Assembly (NCBI GenBank): GCA_009786535.1
Contig: WQRX01000018.1
Location: 8,513-72,512 of the forward strand
DNA length: 64,000 nt
Origin: Defluviitaleaceae bacterium
GTDB lineage: Bacteria; Bacillota; Clostridia; Lachnospirales; WQUN01
Direction of reading: 5' to 3'
The translations under genes were made by a program, and so were the position numbers. Each line of letters opens with the position of its first letter. Within the stretch, counting starts at the first letter, position 1. The notes below the pieces were generated by a model. It was not told the origin of the DNA. It saw only the letters and a list, made by a program, of their open reading frames with translations, and ran no database searches. Positions 1-64,000 of the stretch are shown one piece after another.

Positions 1-1047
1 TGCGGGGTTTTCCGCGTCCCATGTGTCACGCGTGCCAACAGGACCTGTGCGCAGGGCAAATTCCCACGGTGCATAAATATGCAAAGAAACGACAATCCTG
101 TCATCTACCGTATCGGTGGGGATAACCAGTGCCCGCTGCGCTACCGCAGCAGAAGACGCCGCATACGTAGGCACCATTAATACGCGGTAGGCGTTATTGC
201 CCCCGTTTGCGCGTACAATGTCAACAAAAAGCTGGTTGAGGATATTTAAATTTGCGCGTTCCTCGGCTGTGCCGCCCGTCCACTCGGCGGGCGAGCCGAT
301 TGTACGCGGTTCGTTTAGCCCTTCGAACATGAGCATTTCATTATAATCACGGAAATGGTAGGCGATTTGCTTCCAAACCATAATAAACGACGCTTTGCTG
401 TAGTGCATAAATTCGTCACGCAGGTCAAAAATATATTCGTCATGGTGGGTATTGAGTATCACTTTTAAACCCGCGTCCAGCGACCAGTCCACAATTTCCT
501 GCACGCGTGCCATCCAATCCTCGCGGATATGCATTTCGTTTTGCAGCGCCTTAAACCACGTCACGGGAATGCGGATGGTGTTAAACCCTGCGTCGGCAAC
601 GGCTTGAATATTCTCGCGCGTGGTAATGTGGTTTACCCACGCGTATTCCATTTCCGCCACCGTAGTGTTGGCGTATAAACCGCCGCCAAGCCAATCAAAG
701 CCGTTTAACCCACCGTGCGAATCGAGGGTATTGCCCAAATTCCAGCCCATGCCGATATTCGCCACCCACCGGGTTGCGGTAATTTCGTTAAAATCGGCGG
801 TGCGCACGCCTTGGGTCATGGTAGCGGCGATAAGCGGGGGAAGAGGCGGCACATCATATTCGGGCGCGGTTTCTGTATCCCCTGTAATTACAGGGCGCGG
901 AGTAGGCCGAGGGGTCGGCGCAGGCATATACACAGGCGCATTTGGCGGCACAATAGGAATGGGCTGGTGCGATTCGGAACGCCCGACACAAGCCGTAAGC
1001 GTAAAAATTAACACAATAAATATAGCTGCAAATCCTAATTTTTTCAT
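1..1047 (-). CDS. Glycoside hydrolase family 5 (cellulase/mannanase-type) lipoprotein; C-terminus cut by the window edge
   Basis: Absent from the ORF track because it runs off the window. Minus-strand ATG at 1047-1045, with SD AAGGAGG (rc of 1054-1060). My translation: MKKLGFAAIFIVLIFTLTAC (lipobox LTAC), a Pro-rich linker PTPRPTPRP, then GH5 signatures WNLGNTLD, ILNTHHDE and MFEGLNEP (acid/base Glu). The frame stays open to nt 1. Confidence 0.85.
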   Translation of the reverse strand, partial: MKKLGFAAIFIVLIFTLTACVGRSESHQPIPIVPPNAPVYMPAPTPRPTPRPVITGDTETAPEYDVPPLPPLIAATMTQGVRTADFNEITATRWVANIGMGWNLGNTLDSHGGLNGFDWLGGGLYANTTVAEMEYAWVNHITTRENIQAVADAGFNTIRIPVTWFKALQNEMHIREDWMARVQEIVDWSLDAGLKVILNTHHDEYIFDLRDEFMHYSKASFIMVWKQIAYHFRDYNEMLMFEGLNEPRTIGSPAEWTGGTAEERANLNILNQLFVDIVRANGGNNAYRVLMVPTYAASSAAVAQRALVIPTDTVDDRIVVSLHIYAPWEFALRTGPVGTRDTWDAENPA

Positions 1048-3275
1048 TCGGTGCCTCCTTTAAATATACCCGGGGTGCTGCGCCTGCGCCCTTTTTTCTT
1101 CATTTTTTCTTCGTACAGGGCGGCGTCGGCGCTTTGTATTGCCGCTTCAAAGCATTCGCGGGTGGTTTCCTCCAACGCTACGTGACCAATACTGCATTCC
1201 ACACGGTAGGGCAAGCGGGTACGCGTATTATAGTCGTCTATCCCTGCCCGCAAACGCGCTACTAAGCTGTCCGCCATATATTTTTCCTTTACGGTAGAGA
1301 ATACGATAAATTCATCGCCCCCTACGCGGCCTATTATATCCTCCTTACGTAGGGTACTGCGCAGTATTTTGGCGAATATTTGAATGGCGCGGTCACCTTC
1401 CTTATGCCCCAGCGTATCGTTTATATCCTTTAGCCCATCCATATCCAAAAATAATACAACGGGGTACATATCACCATTGCGGCGCACTACGTCCATACGC
1501 GCGGAAACAAATTGGAAGAAGCCCCTGCGGTTATACAGCCCCGTTAGCTCATCGGTAATGGACAGCGACTGTATCTTTGTTATCAGTTCCGCACCCTTAA
1601 TTGCGGTGGAAATATTAACCCTTAACGCTTCATATATATCCACTTCCTGCGTAATAGACGGGTCATAGGGCAGTATAATTACGCCCGATTCCTCATCTTT
1701 AAAAAACAACGGGAAGTAGAAAAGTGTACGCCGTTCGCGATTAAAATCAAATTCCACAATGGAAGAAACATCGGTATAGTTAAACTTACCGCTTTCTTTT
1801 TTGGTATAGAAACGGCTTTTTCCGTCGAAGCCAAGCAAAATTTCCACATCACGCCTTGCGCTGGAGTCGTTACTTTTAACGGGGGAGTGGTATAAGCCTA
1901 CAATTGCCATGTTAATGCGCACTTCGGGTAACAGGCGGCACAATTCATCTGCCAGCGTATTTACGTCAAAGGTAGGCACAAGCGTACTGGTTACGCGCCG
2001 TAATGCCATGCGCAGGTCGCTTTGCCTATTTTCGCGTATTTTATCTTGGTTAGATGAAATATCATGCACCACGGTAGATGCATGAAGCAACGCCTCTAAC
2101 GCCGCATGTATATTGCCCACCTCGTGGGCAAAGCGCTGTAAACTCACCATAAATACGTTAATTACTTCCTGCCAAATAAAATAATCGGTGGCGAGATGGC
2201 TGTAATTTAAAATAATCTCTTCGAATAACGAAAGGAAAACCTCGCTTTGAAAGGAAGGCGTAGTCACTTGGTCGGCTAACATCGTAACCCACCTGTGTGC
2301 AAGGGTTGGGGGTATTTCATCATGGAAAAGGGGGACGAGTTTATCCAGCACAAACTGGGTAAATGCGTATGCATTACCCTGCTGATGGTTTTCCATATTA
2401 ATAAATTCGCGCCTAAAGCACCCGCAGGACTGCCGCGGAATAAATACCGAAGGCACGTAGCGCACTGCATCAACCTCTTGACCGTTTATTTTGGCAAACA
2501 ATGTTTCCGCACTTGCGTAGCCCATGGCAAAAAAGTCTTGCCCTGCGGTACTTACGGAGGGGATAAAGGTCGCCGCTTCGCGGTCGTCATCAAAGCCTGT
2601 AACCGAAATTTCGTTAGGCACTTGAATGCCGCGCGCCTTAAACTCCGTAAGCACGGTAATTGCCATAATATCGTTGCTTGCCACTACCGCGTCGAAGGGC
2701 AGCTTGCGCACATCCAGCAATTCGCGCACCGCTTTTTGGGCGCTGTCGTTGCTAAAATCGCCCGGAAGCACATAGTCCGCAACAAAAGGAAGCCCATTTT
2801 CCGCCAACGCTTTTTTATAGCCCTTTAGGCGGTCTTCCGCTTCGCTATTGCCTACCGGACCGCGGATAAATACGATTTTTTTCTTATTATGTACTTTAAT
2901 TAAATGGTCAACCGAGCTGTAAATGCCGTTTTCATTATCTGCAACAATAGAAGGAATGCCCTGCGCTACATACGACAATGAAACACAGGCAATATGCCTG
3001 GGTATTTTGCGAATATACGCATCGTACACATCGTTCCCGCCGATGTGGTGCGGGATATAACCCGAAAATAATATAACGCCGTCCAGTTTTTTACTGTTGT
3101 AAATCGAATCGAAACACGTGTTTAAATGCGAGGTAAAATCATCGTTACTGCTTTGGTAGCAACCAATATACCCAAGCAAATGAATGTCGCGCTGTGCCGC
3201 ATACTCGTTAATACCGCGCCACATTTCCATTTGGGGGAATGTAACCACATTCGAAAACAGTACACCAAAAGTCAT
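1044..3275 (-). CDS. Diguanylate cyclase (GGDEF) with an N-terminal LacI/RbsB-type sugar-binding (PBP type 1-like) sensor domain
   Basis: ORF track 1044..3290. The ATG at 3275 (MTFGVLF) has GAGGG 8 nt upstream and is the likelier start. The C-terminus has an RKED I-site 5 residues before an intact GGDEF (RVGGDEFIVF). The N-terminal ~290 aa look like a LacI-family effector domain without an HTH. No signal peptide or TM segment. The stop TGA 1046-1044 overlaps the GH5 ATG (ATGA). Confidence 0.85.
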   Translation of the reverse strand: MTFGVLFSNVVTFPQMEMWRGINEYAAQRDIHLLGYIGCYQSSNDDFTSHLNTCFDSIYNSKKLDGVILFSGYIPHHIGGNDVYDAYIRKIPRHIACVSLSYVAQGIPSIVADNENGIYSSVDHLIKVHNKKKIVFIRGPVGNSEAEDRLKGYKKALAENGLPFVADYVLPGDFSNDSAQKAVRELLDVRKLPFDAVVASNDIMAITVLTEFKARGIQVPNEISVTGFDDDREAATFIPSVSTAGQDFFAMGYASAETLFAKINGQEVDAVRYVPSVFIPRQSCGCFRREFINMENHQQGNAYAFTQFVLDKLVPLFHDEIPPTLAHRWVTMLADQVTTPSFQSEVFLSLFEEIILNYSHLATDYFIWQEVINVFMVSLQRFAHEVGNIHAALEALLHASTVVHDISSNQDKIRENRQSDLRMALRRVTSTLVPTFDVNTLADELCRLLPEVRINMAIVGLYHSPVKSNDSSARRDVEILLGFDGKSRFYTKKESGKFNYTDVSSIVEFDFNRERRTLFYFPLFFKDEESGVIILPYDPSITQEVDIYEALRVNISTAIKGAELITKIQSLSITDELTGLYNRRGFFQFVSARMDVVRRNGDMYPVVLFLDMDGLKDINDTLGHKEGDRAIQIFAKILRSTLRKEDIIGRVGGDEFIVFSTVKEKYMADSLVARLRAGIDDYNTRTRLPYRVECSIGHVALEETTRECFEAAIQSADAALYEEKMKKKGRRRSTPGIFKGGTE

Positions 3276-3428
3276 GGGCGCGTCCCTCATTTCCGCTTAC
3301 TATAACGCTACGTATAATACTGTATTTTTGTACAATAACGCAACTGTTTTGTGTATGAGGATGAGGTTGCAATAAGACGGAAGAACGCGTGGGCTTTTTT
3401 ACGCCCGCCGCCGCAATAAAAGCACGCG

Positions 3429-4799
3429 CTACCGCAGTAGTGCCAATACCCGTTCTTGTGCTTGGTGGCTTTGTGCCAGCATAGCCATGGCTGCTTGGTT
3501 TAGTACATTTGATGCGGTAAGGCGCATCATTTCCAGCGCCATGTCGGCATCGCGAATGCGGGAGTTGGCGTTTTTCATATTCTCTGAAGCGGTTTGCAGG
3601 TTTTGATGGATATAGTCCAGGCGGTTCATGTGTGCGCCCACAATTACACGGTAACTGTTAATTTGGTTTAGCGCATTGTCGATAGCAAGCAGTGCCGCGT
3701 TGCCCCCGTCCCATGTGGTTACATCTAACCCCACCACGCCCAAAGCAGCAGCGCGGGCATCGAAAACGGGAAGGTTTAACCCCTGCCCAAAGTTTGCCCC
3801 CGATTGTATCCATAGGTCGGGAATGTGGGGCGGGCGGATTGTGTCCGGGTCTACATTGGGGTCGGGTTGGGATGCAATTAAAAAATAAAATTCTCTAACC
3901 GGCGAATCAATATAACTACTAAGCATAATCGTCCAATTACCTGAAACTGTTGTGTCGGTAATTATCATATGCACACTACCTGCAACATTATTATTATTTA
4001 CCGCCCCGGTTACAATCGACTCCACGGTTCCGCTGGGCGTATTAAAAGTGCCATGACTTCCTGCATTACCGGAATGCAAACCGATGATTGTACCATCCGG
4101 CGAAACAAGCGACACTTGTCCTGTAAAAACACCAATATTTTCATAATTTGAACCCGCGATCACAAATATTGCCCCGCGCGTACCCTGTGGTATGTACCAA
4201 GAAGCAAAGTTAGTATGACTTACGCCAGGATTCATACGGACTGTAAGTGTAGTACCAAAATAACCCGCTTCCCCTGCCCCAGGCAAACCTGTTGCATTTA
4301 CAATATTAACCCCCGGTCCAAAAACAAGGGGATTTGAAGGTGATGCACCGCCGCCCCCACCCCCGCCTAACCACGATGCGCCTGGGCGGTTTAATAAATC
4401 TACTGTATTAAATTGCGTCCGATTTGCGGAAGCCGTAATTTCTGTAATTAATTCATTCACTTCTCTTTGAATTTGCCGTTTATCTTCATCGGTATTCGTG
4501 TCGTTTAATGCTTGAATTGTAAGTTCTCGTTTGCGGATTAACATATCGCCGATAACGCTTAGCCCGCCGTCCATGGTTTGCAACAGTGAAAAACCGTCAC
4601 GCGTGTTTCTGTCGGCTTGGTCCAGCCCACGGATTTGCGCGCGCAGTTTTTCGGATATAGCTAACCCCGCCGCATCATCTGCGGCGGAGTTAATCCGATA
4701 CCCACTGGACAAACGCGTGGAAGCACGGCGTTGTTTAAGCCCAACATTTTTTAAATTTCGCCAGGCAGTTAAGCCCAGTTGGTTGGTTTGGATGGTCAT
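3429..4799 (-). CDS. fliC: Flagellin
   Basis: 456 aa. N-domain: LSSGYRINSAADDAAGLAISEKLRAQIRGLDQA. C-domain: NRLDYIHQNLQTASENMKNANSRIRDADMALEMMRLTASNVLNQAAMAMLAQSHQ...LLR. The ~210-aa variable middle opens with a GGGGGGG linker. There is no purine-rich SD in the 15 nt before the ATG. The start lies 9 nt after the stop of the upstream gene. Confidence 0.9.
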   Translation of the reverse strand: MTIQTNQLGLTAWRNLKNVGLKQRRASTRLSSGYRINSAADDAAGLAISEKLRAQIRGLDQADRNTRDGFSLLQTMDGGLSVIGDMLIRKRELTIQALNDTNTDEDKRQIQREVNELITEITASANRTQFNTVDLLNRPGASWLGGGGGGGASPSNPLVFGPGVNIVNATGLPGAGEAGYFGTTLTVRMNPGVSHTNFASWYIPQGTRGAIFVIAGSNYENIGVFTGQVSLVSPDGTIIGLHSGNAGSHGTFNTPSGTVESIVTGAVNNNNVAGSVHMIITDTTVSGNWTIMLSSYIDSPVREFYFLIASQPDPNVDPDTIRPPHIPDLWIQSGANFGQGLNLPVFDARAAALGVVGLDVTTWDGGNAALLAIDNALNQINSYRVIVGAHMNRLDYIHQNLQTASENMKNANSRIRDADMALEMMRLTASNVLNQAAMAMLAQSHQAQERVLALLR

Positions 4800-4808
4800 T
4801 GTTCTAAA

Positions 4809-7226
4809 TTAAACCATTCGGAACATCATTGAGGAAGTCGATTCATTACTAAAGTTGAATTGTAAACTTCCCGTGCTACCAACTAATTGCGTTTCAAAAA
4901 CATGTAACAATTGCCCCGGAGCAGTAATGCGGAATATTCTGTACTCTGCTGATGCATTTGCAGGCTGGAGCAAGCCAATCATATCAAATGCGCCGCTATG
5001 AACTGTAAAAGTGGTTGCATAAATATTAATTCCTAACCTTGCAATATCCGCGCTACATACACCAATATCAACATGGCTTACTAACCCGAAGAAAAAATCC
5101 ATTGGTGCAAAGTCCATAAAATACGTTAATAACCGTGGCGCTTCGGGAGTTGCATCATAAATGCTAATACTTACAATAATCGTATGCCCGCTGGTAAAAT
5201 TAACCCTAAACGGAAATGTTCCTGCGGGAAGCAAATCTAAAAATTCGCTTCTAAACATTATCGTTTCGCCAATTACGATATAATCTTGCGGGTTTCGCAA
5301 GCCGGGAATATCACGTACCGTTGCACCGCCAAAGGTGTTAAACTCAACAACGAGGTTTTCACCGCTATTGCGCACATGATGCCAGTAACGCGAGCCGCAC
5401 AATTCGGGTTCAATATTCCCTGCAAAGTCGATGCTTTCTTGGAAACGTACATACTCTGCACTATTTCGCTTGCGCAGTAACGGCAATTCACCATTTCTTA
5501 TCACGTCAACATTAAACGCGTTGCCGATAAGCAACGTAGATGTCCACCACGTTGGTAATGTAATTGCCTGTTGGTGTACCCGTACAGCTTGGCTAAAATC
5601 ACCAATCGCTCCACCGTGTATCCTGCTTGCAAAGCTATAAAAATTGTTTGAGGGAGAAAGCTGTGTGCCATTACCAACTATTGATACCGCCGCTGCAGCA
5701 GAAGGCGCAATAATATCGGCGATGATGAAATTATTGGTAATTGCAGCGTTAATTGTGCCGCGACCGCTCAAACGGCTTACGTCGCCAATCAATCCACCCG
5801 CAAAATTATTTGTTACGGTAATATTAACGCTTACATAATTTCGGTGAACATTTACCGTAGTCCAACGAATTGATGAAGAACCAGGAATGCTATAACGGAA
5901 ATGCAACTGCCCGGCTAACCCACCGGCACGTGTATTCGCGTATACCGTAGCATGGGAATAGTTGTTTGTAATGTCAAACACCAAACCATTTGCACCCGAA
6001 TCGAATAAACCAATTAGCCCGCCTACGCTATCATTACCACGGATTACACCCGTCGCATAGGAATTAGTAAGGGTAGAACCAGACGCCGTAGAATGAATAT
6101 GCCCTACAATACCGCCTACATTGTTATTGCCTGTAACATTTGCCCTGCCGAAACTGTTAAAAACATGGAACAAACCCGATGCGCGCCCAACTACGCCGCC
6201 TATGGCATTAGTTCCGCGTACTGTCGCATCATTTGTTAAACCGCTGTCGGAGATAGTAGTTGCCTCCATTAAGCCTGCAATACCGCCAACATTATTTCTG
6301 CCTTGTACATCAACATTAACGGTAGCGGTTGTAATGCGACCGCTTGTAATCTGTCCCGCAACGCCGCCAACATTATCAATACCTAGAATGCTGCTACCTG
6401 TTACGGTAATATCATTAAACGGAGTATTGGTTGCAATACCTACAACGCCGCCTACATTGTGGGCTTGACGCGCATTTATGCTTCCGCCTTCAATGTTTAT
6501 GTTTGATACCCTCGAATTAACAGCGGTACCAATCAGGAAGCCAATGTTATCCCTGCTATGACCTGTTACAACTACTTCAGGGTTTACCAAATTTACATTG
6601 TGGATATCGGCATTGTGGATGAAGCCAAACATACCAAGGCTGTTTATGCTTGCATTCAAGGGAATAAGCACCCAGTCAAAATTAATTAGCAAATTGTAAA
6701 TCGTAAACTCGTTACCGTTAAAACTCCCATTAAACGCATTGTGTTGTTGAAACCCAATGGGAAGGAAGTTAAAATAATTTGCCATGTCAATATCCGCCAC
6801 CAGCACATAGTAGGCGCGGTTAAAAAAGTCGATGGATAAGTAGGGATGCGCTTCCATACCCGATGTAAATTCACTAAAAGCCATAAGGTCTGCGCTGTTT
6901 GCTATCATGAAAGGAATGTTTACACCGTCACCACCGCTAAACAGTTGAGCAGATACGGGCGTTATGGCTGCGTAGACAACTTCAATTGCCTCATACGCAT
7001 CGCATTCGTATCCTTCTTCGTATTCCTCTCCAACTTCGTACTCGTCTTCAGTTTCAACTTCAAGTTCCGGGAAGTATTCATCCGGGGTGTATACTTCGTA
7101 TTCGGGATAATTGTAGATCTCATCGTCCCCGTAATACGCTGCACGCACAACCATTGCGTTGCCCAGCGCCATAACCAACGCCAGTAAAATTACTGCTACT
7201 TGCTTTGTCCATTTCCTTTTGTACAT
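4809..7226 (-). CDS. Secreted GLUG-motif repeat protein (adhesin/exoprotein-like)
   Basis: ORF track 4809..7286. The ATG at 7226 has AAGGAGG 7 nt upstream and gives the signal peptide MYKRKWTKQVAVILLALVMALGNAMVVRA. Next comes an acidic Glu/Tyr-rich stretch, then about 9 repeats with the core N-x-GG-[IVL]-[VAI]-G (NVGGVVG, DNVGGVAG, NNVGGIAG, NAIGGVVG, NNVGGIVG, DSVGGLIG, RAGGLAG, FAGGLIG). The C-terminal ~250 aa look beta-rich. No LPXTG motif. Confidence 0.8.
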   Translation of the reverse strand: MYKRKWTKQVAVILLALVMALGNAMVVRAAYYGDDEIYNYPEYEVYTPDEYFPELEVETEDEYEVGEEYEEGYECDAYEAIEVVYAAITPVSAQLFSGGDGVNIPFMIANSADLMAFSEFTSGMEAHPYLSIDFFNRAYYVLVADIDMANYFNFLPIGFQQHNAFNGSFNGNEFTIYNLLINFDWVLIPLNASINSLGMFGFIHNADIHNVNLVNPEVVVTGHSRDNIGFLIGTAVNSRVSNINIEGGSINARQAHNVGGVVGIATNTPFNDITVTGSSILGIDNVGGVAGQITSGRITTATVNVDVQGRNNVGGIAGLMEATTISDSGLTNDATVRGTNAIGGVVGRASGLFHVFNSFGRANVTGNNNVGGIVGHIHSTASGSTLTNSYATGVIRGNDSVGGLIGLFDSGANGLVFDITNNYSHATVYANTRAGGLAGQLHFRYSIPGSSSIRWTTVNVHRNYVSVNITVTNNFAGGLIGDVSRLSGRGTINAAITNNFIIADIIAPSAAAAVSIVGNGTQLSPSNNFYSFASRIHGGAIGDFSQAVRVHQQAITLPTWWTSTLLIGNAFNVDVIRNGELPLLRKRNSAEYVRFQESIDFAGNIEPELCGSRYWHHVRNSGENLVVEFNTFGGATVRDIPGLRNPQDYIVIGETIMFRSEFLDLLPAGTFPFRVNFTSGHTIIVSISIYDATPEAPRLLTYFMDFAPMDFFFGLVSHVDIGVCSADIARLGINIYATTFTVHSGAFDMIGLLQPANASAEYRIFRITAPGQLLHVFETQLVGSTGSLQFNFSNESTSSMMFRMV

Positions 7227-7240
7227 CTTGTTTCCTCCTT

Positions 7241-7262
7241 GGGATAAAATTGGGATAAAATT
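7241..7262. repeat. Perfect tandem duplication of the 11-mer GGGATAAAATT
   Basis: Read directly: gggataaaatt (7241-7251) and gggataaaatt (7252-7262). It lies immediately upstream (minus-strand sense) of the SD of the GLUG gene. Confidence 0.9.
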
Positions 7263-7302
7263 TGACATGTCGGGCACATCATACACTCATTCAAAATAAA
7301 AA

Positions 7303-7354
7303 GTGTGGAGAAACTTGCACACATTCTTAAAATAATGTGCAAATTTCTCCACAC
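7303..7354 (-). terminator. Long imperfect inverted repeat (~21-nt arms) followed by TTTTTATTTT on the minus strand; terminator or attenuator-like
   Basis: Left arm GTGTGGAGAAACTTGCACACATT; the right arm rc is GTGTGGAGAAATTTGCACATT. On the minus strand the stem is followed by tttttatttt (rc of 7293-7302). On the plus strand only CTTTATT follows. Confidence 0.5.
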
Positions 7355-7359
7355 TTTAT

Positions 7360-7401
7360 TGCGGGATATTCTGTATACTTGCCGCAACAAAATATCCCGC
7401 A
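7360..7401. repeat. 11-bp inverted repeat TGCGGGATATT / AATATCCCGCA with a 20-nt loop
   Basis: Read directly. It sits between the long hairpin and the peptide gene. No T-tract follows on either strand. Confidence 0.7.
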
Positions 7402-7442
7402 TTCACAAATGTCGGGCATACAAATGCTAAGGAGGCTATGAC

Positions 7443-7616
7443 ATGAAAAAAATGTTATTAGCAGTTATGGTTGGTCTAGGTGTTTTACTTACAGGTGTTT
7501 TGTTCGCGGTAACGACGCAAGCGTATGAACCCCCAGCAAATTACTGCATTGAGATTGCAATGCCCGACGCACGTGTTTTACCCAAGTATCCCTCAATCCC
7601 ACCCACTCGGGGATAG
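7443..7616 (+). CDS. Unannotated 57-aa secreted pre-peptide (candidate signalling pro-peptide)
   Basis: Below the 60-aa cutoff of the ORF track. SD AAGGAGG (7429-7435) lies 7 nt before the ATG at 7443. Translation: MKKMLLAVMVGLGVLLTGVLFAVTTQA|YEPPANYCIEIAMPDARVLPKYPSIPPTRG, followed by a stop codon. It has a classic Sec signal peptide with an AxA-like site (TQA) and a Pro-rich 30-aa tail. The stop at 7614-7616 is 4 nt from the stop of the convergent regulator gene. Confidence 0.6.
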   Translation: MKKMLLAVMVGLGVLLTGVLFAVTTQAYEPPANYCIEIAMPDARVLPKYPSIPPTRG

Positions 7617-7620
7617 CATG

Positions 7621-8523
7621 TTACAAAACAATATTAAAATTATCTGCAACAAAATTGCGGATTATCTCTTTATACCTATACATTTTATACATTTCAAACG
7701 AATAGTACACTTGCTTGAATAAGCTTAAACTCCCATCCCTATCACCAATATCGAATAAACAACATGCTTTATTCGATGTGATTTGCGGTAACATATACGT
7801 GTCATATGTTTTTATGCAGATATCAATTCCTTTATCACATAGAGGAATTGCTTCTGTTTGTCTATTCATATCCCGCAAGTAACTAGTGAGATTAAATACT
7901 AAAGTAGGATAGTGCCGACCTAGATAACGCGGGTCGGCACAATTGTTTTCAAAATTACGCATCAAAGCGAGCATAGTATTAACTGCATCATCTCGCTTAC
8001 TGCTTTCCCAACGGACAAGGGATAGCTGGTTTATTAATATTATGTCGTTGCTTGTTAATAGATATTCTTCAATTCGCTTTTCGTCAAAATTGGGAATACT
8101 CATTTTTAATGCCCGGTCAACCATTTTAATAATTTTTGCAGGCGATTCTTCATTAATAATCGCAATAGCAGCCTTTGAGCGCAAAATGTATTGACGGTTA
8201 ATCGTTTTATACATAAAATCATCGTTTGCTTCCAACTCTGCCACAAGCTGGGTAGCTGTAACCGTATTTCGTGCAGATAAGCTAGCTTCAACCTCATTCT
8301 TCCGTTGCCATTCATCGGTAGGCAGTATATCCGCACTATACCCCAACCGTTCAATCAACTGCACCAGCGTATCATACGAGCAGGAGATTTTCCCCGTTTC
8401 AATTTTGCTTAGTGAATCACGGCGTCCAATTATTCCGTCTGCCAATTCGCTTTGGGTTAGCCCCCGCTGCTTACGCGCCTTTTTAATAAACGTACCTACA
8501 TCCATGTTGCCGATTTTTACCAA
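7621..8523 (-). CDS. XRE-family HTH regulator with a C-terminal helical-repeat (TPR/Rgg-PlcR-like) domain
   Basis: 300 aa. N-terminus: FIKKARKQRGLTQSELADGI...SLSKIETGK (HTH_XRE). The remaining ~230 aa are helical-repeat-like (Leu/Tyr/Asn-rich). The size and architecture match PlcR/Rgg-type receptors. TTG start at 8523 with AAGGGGG 8 nt upstream. AT-rich gene. Confidence 0.75.
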   Translation of the reverse strand: MVKIGNMDVGTFIKKARKQRGLTQSELADGIIGRRDSLSKIETGKISCSYDTLVQLIERLGYSADILPTDEWQRKNEVEASLSARNTVTATQLVAELEANDDFMYKTINRQYILRSKAAIAIINEESPAKIIKMVDRALKMSIPNFDEKRIEEYLLTSNDIILINQLSLVRWESSKRDDAVNTMLALMRNFENNCADPRYLGRHYPTLVFNLTSYLRDMNRQTEAIPLCDKGIDICIKTYDTYMLPQITSNKACCLFDIGDRDGSLSLFKQVYYSFEMYKMYRYKEIIRNFVADNFNIVL

Positions 8524-8611
8524 TGCATTACCCCCTTTTCACCCTGCGCCCTTAGCCACAGGTTGGATAGGGGCATATGATAGCACAATTCCAATTTATA
8601 ATCATGGTAAT

Positions 8612-8652
8612 AAAAACAGGACTGTATCAGTCGCATAATACAGTCCTGTTTT
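8612..8652. terminator. Bidirectional rho-independent terminator (sipL-like gene / regulator boundary)
   Basis: AAAAACAGGACTGTAT (8612-8627) pairs with ATACAGTCCTGTTTT (8638-8652). There are T-runs after the stem on both strands. It is located 23 nt downstream of the stop at 8675. Confidence 0.7.
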
Positions 8653-8674
8653 GTTGTATTGGGAGTAACGCGTT

Positions 8675-10234
8675 CTACCCGCGCTTTAGCACCAGCAGGC
8701 GCTGCCCGCTATGCAGCTTTGTATTTGCTTCAATGTCATTTACGGCAAGCAATTCGTCCAGCGGGGTATTGTATTTCTTTGCAATTTTCCACAGGGTGTC
8801 ATTGGGCTTGGTTACGTACACGGTCATGGACGCCATGTGATTGGACGCTTCCGGGTCAAGGTCGGCGAAGGTGATATTGTTAATTATACGCGCCTCTTCT
8901 TCTTCGATAACCTGCGTATTGAAGGTGAGCATAAAACGCACCTCTGTTTCGCGGGGGGAAAGCATGTTGAAGGTGGCGTGGTCTATAGACGTATCCACAC
9001 TTACGCGCATGTGGGGCAGTGTGCCCTTTGCCTCAATTACCTGGCGGAAGGGTACGATGGTGCGGTAGCTGCCCAGCGGTTGCGCATCGCTTTCGGCAAC
9101 GTAAAGGATATCGGTGGTGATAGCGCCCTCTACCACTACTTTGTCCTCGAGGGTTTTTATCTCGTCAAGGTATGCCTGCCCACGCACGCGGAACACTTGC
9201 AGCATGTCGGGGGCATCCGTACCCAGTGTTACCATTTCCTTTACGGGTGTTTGGTTGCGGTTAAGGCAAATAAGGCGCGGCACACGAATGGTTGTTTTTT
9301 CCAACTGCAATTGCTTTTCGGTGCTGTAGGCGTCCTCTAAAATGGAAAGGGTATCGGTGGCGTACACCTTGGTTTGCACGCCCATGGTAAGGTCAAGCTC
9401 GATTACGCGGTCTTCCCCGTCGTCATTGGGGATAATGCGGGCTTGGTTTTCCAACACTTGCAGATGAACATCGCTAAACATATCCTCCCGCGCGGCGGAA
9501 ATGTCAATTGCGCCGTTAAAGGGAATGGTATTTTCAATAAATTCGATAACGCTTTCGTCCGTATCGCCGCGGTAAAGGGTGGTGATAAGCAGCTCGCCGG
9601 AGAGGGTAACCCGCCCGTTTGCAATGCGCTCGTCGCGGTTGGCAACCTGCGCCGTAGTAAGCAGAATTTCGCGCATATTGGGCTTGCCCGTGGCAAGGGC
9701 AATTTTTTCGTTAATCGTGAAGCGCTCGTGTTTATGCTCAATTGTACGGTTAATCACGAGGGGTGACTTTAACAACTGATTTTCGGGGATATCGGCGATA
9801 TGTATTGCCATTTCATGCGCATCGGATTTTTCCGCCTGCACGGTCACGTTTACAATAGCGCGGAAACTCACCTTTCGGTCGTTTAGCAAACGGTAATCGC
9901 AGTTGGTAATTTGCGCGGTTGCACGCACCCACATGTCCTTGTTTACGCCTTCAAGGTTAATAAAATCGTCCACATTATGGTCGTGGGTAAGCACATGCAC
10001 GGGTTTGTCGGCGGCTTTGGCTATGTAAAGCACGTTTAAGCTCAACCGCCCCATAAAGTTTACTCGGTCGGTCGAAATTTCGGTACGGTCGATGATGATG
10101 CGCTCTTCCGTTTGCAACAGCACCTGCATGTCGGGCTTTGCATCGGGTACGATAATTTCCCCCTCCAGCAACAATTGCTGCTGCTCTGTGCCTACGCTTT
10201 GGTCGAGAAAGACCTGCTCCTTCATAAATTCCAT
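8675..10234 (-). CDS. sipL: Sporulation protein with DUF3794-type repeats and a C-terminal LysM domain (SipL-like, SpoIVA partner)
   Basis: 519 aa. C-terminal LysM: YVTKPNDTLWKIAKKYNTPLDELLAVNDIEANTKLHSGQRLLVLK. The size and architecture match clostridial SipL. It is adjacent to veg. SD AAAGGAG lies upstream of ATG 10234. Confidence 0.6.
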   Translation of the reverse strand: MEFMKEQVFLDQSVGTEQQQLLLEGEIIVPDAKPDMQVLLQTEERIIIDRTEISTDRVNFMGRLSLNVLYIAKAADKPVHVLTHDHNVDDFINLEGVNKDMWVRATAQITNCDYRLLNDRKVSFRAIVNVTVQAEKSDAHEMAIHIADIPENQLLKSPLVINRTIEHKHERFTINEKIALATGKPNMREILLTTAQVANRDERIANGRVTLSGELLITTLYRGDTDESVIEFIENTIPFNGAIDISAAREDMFSDVHLQVLENQARIIPNDDGEDRVIELDLTMGVQTKVYATDTLSILEDAYSTEKQLQLEKTTIRVPRLICLNRNQTPVKEMVTLGTDAPDMLQVFRVRGQAYLDEIKTLEDKVVVEGAITTDILYVAESDAQPLGSYRTIVPFRQVIEAKGTLPHMRVSVDTSIDHATFNMLSPRETEVRFMLTFNTQVIEEEEARIINNITFADLDPEASNHMASMTVYVTKPNDTLWKIAKKYNTPLDELLAVNDIEANTKLHSGQRLLVLKRG

Positions 10235-10264
10235 GTATAATCGCTCCTTTTAATAATTTCGCAA

Positions 10265-10299
10265 ATAAAAAACTTCCGTCACATCTTATGACGGAAGTC
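10265..10299 (-). terminator. Rho-independent terminator of veg
   Basis: The minus strand reads GACTTCCGTCA-taagatg-TGACGGAAGT followed by TTTTTTATTT. It lies 19 nt after the veg stop. Confidence 0.8.
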
Positions 10300-10317
10300 T
10301 GTTAAATATGCTTTTAA

Positions 10318-10560
10318 TTATTCGCAGAGGGTTATCTCTACGGTGTTGGTCAATACATCGGTATAGCTGAAGGAAAGTTTACGCGAGGTATCGGGACCTT
10401 CGCTTAGCTGTACCGTGAAAATGCTGGGGTACACATTTGACACCACACCTCGGTTTATTACGGATTTTTGGCGGCCTTTGTTGGTTTCCAGCTTCACCTT
10501 GCTGCCAATAATTTTTTGAATATCGTTACGCACGTGGAAAACATCGCTTCTATCATACAT
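10318..10560 (-). CDS. veg: Veg (DUF1021) protein
   Basis: 80 aa. IQKIIGSKVKLETNKGRQKSVINRGVVSNVYPSIFTV matches the Veg family pattern (GGRRK...G.L...YPSVF). Confidence 0.85.
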   Translation of the reverse strand: MYDRSDVFHVRNDIQKIIGSKVKLETNKGRQKSVINRGVVSNVYPSIFTVQLSEGPDTSRKLSFSYTDVLTNTVEITLCE

Positions 10561-10730
10561 TACGCTTCACCTCTCCTATCGTATATTTATCACACTTTTA
10601 TCGACTCAATTTTCCTATTCAATTTTTCCTCCCAGCGTATTTTGCAACGGTATAAGCTTACCAAATATTAAATAATTTGTCAAACCTGTGTAACAGACAT
10701 TTAACAATCGTGTAATAATTTTATTAAATT

Positions 10731-12083
10731 CTACGTTTCGCCAAAAAGTGACATTAACACATCTTCCAAACCCAGCATTTTGCAAATTTTTAACGCATCC
10801 TGCGGGGGCGGCGCGTCATGCGCAACCGAAAGCAGTCGATAATCCATGCACAAACTGTTCCCTCTAGGCGTACTCAACCCCGCCACCTGATAGTGAGAAA
10901 ATACGGGCGAGCATACCCCGTCATAATGCGTAGTAATTACGCTTACCGAATCCGTTTTAGCCAGAAAACCGGCCGCCGCCTTTACAATGGCAGCGCCTTC
11001 GGTAGGGTTTGTACCGCGGGCAAATTCGTCGAATGCAATAAATAATTTTTCGTTAGGCAATCGGGCGGAAATTTCGGCAAATTTTTTCATCTCCGCGCCA
11101 AAGCTGGAAAGCCCGCGCCCAATGTCCTGCATGTCCTCACTAAGCAGATACACATCGTCAAAAATTGGGCATTCCATTTTTTCCGCAAACACATAAAACC
11201 CAAGCTGGCACAGCAAAATGTTAAGCACCGCCGTTTTTAACGCAACGCTTTTACCACCCATGTTAGCGCCCGTTATCACCGTTGTGCCTCTATTAAATAC
11301 AACAGAAACACGGGTCATAAGGTTGCCCGAATGCGCAATTTTTTCTTCGACATAGGGGTTGTACATGTTTTCAAGCACAAGGATGCCTTCGCGGAAAATT
11401 TGGGGCTTAACCGCGCCCGTTTCCCGCGCCGACAGCGCCTTCGCCAGTGTAAAGTCCAGCTTGCCAACCGCGTCCATATTTGCCAAAAAATCGGGGACAA
11501 ACACACGCAGCGCCATGCTTAGCACAGCAAGTATGCGCCCTTCCTCTGCAACCTCCTGCTCTACCGCTGCGGTACGGGCTGCGGTATTTTGCTGTGCCTC
11601 CGCGCGGGATTTTTCCTCACGAATTTTCCGCAATTCGGGGGAATCCAAGGCAAACGACGCAAGGCGTAGCCCGTCTGCGTCCAATATTTGCAAGGCTTCC
11701 CCCATGGGGGTGAAGTGTATGTCCGTTAATGCTTCGCCCAATTTCCCCAGTGCCAGATGTAATTTTTCATACGCCAGCAAAAATTGCTTAATTTCAAATA
11801 GCTCCACCTGTGTAAGCGTATAGACCTTGCATTTTTCCACACAACCGCGAATATTTTTAAGCTGCATAAGCTGTAGCATAATTACATCCATTTCCAGCGG
11901 TCTTTGCGCAAGTAAATACAGCATTTTTTCAATGTTTTCGAGGCAAACAAAAACCCCTTCGCGGGTACGTATTGGGGCGAGCTGCTTCATCTTCTCCGCA
12001 CCGTAGGGGGAATGCAAAATTAAATTGTTTAAGACATAACTGAATCCAATTGCTTCCAATTGCTTTGCGTCCAGCTGGAACAT
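10731..12083 (-). CDS. MutS-related ATPase (MutS domain V only), last gene of the lysine-fermentation operon
   Basis: 450 aa. Walker A ITGANMGGKSVALKT, then FDEFARGTNPTEG and TTHY. There is no mismatch-binding or Smr domain. It starts 4 nt after the upstream gene. Confidence 0.75.
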   Translation of the reverse strand: MFQLDAKQLEAIGFSYVLNNLILHSPYGAEKMKQLAPIRTREGVFVCLENIEKMLYLLAQRPLEMDVIMLQLMQLKNIRGCVEKCKVYTLTQVELFEIKQFLLAYEKLHLALGKLGEALTDIHFTPMGEALQILDADGLRLASFALDSPELRKIREEKSRAEAQQNTAARTAAVEQEVAEEGRILAVLSMALRVFVPDFLANMDAVGKLDFTLAKALSARETGAVKPQIFREGILVLENMYNPYVEEKIAHSGNLMTRVSVVFNRGTTVITGANMGGKSVALKTAVLNILLCQLGFYVFAEKMECPIFDDVYLLSEDMQDIGRGLSSFGAEMKKFAEISARLPNEKLFIAFDEFARGTNPTEGAAIVKAAAGFLAKTDSVSVITTHYDGVCSPVFSHYQVAGLSTPRGNSLCMDYRLLSVAHDAPPPQDALKICKMLGLEDVLMSLFGET

Positions 12084-12087
12084 GTTT

Positions 12088-12978
12088 TTAACACATCCTT
12101 AACACATCATACACGGGCAGCTTTACCGCTTCGCGCATTTGCGCCAAAAATTCCGCCCCGTCGTACCCTGCGTGGTAGGGCGATGTCGGGTTTACCGTAA
12201 CGACGACCAACTGTACGGGATAACGCACCGCAAGGGAAATACCCTTAATGCGCAGTTTTTCAACCATTGCAGGGGTTAGGAATATTTTGCTCGCATCGTC
12301 GGCGATTAAGCAAGTATTTTGTTTTTCTGCAGCGAGGTATGTTTGCGCGTGGCTGTCCGTAACCGCGCCAAGCAGATGAATATTTTTTACATCGGGTGCG
12401 TCATGGTACAAGGGAAGGCTTAGCATTTCTACCGCGTGCTTTGTTTCGGTTATTGTTTTTTGCATACTTCGGCTCACACTTGCGCCCGTACATAAAATTG
12501 TTGCATCGGTAACCGCGGGGCTTGCGGAAGATTTGCGGCTTATTGCGCCGTCCACCAAAATTTTATCGCAGGGAAGCGCAAGCATGAGCCGCAGCAGTTG
12601 CTTCATTTGCGCGGTTATGGACGCCCCGCCGATTTGCACAAACCCGCCGGAAAGCGCACGCACAATAACCACGCGCCCCAACGGCGTGTGAAAATCGGTC
12701 ACGCATATAACTTCTTTGGTAATGTCACACAGGGGAAGCAACCCTTCGGCGGTGGCGATAATTGTCCCCCGCGTTACGAAAATTTCGGGCTTATTCGTGT
12801 GCGTTACCAAATCCGTTTTTTCCCCGTCACGCCCAATACCCGTTAAACCAAGGGTGAAATTTTCCGCTTCTTCTCGGCGGAATGCTTCCGCCAAAAAATT
12901 AAGCACCGTCGTTTTCCCCACATTTTTCGCCATACCCACCAGCGATATTGTGCGGAAGTTTTTCAATAGTTCAACCAT
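12088..12978 (-). CDS. P-loop NTPase of unknown function, paired with the MutS-like gene
   Basis: 296 aa. N-terminal Walker A: SLVGMAKNVGKTTVLNFL. It overlaps the upstream gene by 8 nt. Confidence 0.6.
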   Translation of the reverse strand: MVELLKNFRTISLVGMAKNVGKTTVLNFLAEAFRREEAENFTLGLTGIGRDGEKTDLVTHTNKPEIFVTRGTIIATAEGLLPLCDITKEVICVTDFHTPLGRVVIVRALSGGFVQIGGASITAQMKQLLRLMLALPCDKILVDGAISRKSSASPAVTDATILCTGASVSRSMQKTITETKHAVEMLSLPLYHDAPDVKNIHLLGAVTDSHAQTYLAAEKQNTCLIADDASKIFLTPAMVEKLRIKGISLAVRYPVQLVVVTVNPTSPYHAGYDGAEFLAQMREAVKLPVYDVLRMC

Positions 12979-13567
12979 GCGCCGCTTGCCGTGCGTATAT
13001 CGTCATGCGTGTGCCGTCGTCTTTTACTAAAATATCCTTGGGCATTTTACGCATCAAAACAGACATATAAAAATCCCCCGCCGCACCCCCTATATTAACC
13101 ACTTGCAAGATATAGATATCCCAAAACCAAGTGCGTGGCAAAAACAACAGTAAGCCCACAAATACAAAACTGTGCAAAACCACAGGTGCAAGGGTAATAA
13201 TAATATATTGCTTTTTATTAAAATACCCCTCGCTCGCGGCATAAGCAGCATACCCCACAAAACCAAACCGTATTTTTGCGTCGGAAAATATTTTCATAAA
13301 CAAACCATGTACCAGCTCGTGGGAAACAAAACAAACCATCACACATAAAAATAAGGCACCAGAAAGCACTGCCCTAGACACATACAGCCCCAACCCAAAG
13401 GACGCGGGTTGAATAAACCAGCCCAATAAAAGAAAAGGCGCAGCTAGGGCGGTTGCCGCAAGTGAGAATAAAATTATACTCTTTGCGTTTTTCCCAAAAT
13501 TTACATGCCAAAATTCGGTATAACCGGGGGGGAGCGTGTGAACACCCCGTTTGTTTTCCGGGTTCAT
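12971..13567 (-). CDS. DUF3267-like membrane protein with an HExxH motif (putative zincin)
   Basis: ORF track 12971..13651. The ATG at 13567 (MNPENK) avoids overlap with the upstream gene. It has several TM segments and an HELVH motif. Confidence 0.6.
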   Translation of the reverse strand: MNPENKRGVHTLPPGYTEFWHVNFGKNAKSIILFSLAATALAAPFLLLGWFIQPASFGLGLYVSRAVLSGALFLCVMVCFVSHELVHGLFMKIFSDAKIRFGFVGYAAYAASEGYFNKKQYIIITLAPVVLHSFVFVGLLLFLPRTWFWDIYILQVVNIGGAAGDFYMSVLMRKMPKDILVKDDGTRMTIYARQAAHG

Positions 13568-13581
13568 TGCATTCTGACCTC

Positions 13582-13998
13582 TCACTTCGGCGGCATAACC
13601 AGCGCTTCGCCTGCGATAATGTCCTTGCCGTCTTGGTTGGTTACCTTGCATTCAATAACGGCGCGGTTTTTCTCGGTAATAAGCTCCTTCACCGTGCAAA
13701 CCACGGTCAATGTATCGCCGAAGTATACGGGTGCCAGGAATTTTAAATCTTGCTTCATGTAAATCGTGCCGGGACCGGGCAGCTGCATTCCCAGCACAGC
13801 GGAAATTAAACTGCCGCAGAGCATTCCGTGGGCAATACGCCCTTTAAACATGGAATTTTTCGCATATTCCTCGTTAATGTGGGCAGGGTTAAGGTCGCCC
13901 GTAATGCCCGCAAATTGGTATACATCCGCTTCGCTGATAGTCTTTGCAAAGGACGCGCTTTGCCCTACAGTCATTTCTTGAATCGTTAAACCCTTCAT
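13582..13998 (-). CDS. MaoC-like (R)-specific enoyl-CoA hydratase (hot-dog fold)
   Basis: ATG at 13998 (MKGLTIQEM). FAGITGDLNPAHINEEYA and GRIAHGML are MaoC/PhaJ signatures. The ATGA overlaps the kamE stop (13995-13998). Confidence 0.8.
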   Translation of the reverse strand: MKGLTIQEMTVGQSASFAKTISEADVYQFAGITGDLNPAHINEEYAKNSMFKGRIAHGMLCGSLISAVLGMQLPGPGTIYMKQDLKFLAPVYFGDTLTVVCTVKELITEKNRAVIECKVTNQDGKDIIAGEALVMPPK

Positions 13999-14726
13999 AC
14001 TAAATGCCTCCTCGTTATTTCCTGCACCGCAAAGGATGCCACATCTTCGGAATATTTGCCAACGCCAAAGCCTGCGTCGTAGCCCAGCTCCTTCGCCAGT
14101 TCGTGGGTAATTCGCGCCCCCCCGCATATGAGAATTACGCGCTCGCGCAACCCTTCGGCTTCCAACAATTCTACCAGCTCGGTCAAGTTTGCGATGTGAA
14201 TGTCCTTTTGCGTAACGGTTTGACTTACCAGCAGTACATCGGCGTTAAGCTCACGGGCGCGTTTTATAAACTCCTCGTTAGGCACTTGACTGCCCAAATT
14301 GTGGGCTTCCACCATCTCGTAGCGTTCAAGCCCGTAATGCCCCGCAAAGCCCTTCATATTCATAATCGCGTCAATGCCCACGGTATGGGCGTCCGTTCCC
14401 GTAGAAGCACCGACAAACACGACGGGACGGCGAATATTCTCCCGAATATACGCGGAAATACCCTGCATGTCCATCACATCGCCTTCCACGGCTTGCACTT
14501 GAATCGCATCATAGTTAATCGTGTGCGAAACACTGCCATACACTACATAAAAAGTAAAACCGCCGTCCAGCGTTTTGCGATGGGCAACATTGGGCGCGTT
14601 AATACCCATTTTCTGTGCAAGCAGCTTTGCCGCTTCCGCGCCCTTGTCGTCATTTGTCACAGGCAAGGTAAAGGAAAGCTGTACCTTGCCGTCGTTTAAC
14701 GTATCGCCGTAGGGGGAGATATTCAT
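13995..14726 (-). CDS. kamE: Lysine 5,6-aminomutase beta subunit (B12-binding)
   Basis: 243 aa. B12 base-off motif DAHTVG within VGASTGTDAHTVGIDAIMN. Rossmann-like C-terminal half. Operon context with kamD. Confidence 0.9.
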   Translation of the reverse strand: MNISPYGDTLNDGKVQLSFTLPVTNDDKGAEAAKLLAQKMGINAPNVAHRKTLDGGFTFYVVYGSVSHTINYDAIQVQAVEGDVMDMQGISAYIRENIRRPVVFVGASTGTDAHTVGIDAIMNMKGFAGHYGLERYEMVEAHNLGSQVPNEEFIKRARELNADVLLVSQTVTQKDIHIANLTELVELLEAEGLRERVILICGGARITHELAKELGYDAGFGVGKYSEDVASFAVQEITRRHLV

Positions 14727-15340
14727 GGGCTGCCTCTTTTCATTTTATTCATGTCATATTCGTCTCGTGTCAAACGATAATGAAATTCCAAGCCATCTTC
14801 TTCGGGGTCGTTCTCAGATGGGTACTTTGAGAAGAGGTGAAATCCATTTTTTTGAAATATCCGACCGCTTCTCTTGTTATAATCACCCGTTATGCCATAA
14901 ATAATATCAGTTTTTTCGTTGTTGAAAGCTAAATTAATTAACATTTGCACAATGACTGACCCTATTCCCCTATTCCAATATGATTTTTCACCAATTAAAA
15001 TATCTATTCGTCGTATATCAGTGGACGCAGGATATTTATCAACGATATAATGCAGTGTCATTTTACAAAGTAAACATTCACCAATGGCTGTTCCGTCTAT
15101 TTCAATTAAAAAACAATAACCCGAGTTAGAGGTTTCTTGATAAATTATTTGCACTGCTTCATTGTCGTTGTCATTCGGGTCTGCATCGGGGCCCTCATTC
15201 CAGTAAAGCACTTCAGGGTCTGTGTTCCACTTATACAAAAGAGGCAAATGGTCATCGCTAAGGGGACGCAAGGTGATAGTATGTTCTCTCAATGCCTCAT
15301 GCAGAATTACATTATGTTCCTTGATTATATTGTTTTTCAT
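14723..15340 (-). CDS. GNAT N-acetyltransferase (AAC(6')-Ib / Acetyltransf_8-like pattern) inserted between kamD and kamE
   Basis: 205 aa. ITLRPLSDDHLPLLYKWNTDPEVLYWNEG and SYWNRGIGS...NKRSGRIFQKNGF. Markedly AT-richer than its neighbours. Its stop TGA overlaps the kamE ATG (ATGA at 14723-14726). Confidence 0.75.
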   Translation of the reverse strand: MKNNIIKEHNVILHEALREHTITLRPLSDDHLPLLYKWNTDPEVLYWNEGPDADPNDNDNEAVQIIYQETSNSGYCFLIEIDGTAIGECLLCKMTLHYIVDKYPASTDIRRIDILIGEKSYWNRGIGSVIVQMLINLAFNNEKTDIIYGITGDYNKRSGRIFQKNGFHLFSKYPSENDPEEDGLEFHYRLTRDEYDMNKMKRGSP

Positions 15341-15392
15341 ATAATCCGATTGCCTCCTTTAAAGACCTAATATAAATTTTATTTAACCTCTT

Positions 15393-16934
15393 TTACGAAA
15401 GCATCATCTCGAAAAACGGATTAAAATACCCGTCACTTTTTTGCACCACACCGTCCAGCCCTTTACCCGCATCGCGCCCGCGTTTTATACCCGCAAAAAT
15501 ACCCTGCTCCAGCGTGGCGAAGAGTTTGTTTTTCTCTATCCGTACCAGTAAATCACACGCCTTATCCAGCACTTCCCGCGCACGGGCTTGGATGATGCCG
15601 TCTTCTTTAAACTCAATTTCCCCGCCCAAATCCTGCATGGTGCGGAAAACGTACTGCGCGTTTTCAATCGCAAGAGCGCGGTCTGCCATGAAGGGCGTAT
15701 GCACCGCTTCGGTGAGCATCCCCAGCAGATGGATTTTCTGGTTTGTTATAATGGAAACGGCGTTAAACAAGGCATTTTGCACTGTTCCCATAAAAATATC
15801 CCCCGTCATAAATTTGGTGGGGGGCATGTATTTTAGCGGCGCATCGGGGAAAATATCCCGCGCCATTTGCGCCTGCGCCAGCTCATACAGGAAGCCGTTT
15901 GTCACAGCGGGCGAAATTTCAAAGGCATGGCCCAGCCCCATTTGCGCGGGGGGCAGGTGCGCAAGCAGCGCAAATTGCTCGTTTAAAAATTGCGAGGTAA
16001 GCACGGTATGGGCTTCTTCCACCGCGTCTGCCGTGGTTAAATAATTGTCCTCGCCCGTGTTAATAATAATACCCGCAAAGCCGTTTATCACGCGGGAAAA
16101 ATACTGGTCAACCAATGTGCGCTTCATATTAATGTCGCGGAAGAGAATGCCGTACAGCGCGTCATTGAGCATCACGTCCAGCCGTTCCAGCGCACCCATT
16201 GCGGAAATTTCGGGCATACACAGCCCCGACGCATAGTTGCACAGGCGAATATACCGCCCCGCTTGTGCGCCCGCTTCGTCCAGCGCATGTCGCATAATGC
16301 GGAAATTTTCCTGCGTGGCGTATGTACCGCCAAAGCCCTCGGTGGTTGCGCCATAAGGCACATAATCCAGCAAACTCTGCCCCGTGGTGCGGATTACGGC
16401 AATAATATCCGCCCCTTGGCGCACGGCTGCAACGGCTTGTACTACGTCCTCATAAATATTACCAGTGGCTACAATAGCGTAGATGTACGGGCTTTCCTTA
16501 TCGCCGTACTGCGTAATGAAACCCTCACGCAATTTACGGTTCTCTTTAATTTTTCCAATAGAAGAAAGCGCCGCACTTTGTACCGCCGTTTTCGCCTTCT
16601 CCACATCAGTTACAGATATTTTTGAAAAATCCAACGTCCCCGCGTCAATGCGTTCCGCAATTTCCTGCGGGGGAATGCCCAGCATATGCGCAGCGTTACC
16701 AATCAATAATGCCGCGCCGTCGGAAAGCAAACCCAACGATTTTATATGATTCACCACAATATTAGGCATGGGAATGTCAATCTCGTTTTTCCCGTCAATG
16801 CCCAGCAAACGGCAAACGGTGCGCTCCACTGCTTCCGTGGTGTGGGCGTTGATGAAGTTTTGCGTGTCCAGCGCAATGTTACGCGCATATTCGCGGGCTT
16901 GGTGGATTTTTTGCGTGTTAAGGTTTAACTTCAC
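15393..16934 (-). CDS. kamD: Lysine 5,6-aminomutase alpha subunit
   Basis: 513 aa. Long blocks match my memory of Clostridium sticklandii KamD: IVATGNIYEDVVQAVAAVRQGADIIAVIRTTGQSLLDYVPYGATTEGFGGTYATQENFR and LKYMPPTKFMTG. GTG start. Confidence 0.92.
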   Translation of the reverse strand: MKLNLNTQKIHQAREYARNIALDTQNFINAHTTEAVERTVCRLLGIDGKNEIDIPMPNIVVNHIKSLGLLSDGAALLIGNAAHMLGIPPQEIAERIDAGTLDFSKISVTDVEKAKTAVQSAALSSIGKIKENRKLREGFITQYGDKESPYIYAIVATGNIYEDVVQAVAAVRQGADIIAVIRTTGQSLLDYVPYGATTEGFGGTYATQENFRIMRHALDEAGAQAGRYIRLCNYASGLCMPEISAMGALERLDVMLNDALYGILFRDINMKRTLVDQYFSRVINGFAGIIINTGEDNYLTTADAVEEAHTVLTSQFLNEQFALLAHLPPAQMGLGHAFEISPAVTNGFLYELAQAQMARDIFPDAPLKYMPPTKFMTGDIFMGTVQNALFNAVSIITNQKIHLLGMLTEAVHTPFMADRALAIENAQYVFRTMQDLGGEIEFKEDGIIQARAREVLDKACDLLVRIEKNKLFATLEQGIFAGIKRGRDAGKGLDGVVQKSDGYFNPFFEMMLS

Positions 16935-16940
16935 GCGGAA

Positions 16941-17495
16941 TCATTCCTTTACGCTGTATTTGTTAAACTCACGCGCTAATATATCCATATAAATCACGTC
17001 ATAAAATTTACCGTTTTTGAAAAACGCTTCACGCCGCCGCCCGTATTCTTTAAAACCCAATTTTTTATAACATGCAATACCCGCATGGTTATCTTCGTGA
17101 ACGGAAAGCGCAATATTATTTAAGTTTAACGTATTAAATCCATAATCAAGAACCAATTGCGCAGCTTCCGTGCCGTACCCTTTGCCATGGTATTCAACTT
17201 CCCCAATCATAATGCCAAGAAAGGCGTTTCGGTGGAGATGGTCAACATTATGCAAGCTAATTTGACCGATAAGTGTATCATCTTCCGATAATACAATAAA
17301 ATAACGATAACCTGTTAATTCTTGCAAACTTATTTTAACATTGGATAAGGATGTGTGGTTTTTATGACCGTCAAACGTGTCAGAAACATCCCTATCATTC
17401 ATCCATTTTGCCCACTTAAATTGAATTTCGGTGTCTTCGGCATCAAATGGCGAGAGATACAAGTGTTCCCCTGTAATTTTTCGAAAATAACCCAT
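16941..17495 (-). CDS. GNAT N-acetyltransferase (RimJ/RimL, Acetyltransf_3-like) inserted between kamA and kamD
   Basis: ORF track 16941..17504. The ATG at 17495 has AAGGTGG 5 nt upstream. Motifs: HGKGYGTEAAQLVLDYGF and NHAGIACYKKLGFKEYG. AT-rich. The stop is 6 nt from the kamD start. Confidence 0.75.
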   Translation of the reverse strand: MGYFRKITGEHLYLSPFDAEDTEIQFKWAKWMNDRDVSDTFDGHKNHTSLSNVKISLQELTGYRYFIVLSEDDTLIGQISLHNVDHLHRNAFLGIMIGEVEYHGKGYGTEAAQLVLDYGFNTLNLNNIALSVHEDNHAGIACYKKLGFKEYGRRREAFFKNGKFYDVIYMDILAREFNKYSVKE

Positions 17496-17589
17496 AAAAA
17501 CCACCTTAATAAAAATAATGCGGCTTACTAAGTGTAATAGAGCTAATTATTAATTTATCCTCCGCAAACGATTCAAAAAAATGACACGC

Positions 17590-17696
17590 GTCCAATTCCT
17601 CAAAATTAGGTCTTTACCCCGCTTTTTCCAAAAAAGCGGGTGGGTTATGCGAATGCTTGCATTCGCAACGGGGCGAAGCCCCACGGTTTTAATCTT
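17590..17696 (-). repeat. Palindromic 3'-end repeat element, copy 1 (three consecutive hairpins), directly after the kamA stop
   Basis: The rc reads TAA-AAGATTAAAACC-GT-GGGGC-ttc-GCCCC-GT-TGCGAATGC-aa-GCATTCGCA-taaccca-CCCGCTTTTTT-gg-AAAAAGCGGG. The head and the CTTTTT/AAAAAG-core palindrome are shared with 28871-29045 and 41951-42010. Confidence 0.75.
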
Positions 17697-18941
17697 TTAC
17701 TCCTTCAAATTCCGTATATTCCGCTCCAACCCCTTTGGCTCTAACGCTAATTGCTGGTTATTTTGCAACGCGGCTACGCCCTCCAGCTTCACAGCACGGT
17801 CACCTGTGCATACGGGGCAAATGCACGTACCTGCGGCGTAGTCCTTTGGCTCAGTATATTTCGTAATTACACCCTCGTAGTTGCGCAAAATGGCGTTATT
17901 GCGCCCTTGGGAAATAAGGTAGTTAGGCATGACAGGGATTTTCCCACCGCCGCCGGGTGCGTCTACTACAAAGGTAGGCACGGCGAAGCCCGATGTATGC
18001 CCACGCAAGGCTTCAATAATTTCTATGCCCTTGGAAATAGGCGTGCGGAAATGACTCAACCCCTGCGATAAATCGCACTGGTAAATATAATAGGGGCGAA
18101 TGCGCATCTTCACCAACCGTTGTACAAGGTCTTTCATCACATGCACGCAGTCGTTTACGCCCGCAAGCAGTACGCTCTGGTTGCCCAACGGAATGCCCGC
18201 GTTTGCCAGTTTTTCACATGCAACAATTGCTTCGGGGGTAATCTCTGACGGATGATTAAAATGAGTATTTATCCAAATAGGATGATACTTTTTAAACATG
18301 TTGCATAAATCATCTGTGATGCGCTGGGGGAGCACTACAGGAAGACGCGAACCCAGACGAATAATTTCTACATGCGGGATTTCATATAGTTTTTTGATAA
18401 TATGTTCCAGTTTGTCATCATACAACAACAATGGGTCACCGCCAGAAAGTAATACATCACGTATCACGGGCGTTTTGGCAATGTGGGCGATGGCGTTTTC
18501 CACCTGCGCCATGGGCAATGGCTTATCTTGATGACCTGCGAAACGCCGCCGCGTACAATGGCGGCAATACATACTGCATTGGTCGGTAATAAGTAGCAAC
18601 GCACGGTCGGGATAGCGGTGCGTAAGCCCAGTCACAGTAGAGTCTTTATCCTCGTGCAGGGGGTCCCCCATGTCCTCTTCCATTGTATCCAGCTCTGCAC
18701 GAGAAGGGATGCACTGCAGGCGAATAGGGTCATTAGGTTGCGTGGGGTCGATAAGGGAAAGATAAAATGGCGTTATTGTCATGCGAAATTTTTGCAAACA
18801 ATCGGAAATTGCAATTTCTTCCGCCACACTTATCGGGATAAGTTTTTTAAGTTCATCCACATTTTTTATTATGTTACGTTCCTGCCAAAGCCAATCATTC
18901 CACTGCTCAGCGGGAATACTCTTAAAAATGTCATTTCGCAT
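17697..18941 (-). CDS. kamA: L-lysine 2,3-aminomutase (radical SAM)
   Basis: 414 aa. CSMYCRHCTRRR cluster motif and a KamA-type PLP region. Its ATG overlaps the kdd stop by 1 nt (TAATG). Confidence 0.92.
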   Translation of the reverse strand: MRNDIFKSIPAEQWNDWLWQERNIIKNVDELKKLIPISVAEEIAISDCLQKFRMTITPFYLSLIDPTQPNDPIRLQCIPSRAELDTMEEDMGDPLHEDKDSTVTGLTHRYPDRALLLITDQCSMYCRHCTRRRFAGHQDKPLPMAQVENAIAHIAKTPVIRDVLLSGGDPLLLYDDKLEHIIKKLYEIPHVEIIRLGSRLPVVLPQRITDDLCNMFKKYHPIWINTHFNHPSEITPEAIVACEKLANAGIPLGNQSVLLAGVNDCVHVMKDLVQRLVKMRIRPYYIYQCDLSQGLSHFRTPISKGIEIIEALRGHTSGFAVPTFVVDAPGGGGKIPVMPNYLISQGRNNAILRNYEGVITKYTEPKDYAAGTCICPVCTGDRAVKLEGVAALQNNQQLALEPKGLERNIRNLKE

Positions 18942-19960
18942 TAGACATACCGCCTCTCAAATATTTCGCGTATTTTTTCATTTTCGCGCAACAAAGAAAG
19001 CGTAATTTCCGCATGACCGCGGGTATAGCCGTTGCCGACAATAATGGTCACGTCCTTGCCTACGCCTTCCGCACCCAGCGCCGCCTTGGTAAAGCTGGTC
19101 GCCATAGAAAAAAGATACACAATACCCCCATCGCGCACGGGTAAAATGCTGGACATTTCCGTATCGCCTACATTTACCACATTAAAGGAAATGTCATATT
19201 CGCGCCCGTTATTCGCGGCGAGTGCTTTTTCCAACACATCCAGCGGTTTTGTCGCATCACATATGATTACTTCATTACATAAGCCGCTTAAATTTTCGCG
19301 GTCTCTTTCCAGCACACACAGGGCCACAACGTTACCCGTGGGACCTGCTTGCTTCATCGCTTCGGCACAGCATAACATGCCCGACTTGCCGCCGCCGCCC
19401 AGTATTAGCACGCTGTCGCCCGGTTTTACCAGCTTTGACGTTTGCGCAGGCGCGCCCGCTACGTCCAGCGCCGCTAATACCAGCGCAACCGGCATATCAT
19501 CGGGCAATTTTGCAAAAATGCCCGTTTCAAATAAGATTGCGTAGCCGCGTATATCCACGCGGTCAATATTCATATGTATTGCTGTGATTTCGTGTATGAC
19601 AAGCGGCGTAAGAGAAAGGGAAACCAGCGTCGCAATTTTATCGCCCACTTGTACATCAGGCGTTAACGCGCTGCCAATCTCCGCAACTTCACCAATTAAC
19701 ATACCACCGGAGCCTGTAACGGGGTTTTGCATTTTACCCCGCGCGTTTACAATTTCAAGTATTTTTGCTTTAATCGCGTCGGGGTTGTCATTTGCTTCCT
19801 TGCGGATTTGCGTAAAAGACGCCGAGTCAATGTTTAACGACTGCACATTGATAAGAATTTCATTTTCATGAATTTTCATGGAATTATCTATAACCTGCGC
19901 TGCCTGCGGCAAAACACCCTTGGGCGTAATTACGCGGTGCGTACCGTATTTACAAGCCAT
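18941..19960 (-). CDS. kdd: L-erythro-3,5-diaminohexanoate dehydrogenase
   Basis: 339 aa. Rossmann motif ILGGGGKSG. The size and its position between kce and kamA match the lysine-fermentation cluster. Confidence 0.8.
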   Translation of the reverse strand: MACKYGTHRVITPKGVLPQAAQVIDNSMKIHENEILINVQSLNIDSASFTQIRKEANDNPDAIKAKILEIVNARGKMQNPVTGSGGMLIGEVAEIGSALTPDVQVGDKIATLVSLSLTPLVIHEITAIHMNIDRVDIRGYAILFETGIFAKLPDDMPVALVLAALDVAGAPAQTSKLVKPGDSVLILGGGGKSGMLCCAEAMKQAGPTGNVVALCVLERDRENLSGLCNEVIICDATKPLDVLEKALAANNGREYDISFNVVNVGDTEMSSILPVRDGGIVYLFSMATSFTKAALGAEGVGKDVTIIVGNGYTRGHAEITLSLLRENEKIREIFERRYV

Positions 19961-19994
19961 GAAACATCACCCTATCACTGCAAAATATGTACGG

Positions 19995-20816
19995 TTATTT
20001 TCCCAGCCCCAAAATCTCCCGCGCTTCGTTAGGCGTTGCAATATCGCGCCCCAACTCCCGTGCCAGGCGCACGGTTTTTTCTACCAGTTTGCCGTTCGAT
20101 TCCGCAAGCACACCCTTCGAAAGATAAATATTATCCTCAAAGCCCACGCGCACGTGCCCGCCCGAAACAATGCCAAGCACCGCCATGGGAAACTGCGCAC
20201 GCCCAATCCCGCTTACGGTAAAGGTCGCATCGGTGGGGATACTGCCCGCAAGGTACGCAAAGTCCCGCGTTGTTGCGGCAATACCGCCGTTCACACCCAT
20301 CACAAAATTAAAATGCATGGGCGCAAGGATAAAACCCAATTTACACAGCCGTACTGCCGTATCTATCATACCCTTATCGAAAACTTCTACCTCGGGTTTT
20401 ATGCCAATTTCGAACATTTTTTTGCTAAAAATTTTTATTGTAGTTTCGGTGTTAACAAAAATTTCGTCCCCGCCAAAGTTAACCGTGCCGCAGTCCAGCG
20501 TTGCCATTTCGGGAGAAAGGTCCAACGGCTGCATTCGCTCTTCGTCCGTCATGCCTACCGCGCCGCCCGTAGAAGGTTGGATAATTACCCCGGGGCAAAG
20601 GCGCTTAATTTCATCCATGCATTCCGCAAAGCGATTTTTGCATTGCGTGGGTATCCCGTCGTCGGTACGCACATGCAAATGAATAATGCTTGCCCCTGCT
20701 TCAAAGGCACGGCAAGCCTCCTCACCGATTTCTGCCACGGTATACGGCACGGCAGGATTGTGCTGCTTTGTTACCTCCGCACCGCATATGGCGGCGGTGA
20801 TAATTAATTTATTCAC
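19995..20816 (-). CDS. kce: 3-keto-5-aminohexanoate cleavage enzyme (BKACE/DUF849)
   Basis: ORF track 19995..20930. GTG at 20816 ([17 protein letters not shown]) gives 273 aa, the family size, and only an 8-nt overlap with kal. HLHVR motif. Confidence 0.85.
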
Positions 20817-21198
20817 GAGAAAACCTCTGCTTCCCCTTTGGCACAACGCATGTACCGCTGGCACGGCACACAACAAAAGGCTCGTCCAACACTTGGGCGG
20901 CGGTTGCGCCCGCCTCGGGCAACGGCACAATCACTTTGCGCGCAATAAACACCATTTTACGCGATGTATTGCCTACGGAAACAATTTCCCCTTCCGCTTC
21001 AATATAGTCGCCCGCGTATACAGGGGCTAAAAATTCCACATTATCATAAGCGGCAAAAAGCCCCTCGTCCCCGTCATGGCGGATAAGAAGCTCTGTAGCA
21101 ACGTCACCAAAAAGCTGCAGCATTTTTGCGCCGTCTACTAAATTGCCCGCATAATGGGCATCGTTTGTGCCCATGCGCATTCTAATCAACGACTTCAC
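20809..21198 (-). CDS. kal: 3-aminobutyryl-CoA ammonia-lyase (hot-dog fold)
   Basis: 129 aa. The size and context fit Kal. GTG start at 21198 overlaps the upstream stop (GTGA). An internal ATG 6 codons in is an alternative start. Confidence 0.75.
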
Positions 21199-22334
21199 GG
21201 TTGATGTGACCCCCGATAGGCAAGAAAATGAATGTAACCTGCTTCATCTACGTGATATACCATACGAGGCATTACTTGGTCAAAAAAAGTGATGGGAATT
21301 AACACACGGAAGTTATACATCACGGGGGGCGCTTCCAATTCGCGGGGTCGGCTATCGCCCCATGAATAGTTGTTTACACCCATGGTTAGGCGCATCATTT
21401 CATGTTCACGAGTACTATCGCGCCAAAAAAATGCGGTATTTATATCATGGTCTAAGAATGTATAGTAATCCAACGCGCGTACAATAGGACCGATGGGTAC
21501 GACTTTTAAGTTATAAATATCATCGCGTATTAAATATTCGCTGGGCGCGATTGGGCGCACGGGTACAATCTGGCTTCGAGTTAATGCAACGCGCCCCACA
21601 TTGCCCGCCACGGTAGAAAGCTGAAATTCGTCAAACAAGAACACAAGCTGGGTATCAGTAATGTAAAAAGCCGCAAGGGGAGCAGTAGCCGCGGCGTAAA
21701 AGCGTTCGGGGTTATCCCGCGTCCAATCGGTAAGAATGCGTTCAACCAATGGGGCAACATTTAAGCCTAGTACTTGCTCGTGGCTCATCGTTTCGCCCGT
21801 TAATGCGCAGAAGTTAATCGACTTTACCGTAATACGCGGTGTTACGGCGGCAATATTTGCGTACATTACAACGGAAACAATTTCCCGCGTTGCATGTACC
21901 TCGTAGGAAAATGCTACCGTGCGGGCACGCAAACGCTGTGCATTTTCAATTAATGCCGTTGCTGCAACACTAATGCGGGCATTAATCCCTTCATAGGCTG
22001 CGCCAAAACTAGGCTGTACATCGGGGAAGTATCCGCGCAAAGCAATTTGATTTACACGGCGCGTAGGCGAACGGTCGGCTATCATTTCGTTTGTCCAACG
22101 AGGGGGTGGCGGGGGAATTTCTTCCTTTTCGTTCTCGCCGCCGTTATTTTCTTCATTTTCATTATGTTCGGGAGTGCTGCTTTCCATGTACAAAACATCG
22201 TTTCCTTCGTTATTTCCATTCACTTCATTCAAGCCATTCGCCAGCACGGGCATAATTAATGCAAATAAAAGAGCAAGGGCAACAATAAACCCTTGCAAAA
22301 ACTTTCCAAACCCCAAAATGCTTTTTTTCATCAT
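21195..22334 (-). CDS. Secreted protein: DUF3298/RsiV-like middle, copper-amine-oxidase-N1 (stalk)-like C-terminus
   Basis: ORF track 21195..22364. The ATG at 22334 gives [32 protein letters not shown] (signal peptide). An Asn/Glu-rich linker follows. The C-terminal pattern [14 protein letters not shown]...[11 protein letters not shown] resembles the Cu_amine_oxidN1 fold. Confidence 0.55.
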
Positions 22335-22427
22335 GGACACGCCCCAATACCTTTGTACCAGCATATGCGTATAGTGCCACGAAATTGTGCTTATTACAAT
22401 TACATTGTGGTTACATTTACAAAAAGG

Positions 22428-24368
22428 TCATGCGTAAATTTTCCGACCCTTCTCATCAGCGATGCCGGACAGGCGGTAGAAGTAATTATTAATCACATCG
22501 CGCCATTCGCGGGCGTTTTCTAATTGGCGGGTTAAACGGTCGCGCACGGCTTCGTAGGCTTCTTGCGGGATTTTGCCGTTTAGGGTCTCCCACGTGGCAA
22601 TAAAGCGCTTCACATCTTCTACGCCTTCGAAATGGGTATCATAAATATACTGGAGCAAGGTTTGTCCGCTTTTTAGCTTGTAATTGTAAGGCAAACGATG
22701 GAAGAAAAGGAGCAGCTTCTCGGGGCAGGTTTTCTTATTTTCATACAGGTCGCGCACGTAATGATGATATTGGGCGGTGTATTCCGTGCCGTGGGTGGTG
22801 CGGTCTACGCCGATTGCGGTGTGCGTTGCACGGTGGTACGTACCCCATTTCATGTATTCGTAGCCTTCGGGGGATGGTCCGTAATGGTGCGAAATATTTA
22901 CCATCCAACCCAAACCCAGCGGCGAGTTATATTTTTCATACACCCAGCGCGATTCGAGCAACATATTTGCAATGGGCTCTACGATGGCGGGGTCTGTGCC
23001 GAAGGTGAGGGCAACCCAGTCGCGCATCAATTGCTCGGCAGAGAGCGCAGGGTTCCATGCCAGTCGCCCAAAGGCGTACAGGTTGGCTTGCGCAAGCAGA
23101 TGCCCTGTCCAATTGTCGTCATTACCCGTGTTGGAAACAGCAACCATTGCCGTCACCTCGCGCCCTACAAGGTCGCGCGTCATGCACGATTCGGTAACAG
23201 GGGTATCTAAGATTTCCTCCCATTGTACGGCGGTGGCGTATAGGTCAATTTGCTGCCCTGTGTATTCTTGGGAAATTTGGAATTCCAGCCCTTGGGGGGT
23301 TTGCGTCATAGCGCCTAGGAGCGGCGAGTTAGGCTCGCGCACTTGGAAGTCCGACGGCCCGTGCTTTACCTGTAAAATTACATTGGGCGCAAATTTGCCA
23401 TCCAGCGGAAAAAATTCGTTATACGCCGCCTTGGGGCGGTCGATGGTTTTATCGCGCCAATCTTGTTTGCAATTGTAAATAAAGCAACGCCAGTAAATTG
23501 TACCGCCGAAGGGTTCCAGCGCCTTGGCAATTACATTTGCGCCTGCATCTTGCGTTAAGCCCAGCGCCGCAGGTCCTGAGCGGAACTCCGAATCCGCCTT
23601 CATTAAAAAGCCCGCTAAATCGGGAATGTGTTTGTATACGCGCTTTGCCGCGTCTTCCCAATATTTTGCCACGGCGGGAACGGTGGGGTCGGATGTTTCC
23701 AGTCCCCCAAGAATGGCAGGGCTGTCAAAATGCACCGCCACAATAATACGAATGCCGAAGGGACGGAAAACCTCCGCCACCTTGGCAAGGTCGGGCAAGC
23801 CTTCCTCGGTGATGAGTTGCGCGCTGTCGGGATACACGTTTACATTGTTTACACTAATTTCGTTAATGCCAACACTGGCAAGCAAGCGGGCATAGTCTTT
23901 CAGGCGTTCCAAATCATAGCCGATGCGCCCGTTTTTGAAAAAAAACGACCGCCCCGCATAACCGCGCTCAATTGAACCGTCGGCATTATCCCAATGGTTA
24001 AGCACACGGCGTGCCACGGCGGGGACTTCCTTTACATTCATCGTTTCTACCGGCTCGCCAAGGGAAAGCCGCGAAAGTAAACCGTACACGCCGTACAGCA
24101 GCCCTTTTTCGCTGCCGCCCGAAACAGTTAGCCCGGAAAGGTCGCCCCTCAGGGTATAACCCTCGGGCGGCAATTTTTCGGCAAGCTCCAGCGTTATGGT
24201 ATAATCCCCGTCTTCACTGGGTTTTTTACCAAAGCGGGTATCTAACCCATGGACAAATTCCTCGGAAGCAATGCCCTTTAACCCCGCCAGCTTTGGTAAA
24301 AATCCCAACTGGGCTTTTGTCCCTTCGGCAACAGGCTGCAACCATGCGCGATACCCAAAACTTTTCAT
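22428..24368 (-). CDS. aguA: Alpha-glucuronidase, GH67
   Basis: ORF track 22428..24524. The ATG at 24368 (MKSFGYRAWL) has GAGG 8 nt upstream. NHWDNADGSIERGYAGRSFFF and the ~646-aa length fit GH67. Confidence 0.85.
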   Translation of the reverse strand: MKSFGYRAWLQPVAEGTKAQLGFLPKLAGLKGIASEEFVHGLDTRFGKKPSEDGDYTITLELAEKLPPEGYTLRGDLSGLTVSGGSEKGLLYGVYGLLSRLSLGEPVETMNVKEVPAVARRVLNHWDNADGSIERGYAGRSFFFKNGRIGYDLERLKDYARLLASVGINEISVNNVNVYPDSAQLITEEGLPDLAKVAEVFRPFGIRIIVAVHFDSPAILGGLETSDPTVPAVAKYWEDAAKRVYKHIPDLAGFLMKADSEFRSGPAALGLTQDAGANVIAKALEPFGGTIYWRCFIYNCKQDWRDKTIDRPKAAYNEFFPLDGKFAPNVILQVKHGPSDFQVREPNSPLLGAMTQTPQGLEFQISQEYTGQQIDLYATAVQWEEILDTPVTESCMTRDLVGREVTAMVAVSNTGNDDNWTGHLLAQANLYAFGRLAWNPALSAEQLMRDWVALTFGTDPAIVEPIANMLLESRWVYEKYNSPLGLGWMVNISHHYGPSPEGYEYMKWGTYHRATHTAIGVDRTTHGTEYTAQYHHYVRDLYENKKTCPEKLLLFFHRLPYNYKLKSGQTLLQYIYDTHFEGVEDVKRFIATWETLNGKIPQEAYEAVRDRLTRQLENAREWRDVINNYFYRLSGIADEKGRKIYA

Positions 24369-24581
24369 ATGTAACCTCATTTCCGCTAAATACGAAGCTG
24401 TGCTTCGTGATAGATACGAACCTTCGATTCGCATTATACGGACTTTCCTATTTCGGTGAAATAAAGTATAATGCCCCCTAACACAAAAAACATGGATTAG
24501 ATAAGGAAATTTTGCATTTTGCACATGTAATAATCACGCATACCGAGTTGCTTGCAATTCGATTACTAAGGGGCGAGTAAT

Positions 24582-25367
24582 ATGTTATACGATGATTTTA
24601 ACAATGCCGTACCCGTAATGGAATATTTTAACTACCGGGTAAACACCCCTGCATGGCAAATTGAACCTGCACAAACGGATTTTATCGACATTTCCTACGT
24701 AATAAACGGACGAGCAGAATACACGATAGACGGGCGCATCTACACTGTAAACGCGGGGGATTTGTTGTGTATTCCCGCCGGGTCGTCCCGCTCTGCCATC
24801 AGCAACGAACCCGAGAAATTTGCGGGCTTTGCTGCCAACTTTTTCATGCGCTCGGCAGAAGGCGCAGATGTTACGATTCCTCTGCCGCTTATTTCCCCCA
24901 TCGGCATACACGAGGACGTAATTTCTCTGTATAAAAAATTAAACGTAGAATGGCTTCGGCGCTCCCCCGGCTATACCATGCGGGTGCGCGCCTTTTTTAT
25001 GACCATTTTACAGCGCTACATGGCAATGCTGGTATACGAAGTGGACACCTACCGCTTTGACCCGCGGGTAAAAACCGCCATCCGTTATATCACCGACCAT
25101 TATTCGGAACCCATGCACATTACCCAGGTGGCACACGCCGTGTCCCTTAACCCCGTCTATTTCGGCGCGCTGTTTAAAAAGGAAACCCAGGTGTCGTTCC
25201 GCGATTATTTAAATATGATTCGCCTCAACCAAGCCGAGGACATGCTGCGCACAGGTGAATGGAACGTAACCGAGGTAGCCCTGCGCTGCGGCTTTGGGGA
25301 CGTTTTCTATTTTAGCAGGCTGTACAAGAAGCATAAGGGCGTACCGCCCAGCAGTGTGTTGGGGTAG
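24582..25367 (+). CDS. AraC-family transcriptional regulator (cupin sensor + HTH_18)
   Basis: 261 aa. The C-terminus LNMIRLNQAEDMLRTGEWNVTEVALRCGFGDVFYFSRLYKKHKGVPPS is an AraC HTH. It is divergent from aguA. Confidence 0.88.
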   Translation: MLYDDFNNAVPVMEYFNYRVNTPAWQIEPAQTDFIDISYVINGRAEYTIDGRIYTVNAGDLLCIPAGSSRSAISNEPEKFAGFAANFFMRSAEGADVTIPLPLISPIGIHEDVISLYKKLNVEWLRRSPGYTMRVRAFFMTILQRYMAMLVYEVDTYRFDPRVKTAIRYITDHYSEPMHITQVAHAVSLNPVYFGALFKKETQVSFRDYLNMIRLNQAEDMLRTGEWNVTEVALRCGFGDVFYFSRLYKKHKGVPPSSVLG

Positions 25368-25417
25368 GCGCACTACAGAAATTATGATAATATTTCTGCA
25401 CGAAAGGGGCTTCCCTC

Positions 25418-25579
25418 ATGCCTAAAATTAAATCCAGCACCGACCTTCGCAACCATTACTTGGAATTGTGCCAGATGCTTGGCGAAGGACGCAGGGCAAT
25501 TAACGAAGGACGAAAACGCCCCGCAGAGGATGTTTTTAACGACATATTCAAGCGCATATCGGAGCGTGGAAATGGATAA
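25418..25579 (+). pseudogene. Internally deleted Phd/RelB-type antitoxin remnant (53 codons)
   Basis: MPKIKSSTDLRNHYLELCQM (antitoxin N-terminus) is joined directly to GRKRPAEDVFNDIFKRI (typical C-terminal tail). The ~40 aa normally between them are missing. Its stop overlaps the next ATG (ATGGATAA). Confidence 0.45.
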
Positions 25580-25832
25580 ATATCAAATGATGGAAATGAT
25601 GGTTACATTTCAAAAAGCGATTATGGGCTTATCAACCATGCCCAAACGGCATCCCTTGATTGAGGATGCTTTTTTATATTCGCTGGGTTACCGCTCGCTT
25701 CCTGTGAAGAATTACAATATTTTTTATTCCATGGACGATACCCCAAATCTACCGCACGTAAATATCGAGCGCATTATTTACGCAGGGCGCGATTGGGAAA
25801 ATATTATTAAACATGAAAGAAAATATTATTAA
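25572..25832 (+). CDS. ParE/RelE-family toxin, N-terminally shortened
   Basis: 86 aa from the ATG at 25572. GYRSLPVKNYNIFYSMDD...VNIERIIYAGRDWENII matches the ParE/RelE C-terminal pattern (YR..v.nY.ifY..d...v.I.ril.g.rd). The N-terminal ~20 aa of the family are absent. Its C-terminus is encoded inside the 22-bp tandem repeat. Confidence 0.55.
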   Translation: MDKYQMMEMMVTFQKAIMGLSTMPKRHPLIEDAFLYSLGYRSLPVKNYNIFYSMDDTPNLPHVNIERIIYAGRDWENIIKHERKYY

Positions 25833-25862
25833 ACATGAAAGAAAATATTATTAAACATGAAA
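25797..25862. repeat. Three perfect tandem copies of the 22-mer GAAAATATTATTAAACATGAAA
   Basis: Units at 25797-25818, 25819-25840 and 25841-25862, read directly. They span the toxin stop and the first ATG of the next ORF. Confidence 0.95.
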
Positions 25863-26705
25863 AAGGTAAAAACGATGATTGACTACGCACAGGACATTGA
25901 CCTTATCCTATCCAAAAGCTCCGCCCTTGGGGCAGGGCTGTGGACGACCCCCGACAAGCGGCTTACAAAGGGCTCGCCCTTCTCCGCCTTGGATTGCGCG
26001 TTAATGCTGCTGGAACTGGGCATGAAGCCCACCGACCCAATTTTACTTGAAGTGGCAGATTTATTCTTTAGCGTGTGGCGGGATGACGGGCGCTTTAAGC
26101 TTTCGCCTTCGGGAGGAATTTTGCCCTGCCAAACGGCGTATGGGGCGATGCTGCTGTGCCGCCTGGGTTACGCAGAGGATACGCGGATACAAAAAACCCT
26201 TCAGTATTTCTTGGAAACGCCTTATACCGACGGCGGCTGGCGTTGCAATAAATTTTCCTACGGCCGCGGACCGGAAACGGAATATTCCAATCCCCTGCCC
26301 ACGTTAAATGTGCTGGACGCATTTCGGCATAGCGCGTACCTCAACAAGGAGCCCGCCTTGGACAAAGCCGTGGAATTTTTGCTGGAGCATTGGCGCATTC
26401 GCACCCCCATCGGGCCTTGCCAATACGGCATGGGCAAGCGCTTTATGCAGTTGGAATACCCCATGGCATGTACTTATAGCCTGTTCAACTATGTATATGT
26501 TTTGTCCTTTTACAAAAAAGCGCAGCAGGACAATCGGTTCACAGAAGCATTTAAAGCATTGCAAAATAAAGCCGTAGATGGCATGATGGTGGTGGAACGC
26601 AACTCCCCGCGGCTAAAGGGGTTAACCTTCTGTGAAAAAGGAAAACCCAGCGCCCTTGCCACTTTGCGGTTTAATGAAATTGTTGATAATCTGTCCCGTA
26701 AATAA
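25857..26705 (+). CDS. Prenyltransferase/squalene-oxidase-repeat (alpha/alpha toroid)-like protein
   Basis: 282 aa. DGGW and Q/W-rich repeat pattern (RDDGRF, YTDGGWRCN). The ATG at 25875 (MIDYAQ) has AAAGG 8 nt upstream and may be the real start. Confidence 0.5.
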   Translation: MKKVKTMIDYAQDIDLILSKSSALGAGLWTTPDKRLTKGSPFSALDCALMLLELGMKPTDPILLEVADLFFSVWRDDGRFKLSPSGGILPCQTAYGAMLLCRLGYAEDTRIQKTLQYFLETPYTDGGWRCNKFSYGRGPETEYSNPLPTLNVLDAFRHSAYLNKEPALDKAVEFLLEHWRIRTPIGPCQYGMGKRFMQLEYPMACTYSLFNYVYVLSFYKKAQQDNRFTEAFKALQNKAVDGMMVVERNSPRLKGLTFCEKGKPSALATLRFNEIVDNLSRK

Positions 26706-26756
26706 GGTGTTCGTTGGAAAATTACGTATACTATTTTTCACATAAAAAACGAGAGG

Positions 26757-28859
26757 ATGATTCACATGCACAAAGAGTACCTGGAAAAATCCCGTGCGCT
26801 TATCGCGCAAATGACGGTGGAGGAAAAGGTTTCGCAAATGCTGCACACCGCACCCCCCATCGAGCGGCTGGGCATCCCGGGCTACAACTGGTGGAACGAG
26901 GCCCTGCACGGCATTGCCCGCAGCGGCACGGCGACGGTTTTCCCCCAAGCGGTGGGCTTGGCGGCAGCCTTCGACCCCGTACTGCTCAAGGAAATTGCCA
27001 CGGTTATTTCCGATGAAGGGCGTGCAAAGTTCCATGCCTACCAAAAAGAGGGCGACACGGATATTTACAAGGGGCTTACCTTCTGGTCGCCTAATATTAA
27101 TATTTTCCGCGACCCGCGCTGGGGCAGAGGCCACGAAACCTACGGGGAAGACCCCTACTTAACCTCTAATTTAGGCGTTGCATTTATCCAAGGGCTACAG
27201 GGCGACGACCCCGAGAACGAGCTAAAAGCCGCCGCTTGCGCCAAGCATTATGCCGTGCATTCCGGCCCCGAGGCAGAGCGCCATAGCTTTAATGCCTTGT
27301 GCGACGATTACGACCTGTGGAATACCTATCTGCCCCACTTCGAAGCGGCGGTAAAAGAGGGCCACGTTGAAGCCTTCATGGGGGCGTATAACCGTACCAA
27401 CCACGAGCCTTGCTGTGCCTCCGAAAAACTGATGAACGAAATACTTCGCGGCAAATGGGGCTTCGAAGGGCATTTTGTCAGCGACTGCTGGGCGGTAGAG
27501 GATTTCTACAAGTACCACAAAATTGTAAACGGCCCTGTGGAGTCCGTAGTCCTTGCCATCGAAAAAGGCTGCGACCTATGCTGTGGCCATGTATTCCAGG
27601 TGGCGGTACAGGCGGTAGAATCGGGCAAGCTGCCCGAGGCGTTGCTTGACCGTGCCCTAGAGCGTCTCTTCGTATGCCGCATGAAATTAGGCTTGCTTGG
27701 CGGCAAGGAGAACCCCAAATACACCGGCATTCCTTACGACATTATTGACGGCGCTAAGCACAAGGCATTCAATTTAGAAGTGGCGAAGCGCACCACCGTA
27801 TTATTGAAAAACGACGGCGCATTACCCTTAGACATTAGCAAATTAAACTCCATTGCCGTAATTGGGCCAAACGCCGCAAGCATTCGCGCGTTGGAGGGTA
27901 ACTACAACGGCACGGCGACCCAATACATTACCGTACTGGACGGCATCCGCGAAATTGCGGATGAAACAGGGGTAAAGGTAAACTACGCACTGGGTTGCCA
28001 TCTTTACAAGGACCGTTTCTCTAACCTTGCCATTACCGACGACCGCATTGCGGAAGCCCTTGCCGCTACCCGCAATTCCGACGCCGTTGTACTGTGCCTT
28101 GGGCTGGACGCGGACATTGAGGGCGAACAGGGCGATACGGGCAACGAGTATTCCAGCGGCGATAAGGAGCACCTCAATTTACCCGGCCGCCAGCAACATC
28201 TATTAGAAAAAGTAATCGCCGCCGCAGGGGGCAAGCCCGTTATTGTGGTATGTATTGCGGGTTCTGCCCTTGCGCTCAATTATGCGGACGAAAAGGCGAA
28301 CGGCATTATCCATGCCTTCTATCCCGGGGCAATGGGCGGGCGTGCCATTGCGGAAATTATTACGGGGCGTGCCAATCCTTCCGCCAAGCTGCCCGTTACT
28401 TTCTACCGTTCACTGGACGACCTTCCCGGCTTCAGCGATTACAACATGACCAACCGCACTTACCGTTATTTTACGGGGGAACCCTTGTATGGCTTTGGTT
28501 TTGGGCTAACCTACACTAAGTTTGGGCTGGAGGTATTAGGCCACGACAAGCAAACTGTGAAGGTAAAAGTAACCAACAACGGGCAAATGGAGGGGCGCGA
28601 GGTATTACAGGTGTATGTAACCTCACCCAACCAGAAGGAGAAATACAGCCTGTGCAGTGTGGCAAGCGTTCCGCCGTTAAAGGCGGGGGAAAGCACGGAG
28701 ATTACGATGCAGCTTTCTTCCAAGGCGTTTTCGCGGTATGACGCCAATGGCGATTTATACGAAATTGCGGGGCCGCATACGTTGCATGTAGGTTTTACAC
28801 AACCCGATGCACGGAGTGAGGGGCTGTATGGGGTTGGGTGTGTAAAGGTGCAGGTTTAG
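26757..28859 (+). CDS. GH3 beta-xylosidase/beta-glucosidase
   Basis: 700 aa. GH3 N-domain (WNEALHG, RDPRWGR, KHYAVHSGPE), the nucleophile region GFEGHFVSDCWA, and C-terminal plus Fn3-like domains. The second ATG at 26766 has better SD spacing (GAGAGG 9 nt upstream). Confidence 0.88.
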   Translation: MIHMHKEYLEKSRALIAQMTVEEKVSQMLHTAPPIERLGIPGYNWWNEALHGIARSGTATVFPQAVGLAAAFDPVLLKEIATVISDEGRAKFHAYQKEGDTDIYKGLTFWSPNINIFRDPRWGRGHETYGEDPYLTSNLGVAFIQGLQGDDPENELKAAACAKHYAVHSGPEAERHSFNALCDDYDLWNTYLPHFEAAVKEGHVEAFMGAYNRTNHEPCCASEKLMNEILRGKWGFEGHFVSDCWAVEDFYKYHKIVNGPVESVVLAIEKGCDLCCGHVFQVAVQAVESGKLPEALLDRALERLFVCRMKLGLLGGKENPKYTGIPYDIIDGAKHKAFNLEVAKRTTVLLKNDGALPLDISKLNSIAVIGPNAASIRALEGNYNGTATQYITVLDGIREIADETGVKVNYALGCHLYKDRFSNLAITDDRIAEALAATRNSDAVVLCLGLDADIEGEQGDTGNEYSSGDKEHLNLPGRQQHLLEKVIAAAGGKPVIVVCIAGSALALNYADEKANGIIHAFYPGAMGGRAIAEIITGRANPSAKLPVTFYRSLDDLPGFSDYNMTNRTYRYFTGEPLYGFGFGLTYTKFGLEVLGHDKQTVKVKVTNNGQMEGREVLQVYVTSPNQKEKYSLCSVASVPPLKAGESTEITMQLSSKAFSRYDANGDLYEIAGPHTLHVGFTQPDARSEGLYGVGCVKVQV

Positions 28860-28870
28860 TTTAAGGTAAG

Positions 28871-29045
28871 GTAAAAGATTAAAACCATGGGGACTCCGTC
28901 CCCACACCCCTGGAAACTTTTGAAAAAGTTTCATCAAAACTTTATTAGAAACCGCGCGACGCGCGGTTTCTGGTAGTTTTTGCCCCGCTTTTTTTCAAAA
29001 AAGCGGGCAGGGGTTTGGGGGCGGAGTCCCCTGTTATTCATTAAC
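28871..29045. repeat. Composite palindromic repeat: two inverted copies of the 3'-end element flanking a central GC hairpin
   Basis: The left arm GGGGACTCCGTCCCCACACCCCTG (28889-28912) matches the rc of 29008-29031 (GGGGACTCCGCCCCCAAACCCCTG) at 22/24 positions. Inner palindromes are GAAACTTTT-ga-AAAAGTTTC (28913-28932) and CCCGCTTTTTT-tc-AAAAAAGCGGG (28984-29007). Head AAGATTAAAACC at 28875-28886. Confidence 0.85.
28947..28971 (+). terminator. GC-rich hairpin (11-bp stem, 3-nt loop); probable terminator of the GH3 gene
   Basis: AGAAACCGCGC-gac-GCGCGGTTTCT followed by ggtagTTTTT. The T-run is offset by 5 nt, so confidence is moderate. Confidence 0.5.
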
Positions 29046-29072
29046 AAAACGCCATAAAACAGGAGCGATAGC

Positions 29073-30746
29073 ATGTTATTAAACTACGACCGTTATCTAG
29101 TATTTGAGGAGCTAACAAAAGCACTGCATGATTTGGCGGCGGCGTTTCCGCAACTGGCGCAGTTAAGGAGCATCGGCAAATCCGGCGAAGGGCGCGACCT
29201 GTGGTTAATGGAAATTACGGATACACGCACAGGCACGGCGGACAGTAAGCCCGCTTACTTAATTGACGGCAACCACCACGCAGGGGAGGTTACGGGCTCT
29301 ATGGTTGCGCTGTATACCATTGACGAGCTGCTAAGCCGCGCCGAAGAGCCTGAGTTTGGCGAGCTTCTTAAACGGTATACCTTTTATATTTTGCCCCGCC
29401 TTTCCCCCGACGGGGCAGAGGTATACCTTACCACGCCCAACATGTTACGTTCTGCGCCGCGCCCCTATCCCTTTACGGAAAAACTGGCGGGCTTAACCCC
29501 CGAGGACATTAACGGCGACGGGAAAATCCTCCTCATGCGCGTGGCTACGCCCTTGGGCAATTGGAAGGAAGACCCCGCAGACAGCCGCCGTATGCTCAAG
29601 CGCCTTCCCGACGAAGAAGGCGGTACGTACTATGCCATTTACCAGGAAGGGCTTATCCACGAATTTGACGGCCATACCTTCGAGCAAGCCCCCACCCATT
29701 GGGGGCTGGACTTTAACCGCAACTACCCCGAGGTGTGGGCATTGCACCACAAAATGCCCGGCGCGGGTAATTATCCCCTTTCCGAGCCGGAAACCCGCGC
29801 ATTGGCAAACTTTGTGATAAGCCACCCCAATATTGGCGGCGTTTCCACCTTGCACACCACGGGAGGCGTGATTATTCGCCCGCCAAGCATTAAACCCGAA
29901 AAGGACAGCGACAAAGGGGATATGCGCATTTTCAAGGAAATTGGCGCAATGGCAACAGAAGAAACGGGCTACCCCTGCGTACATTGCCGCGACGGTTTTT
30001 TCCTGGACCCCGAGCTAAACCCCCTAAGCGGCGCTTTTGACGACTGGCTGTATTCCCACATGGGCATACCGGGTTATACGGTGGAATTGTGGGACTTGCA
30101 CCTGCGCGCCGGGGTGCAAATGTGGCCGCGCAAGGCAAAGGAAAGCGGCGAAATCGCCGAGGACTACGCGAAGGTGTTGAAATGGATTGATACGGAAATG
30201 CAGGGCGAAGGCTTTACCCCATGGACGCCCTTTACCCACCCCCAACTGGGTGCGGTGGAAATCGGCGGCTTCGACATGAAGTTTTTACAGCAAAACTGTC
30301 CGCCCCGTTTTCTTAAACAGGAATGCGAGAAAAATGCCCGCTTCTTTTACCGCCATGCCCGTACGCTGCCCCGTCTGGTGCTGGATAAGCCCGAAATCAC
30401 CAAGCTGGACGAAAGCACCTGGAAAATCGGCATCGACGTGCTAAACCTTGGCTACCTTGCCACCTATCTTACACAAATGGCGCAATCCATAAAAATAACG
30501 CGCCCCGTTAAAATTACACTACAGGGCGCGGAAATATTGGACGGCAAAGCCGAGCGGGAGCTTCCCCAACTGGAAGGCCGCGCCGCAATACGGGAAGGCT
30601 ACGGCTTTGGCGCAGGCAACATCGTTCACCAAAAGAAACATGTGAGCTGGATTATACGCGCCAAAACAGGGGACACCATTACCCTCCACGCCACATCCCA
30701 AAAGGCAGGCAACCCGAGTTTGGAAGTTGTGCTAAAGAACGATTAA
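29073..30746 (+). CDS. M14-family zinc carboxypeptidase
   Basis: 557 aa. Zinc motif [11 protein letters not shown] (HxxE) and a later ...TLHTTGG... region typical of the M14 second His. No signal peptide. Confidence 0.75.
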
Positions 30747-30765
30747 AAATAACCTCATAATAAAT

Positions 30766-30809
30766 TCTTGCAAAGCGCGCTTGACATTTCTTGCAAAGCG
30801 CGCTATTCT
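30766..30809 (+). promoter_or_regulatory. Sigma-A-type promoter (TTGACA-17-TATTCT) bracketed by a perfect 17-bp direct repeat (probable operator)
   Basis: TTCTTGCAAAGCGCGCT occurs at 30766-30782 and again at 30788-30804. The -35 TTGACA is at 30781-30786 and the -10 TATTCT at 30804-30809, with a 17-nt spacer. A third partial copy, ATGCAAAGC, follows. Confidence 0.6.
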
Positions 30810-30846
30810 TTTTATGCAAAGCAAACTATACACGGCAGGTGATGCA

Positions 30847-31053
30847 TTGAAAACAAAAATACCGGAATTTCGCAAACGGCAAAAGCTCTCCCAGGAGGAG
30901 CTTGCCCTTGCGGTGGGTGTAACGCGGCAAACCATTACTTCTATAGAAGTGGGGAAATACACCGCGTCGCTGGTGTTGGCGTACAAGATTGCCAAATTTT
31001 TTGACCAACACATCGAGGACATTTTTGACTTTTCAGAAGCGGAGGACGAATAA
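30847..31053 (+). CDS. Small XRE-family HTH transcriptional regulator
   Basis: ORF track 30781..31053, but its 5' part is the promoter itself. TTG at 30847 follows AGGTGA and gives a 68-aa protein: (M)[36 protein letters not shown]. Confidence 0.75.
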
Positions 31054-31054
31054 C

Positions 31055-31492
31055 ATGGAAGCGTACAAAAAGGAATTAAAATGGAAAATAGTTTTGACGG
31101 CAATAAGCCTATTCTTTATCGCAGTAAGCATGGGGGTGCTCATTTTTCTAATGCTTTACGAAGGCGAAACACCAAATTGGATAAAAGCCTATCTGGGATT
31201 TTTTCTGGGGATATCTATAGTCATGGTAGAGTCCCTTGTTAAAAATGTGCGCGCGATAAAAAACGAAACCCGTTTAAAGGCAAAATACATTGAGGAAACG
31301 GACGAACGCCTGACCCTCATCGAGCATAAAACGGGAACTGCTATATTCCCTATTTATTATTTATGCCTTGTTGTAGCTATGGCGGTGGCGGTTCACATTA
31401 ACGTAACGGTAGTTATAACATTAGCATTCGCCTTATTATTACAAGTTGCAATTAAACTAATCATCCAAGCCTATTATAAGCGGAAATTATAA
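31055..31492 (+). CDS. Membrane protein (4 predicted TM), partner of the small XRE regulator
   Basis: The ATG at 31055 lies after GGAGGA. MEAYKKELKWKIVLTAISLFFIAVSMGVLIFLML...; no recognisable catalytic motif. Confidence 0.6.
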   Translation: MEAYKKELKWKIVLTAISLFFIAVSMGVLIFLMLYEGETPNWIKAYLGFFLGISIVMVESLVKNVRAIKNETRLKAKYIEETDERLTLIEHKTGTAIFPIYYLCLVVAMAVAVHINVTVVITLAFALLLQVAIKLIIQAYYKRKL

Positions 31493-31504
31493 GGAGGAAT
31501 TATA

Positions 31505-31693
31505 ATGAATTGGAAATTAAGAGGAAAAATCGGCGCGTTAGCAATATTGGTGTATGTAGCATCTTACCTAGTCGGGCGGGTAACAGATATTTTTCTGTTT
31601 TGTAATATTTGTGCATTTATTATAGTTGTGACAGGTGCATATTTACTCGCAGACGCGCATCTCGAAAAAAGGAGCGCTTATGCCGAAAATTAA
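31505..31693 (+). CDS. Small membrane protein (2 TM)
   Basis: 62 aa. Strong SD AAGGAGGA 7 nt upstream. Hydrophobic segments IGALAILVYVASYLV and IFLFCNICAFIIVVTGAYLL. Confidence 0.6.
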   Translation: MNWKLRGKIGALAILVYVASYLVGRVTDIFLFCNICAFIIVVTGAYLLADAHLEKRSAYAEN

Positions 31694-32348
31694 AATAAAT
31701 AACCACGAAATTTTTGTGGACGAAGGGGAACGCTTTTTCCAAATCAATGACATTTCGGGGGAGGCTTTAACTACCCTATGGCCTACCTTGGTAACGCGGT
31801 ACGAAGGGTTTGACGTAAATTTATGCTTCCGCGATATGCCCGCCCCCGAAGAAGCCCTCGCCCGCATTGGCGCAACGGTGCTGGAGGATTGTGTGCGATT
31901 CATCGTAACGCCGCAAACATTTACGCCGTGCAAAAACCCCGCGGATATTATTATCGAGCCGCTTTCATTAGAAAATGACGCGGATTTTAACGCCTTCGCC
32001 GCGTTGCACGACGCACTGCCCGACATGTTTTGGACCAGCCAACGCGTCCGCGAAAAGTGGGATATATGGCGCGTTTTTATCCTGCGGGAGGGCGAAAAAA
32101 TCACAGGGTATGCCTTGCTTCGGCTATATCAAGACGAAACAAGTGAGACTTATGCCGTAGAAGCAAGGACACAGGCGCACCGTACCGCGTTATTTTCCAC
32201 CGCTGCGCAATGCGCCTTTGATAATGGCAAAACCAATGTAATTGAAATGGTGGAGCGCGATAATATCATAGAAGAACGCGATGCCCTGCACGCCGTAGGC
32301 TTCGCAGAATCGGGTTATTACAAGGGGTATGAAGCATTATGCAAATAA
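31680..32348 (+). CDS. Hypothetical protein with a GNAT-like C-terminal half
   Basis: ATG at 31680 after GGAG. The C-terminal pattern EKITGYALLRL...YAVEA...ALHAVGFAESGYYKGYE is weakly GNAT-like. Confidence 0.4.
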   Translation: MPKIKINNHEIFVDEGERFFQINDISGEALTTLWPTLVTRYEGFDVNLCFRDMPAPEEALARIGATVLEDCVRFIVTPQTFTPCKNPADIIIEPLSLENDADFNAFAALHDALPDMFWTSQRVREKWDIWRVFILREGEKITGYALLRLYQDETSETYAVEARTQAHRTALFSTAAQCAFDNGKTNVIEMVERDNIIEERDALHAVGFAESGYYKGYEALCK

Positions 32349-33094
32349 CGGCGTTTCAAATGAAGATGATTGCCATCATCGGCATGGTGCTGCAACATGC
32401 GGCATTGGCGTTACCAGATGCCTTTCCCCTTGGGGTGGAAATTTTCTTGCAAATATCGGGCGGGCTTACATTTCCGATAATGGCGTTTTTGTTGGTGGAG
32501 GGATTTCGCACTACGTCAAACATAAGCAAGTACAAACAACGCATCGCCATTTTTGGCGCTATATCCTTTGTGCCGCATTTGTTTGCGTTGGGCTCAGGCT
32601 TAAATATAATGTTTACGTTGTTATTTGGGCTAATGCTGCTGGAATACCATGCCCGCAGCGGCAAAACAGGCACGTTTTGGGGTATGGCTGTATTGTTAAC
32701 GCTTATTTCTACTGTGTTCGACTGGGGGATTATTGGACCGATTGTGATTTTGTTATACGGCGCAATGAAAAACGAAAAGCTACGGCGCGCCCTTGTGCCT
32801 GCGTTCTTTGCGGTAGGGGTTATTGTTTCCGGTGCGTTATTTAGCGCTGTACTTTCGGTATTTAATTTAGACATGACGGGGTACGAGGCTTCCCCCGCTA
32901 TGATGTTCTTCCCCATCGGCGCATTGCCGGCAATTCCGCTATTGCTTATGTACAAAGGCGAACGGGGCAGAAAATCGAAGTGGTTCTTCTACATTTTCTA
33001 CCCCGCGCATTTGGTGGTGCTTGCGGTCATTTCATTAGTGATGGGGAATAATGTGCTGGTTTCCACCATACAGGAAATGCTGGCGAAATTTTAA
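32339..33094 (+). CDS. TraX-family membrane protein
   Basis: 251 aa. N-terminus FQMKMIAIIGMVLQHAALAL matches the TraX family start (LK.iA...M..DH.g). Multiple TM segments. Confidence 0.7.
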   Translation: MQITAFQMKMIAIIGMVLQHAALALPDAFPLGVEIFLQISGGLTFPIMAFLLVEGFRTTSNISKYKQRIAIFGAISFVPHLFALGSGLNIMFTLLFGLMLLEYHARSGKTGTFWGMAVLLTLISTVFDWGIIGPIVILLYGAMKNEKLRRALVPAFFAVGVIVSGALFSAVLSVFNLDMTGYEASPAMMFFPIGALPAIPLLLMYKGERGRKSKWFFYIFYPAHLVVLAVISLVMGNNVLVSTIQEMLAKF

Positions 33095-33098
33095 TTAT

Positions 33099-34364
33099 TT
33101 ACCCCCGTATCTTCCGTGCCATAGTCATGGCTTTTTCTTCGTCTACGGTTTTTAATTCTTTGTTACGCATCAGGATTTTTCCGTTTACAATTACATCCCG
33201 TACGTCCCCCGCCTGTGCCGAATAAGCGATGGCGGCGGTTGGTTCGCCCAGTGGGCATAAATGGGGTTGGTTTGTGTCTACGAGGATAAGGTCCGCCTTT
33301 TTCCCCGCCTCCAGTTGCCCGCAATCGTTAAAGCCCAGCGCCTGCGCCCCTGTATGGGTCGCCATCGCCAGCACTTGAGATGCAGAAATACTTGTTGCAT
33401 CTTTGTTGACGCCCTTGTGCAAAATGGTGGCCAAATGCATTTCTTCGAACATATTTAGGTTATTGTTGCTGGCGCAACCGTCTGTGCCCAGCGCCACCTT
33501 TACCCCCGCTTGCAGCATTTTTTCGATGGGAGCAATGCCGTTGCCCAGCTTTAAATTGCTGGTGGGGTTATGAGCGACATATGCCTGCTTGCTTGCCAAC
33601 AGTTTTATGTCCTCGTCATTTAACTGTACGCAATGGGCAAGAAGGGTGGGCACGTCAAATACGCCGAGGTCTGCGCACATTTGGGGGGGCGTTTTGCCGT
33701 ATTTTTGGAAGGTGGTTTCCTCCTCAGCAAGGCTTTCGGACAAATGCATGTGAATGGGCAGCCCAAGGGACTTTGCCAGCGCCGCCGCCCCTTGTATTGC
33801 TTCCGTGTCATACAAGAAAAGAGAATGTATTTCCACGAAGGTTTTAATGCGCCCGTCGGAAGCGTTGTTCCATTGGGCGATAAAATCACGGCACCCCTGC
33901 TCGTTGATGATTTGCCCGCCCCCACGCGCCGCGGAAATAATCGGCCCATAGCACAGGTTAGCGCGGATGCCCGTCTCCGTAACGGCTTGGGCTACTTGCG
34001 GGTTATGGGCTTGTAAATACATATCCGCGAAGCAGGTCGTACCGCCACGAATCATTTCGGCTATGGCAAGCTGTGTACCCCAGTACACATCATCACCGGA
34101 CAGCTTATTTTCAAAGGGAATAACCCGCTCAAAGAGCCATTCCGAGAAGGCGCAGTCGTCGGCAAGGTTACGTTGCAGCGCCGTTGCCGCGTGGGTGTGG
34201 GCGTTTACCAAGCCGGGCATGGCAATGCAGTTTGTTGCGTCTATTATTTCATCGGGGGGAAAGTTGGCGGGAGCGCTCCCAATGAAGGAAATTGTGCCGT
34301 TTTCTATACCTATGTCCTGTACGCCATTGTTTAATGTTGTGGCATTTTTGATTAAGATTTTCAT
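33099..34364 (-). CDS. mtaD: 5-methylthioadenosine/S-adenosylhomocysteine deaminase (amidohydrolase)
   Basis: 421 aa. Metal motifs GLVNAHTHAA and HMHLSE, plus a ...GTDG... region. ATGA overlap with the mtnP stop. Confidence 0.8.
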   Translation of the reverse strand: MKILIKNATTLNNGVQDIGIENGTISFIGSAPANFPPDEIIDATNCIAMPGLVNAHTHAATALQRNLADDCAFSEWLFERVIPFENKLSGDDVYWGTQLAIAEMIRGGTTCFADMYLQAHNPQVAQAVTETGIRANLCYGPIISAARGGGQIINEQGCRDFIAQWNNASDGRIKTFVEIHSLFLYDTEAIQGAAALAKSLGLPIHMHLSESLAEEETTFQKYGKTPPQMCADLGVFDVPTLLAHCVQLNDEDIKLLASKQAYVAHNPTSNLKLGNGIAPIEKMLQAGVKVALGTDGCASNNNLNMFEEMHLATILHKGVNKDATSISASQVLAMATHTGAQALGFNDCGQLEAGKKADLILVDTNQPHLCPLGEPTAAIAYSAQAGDVRDVIVNGKILMRNKELKTVDEEKAMTMARKIRG

Positions 34365-35119
34365 ACGGTTTCCCCATTTTCCTTGATATTTTTTATTACG
34401 GTGCTGATTAGGTTGCGTACTTTTTCCGCGTTATTTTTCATGGTGTTTAGCACCATTTCGTAGGTGACGGGGGCTTCCCCTTCCTTCCAGCAGTCGTAGT
34501 CCGTTACCATGGCAATAGCTTGGTAGGGTATGCCCAACTCCTTGGCGAGGGGACATTCGGGGACGGTGGTCATGTTAATCACGTCCGCGCCGATTTGGCG
34601 GAACATATGTGATTCGGCGCGGGTGGAAAACCGCGGTCCTTCGATGGTTATCATCGTTCCCTTTACGTGGTGGGAAAGGCTAAGCCCTTTCGCCGCTTCT
34701 ACCAGCCGTTGGCGCAGGGTCGCATCGAAGGGGGTCGCCATTTCCGTATGCACTACTTCCTTTTCGTGGAAGCTGAGCTTGCGCAGCTTTGTCCAGTCGA
34801 TGAATTGGTCGATAAAAACCAAGTCCCCCGGGGCGTATTCCTCCCGCAACGAGCCACACGCCGTGGTGGCAAGGATATGGGTACAGCCCGCTTCCTTTAG
34901 CGCCCAAATATTGGCGCGGAAGGGTACAAGGGTGGGGGAAATGGTATGCCCCTTTGCGTGCCGCGCCAGCATAACCACGGGTATGTCGTGAATCGTACCG
35001 TGTACCAACGCATCCGAAGGCTTGCCGTGGGGGGTGTCCATTTCCTTCCGTGTTGTGTTGCCTGCGGGCATAAGCTCGCCCATGCCGCTTCCGCCAATAA
35101 TGCCGATTTTTACTGCCAT
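34361..35119 (-). CDS. mtnP: S-methyl-5'-thioadenosine phosphorylase
   Basis: The ATG at 35119 (MAVKIGIIGGSG) has AGGAAGGTG upstream. PNP_UDP_1 family pattern; GPRFSTRAES and NMTTVPE motifs. Confidence 0.85.
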   Translation of the reverse strand: MAVKIGIIGGSGMGELMPAGNTTRKEMDTPHGKPSDALVHGTIHDIPVVMLARHAKGHTISPTLVPFRANIWALKEAGCTHILATTACGSLREEYAPGDLVFIDQFIDWTKLRKLSFHEKEVVHTEMATPFDATLRQRLVEAAKGLSLSHHVKGTMITIEGPRFSTRAESHMFRQIGADVINMTTVPECPLAKELGIPYQAIAMVTDYDCWKEGEAPVTYEMVLNTMKNNAEKVRNLISTVIKNIKENGETV

Positions 35120-35139
35120 GTAAAACACCTTCCTTTTAT

Positions 35140-36228
35140 TTAGTTAATTTTTCTACGGAGAAAATATATCAAAAAAATCCCCACCCCTGCAAAAACGGTT
35201 ACCCCTGCCAACAGCTTTGCAACCACTAGCGCGAAAGCGGTCACCGCTTCCCACGGGGAAGGGGTAGGTACTGCTGTGGGGGGTGCTTGGGGGGGTGGGG
35301 CATAAGTCGCCGCGGGGACGTGTAATACCGCGGGGGCATCACTCTGCGGGGTATTTATCACAATTTCCCGCGGGGGGGTGGCGGGCAGGGGTACGCCCGC
35401 AAGCTGGGAAAAGCCATGGCTTAGCAGCGCAATGGTATCTGCAAAGGTAGCCGCCGCGCCTTCGGTATACAGTACCGTTACAATTAGCCCGCGGTTATCC
35501 TGTACGGAATAGGTAGAAAGGGTATTTTTTGCGGCGCGTATCCAGCCTGTTTTGCCCCCCACCACAAATTGGCTGTAAAAGCTGTCCTCGTCGCGAATTA
35601 GGCGGTTTGTATTACGTAATGTCCGCCCTTCGGGGTGGCGTATTGAGGCGGGGAAGGTAAAAAATTCCGTACCGATAATTTCCAGGAAAACGGGGTGCGT
35701 CACCGCTTCGCGCATAATCAGGGACATATCATATGCCGTAATGTGTTGCCCATCCCCGGGAAGCCCGCAGGCGTTGACAAAATGCGTATTTACCGCACCC
35801 AACTCATAGGCGCGGGCATTCATCATACCCAAAAAATCCGCCAGCGACCCCGCCACAAATTCCGCCAGGGCGTTTGCCACCTCGTTTGCCGAGGGCAGCA
35901 TAATACCGTGCAGGGCTTCCCACACGGTAAGCTGGTCGCCTGCACTTAGGCGCATGTTTGCGGCGTACCACGGCAAGGCAACGGCGGTTTCGCTCATTAC
36001 TATTATTTCGTCCAAGTCCGTTACGTTTTCCAGCACCACCAGCGCCGTCATTACCTTTACAAGGCTTGCGGGGTAATGCTTCTCGTGCTGGCGGTATTCG
36101 TACAAAACCAAGCCCGTTTGGGCACACATCACATTCACCGCGCCTGCGATATAAGCAGGGGCGCGGTGCGCGGCAGCGAGGAGAAGCATACACGCCAAAG
36201 CGAGTATAATGGGCAGGCATTTTTTCAT
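35140..36228 (-). CDS. D-alanyl-D-alanine carboxypeptidase (peptidase S11, DacF/DacB-like)
   Basis: The ATG at 36228 gives the signal peptide MKKCLPIILALACMLLLAAA. Motifs SxxK (ASLVK), SxN (PSANE) and KTG (GGKTGW). There is a C-terminal Pro-rich spacer plus a TM anchor. Confidence 0.85.
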   Translation of the reverse strand: MKKCLPIILALACMLLLAAAHRAPAYIAGAVNVMCAQTGLVLYEYRQHEKHYPASLVKVMTALVVLENVTDLDEIIVMSETAVALPWYAANMRLSAGDQLTVWEALHGIMLPSANEVANALAEFVAGSLADFLGMMNARAYELGAVNTHFVNACGLPGDGQHITAYDMSLIMREAVTHPVFLEIIGTEFFTFPASIRHPEGRTLRNTNRLIRDEDSFYSQFVVGGKTGWIRAAKNTLSTYSVQDNRGLIVTVLYTEGAAATFADTIALLSHGFSQLAGVPLPATPPREIVINTPQSDAPAVLHVPAATYAPPPQAPPTAVPTPSPWEAVTAFALVVAKLLAGVTVFAGVGIFLIYFLRRKIN

Positions 36229-36486
36229 GGTCGGATTATAGCATGGGTGTGTGAAAGACAAAAGAATAAAAGCAACTTGTGGCGATGGTTTTGAATTTTA
36301 TATCAGCGGGGAATTATGGAATTGTATAATCCGGAAAAAACATGCCAAATAATCCTTATTGATATACCCGATTGTTTTGAAGTTCACAATGACTACTTAA
36401 AAGTGACAATTACAATAGACAGCACATTCCCCTTGGTTTACTTGGCGAAGCGTAGGTCCTTGGCGATGAGTGCCTTCTGCATGAGA

Positions 36487-37028
36487 TTAAGCATGGTCTT
36501 GTCCCCCTTCATTTTTGGTGGAAAGTAGCGCGAAATATATTTCTTCTACGCCGGCTTTTTCGGATGAAACATGAAATATCTGCTCGCCACCGTCTACAAA
36601 AGGATTTAACAATGGCGGGAATTTCGTCCTCGCTTTGTACGTCCATTGTATAAAATGGTTACGCCTTCATTGCGTGCTAGGTCTTTTATAATGCGATTTA
36701 CGCTTAGCGCGCTCTCCGGGTCCAGTGCCGAGGTGGGTTCGTCCAAAAACAGGATTTTTGGCTTATGCATCATAGCACGGGCAAGGGAAAGGCGTTGCCG
36801 CATTCCCGTGGAATAGTTGCTTAGGTCGCGGTCTTGTGCGTCGATTAATTCCAACTGTGCCAGCAACTGCACGGCACGTTCTTTGCTTTGCGTGGGAGAA
36901 AGCCCAAACATTTTGCCGTAGAAAAGTAGATTCTCCAGCCCCGATAAATTGCCGTACATTCGCGCGTGTTCGGTGACTACTCCCGCAATGCGATGTACTT
37001 CTACGGGATTTTTGACGGGATATGTCAA
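36487..37028 (-). pseudogene. Decayed ABC-transporter ATPase (no Walker A, internal deletion, frameshifted C-terminus)
   Basis: ORF 36606..37028 carries the Q-loop/signature/Walker B region ([43 protein letters not shown]) but lacks the N-terminal ~70 aa. The typical C-terminal tail VDGGEQIFHVSSEKAGVEEIYFALLS is in another frame (36597-36487). An 18-codon ABC-2 permease-like start (MLNLMQKALIAKDLRFAK) follows. Confidence 0.7.
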
Positions 37029-37145
37029 CCAATGGAAAACCGGGAGAAGGAATAAACCCGCAGGGGCTTTGACCTTCCTGCAAAAAATGTGCTATTCTGC
37101 CATATAAAATTAAATCCCCTGCGGGATTCATCTAGGAGGGCAATA

Positions 37146-38009
37146 ATGACAGACAAATTTGCGGCAATTAACAAAAAGCTACGCGGCGGCGTAATTATGG
37201 ACGTGACCACGCCCGAGCAAGCAAAAATTGCACAGAGAGCGGGCGCAGTTGCGGTAATGGCACTGGAGCGCGTACCTGCAGACATTCGCGCCGCAGGCGG
37301 CGTGTCAAGAATGAGCGACCCGGGCATGATTCAAAAAATTCAAGCGGCGGTAAAAATTCCTGTTATGGCGAAGTGCCGCATCGGGCACTTTGTGGAGGCG
37401 CAAGTACTTGAGGCCATCAACATCGGCTATATCGACGAAAGTGAAGTGCTAACCCCCGCAGACGACGTATATCACATTGACAAAACGCAATTTTCCTCGC
37501 CTTTTGTGTGCGGGGCGCGTAATTTGGGGGAAGCGCTAAGGCGCATCCAAGAAGGCGCAGCAATGATACGCACCAAGGGCGAAGCAGGCACGGGCGATGT
37601 GGTACAAGCCGTGCGCCATTTGCGTACTATTCTGGGCGAAATGCGTGCGCTGACAAGCAAATCAGAGGATGAATTGTATGTAGCGGCACGCGACCTTGCC
37701 GTACCTTATGCGCTGGTGCAATATGTAGCAAAAAACGGTAAATTACCCGTACCCAACTTCACTGCGGGCGGCGTTTCCACCCCTGCCGATGCAGCATTAA
37801 TGATGCATCTGGGCGCGGAAGGCGTGTTCGTAGGCTCAGGCATTTTCAAATCGGGCGACCCCGCAAAACGTGCAGCTGCCATTGTAAAAGCCGTAAAGCA
37901 TTTCAAAGACGCAAAATTAATCGCCGAAATCTCAAAAGACCTCGGCGAAGCGATGGTGGGTATTAACCCACAGGAAATTGAGATTATCATGGAGCAACGG
38001 GGGGTTTAA
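37146..38009 (+). CDS. pdxS: Pyridoxal 5'-phosphate synthase lyase subunit
   Basis: ATG at 37146 after [53 protein letters not shown] is a near-invariant PdxS sequence. Confidence 0.93.
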
Positions 38010-39121
38010 CTCCCCAAATACATATCCCCCGCTTTAATTAACCCCTTCCTGCGCATCAGTTCGGAAAGCGCAAACGCCACGGCGGCAGGCACAACGATAC
38101 AGGCAAGCAGCATGGGTACAAACCCGCTCATTCCCATTGCGTAAATGGTTTGGAACGGACCAACCAGCCCGGACGTTCCCATACCTGCGCCAACGGAGGT
38201 AGTTCTCATGCCCAGCAATACTGCGGCAACGGGTCCTGCAATAATACTTGCCGTGATTGGCGGCAGCCATATCCACGGATTTTTAATGATATTGGGCATT
38301 TGAATCATCGACGTGCCTATACCCTGCGCAATAAGCCCGCCTGTGCCGTTTTCGCGGAAGGAGCTTACCGCAAAGCCGACCATTTGCGCGGAAGCACCCG
38401 CAAGTGCCGCCCCTGCCGCAAGCGTGCCCATTTCCGCTACGCCCGCAGGCGGAATGCCAATGCCAATAGCAATACACAGCGCCGCCGATGAAATAATGGG
38501 CAGCGTTAACGTTAAGCCAATAATCAACGCAATTAAAATACTCATGGGGAAGGTGTGCAAATCGGTAATCCGCACAATAAATTCGCCGAACCGCCCCATC
38601 GCTTGGGTAATAATCGGCGTAATAAGCAGCCCTATCGCCCCGCCAATTACAATCACCAATGCAGGAATGATAAGCAAGTCGAACTTCGTTTTTCCCTCAA
38701 TGCGCCGTATCAGTTCAACGGCGATAAGCACGGAAAGCAATGCGCCGTGAGGGTCGCCCACCACAACAGACGCCACCGCAATGCCGCCTTCTGCAAACCG
38801 AAGCGTTCCTGCCCCAAGCGCCCCGGCCGAAACGGCAGCAAGCAGCGTAAAAGGCTTTAGCGTCGATTCGCCGTCTGCGTTTACAACGCGCTTCATCGCC
38901 ACGCCTGCGCCAATGGCAGGTCCCATCATTAATTGTGCGGCACGTCCAATTTGCTCTATGCCCAGCGCAATTGATGAAATAAGCGCGCTGTCAATATTCC
39001 CAAGCAAGCTCCCTATTTGTGAAATTATCGTACCAATGATTAGGGACGCAAAAAGTCCCTTGGTCATTCCGTCAAATATGGTTGCGAGATATTCCCTTAC
39101 CGTCATTTTTTTCACATACAT
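38006..39121 (-). CDS. PTS EIIC_2-like polytopic membrane transporter (no EIIA/EIIB nearby), downstream of niaR
   Basis: ORF track 38006..39142. The start is uncertain (ATG 39121, GTG 39115 or ATG 39106, with GGGGAG nearby). About 10 TM segments, Gly/Ala/Ile-rich. It starts 54-75 nt after the niaR stop on the same strand. Confidence 0.6.
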
Positions 39122-39195
39122 CTCCCCTTTTTCACATGTCATGACACATGCAAAGAATATGGGAAAATTTTAATCCTGTCAATGACTGATGATAC

Positions 39196-39714
39196 TTAAT
39201 TCTTAACTAAATATCCAGCATTATTCAAAGCATGACAAACCTGTTCAAAATGCGATTTGTTGCAACAAGCAATTGTATGCAAATGCACGCCATGTGTAAG
39301 CACCGATAATAATTTAACTTCAAGTGACTTTACCCGGTCTATAAAAATATCAACATCGTCACGGGTTTTAATGTTTAACGGACCTGTAATTTCTCCATAC
39401 AATTCATGCTCAACGATTACATTTACAACCGTTGCTCCTAAATCTACAATTATATACAGTTCATTTATGGTATTTTCGGCATTGTGACAGCAGGCAATTT
39501 TTCCGACATGTTGGTTTAAATCCCTAAGCGCCGGCACAATATAGCCCCTTGCTGTTGCTATTATCTCATACCCCTGTGCGCGCAATATTGCAACATCCCC
39601 AACGATAACTTGACGGCTTACATTCAATTCTTTTGCCAATGCGGAAGCGCTTACAGGCATATTGCTTTCGTTAATCATTTCAAATGCTTTTGCTCTGCGG
39701 GTAGCTGTGTCCAT
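39196..39714 (-). CDS. niaR: NiaR (YrxA)-type NAD-biosynthesis transcription repressor (HTH_11 + 3H domain)
   Basis: 172 aa. N-terminal HTH: SASALAKELNVSRQVIVGDVAILRAQGYEI. The C-terminus has the conserved His residues of the 3H domain (CCHNAEN, VEHELYGEI, THGVHLH). Confidence 0.8.
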   Translation of the reverse strand: MDTATRRAKAFEMINESNMPVSASALAKELNVSRQVIVGDVAILRAQGYEIIATARGYIVPALRDLNQHVGKIACCHNAENTINELYIIVDLGATVVNVIVEHELYGEITGPLNIKTRDDVDIFIDRVKSLEVKLLSVLTHGVHLHTIACCNKSHFEQVCHALNNAGYLVKN

Positions 39715-39846
39715 ACCAATGCCCCTTCAATTTTAAGCAACGTTTTCATAAAAAAACTGTCATACCTTGTACCATTGCGCGTAGTTGCGCTTTTTGGGAA
39801 GCAATGTATAATAAACCCCATAAAAAGGAAATGCAAGGAGGCTCTT

Positions 39847-40203
39847 ATGCAATCATCAATTGTAAAAAACGACCTGGGCACAATTACCATCGACAATGAA
39901 GTAATAGGTCGTATGGCTGGCTTGGCAGCCATGGAATGCTACGGTGTTGTGGGTATGGCAGCCAAGAGCATTCGCGACGGTCTGGTGCATTTATTAAAAA
40001 TCGAAAGCCTGACCAAGGGCGTGCGCACAAAAGTAACAGACGACGGCGAGCTTATCATAAATTTGCACATTATCGTGGAATACGGTACAAATATCGTTGC
40101 CATCGCGAATACATTAATAGAAAATGTGAAGTATAAACTAGAAACAAGCGTAGGGCTAACCGTGCGCGAAGTGAATATATTTGTAGAAAGTATTCGTGTA
40201 TAG
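39847..40203 (+). CDS. Asp23/Gls24-family alkaline shock protein (YloU-like)
   Basis: ATG at 39847 after AAGGAGG. GTITIDNEVIGRMAGLAAMECYGVVGM is the family signature. Confidence 0.88.
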   Translation: MQSSIVKNDLGTITIDNEVIGRMAGLAAMECYGVVGMAAKSIRDGLVHLLKIESLTKGVRTKVTDDGELIINLHIIVEYGTNIVAIANTLIENVKYKLETSVGLTVREVNIFVESIRV

Positions 40204-40237
40204 CGAATACGGAGCATTCGCTTTAGGAGGATATATC

Positions 40238-41950
40238 GTGGGTTTAATTAGCATAGACGGCAAAGCATTGCGTAAAATGATAATCGGCGGCGCAAATGAA
40301 TTAATACGCAACATTGCGCCCCTTAATGCATTAAATGTGTTCCCCGTACCCGATGGCGACACAGGCACAAATATGTCGCATACCGTAGCCGCCGCCGCGC
40401 GGGAAGTGGCAAAACTAAACACCCCAAACATCAACGACATTGCCAAAGCTGCAAGCAACGGCGCATTACGCGGGGCGCGAGGCAATAGCGGGGTAATTCT
40501 TTCGCAATTATTCCGCGGTTTTTCCAAGGGATTGGAAGGCAAATCAACCGCCAAGGCAGAGGATTTAGCCGTAGCACTTGCCAAGTCATCGGAAATGGCG
40601 TACAAAGCGGTAATGAAGCCCAAGGAAGGCACAATGCTTACCATTGGGCGCGCTTTCGCAGAGGGCGCACACGATGCCGTAGCCGCGCAAAAGGACATAG
40701 AACTATGCCTAGTCGCCGTCATTGAACACGCAAATAAGGTACTCGCCAAAACACCCGATATGCTTCCCGTGTTAAAGGAAGCAGGGGTTGTAGATTCGGG
40801 CGGTATGGGGCTGGTATGCTTCTTACAAGGGGCGTTAAGTGCCATGCGCACCGAGGGCGAAGTTACGTTGTTAGAAATTTCTGCCCAGTCTAATGAAGGT
40901 ATAGCCTCCGCGGGGGCTTCCATAGACCCGTCGCAAATCACCTTCCCCTATTGCACGGAATTTTTGCTAAAACTTGACGCGCCGGAAAAACACAAGCCGG
41001 GCGTTTCTCACGATGTAGAAGGCACGTTAAAAATTTATCTTTCAAGCATCGGTGATTCGGTTGTCGTTATCGAGGACGCGGGACTGGTAAAAGTACACGT
41101 ACACACGGGCGACCCGGGCAAAGCGCTGCAAAAAGCCCTGCAATTCGGCGATTTATTAGACATTAAAATTGACAATATGCGTCAACAGCACCACGGCTTG
41201 CTCGACTTTACCGCTTCTGACGCGCCAGTTCCCGCTAATAACGCGGCTACGCCTGCCATTCCTGCCCCGATTGCCGTGCAAGCACCGCCCAAAACTGTGG
41301 GCGTAGTTGCGGTAACATCGGGCGCGGGGCTGCGCGATTTGTTCATAGGTCTTGGCGCAGATGTGTGCATCGAGGGCGGTCAAAGCATGAACCCAAGCAC
41401 CGAGGATATTGAAAAAGCCATTGCGCAGGTAAATGCAAAGACAGTCATTGTGCTTCCCAATAACAAAAACATTTTGCTTACCGCACAGCAAGCGGGGCAA
41501 TTAATCACCGACAAAGCGGTTCACGTTATCCCTACTGTTTCCGTAGCGCAGGGCATGGCGTGTATGGTTGTCAATTCCGACACCATTCCCATTGAAGAAA
41601 ACTTGACAGGTATGAGAGATGCCATGTCCACCGTACATTGCGGACAAGTAACCCAAGCCGTGCGCGACACCGTTTTAGGCGGAAAAGAAATAAGAGAAGG
41701 CGATTTTCTATGCTTGTACGACGGTGAAATTACCCTTGTTGAAAAATTCTTACAACCGGGCGTAAAAGCCCTCGCCGACTACATGCTTACCAAGGGCGGC
41801 GACATTGTGACCATTTTCCATGGCGAAGGCGCAAACGGCGAATTGGCGGAGGAATTGGCAACCTACGTGCGCACCAAGTTCCCCCATACGGAAGTGGAAG
41901 TGTACGACGGCGGACAGCCGCTGTATAGTTATATTATTTCGGTAGAGTGA
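40238..41950 (+). CDS. DAK2-domain fusion protein (YloV-like)
   Basis: GTG at 40238 after TAGGAGGA. LNVFPVPDGDTGTNM and GARGNSGVILSQ are Dak2 signatures. Conserved pairing with the Asp23 gene. Confidence 0.88.
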   Translation: MGLISIDGKALRKMIIGGANELIRNIAPLNALNVFPVPDGDTGTNMSHTVAAAAREVAKLNTPNINDIAKAASNGALRGARGNSGVILSQLFRGFSKGLEGKSTAKAEDLAVALAKSSEMAYKAVMKPKEGTMLTIGRAFAEGAHDAVAAQKDIELCLVAVIEHANKVLAKTPDMLPVLKEAGVVDSGGMGLVCFLQGALSAMRTEGEVTLLEISAQSNEGIASAGASIDPSQITFPYCTEFLLKLDAPEKHKPGVSHDVEGTLKIYLSSIGDSVVVIEDAGLVKVHVHTGDPGKALQKALQFGDLLDIKIDNMRQQHHGLLDFTASDAPVPANNAATPAIPAPIAVQAPPKTVGVVAVTSGAGLRDLFIGLGADVCIEGGQSMNPSTEDIEKAIAQVNAKTVIVLPNNKNILLTAQQAGQLITDKAVHVIPTVSVAQGMACMVVNSDTIPIEENLTGMRDAMSTVHCGQVTQAVRDTVLGGKEIREGDFLCLYDGEITLVEKFLQPGVKALADYMLTKGGDIVTIFHGEGANGELAEELATYVRTKFPHTEVEVYDGGQPLYSYIISVE

Positions 41951-42010
41951 AGGATTAAGACTATAACCGCCTTCGGCGACGAACTTTTTGAAAAAAGTTC
42001 GACAAAAACC
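41951..42010 (+). repeat. Palindromic 3'-end repeat element, copy 3
   Basis: It begins directly after the TGA stop: AAGGATTAAGAC-tataac-CGCC-ttc-GGCG-a-CGAACTTTTT-ga-AAAAAGTTCG-ACAAAAAC. The head, small GC hairpin, CTTTTT/AAAAAG palindrome and CAAAAC tail are in the same order as in copy 2. Confidence 0.7.
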
Positions 42011-42041
42011 TTGATATGGACTTGGGCTGTTGTTGTGTGCC

Positions 42042-42413
42042 CTAATTTTGAAGCCAGCGAATGCTGGCTTCTATTTTTTGGGGTGTAACCTCGTCCACAT
42101 AAAGAAGTGCGCCAACCGAGAAAATATTTTCTTCATGGGTAAGGTCTATATGTCCGTTATATTTTTCCACGGACTTGCGGATATTTTTTAAGTCGTGACC
42201 GTGTTCGTCGCCGTCTTTTCGGGTGGATATGCGCTTATCGTCTGTGTTGTTGTCATATTTAACCACGCCGTCAAAAGTATTTTCTACTTGGATAAACAGA
42301 CTTTCCCTGCTGTATTCAATATCCAGCTTTATTCGCTTTTCTTCGACCTTGGCAACCGCGCTGCCGCGTTTCGCAACCCAAAGATTTAATCTTTTATTCT
42401 TCCATCTTTTCAT
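42042..42413 (-). pseudogene. Orphan C-terminal fragment of a GHKL (HATPase_c_5, AgrC/LytS-like) sensor kinase
   Basis: From the ATG at 42413: ...IKLDIEYSRESLFIQVENTFDG...GDEHGHDLKNIRKSVEKYNGHIDLTHEENIFSVGALL. Only the ATP-binding domain is present, with no TM or DHp part. The G-box reads HGHDL instead of HG.GL. The upstream part of ORF 42042..42587 is antisense to the MFS gene. Confidence 0.6.
42050..42079 (+). terminator. Rho-independent terminator for the asp23-yloV unit
   Basis: GAAGCCAGC-gaat-GCTGGCTTC followed by TATTTTTT. Confidence 0.8.
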
Positions 42414-42428
42414 GCTATACTTTCCCCC

Positions 42429-43715
42429 ATGTTTACGCGATTTTTTGCCCGCATGAGGGCATTTTATTTTGACAATCCGCTTGCTGTGCGCTATGGCGTT
42501 GACGGTTTGCTTGTGCTTGGTGCAATTTCCCTTGCGGTGAATAACAATAGCATATTTGCTTTGCGGCTTGGTGCGGGTGATTTTCAATTAAGCCTTATTC
42601 ATTTGTTACCGCAGGGATTGAACATGCTGCTACTAATTCCCGCAGGGCTTTTTGCGGATAGTCTTATAAATAAACGAAGAATGCTGTCCGGTGCATTATT
42701 GCTTGCGGCGGCTTTTTTTATGCTTGCGGGTTTTTCTGCCTTCATTCCTGTGCATACGGTGTACTTTTTTCTTGGGTTTGTTGCACTGGCGAATGTATGC
42801 ATCGCCATGTATAACCTTACGTGGCAAGCATTTTTCCCGGAAGTGGTGGACGCAGAAAAACGGAACGCGGTGCTTACCTTCCGCGCGCGTATTACGATGG
42901 TCATATCGGTGATAATGCCGTTGGTAAGTGGGGGCATTTTGGCGGCGGTACCTTCCCACGACGGCAAGGTACGCGTGCATCAGATTTTTTATATACTTGT
43001 GGGCGTGTTGTTAATTGTGAATGCGTTTTACCTGCGGCGGTTGCAAGCCGTAACCCCTGCCGCGCCTAAGCGCGTTTCCCTTGCGCAATTTAAAACGGCG
43101 GTAAAACGGCTTTCTAAGAACAAACCATTTATCGGCTTTGCAGGGGTTGCGCTGTTTTTTCATTTAACGTGGCATGTGGACTGGACGCTGTATTTTATTG
43201 GGCAGGCAAATTATCTGCATATGAACGAGTTTCAGCTAAGCTTAACGGGGGTTGGGGCTACCTTGGCGCAGTTGGTAACGCTGGCGTTTTGGAGCAGGCA
43301 AAACGCCAAGCATGGGGTGGAAAAACCCGTAACCTTCGGCATTTTAGGACTTAGCTTATGCCCCATTGCAATGATATTGGCGCTAAGTGTTCCTGTGCGC
43401 TTGGGTATTCCTGTGTTTCTTGGGGCAAATTTTATTGCGCATATGGCGTTTGCTACCATTGCGGTAAGCTTTTTCCAATGCCTGTTAAAAGTAGTGGATA
43501 AGGAATACCGAAGCCTTTCAATTTCGCTGTATACGTGCTTTATTATGGCGTCGAACGCCATCATGCCTGTAGCGGGGGTTGCGCTGTACCGCACGGCGGG
43601 CGGTAATTTATATGCGCTTCGCAACGTTTTTTGGTTTGTGTTCGGGCTGCGCATTGTGGCGGCGGCGATATGGTGGTTTGCGGTAGCGCAAAAACAACAA
43701 GAGGAGGCACTGTAA
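42429..43715 (+). CDS. MFS transporter
   Basis: 428 aa, about 12 TM segments, with an MFS-like loop (FADSLINKRRM). The start is uncertain because no SD is evident. Confidence 0.7.
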   Translation: MFTRFFARMRAFYFDNPLAVRYGVDGLLVLGAISLAVNNNSIFALRLGAGDFQLSLIHLLPQGLNMLLLIPAGLFADSLINKRRMLSGALLLAAAFFMLAGFSAFIPVHTVYFFLGFVALANVCIAMYNLTWQAFFPEVVDAEKRNAVLTFRARITMVISVIMPLVSGGILAAVPSHDGKVRVHQIFYILVGVLLIVNAFYLRRLQAVTPAAPKRVSLAQFKTAVKRLSKNKPFIGFAGVALFFHLTWHVDWTLYFIGQANYLHMNEFQLSLTGVGATLAQLVTLAFWSRQNAKHGVEKPVTFGILGLSLCPIAMILALSVPVRLGIPVFLGANFIAHMAFATIAVSFFQCLLKVVDKEYRSLSISLYTCFIMASNAIMPVAGVALYRTAGGNLYALRNVFWFVFGLRIVAAAIWWFAVAQKQQEEAL

Positions 43716-44506
43716 TGGCTTATTATAAAATTAACAAGCTAACCGACCGGCTCTACAGCATTTATGAACCGGCAGAGGTTTTTTGCTACCTATGGGTGGG
43801 GGAAAAAGCCGCTGTGCTATACGATACGACCTTCGGCATGGGCGATTTGGCACAGGCGGTGCACGAAGTAATTGGCGAGCTGCCTTTGCATGTGGTGCTG
43901 AGCCACGGGCATTATGACCATGTAAACGGCGCGGCACAGTTTAAAAGCGCGTATATTCACGCGGAGGATAAAGTGCTGTGCCTAAAGCACGCATCCCGCA
44001 CGGGGCGAAGGCGCGCCATTGATAATTACGCGATATACGAGCAACCACTCCCCGAAGGATTTGACGCAGATGTATACATTCACGCAGGGGCGGGAACGCT
44101 AAAAATGGTAGAAATTGGACATATTTTCGACCTTGGCAGCTTAACAATAGAAGTAGTTGCGTTGGAAGGGCACACCGCGGGGTCTATCGGCTTGCTTGCG
44201 CGCGAACCGCGTATTCTGCTAACAAGCGACGCGCTTGGTCCGCATCACTGGCTATTTTTAAACGAAAGCCTACCCATGACGGATTATCTCGCAATGCTAA
44301 CGCGGACGCAGCGCTTACCCTTCGATTTTTTTTACATCGGCCATTCCAACACGCCGCGCCCTATTTCCGAGCTGGATGCGTACAAAACCGTAGCACAAAA
44401 TGCCGTGGTAGAAAAATCCACCCCCTACCCCCGCTACCCCGAGTTGAACGGCTGGTTCTACAAAGAAGGCGATATAAGCATTGTATTTAACGCGCAAAAA
44501 TTGTAA
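43715..44506 (+). CDS. MBL-fold metallo-hydrolase
   Basis: ATG at 43715 after GAGGAGG (TAATG overlap with the MFS stop). HxHxDH motif: VLSHGHYDHVNGA. Confidence 0.8.
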   Translation: MAYYKINKLTDRLYSIYEPAEVFCYLWVGEKAAVLYDTTFGMGDLAQAVHEVIGELPLHVVLSHGHYDHVNGAAQFKSAYIHAEDKVLCLKHASRTGRRRAIDNYAIYEQPLPEGFDADVYIHAGAGTLKMVEIGHIFDLGSLTIEVVALEGHTAGSIGLLAREPRILLTSDALGPHHWLFLNESLPMTDYLAMLTRTQRLPFDFFYIGHSNTPRPISELDAYKTVAQNAVVEKSTPYPRYPELNGWFYKEGDISIVFNAQKL

Positions 44507-44542
44507 TATAGCGGAACACTTTTTTGGGAAGGAGCAGGCACC

Positions 44543-46771
44543 GTGACAGAAACGGCGATGAATCACAAAATCATTGACGAGGCATACAGTGCCTTGGTGG
44601 CGGTTATTAAAAGCTACCGCCCGCATACTTCTCTTGAATTGGTGGATGATGCGTTCAATTTTGCCCGCGAAGCGCATAAGACGCAATTTCGGCAGTCCGG
44701 TGAGCCATTTATCATGCACCCGTTAGCGGTTGCGACCATTCTTGCCGAAATGCGAAGCGACTTAGAGTCTATTGCCGCGGGCATTTTGCATGACGTGGTG
44801 GAGGATACGGAATACACCAACGCCGACATTAGCGAACGCTTCGGCAGTGAAATTGCGCTTATTGTAGACGGCGTAACCAAGCTGGAAAAGGTAGAATACA
44901 ACGAATACACCAACAAAACGCTGGCTAAAACCGACGAACAGGCGGAAAACTACCGCAAAATGTTCTTCCATATGTCGCAGGACATTCGCGTGCTGATTGT
45001 AAAAATTGCCGACCGCTTGCACAATATGCGCACCCTTTCTGCAAAGAAGCCTGAAAAACAACGGGAAACCGCGCAGGAAACGCTGGACATTTACGCACCC
45101 CTTGCGCACCGTCTGGGTATCGCCCGTTTGCGGTACGAATTAGAAGATTTAGCCTTCAAATACCACGACCGCGCCGACTATGATGAACTGGCAAAAAAAG
45201 TACAAATGAAGCGGGACGAACGACTTGCCGTCATTAACGTAGTTACTACGTCACTGGAGCTAAAGCTAAAAGAAGAAGGCATAAAAGCCCATGTAGAAGG
45301 GCGCCCCAAGCATTTTTACAGCATATATAAAAAAATGCGCGCACAGGATAAGACGTTAGACCAAATCTACGACTTGTTTGCTGTGCGTATTATTGTAGAG
45401 GAAATTTCGGACTGTTATGCGGCGCTGGGCTGGGTGCATACGCTGTACACGCCCGTGCCCGGGCGTATTAAGGATTATATTTCCATGCCCAAATTAAACC
45501 GTTACCAGAGCTTGCACACAACACTGGTTGGACCCGTAAACGGCGAACCCTTTGAAGTGCAAATACGCACGAGGGACATGCACGCCGTAGCGGAATACGG
45601 TATTGCGGCGCATTGGAAGTACAAGGAAGGCGGCAAGGACGCAAAGGACTCGTGGCTGGCAGATATTATGAGCTGGCAGCGCGAGCTTTCCAATAACGAG
45701 GAATTTTTGGACGCCTTGAAAATGGACTTGTCGGCATTCAAGGGGCATGTGTATTGCTTTACGCCTGCGGGGCAGGTAATTCCGCTGGCGGCGGGGGCAA
45801 ATACGATAGATTTTGCCTATGCCATACATTCCGCCGTGGGCAACCGAATGAACGGCGCGCGCGTAAACGGACGCATTGTAAATATGGACCATGTGCTTTC
45901 CACGGGCGACCGCGTGGAAATTCTCACAAGCCAAAACGTAAAGGGCCCAAGCCGTGATTGGCTAAAAATCGTAAAAACCGCACAGGCGCGTTCCAAGATA
46001 AACCAATGGTTTAAGCGCCAAAGCAGAGTGGAAAACATCGCAAAAGGGCGCGAATTATTAGAGGAAGTGGCGCTGCGCGAAGTGAAGGTTCCATTGGAAG
46101 AATTACTGGATGAAGGTCGCACCACCGATGCCCTTGCGCGTTTTAACTGCAAAGACCTCGACCAGCTCTTTGCCATGATTGGCGTAGGCGGGCTAAAGGA
46201 AAAGCAGGTAGCAAACCACCTTTTCCGCGAATGGGAGAAGGCGCAGCCCCTGCCCAGCGACGAGGAGATTCTGCAAACAATTAAGGACGAAGCCGCCGCA
46301 AACGCAACCCGCAAGAAAAAAAGCGGCATTGTAGTAAAGGGCATAGGCGATACCGATGTACGCTTTGCCAAATGCTGCGGTCCGCTACCCGGGGATGAAA
46401 TTTTGGGCTATGTAACGCGCGGGCGCGGTTTAACCGTACACCGCAGCGACTGCGTAAACATCACGCATATGGACGAACTGGACCGCCGCCGCCTAATGGA
46501 TGCGCAGTGGCAAGTACCCGAACGCGCGGGGCATACCTACCATACCGATTTGCACATTTTGTGTGACGACCGCGACGGCTTGCTTGCCGATGTGTACCGT
46601 GTTTTCCAAGAAGAAAAAATTAAAATCGACTCGTTAAGCGTGCGCTCGGACAAGGCGCTTGCACTGTTTAATATTGGCGTAGAGGTAACCGACGGCGAAC
46701 ATTTAACGCGCTTATTTACGCGCTTGCGCAGGGAGTACAGTATTCGGGAGCTATCACGGGTGAATGCGTAG
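44543..46771 (+). CDS. relA: Bifunctional (p)ppGpp synthetase/hydrolase
   Basis: 742 aa. HD domain (HPLAVATIL, LHDVVEDT), RelA_SpoT synthetase region (YSIYKKM, RIKDYISMPK.NRYQSLHT), and TGS and ACT domains. Confidence 0.93.
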   Translation: MTETAMNHKIIDEAYSALVAVIKSYRPHTSLELVDDAFNFAREAHKTQFRQSGEPFIMHPLAVATILAEMRSDLESIAAGILHDVVEDTEYTNADISERFGSEIALIVDGVTKLEKVEYNEYTNKTLAKTDEQAENYRKMFFHMSQDIRVLIVKIADRLHNMRTLSAKKPEKQRETAQETLDIYAPLAHRLGIARLRYELEDLAFKYHDRADYDELAKKVQMKRDERLAVINVVTTSLELKLKEEGIKAHVEGRPKHFYSIYKKMRAQDKTLDQIYDLFAVRIIVEEISDCYAALGWVHTLYTPVPGRIKDYISMPKLNRYQSLHTTLVGPVNGEPFEVQIRTRDMHAVAEYGIAAHWKYKEGGKDAKDSWLADIMSWQRELSNNEEFLDALKMDLSAFKGHVYCFTPAGQVIPLAAGANTIDFAYAIHSAVGNRMNGARVNGRIVNMDHVLSTGDRVEILTSQNVKGPSRDWLKIVKTAQARSKINQWFKRQSRVENIAKGRELLEEVALREVKVPLEELLDEGRTTDALARFNCKDLDQLFAMIGVGGLKEKQVANHLFREWEKAQPLPSDEEILQTIKDEAAANATRKKKSGIVVKGIGDTDVRFAKCCGPLPGDEILGYVTRGRGLTVHRSDCVNITHMDELDRRRLMDAQWQVPERAGHTYHTDLHILCDDRDGLLADVYRVFQEEKIKIDSLSVRSDKALALFNIGVEVTDGEHLTRLFTRLRREYSIRELSRVNA

Positions 46772-48209
46772 GGTTGTATGTGTAATGCACGGGCATTCTT
46801 TTGTGAATGAGGTGCAGACGGTTGCACAAATTTTTTTTGGGTTTGAAAAGGTTGAAGTTTTAGAGATGAAGGTCATGGACCCCGTCCACACCTGCGGTTT
46901 TCATCTTTTGACCTTAATTAATGACACGGCGGCTTTGGTAGTTGTTTTTGAAAACGGCGCAGAGGTTTCGCGGTGTTCTTTTTTATTGGGCGATACGGCG
47001 TTTGTAAATGCGGGGCTTTCGGCACGGCGGGTGCTTATGTTGGCGATGTTTCGGGCGTTGCAGGACGTAGTTCCTGTAGAAGCGCCGTGGGGGGCGCTTA
47101 CGGGTATTCGCCCTTCTAAGATGGTGCGCGGCTGGTTAGACGAGGGAAAAAGCGATACGGAAATTTTACAAATTATGACAGATACGCTGTATGCACGGGG
47201 GGATAAGGCGCAGCTTGCGGTAGATGTAGCCCATGCGGAACGGCGGTTAACCACGCAAATTTGGGCGGGGGCTGGCACACCCATCGCCATTTATATCGGC
47301 ATTCCGTTTTGCCCGTCGCGGTGCTTGTACTGCTCGTTTAACATGGCACACCGCCCGCCAACGCAGGACGAGTTGGAAGCATATACGGCAACGCTCGTCG
47401 CAGAAATGCGGGAAAAAGCGGCAGGATTACGCACGCTGGGCGGGCGCGTATCATCTATTTACATAGGCGGCGGAACGCCCACGGTACTGCCCGATGACTT
47501 ACTAACACGGCTGCTAAACGCGGCGGGCGAAAATTTTGCCCCAAGTAACGCAGTGGAGTACACCGTAGAAGCAGGGCGCCCCGATACACTAACCCCCAAG
47601 AATTTACGAATCCTACGCAACCACGGCGTAAACCGCATTGCCGTAAACCCCCAAACCCTTAACGACCGCACCCTAACCGCCATTGGGCGCAACCACACTG
47701 CCGCGGATTTTTTCCGTGCCTTCCAAGAAGCACGGGAGGCGGGCTTCCCCTGCATGAGTGCCGACCTCATCACAGGGCTGCCCAATGAAACCGTCGATGA
47801 TTTAACACGTTCGTTGGAATTATTGCTTCCCCTAAAGCCCGAAAATCTAACCATACACGCGCTGTCCGTAAAGCGGGCTTCTCAGTTAAATGCAGCACGC
47901 AGATTAAACGATAGCGTGCCGTTGGAAAATCCCTCCCTCGGCGGCGATTATGCCCCTTATTATTTATACCGCCAAAAAAACACCATCGGCTTGTTGGAAA
48001 ATGTGGGCTATTCTCTCGCGGGGTTTGAATGCCTGTACAACATCGGCATGATGAGCGAGGTACAAACCGTGCTGGGCATCGGCGCGGGTGCAGTAAGCAA
48101 ATATGTAACGGGGGAGAAAATTTCCCGCAAGTTTAACGAGAAAAACCCCGAGGTGTACGTAGCACGGCGAAAAAACCGTAATCGCCGTCTTCATAAAGCC
48201 GATGGATAA
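46764..48209 (+). CDS. hemZ: Radical-SAM coproporphyrinogen dehydrogenase HemZ-like
   Basis: 481 aa. IPFCPSRCLYCSF (CxxxCxxC). It has an N-terminal extension typical of HemZ rather than HemN. 8-nt overlap with relA. Confidence 0.7.
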   Translation: MRRVVCVMHGHSFVNEVQTVAQIFFGFEKVEVLEMKVMDPVHTCGFHLLTLINDTAALVVVFENGAEVSRCSFLLGDTAFVNAGLSARRVLMLAMFRALQDVVPVEAPWGALTGIRPSKMVRGWLDEGKSDTEILQIMTDTLYARGDKAQLAVDVAHAERRLTTQIWAGAGTPIAIYIGIPFCPSRCLYCSFNMAHRPPTQDELEAYTATLVAEMREKAAGLRTLGGRVSSIYIGGGTPTVLPDDLLTRLLNAAGENFAPSNAVEYTVEAGRPDTLTPKNLRILRNHGVNRIAVNPQTLNDRTLTAIGRNHTAADFFRAFQEAREAGFPCMSADLITGLPNETVDDLTRSLELLLPLKPENLTIHALSVKRASQLNAARRLNDSVPLENPSLGGDYAPYYLYRQKNTIGLLENVGYSLAGFECLYNIGMMSEVQTVLGIGAGAVSKYVTGEKISRKFNEKNPEVYVARRKNRNRRLHKADG

Positions 48210-48265
48210 GCGCGAGGGCTTTTTCTAAAATTCCCCGCCCCTTCCATATATTTATCACTTTTCGA

Positions 48266-49810
48266 CTATCTGCGATTTGCCAAAACCACATCGTCCACAG
48301 ATATTTCAAGCAACAAACCCAGCTCATGAAATTCTAATAATACACAAGGGCGATGGCGAAATATTTTGGTATAAAGTTCATCAAAGGAATACCTTGCCGC
48401 TAATTCAATAAGTTGTGCGTCACGCATTGGGCGCGTAAGTTCTCTAAACCCCGCTCGCCAATAATCATACATGCCCGATAACCTCATCGCATAATCAACA
48501 CAGGTATCCCAGCTAAACCCATTTAATTCATTGGCAATTATTAAATATGCCAGCGTGAATAACACATCCACATCTTCTATGGTGTAAATTCGAATGGGCG
48601 TTTCGGACGAAACCCTGCCTATATGAATAGTTCTCAAACAAAGGGTGTTGCGCGTGGGAGGATAACTGGCAATTTGCATAAAACTAAGCCCAAGGGTGTG
48701 TAACGGTTTTTTCAAATCTTCTAACGTATAAATGTGAGGTAAAGCTTGCGCTTCTCTATTTGTTTGCGTCGGTTGTTGCACATAAATTCCCTGTGCTTGG
48801 GTGTTTACCAACGCACCCATGCCCAGCATACACAGTAGAAGTACGCCGATAACAACGGGCACATTTCTTTTCCTGTAAGGTCGCATATCTAAAATATGCG
48901 TAATTCGTTTTTTCACTTCTTGCAAGCCACCCTCATAAAAATGGGTGGATAGTGCGATTTTTGTTTCTGTATGGTATTTAATTACATTGATAATAGTTTC
49001 GGTGTATTTTTGTCGGGTGTCTGCGTTTGTGTTGATAATCACTTCTGCATCGCAGGAAATCTCACATTGTTCATTGATGGCGCGGGCAATGATATAAACC
49101 AAAGGATTAAACCAATGCATGGCTGTGGCAACCATAATCAAGCATTTATACAGCAAGTCTTTGCGTTTATAATGCACAAGTTCGTGAGTGAGAATGAGGG
49201 TAAGTGCATCTATAGGTATTTTTTCATCGGGTAATAATATTTTGGGATTGAATAGACCGTACAGCATAGGTGTGTTGATGCTCTCGCAATGCAATAGTTC
49301 GATTTTTCGTTTAATACCCATTTTTTCTTTTAACACATGGAAGGTTAGCAATGTTTCTTCATCTTCTATTAACTCACCCCAGCGTTTTACCATCATGGTA
49401 AATTGAAAATGGCGTTTGAAGTGAAGCAGGAGAAACGCTGTTGCACCTACCAGCCATATGCCTATTGCAACATTCAACCAAGGTATAGCACGGGCAAGTG
49501 CCGCATCAGCAGTGACTGCCGTGGCAGTCCAATCAGCCGGGTGCATATTGCCTACAGTAACACCACCACCATCAAACGAAGATGAAGCTCCCTGTAGCAT
49601 TGCTATATTTGATAATGGAAAGTGAAAAATAGCATGGTCGAAGTGGGGTCGAATGGGGATAATTAACCCTAAAATAATAACCAGCCAAGCGTAATACCAC
49701 CCTTTTATGAAGTAACGGCGCGATAAAAAAGTTTGCACCCCCCAATATGCCATGGCAAGTAATGACATGGTGGCGGAGCAAATCAACAATGCAATAAATA
49801 ACCCTTGCAT
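48266..49810 (-). CDS. BlaR1/MecR1-type M56 peptidase signal transducer with a non-PBP extracellular domain
   Basis: 514 aa. TM segments plus HELVHYKRKD (HExxH) of the M56 family. The C-terminal ~190 aa after the last TM lack SxxK/KTG motifs. AT-rich. Confidence 0.75.
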   Translation of the reverse strand: MQGLFIALLICSATMSLLAMAYWGVQTFLSRRYFIKGWYYAWLVIILGLIIPIRPHFDHAIFHFPLSNIAMLQGASSSFDGGGVTVGNMHPADWTATAVTADAALARAIPWLNVAIGIWLVGATAFLLLHFKRHFQFTMMVKRWGELIEDEETLLTFHVLKEKMGIKRKIELLHCESINTPMLYGLFNPKILLPDEKIPIDALTLILTHELVHYKRKDLLYKCLIMVATAMHWFNPLVYIIARAINEQCEISCDAEVIINTNADTRQKYTETIINVIKYHTETKIALSTHFYEGGLQEVKKRITHILDMRPYRKRNVPVVIGVLLLCMLGMGALVNTQAQGIYVQQPTQTNREAQALPHIYTLEDLKKPLHTLGLSFMQIASYPPTRNTLCLRTIHIGRVSSETPIRIYTIEDVDVLFTLAYLIIANELNGFSWDTCVDYAMRLSGMYDYWRAGFRELTRPMRDAQLIELAARYSFDELYTKIFRHRPCVLLEFHELGLLLEISVDDVVLANRR

Positions 49811-49814
49811 ATAT

Positions 49815-50195
49815 TCACGTTCCTTTCTGTTGGTTTACCCATTTTTGCAATTCGTCAATTTCTTCGGCGGTAAACGATTGGCGGCTGCTCAACGAAGCTA
49901 CTAAATTAAAGAATGAGTTGTTATGAAATTGTTTGAGAAAATTTCCCGTTTCAAATTCTAAATAATCTTCTTTTTTCACCAACGGGTAATACGTCCGCTC
50001 TTTACCTATTTTTTCTGTGCGAAGAAAGCCGCGCTCCACCAGTCGAAGCATAAGCGAGATAGTCGTCTGCGCTTTCCATTCGCGTTCGTTGCCTAATTGC
50101 TGCATAACAATGTTGGTGGTAATCGGTGGTTCGTTTGCCCAAACTACTTTCATAATTTCAAATTCTGCATCGGGTAACTTCTTAAATTTAGTCAT
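49815..50195 (-). CDS. BlaI/MecI/CopY-family winged-helix repressor
   Basis: ATG at 50195 with GGAGTG upstream. LPDAEFEIMKVVWANEPPITTNIVMQQL...TTISLMLRLVERGFL. Confidence 0.85.
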   Translation of the reverse strand: MTKFKKLPDAEFEIMKVVWANEPPITTNIVMQQLGNEREWKAQTTISLMLRLVERGFLRTEKIGKERTYYPLVKKEDYLEFETGNFLKQFHNNSFFNLVASLSSRQSFTAEEIDELQKWVNQQKGT

Positions 50196-50354
50196 AATAA
50201 AACACTCCATTCTTTTTCGGCGGCTGCCTACGCTGATATTCTACATGCGCCTTATTCTGTTGTCAAGGATTTCTAAATTATTTTTTGCATTTCCTCCCGC
50301 AGTGGGTAAAAAGTTTATTTTGCGTTACAATATACCCCAAAGGGGGCAACTACT

Positions 50355-51416
50355 ATGCTAAACCCAACCGAACACAGTACCTTCGCTGATACATACGAAC
50401 GGCTGCGCAGCTTATGTATCCGCATTGCCTACCGCATCACAAACGACGCGGGACTGGCAGAGGACGTGGTACATAGTGCCTTTGAAAAAATTATGGCGCA
50501 CAAGGACAAATTTTTCACCCTGCCTGATGAAAAGCGGGACGCGTACATCGTAGCCATGGTGAAAAATAAAGCCATCGACAGCCTGCGCAGTAAGCATAAC
50601 AACGACGTGGTGTGGGACGAAGCAAACGAAAAAGACTGGCAGCTAAGCACCCTTTCCGACGTAGAAAAAACCTACGAGGATAAGGAAGGCTACACCTATA
50701 TTTGCGCCCTTATTAAAGAGCTGCCGCCCCTGTATCGGGTCGTTTTTGAAATGCGCTACATTGCGGGCTATACAAACGAAGAAATAGCCAATGCGCTGGA
50801 TATCGAAAAATCCGCCGTTTCCACCCAGCTTGTACGCGCGCGGGAAAAAATGCGCAAGAAAATTAGCAAAAAATATCTTATTTTATTGGCGGCGGCATTG
50901 CTTACGGTAAGTGCCCTCTTGTTTAACGACGATGTACGCGCCGCTACGGTGGGACGGCTTGCCAACTGGCTGCGCTTTACGGTCTTACAATTCCAAGGGG
51001 AAGGCATTGACGAAAGCATTCGCCATTATTTTTGGCAGCCCGCCTATGTACCAAGCGAGCTTACGCTTATAACAAATGAACACTATTTGGACGATGACAA
51101 AGGTGCATTCACCTTCATGTTTTTTGCCTCCGACCATTTGCACGTAATGTTCTCTGCCCATTGGATGTTTTACGCACAAGACGGCACAGGCGGGGGAAGA
51201 GGCATTCCCGCCGAAGGCGCAACTCACCAAATATATGCCCAAAACGGCATCGAATACCACCTTATCATCGCCCAAACCGAAGACGCAGCCCGAATGCTTG
51301 GTAACCTGCCTGTATCAATTTTTTGGGAATACAGGGGCTTCACCTTCCAAATGCAAGGCACAAACGACCCCGAAACGCTGCTAAAAATGGCGGTTTCCGT
51401 CGCGCCTGTTTTTTAA
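50355..51416 (+). CDS. ECF-type sigma-70 factor fused in one chain to a TM helix and a DUF4367-like anti-sigma ectodomain
   Basis: 353 aa. Region 2: DAGLAEDVVHSAFEKIM...AYIVAMVKNKAIDSLR. Region 4: LPPLYRVVFEMRYIAGYTNEEIANALDIEKSAVSTQLVRAREKMR. Then a TM segment YLILLAAALLTVSALLF and a ~170-aa C-terminal domain (PAYVPSELTL...WEYRGFTFQMQGTNDPETLLKMAVSV). No stop or frameshift between the parts. Confidence 0.75.
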   Translation: MLNPTEHSTFADTYERLRSLCIRIAYRITNDAGLAEDVVHSAFEKIMAHKDKFFTLPDEKRDAYIVAMVKNKAIDSLRSKHNNDVVWDEANEKDWQLSTLSDVEKTYEDKEGYTYICALIKELPPLYRVVFEMRYIAGYTNEEIANALDIEKSAVSTQLVRAREKMRKKISKKYLILLAAALLTVSALLFNDDVRAATVGRLANWLRFTVLQFQGEGIDESIRHYFWQPAYVPSELTLITNEHYLDDDKGAFTFMFFASDHLHVMFSAHWMFYAQDGTGGGRGIPAEGATHQIYAQNGIEYHLIIAQTEDAARMLGNLPVSIFWEYRGFTFQMQGTNDPETLLKMAVSVAPVF

Positions 51417-51473
51417 GCCCCGCTCCATCGTTATAAATATATGGGAAACATTTCACAACAAGGAGTGGTAAAA

Positions 51474-51920
51474 ATGCAAGTAAATTCCGGTGTATCAATA
51501 AGCAACAACACACAAGTTAAAATGCCCGAGCCTGCCGCAGGGGAACGCTGGACGGGCTTTAACGGCTACGCAACCGACATTTTGCGCTCTATGCGCGAGG
51601 CGGGTTTTTCGGAAGAGGAAATTGCAAGCCGCCGCCTTCACCGAGAGTTGGGTTCGCGCTTTGATACGCAAACGGTGAAAGCAAATTTCCTGTACCAGCG
51701 CGCCAACGGCACGGGCGACCGCGCAGTGGGTACGTTCCAAATGGGTGCGCCCCCTGCGGCACATCTCGCCAATGTGGAAAATATTTTGCTGGAACTCATC
51801 GGCAATGCCGTAAACGAAGCCGACGATTTGCACCGCACCCACTGGATACAAGCCCTGCAAAATATGCTCGCCAACACCCGCAACATGCTAAACGGCAGCC
51901 TGTTTAGCGCAACGGTTTAG
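51474..51920 (+). CDS. Hypothetical protein (148 aa)
   Basis: ATG at 51474 after AAGGAGTGG. No recognisable motif. Helical C-terminus (WIQALQNMLANTRNMLNG). Confidence 0.5.
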   Translation: MQVNSGVSISNNTQVKMPEPAAGERWTGFNGYATDILRSMREAGFSEEEIASRRLHRELGSRFDTQTVKANFLYQRANGTGDRAVGTFQMGAPPAAHLANVENILLELIGNAVNEADDLHRTHWIQALQNMLANTRNMLNGSLFSATV

Positions 51921-51931
51921 GGGGAATTGCC

Positions 51932-52369
51932 ATGAATATCACAAATAATAACCCCAACTACGTGCCCCAATACGCAACATGGCGGGGCGAAACGGTGCGC
52001 AACACAGGCAACCTTACCCAAGACGTATTGCTTGAGCGCAAATTTAACCTTGAAATTAACCGCCGTATCGACCCCAACGGCGGTCTGATGAGTGCCCACA
52101 TAAACCAAATTAACACAATGCGCCTTAATGCACAAAATATCGGCGGTAACGCGCCAGGCATAAGCATAAACACCCCAACCCAAGCCATGGAAACCTTTAA
52201 CAATCGGCGCGTCAGCGCCATTCGCCAACTCATGGGCGAACAGGAAGAAGGCTCCCTTGCCATGAATGTATTGCAAGGAATGCTGGAGCGCACGTTAAAC
52301 CCGCCTTCCAACGGGTTAATGCACGCGCGCTATGCCCCGCGCCCGGGCGGAGTGGATGCGAGGGTGTAG
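51932..52369 (+). CDS. Hypothetical protein (145 aa)
   Basis: ATG after GGGGGA. Asn-rich N-terminus and a helical C-terminus (NVLQGMLERTLNPP). No recognisable motif. Confidence 0.5.
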   Translation: MNITNNNPNYVPQYATWRGETVRNTGNLTQDVLLERKFNLEINRRIDPNGGLMSAHINQINTMRLNAQNIGGNAPGISINTPTQAMETFNNRRVSAIRQLMGEQEEGSLAMNVLQGMLERTLNPPSNGLMHARYAPRPGGVDARV

Positions 52370-52441
52370 GCACATTGACACAACTGCAGTTCCCCATGGT
52401 AAAATGCACTTCCGAGAAAGCAAGAAAGGAAGTGTATTTTT

Positions 52442-53677
52442 ATGACCCAAGCTCCTAAAGGCACACACGATATATACGGCGAGGAAATGCGCCTGTGGCG
52501 CAAAGCCGAAACGGAAATTCGGAGTATAACCGATGTTTTCGGCTATCATGAAATTCGCACCCCCATGTTCGAAGCGACGGAGCTTTTCCTGCGCGGTGTG
52601 GGCGATACGACGGACATTGTGCAAAAAGAAATGTATACCTTCCAAGACAAGGGCGGCAGAAGCATGACCCTGCGCCCCGAGCAAACGGCGGGGGTGGCGC
52701 GGGCGTTTATTGAGCGCGGACTGCACAACGCCCCCCAGCCTACCAAGGTATTCTATATTGGACCGTGCTTTCGGTATGAGAAGCCCCAGTCGGGGCGCTA
52801 CCGCCAGCATTACCAGTTTGGGGTGGAGTGCTTTGGCGCGGGCAGCCCCGCCGTGGAAGCCGAAGTAATTTCCCTGGGGCATACGCTTATTTCGCGCTTG
52901 AGCATCACCGGGGTACAGGTGCATATCAACAGCATCGGCTGTGTGGAATGCCGCATTGCATACAACGAAAAGCTTCGTGCCTTCCTCGCGGAAAAATTGG
53001 AAAGCCTATGCGGTTTATGCGCCGGTCGTTACGAGAAAAATCCCCTACGCGTGCTGGACTGCAAAAGCCCCAATTGCCAAGCACAAATCACGGAAGCCCC
53101 CGCAACTACGTCTTGCTTATGCAAAGAATGCGAAAACCACTTCGCTACGCTGCAAGATTTGCTCACGCAAATGGGCGTCCCCTATATTGTTGACGCAAAA
53201 GTAGTGCGCGGGCTGGACTATTACACCCGCACCGTATTCGAATTTATCAAAGATGGCGGGCAAACCGTCATTGGCGGCGGGCGATATGACGGGCTAATTA
53301 AGCAACTGGGCGGTACAGATACCCCCGCCGTAGGTTTTGGCATGGGTATGGAACGGCTTACGTCCCTTATCAACGAAACCAACCCAACAGACGAAACAAC
53401 CCCCGTCATCTTCATTGGCCATGCAGATGAAAAAGGCTTTACCGCCGCGTGTAAGCTTACCGACGACCTGCGCAAAATGGGCATTCGCGCCGTAAACGAC
53501 CCCGCAAACCGCAGCGTAAAGGCACAAATGAAATACGCGGACAAAATAAACGCCCGATTCACCACCATTTTAGGCGAAAGTGAAGTAACAAGCGGCGCGT
53601 GCAAAATCCGCAATATGCAAACCCGCGAGGAAATAACGCTTCCGCTGGCAAATGTTTCTACCTATATTCAACCGTAA
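52442..53677 (+). CDS. hisS: Histidine--tRNA ligase
   Basis: 411 aa. Class II motifs: RLWRKAE..., LRPEQTAGVARA, FRYEKPQSGRYRQHYQFGVE, GGGRYDGL. Confidence 0.93.
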   Translation: MTQAPKGTHDIYGEEMRLWRKAETEIRSITDVFGYHEIRTPMFEATELFLRGVGDTTDIVQKEMYTFQDKGGRSMTLRPEQTAGVARAFIERGLHNAPQPTKVFYIGPCFRYEKPQSGRYRQHYQFGVECFGAGSPAVEAEVISLGHTLISRLSITGVQVHINSIGCVECRIAYNEKLRAFLAEKLESLCGLCAGRYEKNPLRVLDCKSPNCQAQITEAPATTSCLCKECENHFATLQDLLTQMGVPYIVDAKVVRGLDYYTRTVFEFIKDGGQTVIGGGRYDGLIKQLGGTDTPAVGFGMGMERLTSLINETNPTDETTPVIFIGHADEKGFTAACKLTDDLRKMGIRAVNDPANRSVKAQMKYADKINARFTTILGESEVTSGACKIRNMQTREEITLPLANVSTYIQP

Positions 53678-53709
53678 AGGATTTGATAAAACAAAACTCA
53701 CTGTATATA

Positions 53710-53733
53710 ATACCCCCCAATGGGGGTATTTTT
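53710..53733 (+). terminator. hisS terminator hairpin whose 3' arm carries the SD of the next gene
   Basis: ATACCCCC-caat-GGGGGTAT followed by TTTT, then the ATG at 53734. Confidence 0.65.
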
Positions 53734-54612
53734 ATGGCACAAAGCGCGGAAAACCACGGAAATGTACTTATAGCGGACACATTAAAATCGAATTTGTACA
53801 TATTGGCGGGCTTATTAAAACCGCATAATCTGCACGCCGAAACGGTGCTAAACGGGGCAGACGCCCTGGCACGCGTGCAAAACGGGAGCAAATACAAGCT
53901 TATTTTTATTAATTGTCATATGCCAAACGCAAGCGAAACGGCGCAAAAGGTGCGCCCGTATTGTGATGCGCTCATCGGCATCAGTGACGACGATAAAACG
54001 CATAGTGAGTATGATGCAATTATCACAAGACCCATAGACATAAACGTGCTGGAAACGGTGCTTTCTACGTATTTAAAAGGGAAAAGCGAAACCACCGACG
54101 CACGACTGCATGAAGCGTTTGCAAGCGATGGGCAAAAAACGGTCACATTAATGCAGGGCTATGTAAATAACGGTTTGCGTAGCAGCGCAGACATTGTTAA
54201 TTTTACGGTTGCCGCGCACGGCATAAAAAGCGCGTTACGCAACGTAGGCGAAGCAGACCTTTCCCACCAAGCGGCGGAACTGGAAGCGGCAGGCAACCGA
54301 AGCGACACGGCATATATCTTACAAGCCGCCCCAAATTTTGTACGTGCGTTGCAAGCGCTGGTGACAAAATACACCCCTCGGCAACAAAAAACCTACGCAA
54401 CCCAAGACGCACCCAACCTAGCACAAAACCTGCAAGCCCTTGCCGAAAAATGTGCCGAGTACAACCGCAAGGGCGCACTGGATATGCTGGCAGGCATGAC
54501 CTACGGCACCCAAAAAACGCTGGAAACGCTGGACCAAATTAAAAGTTACCTGCTCTCTACCGACTTTGACGAGGCAGAAAAAACCGCTCGCGACTATCTG
54601 GCAAGCATATAA
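53734..54612 (+). CDS. Pseudo-receiver (REC-like, no phospho-acceptor Asp) fused to an Hpt domain
   Basis: ATG at 53734. The REC-like fold VLIADT...KLIFINCHMP...IITRP has Asn where the acceptor Asp should be and Arg where the conserved Lys should be. C-terminal Hpt: AAHGIKSALRNVG. Confidence 0.65.
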   Translation: MAQSAENHGNVLIADTLKSNLYILAGLLKPHNLHAETVLNGADALARVQNGSKYKLIFINCHMPNASETAQKVRPYCDALIGISDDDKTHSEYDAIITRPIDINVLETVLSTYLKGKSETTDARLHEAFASDGQKTVTLMQGYVNNGLRSSADIVNFTVAAHGIKSALRNVGEADLSHQAAELEAAGNRSDTAYILQAAPNFVRALQALVTKYTPRQQKTYATQDAPNLAQNLQALAEKCAEYNRKGALDMLAGMTYGTQKTLETLDQIKSYLLSTDFDEAEKTARDYLASI

Positions 54613-54696
54613 AACAAAACGGACACCCCAACGACATTTCATAGAAAAATCGCTTTACAGGAATGCCCGCTTCTCGCCATTAAAAAGCCGGAATAA

Positions 54697-54933
54697 CTAT
54701 TTACCCGCCATTTGACGTTCTTGTGCTTCAATCATTTTTTTAACCATGTAGCCACCTACATAACCTGCTTGGGCAGAAGTAAGGTCGCCGTTATAGCCTT
54801 GCTTCAAAGGCACGCCAATTTCGCTGGCAACTTCAAATTTGAATTTGCTCATTGCGTCTTGCGCGTTGGGCTTTTGCATTACTTTAGCAGATTTGCTTGT
54901 TTTGGTGGTTTTTTTAGATTTCGTGGTTTTCAT
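54697..54933 (-). CDS. Alpha/beta-type small acid-soluble spore protein
   Basis: 78 aa. KFKFEVASEIGVPLKQGYNGDLTSAQAGYVGGYMVKKMIE fits the SASP signature. Confidence 0.9.
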   Translation of the reverse strand: MKTTKSKKTTKTSKSAKVMQKPNAQDAMSKFKFEVASEIGVPLKQGYNGDLTSAQAGYVGGYMVKKMIEAQERQMAGK

Positions 54934-54970
54934 TTTTGTTTCTCCTTTTGTTCGGTTTTTGTTACGTGGC

Positions 54971-54999
54971 TAGTTTGCGCCGCTGTACGGATTTTATGC
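54971..54999 (-). promoter_or_regulatory. Forespore (sigma-G/sigma-F-type) promoter of the SASP gene
   Basis: The minus strand reads GCATA-17 nt-CAAACTA, about 38 nt upstream of the ATG. This matches the G.ATA / CA.A.TA forespore promoter pattern. Confidence 0.55.
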
Positions 55000-55015
55000 A
55001 TTGTTATGTTTTACC

Positions 55016-55540
55016 ATGCGTGGTAAAATTTGCACGGTGAATGATTTGCAAGCAAAAAAAATTACACGCTTGGGCATTTTATTGGGCATGGTCATGGTGC
55101 TTTCGGCGTTAGAGCATTTGTTTGTTACTCCATTTATGCCGCCCCACGTTAAATTAGGGCTGGCAAACATTATCATTATGTACTGCGTTTTTGCCGAGGG
55201 TCACCGCTCGGCGTTTTTATTGACGCTTGCAAAATCATTATTTGTGTTGGTAACACGCGGCGCGGTTGCGGGTTTGCTTAGCTTCTGCGGGGGAATGCTC
55301 GCGGTACTTATTATCGTATTGCTTGCACGCACAGGCAAAAAACCGCTTGGGGTTTGCATAATAAGCATATGCGGTGCGTTGGGGCACAACACGGGGCAAA
55401 TTGGCGCGGCAATGGTATTGCTTTCTACGCCTTGGCTGGTGTATTATTTACCATTGCTCATTATCGCAAGCATTGTAACGGGCGCACTAACGGGTGCGCT
55501 AACAAGCGCACTCATGGAGGTGAAAATATTAAAGCCGTAG
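55016..55540 (+). CDS. Gx-transporter family membrane protein (heptaprenyl-diphosphate-synthase component I-like)
   Basis: ORF track 55001..55540. The start is uncertain (ATG 55016, GTG 55037 or TTG 55046). KITRLGILLGMVMVLSALEHLF...KLGLANIIIMY fits the family. Conserved cluster with apbE and a NusG_II gene. Confidence 0.7.
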   Translation: MRGKICTVNDLQAKKITRLGILLGMVMVLSALEHLFVTPFMPPHVKLGLANIIIMYCVFAEGHRSAFLLTLAKSLFVLVTRGAVAGLLSFCGGMLAVLIIVLLARTGKKPLGVCIISICGALGHNTGQIGAAMVLLSTPWLVYYLPLLIIASIVTGALTGALTSALMEVKILKP

Positions 55541-56421
55541 GATTATTTTTTGCCTTGCTTTTTTTAACGGGGTGCGGTAATACGGAGTACAGGCGCTTTC
55601 AAATGCAGGGCATCGGATATTTTGACAGCTTTGTTATTTTTACCGCCTACGCACCAAACGAGGCAGCGTTTTCCCATTATGCGGTACAAGTATTTGAGCG
55701 GTTACATGAGTTGCACCAATTATTCGATATCTTCCGGTCCCACGACGGCGTCACAGGCCTATATCAAGTTAATGCCAACGCAGGGATTTCGCCCGTTACC
55801 GTCCCGCAGGAAGTTATTTCTCTATTACAAAACGCGCAGGAAGCATACGCCCTTACCCATGGCGTTGTAAATATAACCCTCGGGCCTGTGCTACACCTAT
55901 GGCGCACCACTTCACCTTGCGAAGAAGCATTGCAACATGCCGCGCAATACGCAAACATACATGACATGATAATCGAAAATAATACCATTTTCCTGCAACG
56001 CGCAGGCATGTCGTTGGACGTAGGTTCAATTGCCAAGGGGTACGCCGCGGCATTAGTAATGGAAATGCTTGCACAAGGCACCCTTCCCGCCGCGTTGTTA
56101 AACCTTGGCGGGCATATCGCCGCATATAACGCGCCCCCAAACCGCAACGGCTGGGCGGCGGAAATTGCAAACACAGCCATACGGGTAAGCCTTTCTAATG
56201 CAACGCTTTCTGTAAGCAGTGCCTTCGAACGCGCCGGGCATATCGTCGACCCAACGTCGCTGCACCCCGCACGGCGGTTTGCACAAGTAGCGGTACAGCA
56301 CGAATGCGCGTGGACGGCAGATATACTTTCCACCGCTTTATTTATTTTACCCAAAGAGGAAGGAATGCAATTGGCACAAGCCCACGGGGCGCATGTGTTT
56401 TATTTGCATTTGGAGGAATAA
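55528..56421 (+). CDS. apbE: FAD:protein FMN transferase (ApbE) lipoprotein, probable ATT start
   Basis: The frame of ORF 55354..56421. The upstream part of that ORF overlaps the Gx gene. GGAGG (55517-55521) lies 6 nt before the ATT at 55528, giving (M)KAVGLFFALLFLTGCG, a perfect lipoprotein signal. ApbE body: DVGSIAKGYA and HIVDPTS. Confidence 0.7.
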   Translation: MKAVGLFFALLFLTGCGNTEYRRFQMQGIGYFDSFVIFTAYAPNEAAFSHYAVQVFERLHELHQLFDIFRSHDGVTGLYQVNANAGISPVTVPQEVISLLQNAQEAYALTHGVVNITLGPVLHLWRTTSPCEEALQHAAQYANIHDMIIENNTIFLQRAGMSLDVGSIAKGYAAALVMEMLAQGTLPAALLNLGGHIAAYNAPPNRNGWAAEIANTAIRVSLSNATLSVSSAFERAGHIVDPTSLHPARRFAQVAVQHECAWTADILSTALFILPKEEGMQLAQAHGAHVFYLHLEE

Positions 56422-56422
56422 T

Positions 56423-56764
56423 ATGAAGCGTACCTTCATTTCGCGTAAAGAATTACTTATTATCCTTGGCGTACTTGCCATTGCCGTTTTACTGCACCTG
56501 TTTTTTTTAAGCCGCACACAAAACGGCATGTACGCCGTTATTACCGTGCAAAATACTGCCGAAATTCGCCTGCCCTTAAGCGAGGATATTTACTTCCCCC
56601 TACCGCATAACCCACAAGTAATTTTCCGTATAAAAAACGGCGAAGTTTCCTTCGCCGCTTCCAATTGCAGTGACCAAATTTGTGTACGGGCGGGCGGGCT
56701 TGCGCACCGCGGGCAACACGCCGCGTGCTTGCCCAACCGTGTGTTGCTTACTATAGCGGATTAA
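56423..56764 (+). CDS. NusG domain II-containing membrane protein (DUF1312)
   Basis: ATG at 56423 after GGAGGA. N-terminal TM LLIILGVLAIAVLL, then a beta-rich domain with a CSDQICV motif. Confidence 0.7.
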   Translation: MKRTFISRKELLIILGVLAIAVLLHLFFLSRTQNGMYAVITVQNTAEIRLPLSEDIYFPLPHNPQVIFRIKNGEVSFAASNCSDQICVRAGGLAHRGQHAACLPNRVLLTIAD

Positions 56765-58187
56765 CGGGAACCAGCAAATGTACATCTCCGTCAAATCGGT
56801 TAGAGAGGAATAAACCATAGGGTTCTTCATTTTCGTCAAAATAATAAAACAGCAATAAATCAATGGATGGGAAGCTGATGACAAGCAGGTCCTCTTGCGT
56901 CCACCAATATAGGGGAATGTCATCGATAAGCCCTTCGTTTACCGCTGCACCGCCCCAGTAGCCCGTACCGTCGGCATTAAACTGGTAAATTACATAGCCG
57001 TATCCCATCAGCCAATCGTAAAACCAGTTGTTTGTTTCCTCAAAACGCCAGCGGTTGGCAACAACGGGGTCGCGCAGCCAAGGGACAGGCGGGTTAAACC
57101 TGGCGCGTACATCAATTTCACGCGTTGTTCGCGTAAGTATGTGGTTATCGTCCAACGCACCAAAGAGATACAGGTTGCCGTCATAAATATCGTAGTCATA
57201 ATCCAAGAATAATCCAATGGAAGGGAAGTCGATATACAGCACGCCTTCAAAGGTTTCCCAAAACAAGGAAAGCAAGTCGGTTATATTTCCGTTTTCGTCC
57301 ATCGCACCCCAATAGCCTATGCCGTATTCAAGGAAGATGTAAAAAACCTCGCCGTTAGTCATTAAATAGGCATAACCTATGTCGTTGGTTTCGATAAAAA
57401 TCCAAGTGCCCACTACCTCGGGGTCAACGGACCAGTCCCATAACCGGTTGCCATCCCAATCTCCGTCCCAATAGTCGTCCCGGTCAAAATCCCATGAATC
57501 CCAGTCGAATTCAAAATCCCACGCACCTGAGGTTTCCTCCAGCCATGCTTCTGCAAGGGCTTCTATTTCTGTATAAATATTAGTGCGTAAAATTACGATA
57601 GCCATTTCGCCAAATTCTTCGTCTACAGAAATGATAAGGCTTATATCCTGCGCCGCGTTGTAATAATAATACGTGGTAGAAAACCAGAGTTCCTCTACGC
57701 CTTGCAGCACAAAGCCTTGACCGCGAACCGCATCAAGAAATTGCTGTACATAACCGCCAATTTCTACCCCGTCCCAAAACGCTTCTATAGTAGTCGCGTA
57801 GGAAAATGCGTATAACAACCTGTCATAAAATAAATCATCGGGCATCATACCAAAGTATTGGGCATCGCCGCTTTCCAGCAGCTCTATATTTTCACTAATT
57901 GCCAAAAAGTCCGGTATAAAGGGAAAGCCCGCAAGCATAACCGTGCCGCCGCCTACGCCTAGTGCAGGTATGTGTAGTTCCTGCCCAACGCGTATAAAAT
58001 GGGGGTTGGTTAAATTGTTATAGTCGGCTAATTCCTGGTAGGTTAGCCCGTGGTTATGGGCAATGCGCCATAATACATCGCCTTCCTGCACAATAACCAC
58101 TTCCCCCTGCACGTTAAGGGCAAAGGGGGCAAGGGCACCCATAGCAAGCACCGCAACCAATAATAATGCATAAAATCGGTTTTTCAT
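56751..58187 (-). CDS. Secreted LysM-domain protein with a Trp/Asp-rich segment and an internal ~115-aa duplication
   Basis: The ATG at 58187 (MKNRFYALLLVAVLAMGALAPFALNVQG) overlaps the kduI stop (ATGA). LysM: VQEGDVLWRIAHNHGLTYQELADYNNLTNPHFIRVGQELHIP. It also contains WDFEFDWDSWDFDRDDYWDGDWDGNRLWDW. The two C-terminal repeats both contain G.GYWG and FPSI.L.L.Y. Confidence 0.7.
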   Translation of the reverse strand: MKNRFYALLLVAVLAMGALAPFALNVQGEVVIVQEGDVLWRIAHNHGLTYQELADYNNLTNPHFIRVGQELHIPALGVGGGTVMLAGFPFIPDFLAISENIELLESGDAQYFGMMPDDLFYDRLLYAFSYATTIEAFWDGVEIGGYVQQFLDAVRGQGFVLQGVEELWFSTTYYYYNAAQDISLIISVDEEFGEMAIVILRTNIYTEIEALAEAWLEETSGAWDFEFDWDSWDFDRDDYWDGDWDGNRLWDWSVDPEVVGTWIFIETNDIGYAYLMTNGEVFYIFLEYGIGYWGAMDENGNITDLLSLFWETFEGVLYIDFPSIGLFLDYDYDIYDGNLYLFGALDDNHILTRTTREIDVRARFNPPVPWLRDPVVANRWRFEETNNWFYDWLMGYGYVIYQFNADGTGYWGGAAVNEGLIDDIPLYWWTQEDLLVISFPSIDLLLFYYFDENEEPYGLFLSNRFDGDVHLLVPVNPL

Positions 58188-59023
58188 CGTACATCCCCCA
58201 TTTCGCATACGTCCATATCGGTGAATACCTGATTTTCCCCGCACATACCCCAGATGAAGGAGTAACGGCTTGTACCCACGCCGCTATGGATTGACCAGCT
58301 GGGCGATATTACCGCTTCTTCGTTAGCCATAACGATATGGCGCGTTTCATTAGGTTTGCCCATAAGGTGAAAAACGCGGGTATTTTCAGCCATATCAAAA
58401 TAGAAATACACTTCCATGCGGCGCTCGTGGGTGTGGCAGGGCATGGTATTCCACATATTGCATTCGTCCAAGAGGGTCATGCCCATCGTTAGCTGGCACG
58501 AATCGCAGAAGCCCGGCACAATATACTGGTTAATTGTGCGTTTATTGGATTGCTCTAAACTACCCAGATGAATTTTATTTGCGTCTGCCAGCGTAATTAG
58601 CTTGCTTGGATAGCTATGGTGCGCAGGGGTGGAATTAAAATACAGCTTAGGCGGGTTTGCCGCGTCCTTAGCTTTAATGCCAATTTCCTTTACACCTCGC
58701 CCAATGTATAAACAATCTTGGAAGGACAGGGTATAGTCTGTACCGTCCAGCGTAACAATTGCATCGCCCTTGGCGATATTAATCATGCCACCTTCGCGCC
58801 GCTCAAAAAAGGTATCTGCCCCAATTTCCTTACCGCCTTCTAATATAAGGGTCTTTTTGACGGGCATTAACCCGCCCGCAATAATGCGGTCGTTGTGGGA
58901 GTAATTAAGCACCACTTCATCTGCGGGGAATAGGTTTTGCAAAAGAAATTCGCCGCGTAGTTTTTCCGTGGTGTAGTACTTTACGTCCTCGGGGTGGGTG
59001 CCGTAGTAGATGTTTAGCTTCAT
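58184..59023 (-). CDS. kduI: 5-dehydro-4-deoxy-D-glucuronate isomerase
   Basis: 279 aa. The cupin pattern and the N-terminus Y.THPEDVK..TTEKLR.EFL fit KduI. Metal-binding His residues are present (HTHERRMEVYFYF). Confidence 0.85.
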   Translation of the reverse strand: MKLNIYYGTHPEDVKYYTTEKLRGEFLLQNLFPADEVVLNYSHNDRIIAGGLMPVKKTLILEGGKEIGADTFFERREGGMINIAKGDAIVTLDGTDYTLSFQDCLYIGRGVKEIGIKAKDAANPPKLYFNSTPAHHSYPSKLITLADANKIHLGSLEQSNKRTINQYIVPGFCDSCQLTMGMTLLDECNMWNTMPCHTHERRMEVYFYFDMAENTRVFHLMGKPNETRHIVMANEEAVISPSWSIHSGVGTSRYSFIWGMCGENQVFTDMDVCEMGDVR

Positions 59024-59047
59024 GGTACATTCTCCTTTATATGTGAT

Positions 59048-60253
59048 TTAATAAAATTCATCTTCGTGGGGCGGCGGTGCGTTTTTACGCGCTTCTTTTT
59101 TCTGCTCCATATGCTCCATTAAGCTGTCCAGCATATCTTTTAACACAGCAACAATGGGGATTGCCATAAGCATACCCAAAATACCTGCATACGCGCCGCC
59201 AATAGTAACGCTTACAATAATCAGCAACGGACTAAGGGAAAACGACCCCCCCATAAGCTTTGGCTGTATAAAATTGCCGTCCAATTGCTGGATAAAGAAC
59301 ATAATGGGCAGCAGAATTAGCATAATCCCAAAGCCCTGGGTAAAGCCTACAACGATAAGCGCCACCGCCGTACCTACAATAGAGCCAAAATACGGGATAT
59401 AGTTAAAGATACCCAGCATTAACCCCAGCACCAGGAAAAACGGCGAGCCTGCAATGTACAGCACTATCGTCATTAGCGTACCTAAAATAACCCCGTCAAT
59501 GGTTTGGGTATAAATATACATACGGAAATTAAAATTGAGCTTGCCCGCGTATTTCATAATAAAGGCGTAGGTTTTTTCCGCTGTAAAGGCGGCAATCAGT
59601 CGCCGCATAAAGGCTATAATCCTATCCCGCTGGATAAGCAGGAAAATAGCGGAAACCGTGGCCAATATTCCTTGAAAAACGGTAGAAAACATTGCCCCAA
59701 ATACATTGCCAATCACCGCCGCAATATTGGCGACATTTTCGCCGTCAAAATCGTCTGCAAAGGCGGTAAGCATTCGCGTTAGCTCTACCATTAGGGCGTC
59801 TGCATCTATATACACATCGCCTACAAAATCCGGGAAGTCCCAATTATTTACCCTGGTTATAAAATCCAACAAGCCTTGTTGGTAGGTAGGAAATTCATTA
59901 ATAAAGGTTAAAATACTGCCGTAAATAATGGGGATTACCAGGTTAAGCACCAGCGTAATTAACGCCAGTAAAAGCACCATCAAAATAAGCACAGCAAACC
60001 CCCTGCTGCGCTTCACAAAAAACGGCTTTTCTGTTTTTTCCAACAACCATTGAATACCACTGGTAGGCATATTTAATATATACGCCACAATTAAGCCATA
60101 TATAAAAGGCGTAATATGCCCCCAAAACCTTGCAATACCGTGAGCAAAAATGCTCCAGCTGCCAATCACATGCCAAATAATAATAACGGCAACCGCCAAA
60201 ATAAAATAAGGCACCATTTGCACCATCATGCGTGACCTAAAAAACTTCCCCAT
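59048..60253 (-). CDS. AI-2E family transporter (UPF0118/PerM-like)
   Basis: 401 aa, about 8 TM segments. The conserved C-terminal block is IPYFGSIVGTAVALIV...FFIQQLDGNFIQPKLMG. Confidence 0.8.
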   Translation of the reverse strand: MGKFFRSRMMVQMVPYFILAVAVIIIWHVIGSWSIFAHGIARFWGHITPFIYGLIVAYILNMPTSGIQWLLEKTEKPFFVKRSRGFAVLILMVLLLALITLVLNLVIPIIYGSILTFINEFPTYQQGLLDFITRVNNWDFPDFVGDVYIDADALMVELTRMLTAFADDFDGENVANIAAVIGNVFGAMFSTVFQGILATVSAIFLLIQRDRIIAFMRRLIAAFTAEKTYAFIMKYAGKLNFNFRMYIYTQTIDGVILGTLMTIVLYIAGSPFFLVLGLMLGIFNYIPYFGSIVGTAVALIVVGFTQGFGIMLILLPIMFFIQQLDGNFIQPKLMGGSFSLSPLLIIVSVTIGGAYAGILGMLMAIPIVAVLKDMLDSLMEHMEQKKEARKNAPPPHEDEFY

Positions 60254-60267
60254 ATATTAAATCCCCC

Positions 60268-60738
60268 TCAGTTTTTCAATGCTCGCTGTATATCCCGTTC
60301 CTGGGTCTTTTTCGCAGCGGTGTCGCGCTTGTCGTACAGCTTTTTGCCCTTGGCAATGGCAATGTCTAATTTAACATACGCTTTATGGAAATAAATTCTT
60401 AGCGGAACGATGGTATAACCCTCACGGGTTATTGCAGCGTGCAGGCGATTAATTTCCCCGCGGTTAAGCAAAAGCCGCCGCTTTCGCGTTGCGTCTACAT
60501 TAAAAATGTTGCCGTGGGAATAGGGGCTAATGTGCATTCCTTCAATAAATGCCGAGCCGCCTTCGATACGGATAAAGCTCTCCTTTAGGTTGCAGCGCCC
60601 CTCGCGAAGGGACTTTACCTCTGTCCCCACCAGGGAAATACCCGCCTGAAAGGTTTCGTCTATAAAAAAGTCATGGAAGGCTTTTTTGTTCTGCGCAATA
60701 AGTTTTTCGGGTTTAGAAACGGACAACGGTTTACACAT
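60268..60738 (-). CDS. smpB: SsrA-binding protein
   Basis: 156 aa. IAQNKKAFHDFFI..TFQAGISLVGTEVKSLREGR and KRRLLLNRGEI. Confidence 0.93.
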   Translation of the reverse strand: MCKPLSVSKPEKLIAQNKKAFHDFFIDETFQAGISLVGTEVKSLREGRCNLKESFIRIEGGSAFIEGMHISPYSHGNIFNVDATRKRRLLLNRGEINRLHAAITREGYTIVPLRIYFHKAYVKLDIAIAKGKKLYDKRDTAAKKTQERDIQRALKN

Positions 60739-60802
60739 CCTTCATTATGGGGTACATTATTAGTATAACCTATACATATGCGAGTGGGAAGCGGGAAAAA
60801 AT

Positions 60803-61816
60803 ATGCTAGGCAAATGGCGTAACAATCGCGAAAAACGAATGCATGAATACGCACTAAACGCAGGCAGCGCACCCGAAGGCAAATTTAAACGGCGCTATCG
60901 TTTTTTTCAAATCGGCTTTTTTACTTTGCTCATTGGCTTTGCAGTAATGGTGTGGGGGCATTGGGATTATTGGATATTCCGCGTGTTAATTGCCGGCAAT
61001 TATATTTTTACCGAAGATTTGGACACCCTATACAGCCAGCATATTCATGAAAATAACCGCAGAGGGTTCCACAGGGATTTTGACCGCGTAATGATATCCG
61101 TTTTTACCCAAGCCATACGCGAAATTAACCAAGACCGTTATACGTATTTATATTCCCCCCAGCAACACATTGCCGTACGCGAACGCGAGGAGCGTGTGGG
61201 TCGCCAAGCATCGGTAGAAGCACTTACAGATAATACCGTACACCTATGGATACCCAATATTTCGCGCTGGTCACGGGACTTTGTGGTAAGCAACACAAAT
61301 TATATGTCGCAGTATTCAAATTTAATATTAGACCTGCGGGATAATTCCGGCGGAATGCTTGCCGATTTTCACCGCATTGCCAATTTATTTGTACCCCGCG
61401 GTGCGGTACTTGGGCATGAAGAAACGCGAATGCCGTTTTTTACTCGTACTATAACCTCGCGCGGGCAGCCCTCACTAACATTTGACCGGATAATTATTTT
61501 ACAAAACCGCCGTACTGCCAGCGCCGCCGAAGGATTAATTCAATCCCTTGTATACCATTTGCCCAATGTAACCACCATTGGCGAACCGACATTCGGCAAG
61601 GGCATTGGGCAGGTGACAATCCCGCTAACGCGCGGGTATGCGGTACGCGCATCGGTGCTTCTTGTAAGCGGACCCGATGGGGAAAATATTCATAATATAG
61701 GCATCGCGCCCGATTTTATTGGCAATGATGAAATAGATTGGCTGCAACAGGCATTGGCAATGGTTGAAGGACCGTACGCCATCGCATATAATAGCAGGGT
61801 TGAAAATGAGGAGTGA
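60803..61816 (+). CDS. S41-family (C-terminal processing/tail-specific) peptidase, membrane-anchored
   Basis: 337 aa. N-terminal TM, then LILDLRDNSGGML, RRTASAAEG and GEPTFGKG. Confidence 0.8.
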   Translation: MLGKWRNNREKRMHEYALNAGSAPEGKFKRRYRFFQIGFFTLLIGFAVMVWGHWDYWIFRVLIAGNYIFTEDLDTLYSQHIHENNRRGFHRDFDRVMISVFTQAIREINQDRYTYLYSPQQHIAVREREERVGRQASVEALTDNTVHLWIPNISRWSRDFVVSNTNYMSQYSNLILDLRDNSGGMLADFHRIANLFVPRGAVLGHEETRMPFFTRTITSRGQPSLTFDRIIILQNRRTASAAEGLIQSLVYHLPNVTTIGEPTFGKGIGQVTIPLTRGYAVRASVLLVSGPDGENIHNIGIAPDFIGNDEIDWLQQALAMVEGPYAIAYNSRVENEE

Positions 61817-61821
61817 TTTCC

Positions 61822-63207
61822 ATGCAAGACGCGCCAAACAAAAAAGATGATTTATACAGCATCACCGAAATAGAAAAAATACAGGCGGAAATTGCCCGCG
61901 ACCTGGCACTGGCGGATTCCATTGTAATTACGCCTACGCCAATTACCACGCCGCCCCCCGCAACAACGGTGTATAACTCACCTTATACCGCACCCGTTAC
62001 GCCCGCGCCCATTGCCCCCATATCCGCGCGCAGCACGCCGCAAGTATCTTGGATAAAGCGCTTGGTGCTGGTATGCATTATTTGCACATTGGGGACGACC
62101 AGCTTCGGCTTTGCATTTGGCGCTGCGGCTACATGGATACGCAGCCGTGCAAACGACGCCCCTACTGCACCCTTATCGGGGGAAGCATCGGCAAGCCTTA
62201 TCACCTCCTCGCGCTACGCGTTCGAACCCCTGCCCGACGGTACCGCTGCAACGTTAGCGGACATGATTTCCGCCGCGGCTGCGTCTGTAGTTGGCATTGC
62301 CACCATAAACAATGATATGTCCCGCCAAAACGGTACGGGCGTTATCTTTGCGGAAGAAGAAGAGCGCGTATTCATTGTCACCAACCACTATGTAGTATAC
62401 GGCGGACAGCAGGTACTTGTGCGCTTTACCCGCGATGTCGCCGTAGAAGCACACCCCTTCGCCCACGACCAAGAAATGGATATCTCCGTCATTTTTGTAT
62501 ACAAAGCCGACTTAGCAAGTGCGGGCATACACCACGTAGTGCTTGCCACCTTTGGGGATTCGTCCGCCATGCGCATGGGGGATACGGTCATTGCGCTGGG
62601 CAATTCGCGGGGGGAGGGCATTTCCGTTACCCGCGGCATTATCAGCACCGAGGAGCAGCTTATCCAAATACCCAGCCATGTCATTGGTCGTACCTTAGAT
62701 GTATATGTAATCCAAACCGATGCGTCCATAAACGACGGCGACAGCGGCGGTCCGCTGATTAACACCCGCGGCGAAGTAATTGGCATTATCAACGCCAATG
62801 TATCCTTTGTGATATTTGACACAGGCGCAATGGCAGAGGGCATTGGCTACAGCATTGCATCCAACACCGTGCAGGAAATGGTTTACCTGCTGGTAAACCG
62901 CTTGCGCCCCGCCATTGGTATTACAGGTACCAGAATATCCGACGCACAGGCCGAAAGGTGGGATATCCCCCGCGCGGGTGTATATGTTTCCCGCGTGATG
63001 GCAAACGGCGCAGCCGAAGCGGCGGGCGTACAAGACGGCGATATTATTACGGGCTTTAACGGTCAACCCGTAATAGATATGGACCAACTACGTGCAGACA
63101 TTTCTGTCCTGCGCCCGGGCGACGTAGTAGAAGTGCGTATTTTGCGCAACGGCAATCCATTGGTATTGGAAATGACATTGCAGCCCATGATTTTTGATAC
63201 ATTTTAA
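61822..63207 (+). CDS. htrA: HtrA/DegP-family trypsin-like serine protease with a PDZ domain
   Basis: ORF track 61813..63207. The ATG at 61822 has GAGGAG 8 nt upstream. TM anchor, catalytic TDASINDGDSGGPLIN, and a C-terminal PDZ domain (GVYVSRVMANGAAEAAGVQDGDIITGFNG). Confidence 0.88.
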   Translation: MQDAPNKKDDLYSITEIEKIQAEIARDLALADSIVITPTPITTPPPATTVYNSPYTAPVTPAPIAPISARSTPQVSWIKRLVLVCIICTLGTTSFGFAFGAAATWIRSRANDAPTAPLSGEASASLITSSRYAFEPLPDGTAATLADMISAAAASVVGIATINNDMSRQNGTGVIFAEEEERVFIVTNHYVVYGGQQVLVRFTRDVAVEAHPFAHDQEMDISVIFVYKADLASAGIHHVVLATFGDSSAMRMGDTVIALGNSRGEGISVTRGIISTEEQLIQIPSHVIGRTLDVYVIQTDASINDGDSGGPLINTRGEVIGIINANVSFVIFDTGAMAEGIGYSIASNTVQEMVYLLVNRLRPAIGITGTRISDAQAERWDIPRAGVYVSRVMANGAAEAAGVQDGDIITGFNGQPVIDMDQLRADISVLRPGDVVEVRILRNGNPLVLEMTLQPMIFDTF

Positions 63208-63243
63208 TTAAATTTTTGCACACACTAAAGCCGAGGTGATTTT

Positions 63244-64000
63244 ATGAAAGCACAACGGCTTTTTTTATTGGCAATTATTGCAGGTCTTCTGCTTCCCGTA
63301 ACCGTACATGCGGGGGAAGGCTGGGGCTTACATTTTACGGAAAAAGGCGCACAACCGCAGGGCAACAAAACCTCCGAATACCTTATGCAATACGATGCCT
63401 TCTACGTAGGCGCACCCGAAGAAAAGGTGATTTACCTCACCTTTGACGCGGGCTACGAGAACGGCTACACTGCACAAATTTTAGATACACTCAAAAAGCA
63501 CAACGCACCTGCGGCATTTTTCCTTGTTGGCACGTATATTCGTGACGAGCCGGAACTGATTAAGCGCATGGTTTCCGAAGGGCATATTGTAGCCAATCAC
63601 ACCATGCGCCACCCCGACATGAGCGCCATCAGCAGCAAAGATGCCTTTAACAAAGAGCTTTCCGCCGTGGAAGAACTATACCGCACCGCAACGGGACAAG
63701 AAATGCCCCGCTTCTACCGCCCGCCAAAGGGTATTTATAACGAGGCAAACCTAAAACTCGCGCAAGAGCTCGGCTACAAAACCATTTTCTGGAGCCTTGC
63801 CTACCGCGATTGGGAAAATGACAAGCAACCATCCCGCGCTGTAGCGCTGGAAAAAATGCTGCCCCGCATTCACAGCGGTGCGGTTATTCTGCTGCACAAT
63901 ACGTCAAAGACCAATGCAGACGTTTTAGATGAACTGCTCACAGAATACAAAAACCTAGGCTACCGCTTCGAAGATTTATTTCATTTGGTAGGCGGCGATG
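63244..64000 (+). CDS. pdaA: Polysaccharide deacetylase, PdaA-like (spore cortex delta-lactam), cut by the window edge
   Basis: Not in the ORF track (no stop within the window). ATG at 63244 after GAGGTGA. Signal peptide MKAQRLFLLAIIAGLLLPVTVHA. NodB motifs: TFDAGYENGYT, ANHTMRHPDM, YRPPKG. Confidence 0.8.
   Translation, partial: MKAQRLFLLAIIAGLLLPVTVHAGEGWGLHFTEKGAQPQGNKTSEYLMQYDAFYVGAPEEKVIYLTFDAGYENGYTAQILDTLKKHNAPAAFFLVGTYIRDEPELIKRMVSEGHIVANHTMRHPDMSAISSKDAFNKELSAVEELYRTATGQEMPRFYRPPKGIYNEANLKLAQELGYKTIFWSLAYRDWENDKQPSRAVALEKMLPRIHSGAVILLHNTSKTNADVLDELLTEYKNLGYRFEDLFHLVGGD

Follow-up and report, generated by a model that had tools for sequence, protein, structure and literature searches.

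Organization of the GLUG–flagellin locus

The window, a 64,000-nt stretch of a contig from a Defluviitaleaceae bacterium, carries a flagellin gene that directly follows the gene of a large secreted GLUG-repeat protein. Upstream of this pair lie a divergent control region, a small gene for a secreted pro-peptide, and a regulator gene. The features, in order of position, are as follows.

3384..3430, minus strand: terminator-like hairpin (RNA fold), starting at the flagellin stop and followed by a U-rich tract (3369–3383)
3429..4799, minus strand: accessory flagellin gene, 456 aa (Flagellin_N and Flagellin_C by Pfam; AF2 model)
3795..4388, minus strand: predicted outer (variable) domain of the flagellin, a Gly7 linker and then an all-beta sandwich of approximately 11 strands and approximately 200 aa
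4800..4808, minus strand: spacer between the GLUG and flagellin genes, 9 nt (TAA-tttagaaca-ATG), without an SD sequence; likely termination–reinitiation site
4809..7226, minus strand: GLUG/CBM_X2 exoprotein gene, 805 aa (ATG at 7226, stop at 4809)
7227..7442, no strand: divergent control region of 216 nt between the GLUG–flagellin operon and the pro-peptide gene, with large inverted repeats and a tandem 11-mer
7443..7616, plus strand: secreted pro-peptide gene, 57 aa (signal peptide and a tail of approximately 30 aa; ORF with SD sequence), convergent with the regulator gene
7621..8523, minus strand: RNPP/PlcR-like regulator gene, 300 aa (HTH_3 and a helical-repeat C-terminal part)

The GLUG gene is directly preceded by the sequence AAGGAGG. 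Its product begins with a Sec-type signal peptide and an acidic Tyr-rich linker (approximately residues 30–95), continues into a GLUG beta-helix (approximately 96–545), and ends in an Ig-like, CBM_X2-like domain (approximately 632–685) and a fast-evolving C-terminal domain; no wall anchor was recognisable in the protein. The match to Glug (PF07581) exceeded its cut-off marginally (22.9 versus 20.5 bits), and the assignment is backed by 754 homologues, most of which are annotated with PF07581; the GG..G repeats were invariant in the GLUG alignment (A3). The CBM_X2 match (PF03442, 25.4 bits) remained below its cut-off of 28.9, and a precomputed Pfam match to this family is listed for the GLUG protein and several of its homologues. 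A sequence search of the PDB with the GLUG protein identified no relative.

In terms of base composition, the preliminary description of this DNA had placed the genes in an AT-rich island. This holds at the regulator end, where GC content is close to the 5th percentile in both the control region (38.0%) and the gene of the regulator (38.3%), but not for the flagellin gene, whose 48.5% equals the genome median, or for the GLUG gene (43.8%, the 20th percentile).

Flagellin domains and the outer domain

The flagellin is canonical at both ends. Flagellin_N (PF00669) covers residues 3–137 with 116.9 bits (cut-off 26.6) and Flagellin_C (PF00700) residues 372–455 with 68.1 bits (cut-off 23); D0/D1 is full length, conserved at both termini, and 55–66% identical to the other paralogues in the genome. 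In the AF2 model, D0/D1 is helical, with a pLDDT of 80–94 for D1, and the model superposes on filament flagellins, solved flagellar filaments being its top Foldseek matches. The 456-codon frame is intact, and the helical regions were better conserved than the centre, which is the pattern expected under purifying selection.

No Pfam domain and no peptidase was found in residues 138–371. The Gly7 linker and beta-sandwich variable region noted earlier are both there, the latter being predicted as all-beta over approximately 200 aa (pLDDT 60, which is moderate; pTM 0.65). The predicted fold gave no indication of function, because the Foldseek matches were generic jelly rolls or beta sandwiches only (the CspB/CspC insert with a TMq of approximately 0.4, GOLD, and CBM3). 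The outer domain had no counterpart among the other flagellins of the genome; a word-based search returned only the protein itself, and an exhaustive phmmer search of 1.8 billion representatives returned one protein (P0124). By these searches, the outer domain appears close to an orphan. PDGT, GxW, and F motifs are weakly shared with seven other flagellins, visible in the full-length alignment only. P0132 and P0128, two flagellins that share this type of outer domain, each have an SD sequence and a 5' region of their own; a third flagellin, P0127, which has a related centre, is preceded by another flagellin rather than by a GLUG gene. Docking of flagellin and partner through cohesin and dockerin was also considered and rejected: neither module occurs in any of the six flagellin centres tested, although the partner protein of the paralogous locus on contig C32 has dockerin and cohesin matches.

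The GLUG–flagellin junction

The sequence confirmed three features that had been read from this junction, namely, the 9-nt gap from the GLUG stop to the flagellin ATG, the missing SD sequence, and the missing sigma-28-type promoter. The flagellin start forms a duplex of −3.8 kcal/mol with the 3' end of the 16S rRNA, which is at the random level (median of random 20-mers, −2.9 kcal/mol); the corresponding energies for the ten other flagellins of the genome range from −7.6 to −16.3 kcal/mol. The best match to TAAA-N14-16-GCCGATAA in the 400 nt upstream was 7/12, where the genome background has its mode at 8. No sigma-70 consensus was found upstream of the flagellin and no terminator between the two genes, and the RNA around the junction showed no stable local structure beyond that of shuffled sequences. 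The hairpin that starts at the flagellin stop was missed by a strict consensus terminator scan; from its predicted fold and U-rich tract, it probably marks the end of the operon, and this assignment is tentative. The GLUG and flagellin frames match across the stop codon and the 9 nt, as a read-through fusion would need, but this was dismissed as a coincidence, given the spacers of 2, 4, and 7 nt in homologues.

The control region, pro-peptide, and regulator

The regulator matches HTH_3 with 40 bits (Pfam), whereas its RNPP_C match (19.9 bits) falls below the cut-off of 26.5; the predicted pro-peptide ORF adjoins it. It is 25% identical (E = 2e-16) to an HTH–TPR regulator located upstream of a GLUG homologue in the metagenome locus L015/L016. 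The genome encodes 13 RNPP paralogues, four of which flank flagellin modules, and the C32 locus preserves the order of the window, with a regulator, a convergent peptide gene, an adhesin gene, and a flagellin gene. Analogous peptide genes occur beside the C32 regulator and in L060, the locus of the closest GLUG homologue, where the peptide gene is divergent and upstream of the pair; a perfect palindrome comparable to the repeats of the control region also precedes the GLUG homologue of L060. In L037/L038, a complete AgrB–AgrD–AgrC–AgrA set occupies the position immediately upstream of the GLUG–flagellin pair.

Flagellins elsewhere in the genome

The preliminary description had reported no other flagellar genes in 64 kb, and no second Flagellin_N match was found on contig C18. 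The genome-wide survey nevertheless revealed a full set of flagellar genes for export and regulation elsewhere, including FlhA and FliA, and the genome has 11 flagellins in total and three FlgK/FlgL-type genes. Sigma-28-type promoters precede two or three of the ten other flagellin genes, including one downstream of csrA with a score of 11/12. Large Sec-type secreted proteins adjoin five of the 11 flagellin genes (P of approximately 0.005, even under a loose definition), and at the four loci other than that of the window these partners are unrelated to the GLUG protein. The combination of a signal peptide and an acidic Tyr-rich linker was found in only six proteins of the genome, four of which are flagellin neighbours. 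The GLUG–flagellin pair is one among several modules in this genome that combine a large secreted protein with a dedicated flagellin.

Conservation of the pair

Homologous pairs were found in metagenome loci. The GLUG homologue precedes the flagellin tightly in L060 (4 nt; 55% identity), L010 (7 nt; 53%), and L037/L038 (2 nt; 38%), so that, with that of the window, there are four tight junctions of 2–9 nt. In L017 (36%) and L011/L012 (32%), the gaps are 106 and 497 nt, respectively, and in L011 and L017 a hairpin lies between the two genes and the flagellin has its own SD sequence. The gaps of 106–497 nt indicate that tight coupling is a trait of one subclade and not of the whole family. In a tree based only on D0/D1, the flagellin of the window grouped with those of L010 and L037 (99/94), apart from its ten paralogues in the same genome, and orthologues of the flagellin on three other contigs were intact and similarly placed.

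Three or four GLUG-family homologues had no adjoining flagellin, and transposase or primase genes were often located near GLUG-family loci. The pair was absent from 40 relatives, including four congeners, and synteny stops right after SipL. The adjacency, whose absence from relatives had been named as a result against the proposal, is missing from taxonomic relatives only because the whole pair is missing there, and it is present among the closest homologues of the pair itself. No further GLUG-family loci emerged from two pattern scans covering 185,579 species genomes or from one metagenome scan. Judged from these sequence comparisons, the pairing of the GLUG and flagellin genes is not due to chance, and the pair is one that seems to be both inherited and exchanged as a unit. 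We found no paper that connects operons of this kind with GLUG proteins or with the flagellins of Defluviitaleaceae.

A quorum-sensing-controlled accessory operon as the favoured reading

These results are best explained by an accessory operon of two genes, with the flagellin in second position, that is controlled by quorum sensing and translationally coupled, and that would encode a surface protein together with its dedicated filament subunit (probability of approximately 0.55). The flagellin would be transcribed from the GLUG promoter only and translated mainly by ribosomes that terminate on the GLUG stop codon and reinitiate 9 nt further on, which would tie its output to that of the GLUG protein without exceeding it. 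Reinitiation without an SD sequence is usually inefficient, and the output of flagellin may therefore be very low. The adjacent RNPP regulator and pro-peptide cassette, and not sigma-28, would turn the operon on. The GLUG protein would be exported by Sec, and the flagellin, as its D0/D1 helices are intact, through the flagellar apparatus encoded elsewhere; with its intact termini, and with FlhA and FliA in the genome, it may polymerise after type III export and enter filaments, as a minor subunit or in segments, presenting its private beta-sandwich outer domain. At high cell density, both products would arrive jointly at the cell surface, with attachment or surface remodelling as their probable function.

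The earlier suggestion of a co-expressed partner of the GLUG protein gains support from the lack of a detectable terminator, promoter, or SD sequence between the genes, the 4-, 7-, and 2-nt junctions of the homologues, and the 99/94 clade. Its second half, that the flagellin is not a standard filament subunit, conflicts with the canonical D0/D1, the 55–66% identity to paralogues, the match of the model to filaments, and the full export and regulation set, with FlhA and FliA, elsewhere in the genome. A flagellar regulon and an independent flagellin promoter had both been named as arguments against the proposal; the former exists, and the latter was not found.

The two genes may instead be linked without being partners, with the flagellin expressed by read-through or from a promoter within the GLUG gene that escaped recognition, serving as one more antigenic or mechanical filament variant, and owing its position to a shared mobile cassette. 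The transposase and primase genes near GLUG-family loci, the absence of the pair from all 40 relatives, the hairpins and separate SD sequences in L011 and L017, and the GLUG homologues that lack a flagellin are all consistent with this. We nonetheless consider it unlikely, because junctions of 2–9 nt at four independent loci, across 38–55% protein identity, are hard to maintain without selection for coupling; moreover, the flagellin has no sigma-70 or sigma-28 consensus upstream, and four other flagellin genes of the genome likewise adjoin genes for large secreted proteins, of unrelated types.

Two further readings concern the flagellin itself. It is quite improbable that the protein is not a filament subunit at all but an exported or retained soluble partner of the GLUG system, with a cap-like or regulatory role. 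Such a role would fit the lack of an SD sequence and a sigma-28 promoter for a protein needed in approximately 20,000 copies, its output tied to a Sec-secreted protein, and its private outer domain; it is at odds with the full-length D0/D1 conserved at both termini, the superposition on filament flagellins, and a tree position within ordinary flagellin diversity. Moreover, it is well known that minor flagellins are built into the filaments of multi-flagellin bacteria. That the gene is effectively silent, a decaying or barely translated paralogue behind the GLUG gene, is very improbable: the random-level SD pairing and the ten other flagellins, two or three with sigma-28-type promoters, would allow it, but the intact 456-codon frame, the intact and similarly placed orthologues on three other contigs, and the greater conservation of the helical regions than of the centre all speak against decay.

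Comparison with known systems

In the textbook view, flagellin genes are late flagellar genes with strong, independent expression; here, as far as the sequence indicates, the flagellin belongs to a conserved module in which it is slaved to a secreted surface protein in both transcription and translation, and apparently to peptide quorum sensing, and this pattern recurs at several loci of the same genome. The coupled operon proposed above would suggest that a fibre-associated gut bacterium re-tools its filaments for attachment when cell density is high, and the module offers a concrete candidate, open to testing, for proteins decorating external flagella.

The genome resembles the multi-flagellin systems of Vibrio, Caulobacter, Campylobacter (flaA/flaB), and Roseburia-type gut Lachnospiraceae in having several paralogues in which D0/D1 is conserved and the outer domain divergent, with a sigma-28 promoter at only some of the genes. 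In contrast to those systems, the flagellin of the window has neither a promoter nor an SD sequence of its own; its gene is coupled to that of a protein secreted by Sec and has a cassette for peptide quorum sensing as a neighbour. We found no description of this arrangement in the literature. Bacillus subtilis hag, with its sigma-D promoter and CsrA/FliW control at the SD sequence, likewise comes from a Firmicute and falls into the same flagellin families of Pfam, and the genome also has a flagellin directly downstream of csrA, with an 11/12 sigma-D-type promoter; the flagellin of the window, however, has no sigma-D-type promoter and no SD sequence for CsrA to occlude. The regulatory cassette is similar to PlcR/PapR-type RNPP and Agr cassettes in that a cargo operon has as neighbours the genes for a small secreted pro-peptide and for a regulator combining an HTH with a helical-repeat sensor, the Agr set taking the same position in L037. 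It differs from the PlcR/PapR type in having a flagellin in the cargo, a peptide gene convergent with the regulator, and an RNPP_C match below the cut-off.

A more speculative extension is a split functionalised flagellum, in which Sec-secreted adhesin-like proteins (of GLUG, DUF11/dockerin, Calx-beta, and CAP/Ig types) dock non-covalently on the flagellin of the neighbouring gene, at its private outer domain. Filaments would then be exchangeable scaffolds for display, with the choice of the mounted pair made by quorum-sensing cassettes, and GLUG modules inside a flagellin would be the fused form. Docking might occur through the shared acidic Tyr-rich linker or the fast-evolving C-terminal domain. 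We hold this model to be doubtful; if it is true, it would offer a natural scaffold for the display of large proteins on filaments. To our knowledge, the sheath proteins of spirochaetes (FlaA and the FcpA/FcpB of Leptospira) are the only well-known Sec-exported coats on a filament of type-III-exported flagellin, and they provide the mechanism that the docking model needs. They are, however, periplasmic, no sequence relation to them is expected, and we know of no translational coupling between their genes and flagellin genes.

The congeners carry giant flagellins of 778–1714 aa; a search of these for domains that might correspond to the partner proteins found no Pfam domain beyond the flagellin ends. 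Enzymatic flagellins (flagellinolysin, PMC5595980) and giant flagellins (PMC6248924) carry a functional module on the filament surface. In the window, by contrast, the GLUG module forms a protein of its own that is exported by Sec, and the flagellin retains no more than a small beta sandwich; its centre, with no Pfam domain and generic jelly-roll matches only, showed no flagellinolysin-type metallopeptidase. GLUG modules are fused to flagellin domains in two other proteins: P0112 consists of Flagellin_N, GLUG, and Flagellin_C, and P0035 of three GLUG modules and Flagellin_C.

GLUG and flagellin genes of the window

The genes concerned occupy one end of the window as follows.

Genes of the GLUG-flagellin locus
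3429-4799, minus strand: flagellin gene (456 aa), directly behind the GLUG gene
4809 (stop) to 7226 (ATG), minus strand: GLUG protein gene, an ORF of 805 aa
7443-7616: gene for a secreted pro-peptide of 57 aa, adjoining the regulator gene and convergent with it
7621-8523: gene for a regulator with HTH and helical repeats, upstream of the GLUG-flagellin operon

The GLUG gene carries a strong SD (AAGGAGG), and its product begins with a Sec-type signal peptide and an acidic Tyr-rich stretch, followed by a GLUG beta-helix and a CBM_X2-like Ig domain. The beta-helix has a marginal Pfam score, yet GLUG-annotated homologues number in the hundreds. No wall anchor was recognisable in the protein. In the flagellin, Pfam detects complete Flagellin_N and Flagellin_C domains, and the centre of about 200 aa opens with a Gly7 run. 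The ORFs and domains of the regulator and the pro-peptide were also confirmed.

The junction between the two genes reads TAA-tttagaaca-ATG, and its signals were scored against the organism's own genome as the reference. The aSD pairing energy between the 16S 3' end and the 20 nt upstream of the flagellin start was −3.8 kcal/mol, the same level as random 20-mers (median, −2.9 kcal/mol); the values were −7.6 to −16.3 kcal/mol for the other ten flagellin genes of the genome and −11.2 kcal/mol for the GLUG gene. The best sigma-28-type match within 400 nt upstream scored 7/12, below the commonest background score of 8, and the corresponding scores were 11/12 for the flagellin behind csrA and 10/12 for two other flagellins. 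Consensus scanning found neither a sigma-70 site nor a terminator at the junction, and a terminator-like hairpin starts at the flagellin stop. The central observation of the preliminary description, a flagellin gene following the GLUG gene without an SD or sigma-28 promoter of its own, therefore holds. Two accompanying claims did not survive: the locus is not an AT-rich island, since the flagellin gene has the median GC of the genome and a clear AT bias is confined to the regulator gene and the control region; nor is the organism poor in flagellar genes, having 11 flagellins, three FlgK/FlgL-type genes, FlhA, and FliA, which, apart from the window flagellin, lie on other contigs.

At positions 4799-4811, the two ORFs share one frame, with a single TAA and three sense codons between them, so that stop-codon read-through would yield a GLUG-flagellin fusion protein. 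The shared frame looks accidental because the gaps in homologues are 2, 4, and 7 nt.

Conservation and descent of the pair

The close homologues of the GLUG protein form a small family, found throughout on metagenome contigs. Among the nine homologous loci inspected, a flagellin gene lies downstream on the same strand at six, namely the window and the five loci listed below, with one homologue on two contigs in two cases (L037/L038 and L011/L012), only the first of which enters the count.

GLUG identity to the window protein and gap to the flagellin gene
L060: 55%, 4 nt
L010: 53%, 7 nt
L037/L038: 38%, 2 nt
L017: 36%, 106 nt
L011/L012: 32%, 497 nt

Three or four remoter GLUG homologues have neighbours other than flagellin. 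When searched from the flagellin side, the best full-length matches of the window flagellin were those of L010 and L037, and in a tree based only on the conserved helical ends (D0/D1), it grouped with these two (support, 99/94) and with none of the ten paralogues in its own genome. Some of the flagellin matches bear Defluviitaleaceae names, which lends indirect support to this taxonomic label. On the evidence of this tree, the pair is a unit of descent, and a recent local duplication is ruled out as its origin. The expectation that the adjacency would recur in relatives was borne out only in part: it is kept in the homologues of the pair at the other five loci, whereas the whole pair is missing from 40 relatives, including four congeners, in every one of which the gene order breaks directly after the SipL gene. 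The pair is accessory DNA. The recorded protein of one family member (P0007, locus L018, Logan SRR25435814 contig) was obtained only when TGA was read as Trp, suggesting a stop-codon reassignment in the organism it comes from.

Predicted peptide-signalling genes upstream of the pair

A divergent pro-peptide gene is also present at L060, the closest homologue, where a perfect palindrome with 19-nt arms (CCATAACATAAAGTGAAAA...TTTTCACTTTATGTTATGG; positions 240-297) directly precedes the start of the GLUG homologue. Both features are new here, and the palindrome could be an operator or part of a leader structure. It resembles the large inverted repeat at 7303-7354 of the window. A regulator homologous to that of the window lies ahead of the GLUG homologue at L015/16. 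At L037/38 (for L037, positions 840-3822 of an ENA ERZ27257339 contig), a full AgrB-AgrD-AgrC-AgrA set, consisting of AgrB, a 58-aa AgrD-like ORF, a HATPase_c_5 kinase, and a LytTR regulator, is located directly upstream of the homologous pair, and JGI Ga0209755_10001914 shows the same arrangement. Because two kinds of peptide signalling precede the same cargo, we argue that cell-density control may be a selected property of the module.

Other flagellin modules and fused counterparts

For five of the 11 flagellin genes in the genome (contigs C18, C24, C32, C2, and C9), the gene of a large Sec-type protein lies adjacent on the same strand.

Flagellin modules of the genome
C18, the window locus: GLUG protein and flagellin
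C24, 20305-21774: secreted protein of 457 aa with DDDYYYDYDYDK repeats, then flagellin
C32, 18745-33746: secreted protein of 4570 aa with DUF11, dockerin, and cohesin matches and an NQGG-repeat tail, then flagellin of 524 aa
C2, 110186-123775: Calx-beta protein of 4027 aa, then flagellin; divergent paralogue of the putative PlcR-like (RNPP) regulator
C9, 43332-48075: short flagellin-like gene (262 aa), then CAP/Ig/Cu_amine_oxidN1 protein of 1294 aa downstream
C20, 19391-22400: flagellin, with an RNPP paralogue upstream at about 580 nt

The C32 module has the same order as the window (regulator, convergent pro-peptide, adhesin, and flagellin), with an RNPP paralogue on the minus strand (33746-32838) and a convergent pro-peptide gene of 55 aa (32647-32814). 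Its flagellin gene lies 87 nt behind that of the 4570-aa protein, and a terminator-like hairpin between them leaves no space for a promoter. Four of the 13 regulator paralogues in the genome are located beside flagellin modules. A signal peptide combined with an acidic Tyr-rich low-complexity linker occurs in six proteins of the whole genome, four of which adjoin flagellin genes; this linker is also present in the GLUG homologue P0004 and in the L015 protein.

The congeners encode 0-5 flagellins per genome, several of them giant (778-1714 aa). G001, G003, and G004 (loci L046-L052) have four or five each, many giant and with a centre that has no Pfam domain, and no flagellin match was obtained for G002. 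The C1 locus has a conserved counterpart throughout the genus, in which a flagellin gene comes after a FliK-like gene. In two metagenome proteins, P0112 (929 aa) and P0035 (1202 aa), GLUG beta-helix modules lie between the Flagellin_N and Flagellin_C regions; these proteins represent, in fused form, what the window encodes as a split pair.

Proposed expression and role of the module

The GLUG-flagellin arrangement is real, conserved, and unusual. Beyond the gene order, the absence of separate signals, the conservation of the tight junction, the co-descent, and the neighbouring signalling genes, which are direct observations for this module, we infer that a single transcript would arise from the control region at 7227-7442, that the operon would be induced by a peptide signal, and that the flagellin would be translated by termination-reinitiation. 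Export of the GLUG protein would then go through Sec and that of the flagellin through the flagellar apparatus; the flagellin would be built in as a minor subunit bearing a private beta-sandwich, an outer domain that was modelled with modest confidence. Such coupling would cap the flagellin output at roughly the level of the GLUG protein, and is therefore easier to reconcile with a partner or a minor component of the filament than with a bulk subunit. Contact between the two proteins is a hypothesis of filament decoration, which is testable and potentially far more novel than the accessory-flagellin arrangement itself. The search for a docking module found none, which speaks against such contact; the fused GLUG-flagellins, the GLUG protein without any anchor, and the fast, co-varying ends, which are the C-terminal domain of the GLUG protein and the centre of the flagellin, speak for it.

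Follow-up and report, generated by a model that had tools for sequence, protein, structure and literature searches.

Organization of the locus

The cassette described here comes from a termite-gut Defluviitaleaceae bacterium and was analysed within a stretch of 64,000 nucleotides (the window). A receptor-like regulator gene and a small gene for a secreted-peptide-like product lie tail to tail, with 4 nt between their stops, and a dyad-bearing intergenic region separates the peptide gene from a surface-protein gene and a flagellin gene (Table 1). The features listed in an earlier note on this DNA (regulator, small ORF, Shine–Dalgarno sequence, hairpin and neighbouring genes) were all found in place. 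The note had also described an AT-rich island; indeed, the GC content of the cassette is 39.2% against a window mean of 48.4%, which places it among the lowest 0.3% of windows of that size. Neither the regulator nor the peptide has a second copy within the window. Rfam searches of positions 7000–8800 gave no known RNA family, the only matches being to generic hairpins (miRNA precursors) far below threshold.

Table 1. Coordinates of genes, sites and putative promoter elements, as positions in the window.
Feature	Position	Strand	Basis or remark
Flagellin, second gene of the putative target operon	3429..4799	-	9 nt after the surface-protein stop
Secreted/surface protein, 805 aa, first gene of the putative target operon	4809..7226	-	Signal peptide; Pfam
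Putative -10 box TATGAT, target-operon promoter	7278..7283	-	45.5 nt from dyad centre; no -35 match
Central dyad ('dyad of dyads'), 22-nt arms, 14-nt AT-rich centre	7300..7357		Dyad centre 7328.5
Operator-like site, target-operon side, TGTG-N10-CACA	7304..7321		Pattern search
Operator-like site, peptide-gene side, TGTG-N10-CACA	7336..7353		Centre 32 bp from that of the first
Putative -10 box TATACT, peptide-gene promoter	7374..7379	+	45.5 nt from dyad centre; no -35 match
Shine–Dalgarno sequence AAGGAGG	7429..7435	+	7 nt before the peptide ATG
Propeptide gene, 57 aa	7443..7616	+	ORF and translation; conserved convergent counterparts
Signal-peptide-like part, residues 1–27	7443–7523	+	
Pro-rich tail YEPPANYCIEIAMPDARVLPKYPSIPPTRG, residues 28–57	7524–7613	+	
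Receptor/regulator gene, 300 aa, XRE-HTH and TPR-like PlcR homologue	7621..8523	-	TTG start

The surface-protein gene has an AGGAGG Shine–Dalgarno sequence 7 nt before its ATG at 7226; Pfam matches of the product to GLUG and CBM_X2 are sub-threshold. The product of the second gene carries Flagellin_N (E 9.5e-34) and Flagellin_C (E 8.7e-19) domains by Pfam. A search for a sigma-28 promoter of the flagellin gene found none.

A PlcR-like regulator

A PlcR/Rgg-type receptor architecture had been proposed for the 300-aa protein, and both sequence and structure comparisons bear this out. An HTH_3 domain (E 3.6e-10, Pfam) is followed by a helical C-terminal domain, and the TTG start agrees with the N-termini of aligned homologues. 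The profile of the regulator family matches PlcR (2qfc) with E 9.7e-14, profile residues 9–290 aligning with 2qfc residues 7–283, and the homology is thus full length. An AlphaFold2 model of the regulator (pLDDT 91.3, pTM 0.88) was used for a Foldseek search, in which the first 21 PDB hits were all RRNPP receptors. The best match was 3u3w (PlcR with PapR and DNA, E 2e-8), followed by ComR, Rgg2/3, Rap and PrgX. The C-terminal domain, for which a check of a TPR/Rgg-like fold had been suggested, is RRNPP-like in this model. Rgg structures score worse than PlcR in both the profile and the Foldseek comparison. In the structure alignment the regulator and PlcR share only about 17% identity. Searching with the regulator by tblastn gave plasmid-encoded HTH proteins of the Bacillus cereus group (about 26% identity over 94–96% of the length), which we take to be PlcR paralogues. 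A point against the assignment is that RNPP_C is sub-threshold for the regulator alone (19.9 vs 26.5 bits, Pfam); the domain is precomputed for most members of the family, and TPR Pfam matches occur in members too. Word-indexed protein searches returned few relatives, and an exhaustive profile search returned a large family. Its members number in the thousands, about 300 representatives score below E 1e-30, and the ones checked carry the bare annotation 'helix-turn-helix protein'.

The criteria of RRNPP_detector describe a receptor of 250–500 aa with a TPR-type domain and an adjacent propeptide of 10–100 aa, which is secreted by a Sec/SPI signal peptide or is of the SHP type (PMC10075063). The regulator and its relatives (295–314 aa) lie inside the receptor range. 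Family Pfam matches, the PlcR profile and Foldseek all point to a TPR-type peptide-binding domain, and the ORF next to the receptor stop is of propeptide size.

The convergent peptide gene and its cargo

The small convergent ORF with a consensus Shine–Dalgarno sequence at 7-nt spacing and a Pro-rich 30-aa tail is present as the earlier note had it. The description of it as unannotated needs correction, since an identical protein appears in NCBI MAG records as 'hypothetical protein'. The product begins with MKK and continues with a hydrophobic stretch (best 12-residue Kyte–Doolittle mean 2.88); TQA|Y fits the -3/-1 rule, and by these heuristics the N-terminus is signal-like. It may instead be a non-cleaved membrane anchor. 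Seven prolines are found in the tail. Neither Pfam nor NCBIfam gave a family match for the ORF.

In 11 of 13 assessable relatives (W, which is the cassette of the window, L001a, L001b, L004, L007, L009, L011/L018, L013 (partial), L019, L020 and L023), a convergent ORF of 52–64 aa adjoins or overlaps the regulator gene at its 3' end. The peptide gene is convergent in all 11, with a gap to the regulator stop of -53 to +10 nt and regulator identities of 26 to 54%. Loci L021 and L024 (regulator identity 23–26%) have no convergent ORF, and the PlcR-like locus of Bacillus toyonensis (L022) has no convergent signal-peptide ORF. Peptide format was counted in the nine complete metagenome/MAG cassettes (W to L020). 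A Shine–Dalgarno sequence, an MKK start and a hydrophobic stretch with a Kyte–Doolittle mean above 2.2 are present in all nine and a Pro-rich tail in eight. The four closest peptides share an invariant C..E..P..P..P..P pattern, and their C-termini vary. Five cassette peptides are detectably homologous: phmmer and an HMM built on the peptides recovered these five and none other among 671 small ORFs. The check proposed for the small ORF, conservation beside regulator homologues, therefore turned out positive, with a signal-like N-terminus and a variable Pro-rich C-terminus. A further search of genome and metagenome contigs yielded no related loci beyond those already found.

These data bear on whether the 57-aa ORF arose by chance as a reading frame in the 3' UTR of the regulator gene. 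It is short and matches no known family, but its position, length, Shine–Dalgarno sequence, N-terminal format and, in part, its sequence are kept across regulators of 26–54% identity. Conservation effectively refutes a chance origin, which we give practically no credence.

The cargo differs between cassettes. In L004 and L007 it is a radical-SAM enzyme, joined in L004 by Cys-rich peptides and a probable transporter fragment; the remaining cassettes carry unknown secreted or Cys-rich proteins. Such variety looks like what would be expected of a portable regulatory module. The small protein might, however, be no diffusible signal but a membrane-anchored or secreted partner (an anti-regulator or a cargo accessory factor), or a bacteriocin/RiPP precursor. 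Its tail, at 25–30 aa, is long for an RRNPP pheromone, and the conserved positions, which include Cys and Pro, sit mid-tail; both features count against a pheromone. Radical-SAM maturases also adjoin two cassettes. Yet the ORF accompanies the regulator whatever the cargo, whereas a maturase is present in only two of nine cassettes, and those two have Cys-rich precursor-like ORFs of their own. The L009 and L011 peptides contain no Cys, and the format and adjacency of the ORF are those laid down for RRNPP propeptides (PMC10075063). We rejected the RiPP-precursor reading because the ORF is conserved across different cargo types, and consider a non-signalling role in general quite improbable.

The intergenic dyad and the putative flanking promoters

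The two arms of the central dyad (7300–7321 and 7336–7357) are 95% complementary in a repeat search, and each contains a TGTG-N10-CACA site. A pattern search found four such sites in 64 kb, with 1.1 expected, and two of them are those in the dyad. Each of W, L004, L007 and L001b has TGTG-N9/10-CACA as a single pair, and these loci contain no further copy. The paired sites are 32 bp apart in the first three and 42 bp apart in L001b, so helical phase is kept there. The dyad lies exactly midway between two putative mirror-image -10 boxes, one facing the peptide gene and one facing the downstream operon. A scan for canonical sigma-70 promoters found none, with no -35 match at either putative promoter. 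The PlcR box (TATGNAN4TNCATA) is absent from the cassette; its two one-mismatch hits in the window are both inside distant genes, and two are expected by chance.

This mirror arrangement of dyad and promoters recurs in seven cassettes with different cargo. The dyad lies between the peptide gene and the cargo in seven of nine cassettes; L009 and L019 have short intergenic regions without a long dyad. In six of the seven dyad-bearing cassettes, hexamers resembling a -10 box (at least 5/6 match; background frequency 0.044 per position) flank the dyad on either side, each 44–45.5 nt from its centre. In L001b, which has a 10-nt insertion, they are at 50/51 nt. The more distant regulator P0009 has a deviating recognition helix (ATSLAH vs R[TS]x[LI]SK), and its dyad deviates as well, consisting of CTTGCG-N5-CGCAAG, twice, also 32 bp apart. 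The proposal that the surface-protein/flagellin operon is the target is backed by the mirror-symmetric promoter region that it shares with the peptide gene.

The hairpin had been taken as a distant terminator of the regulator transcript. As RNA on the regulator-sense strand the dyad is indeed a strong hairpin (dG -35.3 kcal/mol, z -8.9) followed by a U-run, UUUUUAUUUU. It does not appear to be merely a terminator, as it also forms a phased pair of operator-like dyads centred between two divergent promoters. If the palindrome were only an intrinsic terminator or insulator of the regulator mRNA, the regulator would bind elsewhere or other factors would control the promoters. In six of seven cassettes a U-run comes after the dyad or after its first arm, the arms stay complementary despite sequence differences between cassettes, and a terminator would be needed because regulator and cargo are co-directional. 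However, the arms are dyads in their own right (TGTG-N9/10-CACA or CTTGCG-N5-CGCAAG), a feature not required of a terminator, and the 32/42-bp phasing together with the fixed 44–45.5-nt distance to both -10 boxes is promoter geometry. In addition, L001a retains the motifs and their spacing with most of the pairing lost (dG -10.4), L004 has no U-run, and the sequence of the dyad changes together with the recognition helix. We therefore regard a purely terminating role as improbable and favour an operator pair that may also terminate transcription. No conserved terminator was found after the peptide gene across the cassettes; a candidate inside the regulator gene (7642–7662) is weak in the window and not conserved in the others.

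Comparison with known systems

We propose that the cassette is probably an RRNPP-type (PlcR-like) peptide quorum-sensing module of a previously uncharacterised subfamily. The homology and fold of the receptor, the conservation of the peptide gene and the conserved geometry of promoters and dyad support this. The window ORFs scanned included no oligopeptide permease, which counts against the proposal.

PlcR of the Bacillus cereus group is the closest receptor by sequence profile and fold, combining an HTH with a TPR-like domain in about 290–300 aa. As with PlcR/PapR, a gene for a small propeptide of Sec-signal type (signal-like by heuristics here) adjoins the receptor gene, and a palindromic box in front of the target genes, among them the peptide gene, is the likely site of receptor action. 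In the Bacillales layout papR is downstream of and co-directional with plcR (PMC9765709), whereas here the peptide gene is convergent. Two phased TGTG-N10-CACA dyads take the place of the PlcR box, and the tail is Pro-rich and about 30 aa long.

Tail-to-tail organization had been thought unlike known systems. This is not the case: streptococcal Group III Rgg/SHP pairs (e.g. rgg1299 of S. thermophilus) likewise have a convergent peptide gene, next to or overlapping the receptor gene at its 3' end (PMC13361665). The overall receptor fold and the adjacency of cargo operons are also alike, and radical-SAM RiPP (RaS-RiPP) clusters, the title topic of that review, accompany some SHP/Rgg systems. SHPs are short and hydrophobic, have no Sec signal peptide and leave the cell through PptAB (PMC10075063), in contrast to the precursors described here, which have 52–64 aa and a signal-like N-terminus; the tail of the 57-aa precursor is polar and Pro-rich. 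By sequence the receptor is also nearer to PlcR than to Rgg.

The Qsr/Qsp systems of Clostridium acetobutylicum are RRNPP pairs with multiple paralogues per genome and 39–50-aa signal-peptide precursors, whose C-terminal region has a few conserved positions including a proline (PMC7376267). Published descriptions place the qsp genes downstream of their regulators and not in convergent orientation, and the mirror-promoter/dyad layout is not known from Qsr/Qsp.

TprA is a PlcR-like protein and a peptide-relieved repressor. In the TprA/PhrA system of Streptococcus pneumoniae a secreted Phr-type peptide is encoded on the strand opposite to the regulator, adjoining a lantibiotic (RiPP) cluster that is up-regulated by the peptide, and the peptide gene is autoinduced (PMC5436883). 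Judging from this description, the opposite-strand peptide gene and the adjacent cargo resemble our cassette; the repressor mode of TprA differs from the activation proposed here.

PrgX of the pCF10 PrgX/PrgQ system is an RRNPP receptor and is among the Foldseek hits of our regulator. Its binding to two operator sites is cooperative, and the pCF10 switch involves antisense RNA and convergent transcription units that overlap. The transcripts overlap at their 5' ends in pCF10 but at their 3' ends here, and the pCF10 peptides are not of the Sec type.

A model for the switch

We infer secretion, processing, import, peptide binding and regulation, including activation as opposed to de-repression, from sequence and model comparisons. 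The 57-aa product would be exported via Sec and cleaved, probably after TQA27, and its Pro-rich tail would be trimmed extracellularly to a short peptide. After re-import this peptide would be bound by the TPR-like domain of the 300-aa HTH regulator, which would then occupy the two phased TGTG-N10-CACA dyads at 7304 and 7336. Each site would be centred about 40 bp upstream of a -35-less promoter, and binding would turn on both promoters, one providing positive feedback on the peptide gene and the other driving the diverging surface-protein/flagellin operon. As RNA, the central dyad would be the only terminator insulating the cargo from regulator read-through, because the regulator gene, the antisense strand of the peptide gene and the target operon are co-directional.

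An operator centred near -40 would suit a repressor and an activator equally. In the opposite logic the apo-regulator would repress both promoters by sitting on the -35 region, and imported peptide would release it. Several RRNPP members are peptide-relieved repressors, and this is the mode of Rgg3, TprA and PrgX. Both promoters have a dyad site across their -35 position, compatible with occlusion, and negative autoregulation of tprA2 has been suggested for TprA2 (PMC5436883). However, neither promoter has a recognizable -35 hexamer, so both would be weak without an activator, and PlcR, the closest receptor by structure and sequence, is an activator. We consider repression a real alternative but rather unlikely, and retain activation in our model.

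A more speculative extension, which we think unlikely to hold in all its parts together, is a compact switch with a single DNA element in a double role and a tail-to-tail layout that is itself functional. At the DNA level, the 58-bp 'dyad of dyads' would serve as a helically phased operator pair from which a peptide-bound regulator tetramer (dimer of dimers) fires two mirror-image promoters. As RNA, it would terminate regulator read-through before the cargo operon. Because there is no conserved terminator after the peptide gene, induced transcription of that gene would continue through the regulator gene in antisense direction and meet regulator transcription head-on. The collision would provide built-in negative feedback or bistability, making the switch a 3'-end counterpart of the prgQ/prgX antisense circuit.

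Our reading would extend PlcR-type peptide quorum sensing to uncultured termite-gut Clostridia (Defluviitaleaceae and Lachnospiraceae) and probably also to relatives from the human gut. A convergent Sec-type propeptide gene, a phased dyad pair and mirror-image promoters together offer a search signature for more such systems, and the orientation rules of RRNPP annotation should admit convergent pairs beside co-directional or divergent ones. The cassette looks like a portable module placed before varied cargo, from a surface protein and flagellin to radical-SAM RiPP clusters. As such it could point the way to natural products made under density control and to socially controlled motility or adhesion among gut symbionts.

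A PlcR-type receptor

The regulator gene begins with a TTG codon, a start position that agrees with the N-termini of homologous proteins. Its product contains an HTH_3 domain (E 3.6e-10, single sequence against Pfam); its RNPP_C score alone is sub-threshold (19.9 bits vs 26.5). A profile built from the regulator and nine relatives matched PlcR (2qfc) over its whole length (E 9.7e-14), and tblastn found plasmid-encoded HTH proteins of the Bacillus cereus group (∼26% identity, 94-96% of the length covered), presumably PlcR paralogues. The AlphaFold2 model (pLDDT 91.3, pTM 0.88) comprises an HTH followed by paired helices. Its top Foldseek PDB match is the PlcR+PapR+DNA complex (E 2e-8), followed by ComR, Rgg2/3, Lmo0325 and NrpR, with Rap and PrgX lower; all of the first 21 matches are RRNPP receptors. 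Judged by profile and predicted fold, the regulator is a PlcR-type receptor, in agreement with the PlcR/Rgg-type architecture that the earlier note had assigned to it.

An exhaustive profile search placed 4,296 representatives in the regulator family, 284 of them at E < 1e-30, mostly of ∼305 aa. The members checked belong to MAGs of termite-gut Defluviitaleaceae, Lachnospiraceae and 'Firmicutes', where their annotation goes no further than 'helix-turn-helix' protein. Many of the broader family (P0022, P0023 and P0032 among them) are ∼635 aa long with two profile matches each, a pattern that suggests two receptor-like halves fused in tandem.

A conserved convergent peptide gene

The convergent ORF and its Shine-Dalgarno sequence are present as first described. 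The 57-aa product has an MKK start, a strongly hydrophobic stretch, a TQA/Y site fitting the -3/-1 rule and a 30-aa tail with seven prolines; by these heuristics the proposed Sec-signal format with a Pro-rich tail holds. The ORF is overlooked rather than unannotated, as had been claimed: the identical protein exists in other NCBI MAG records, named no further than 'hypothetical protein'.

Among relatives with enough contig, a convergent ORF of 52-64 aa, its stop offset by -53 to +10 nt from that of the regulator gene, lies beside the regulator homologue in both L001 cassettes and at loci L004, L007, L009, L011/L018, L013 (partial, cut by the contig end), L019, L020 and L023. A Shine-Dalgarno sequence, MKK start and hydrophobic stretch occur in every peptide of the nine complete metagenome/MAG cassettes, and a Pro-rich tail in eight. 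In the four closest peptides C, E and four P positions are invariant and the extreme C-termini differ. Searches of 671 small ORFs (phmmer, iterated HMM) recovered five cassette peptides and nothing else. The conserved small ORF with a variable C-terminus predicted earlier was thus found, save at two more distant relatives, L021 (23% identity) and L024 (26%), which have no convergent ORF. Conservation of the partner across regulators of 26 to 54% identity excludes a chance ORF.

L023 (GenBank MT837704.1) is a scaffold from human faeces that carries the label 'Bacteriophage sp.'. Its 308-aa regulator relative (26% identity) is accompanied by a convergent 64-aa ORF of signal-peptide type that overlaps the regulator gene by 4 nt, so the layout reaches beyond termite guts. 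On L001, a Defluviitaleaceae MAG contig, two paralogous cassettes 2.6 kb apart have different peptide tails, with a HEPN/nucleotidyltransferase pair downstream. The L005 cassette is broken, since the C-terminus of its regulator, P0004, is aberrant and unrelated DNA replaces the peptide gene; a perfect TGTG-N10-CACA lies within P0004's own coding region.

Table. Coordinates of cassette features in the window and at relatives' loci
Locus	Feature	Position	Strand	Remark
Window	Regulator ORF	7621-8523	minus	300 aa
Window	Peptide ORF	7443-7616	plus	57 aa; stop 4 nt beyond regulator stop
Window	Shine-Dalgarno		plus	AAGGAGG, 7 nt 5' of peptide ATG
Window	Inferred -10, peptide gene	7374-7379	plus	TATACT
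Window	Inferred -10, surface-protein operon	7283-7278	minus	TATGAT
Window	Hairpin arms	7300-7321 / 7336-7357
Window	TGTG-N10-CACA sites	7304, 7336
Window	Other TGTG-N10-CACA matches	29734-29751, 34072-34089
Window	Second inverted repeat	7360-7374 / 7387-7401
Window	Tandem repeat	7239-7260		TTGGGATAAAA x2
Window	Direct repeat	7267-7276, 7409-7418		ATGTCGGGCA
Window	Surface-protein gene	4809-7226	minus	805 aa
Window	Flagellin gene	3429-4799	minus
Window	Sensor/GGDEF gene	1044-3290		748 aa
L004	Cargo	1618-4184		Radical-SAM enzyme, then two Cys-rich small ORFs (50, 70 aa) and probable transporter fragment
L007	Cargo	6216-7535		Radical-SAM enzyme
L011	Cargo			742-aa protein without assigned function
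L001, L019, L020	Cargo			Small secreted or Cys-rich proteins
L001	Two cassettes	2469-3561, 6001-7082
L005	Broken cassette	930-1572
L005	TGTG-N10-CACA	243-260
L023	Cassette	1501-2618

Probable paired operators between peptide gene and cargo

At 39.2% GC vs 48.4% for the window as a whole, the cassette is its most AT-rich stretch (lowest 0.3% of same-size windows), bearing out the suggested AT-rich island; a search of the cassette region for known RNA families found none. The intergenic hairpin had been read as a terminator of the regulator transcript, and on the regulator-sense strand it is indeed strong (-35.3 kcal/mol, z -8.9) and followed by a U-run, as expected if termination were its only role. 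However, each arm is a dyad in its own right. A comparable dyad of varying sequence separates peptide gene and cargo in seven of nine cassettes. TGTG-N9/10-CACA occurs exactly twice per cassette in the window, L004, L007 and L001b (one of the L001 pair), with no further copy in the latter three loci; L011 has CTTGCG-N5-CGCAAG twice. P0009, the regulator with this divergent dyad, also has a divergent recognition helix. The window holds four TGTG-N10-CACA matches vs 1.1 expected, the two outside the cassette being a count within chance range.

The centre-to-centre spacing of the operator-like sites is 32 bp. In L001b, which carries a 10-nt duplication, it is 42 bp, so the helical phase is kept. 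In six cassettes the dyad centre is flanked on either side by a -10-like hexamer (≥5/6 match; background 0.044 per position) at a distance of 44-45.5 nt; in L001b the distances are 50/51 nt. Neither putative promoter of the window cassette has a -35 match; its place is taken by the promoter-proximal CACAC, which centres each 18-bp site near -40. Dyads within arms, phased spacing and fixed -10 distances point to a promoter/operator geometry, and we rank a terminator-only role as improbable. Transcription from either inferred start would begin outside the dyad and lead away from it, so hairpin RNA would arise only by read-through from the regulator gene. A terminator at the dyad is needed because regulator and cargo are co-directional. 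The dyad probably serves as paired operators in DNA and as an insulating terminator in RNA. In the cassettes compared, the peptide gene lacks a conserved terminator, so antisense transcription from it into the regulator gene is probable.

The second inverted repeat, with 15-nt arms that are 93% complementary, flanks the peptide gene's inferred -10 and start site. It belongs to ∼30 extra nt absent from the other cassettes, and a different regulator may bind there. The tandem repeat immediately precedes the Shine-Dalgarno sequence of the surface-protein mRNA, within its inferred 5' leader; one copy of the 10-nt direct repeat coincides with the inferred start site of the target operon, and the other is in the peptide leader.

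Relation to known systems and proposed mechanism

PlcR/PapR is nearest by receptor; its peptide gene is co-directional with the receptor gene (PMC9765709), which has no counterpart here, and a search of the window found no PlcR box at the cassette. Group III Rgg/SHP is nearest by layout, shp being convergent and overlapping the rgg 3' end (PMC13361665); the earlier note was wrong to limit known systems to co-directional or divergent layouts. SHPs lack Sec signals (PMC10075063), whereas the propeptide here is Sec-signal-like by heuristics. The general RRNPP features of a small adjacent propeptide and a TPR receptor of 250-500 aa are present, and heuristics suggest a secretion tag as well. A non-signalling role for the small protein seems improbable. 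On sequence grounds, the cassette is probably an RRNPP-type system that departs from the PlcR subfamily in two features, the convergent peptide gene and the missing PlcR box.

We propose that the propeptide would be exported by Sec and cleaved, trimmed outside the cell and re-imported to bind the TPR-like domain of the regulator, which would then occupy the two phased dyads and switch on the cargo as well as, in a positive feedback loop, the peptide gene. Relief of repression instead of activation is the main rival, although we consider it unlikely.

Modular cargo is typical of RRNPP systems, and here the cargo sharing the dyad varies by cassette. That of L004 resembles a RiPP cluster, apparently under the same dyad/promoter layout. 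In the window it lies downstream of, and co-directional with, the regulator gene and encodes first a protein with a signal peptide, whose GLUG and CBM_X2 matches are sub-threshold. The flagellin gene, for which neither a recognisable Shine-Dalgarno sequence nor a sigma-28-type promoter was found, starts 9 nt past the surface-protein stop, and the two are apparently co-transcribed. Beside the flagellin gene, a gene with its own promoter-like sequence encodes a LacI-type periplasmic-binding-like sensor joined to a GGDEF diguanylate cyclase, which suggests a possible motility/c-di-GMP link. Flagellin together with a surface protein whose GLUG/CBM_X2 matches are sub-threshold, under a putative quorum-sensing promoter, is an unusual combination.
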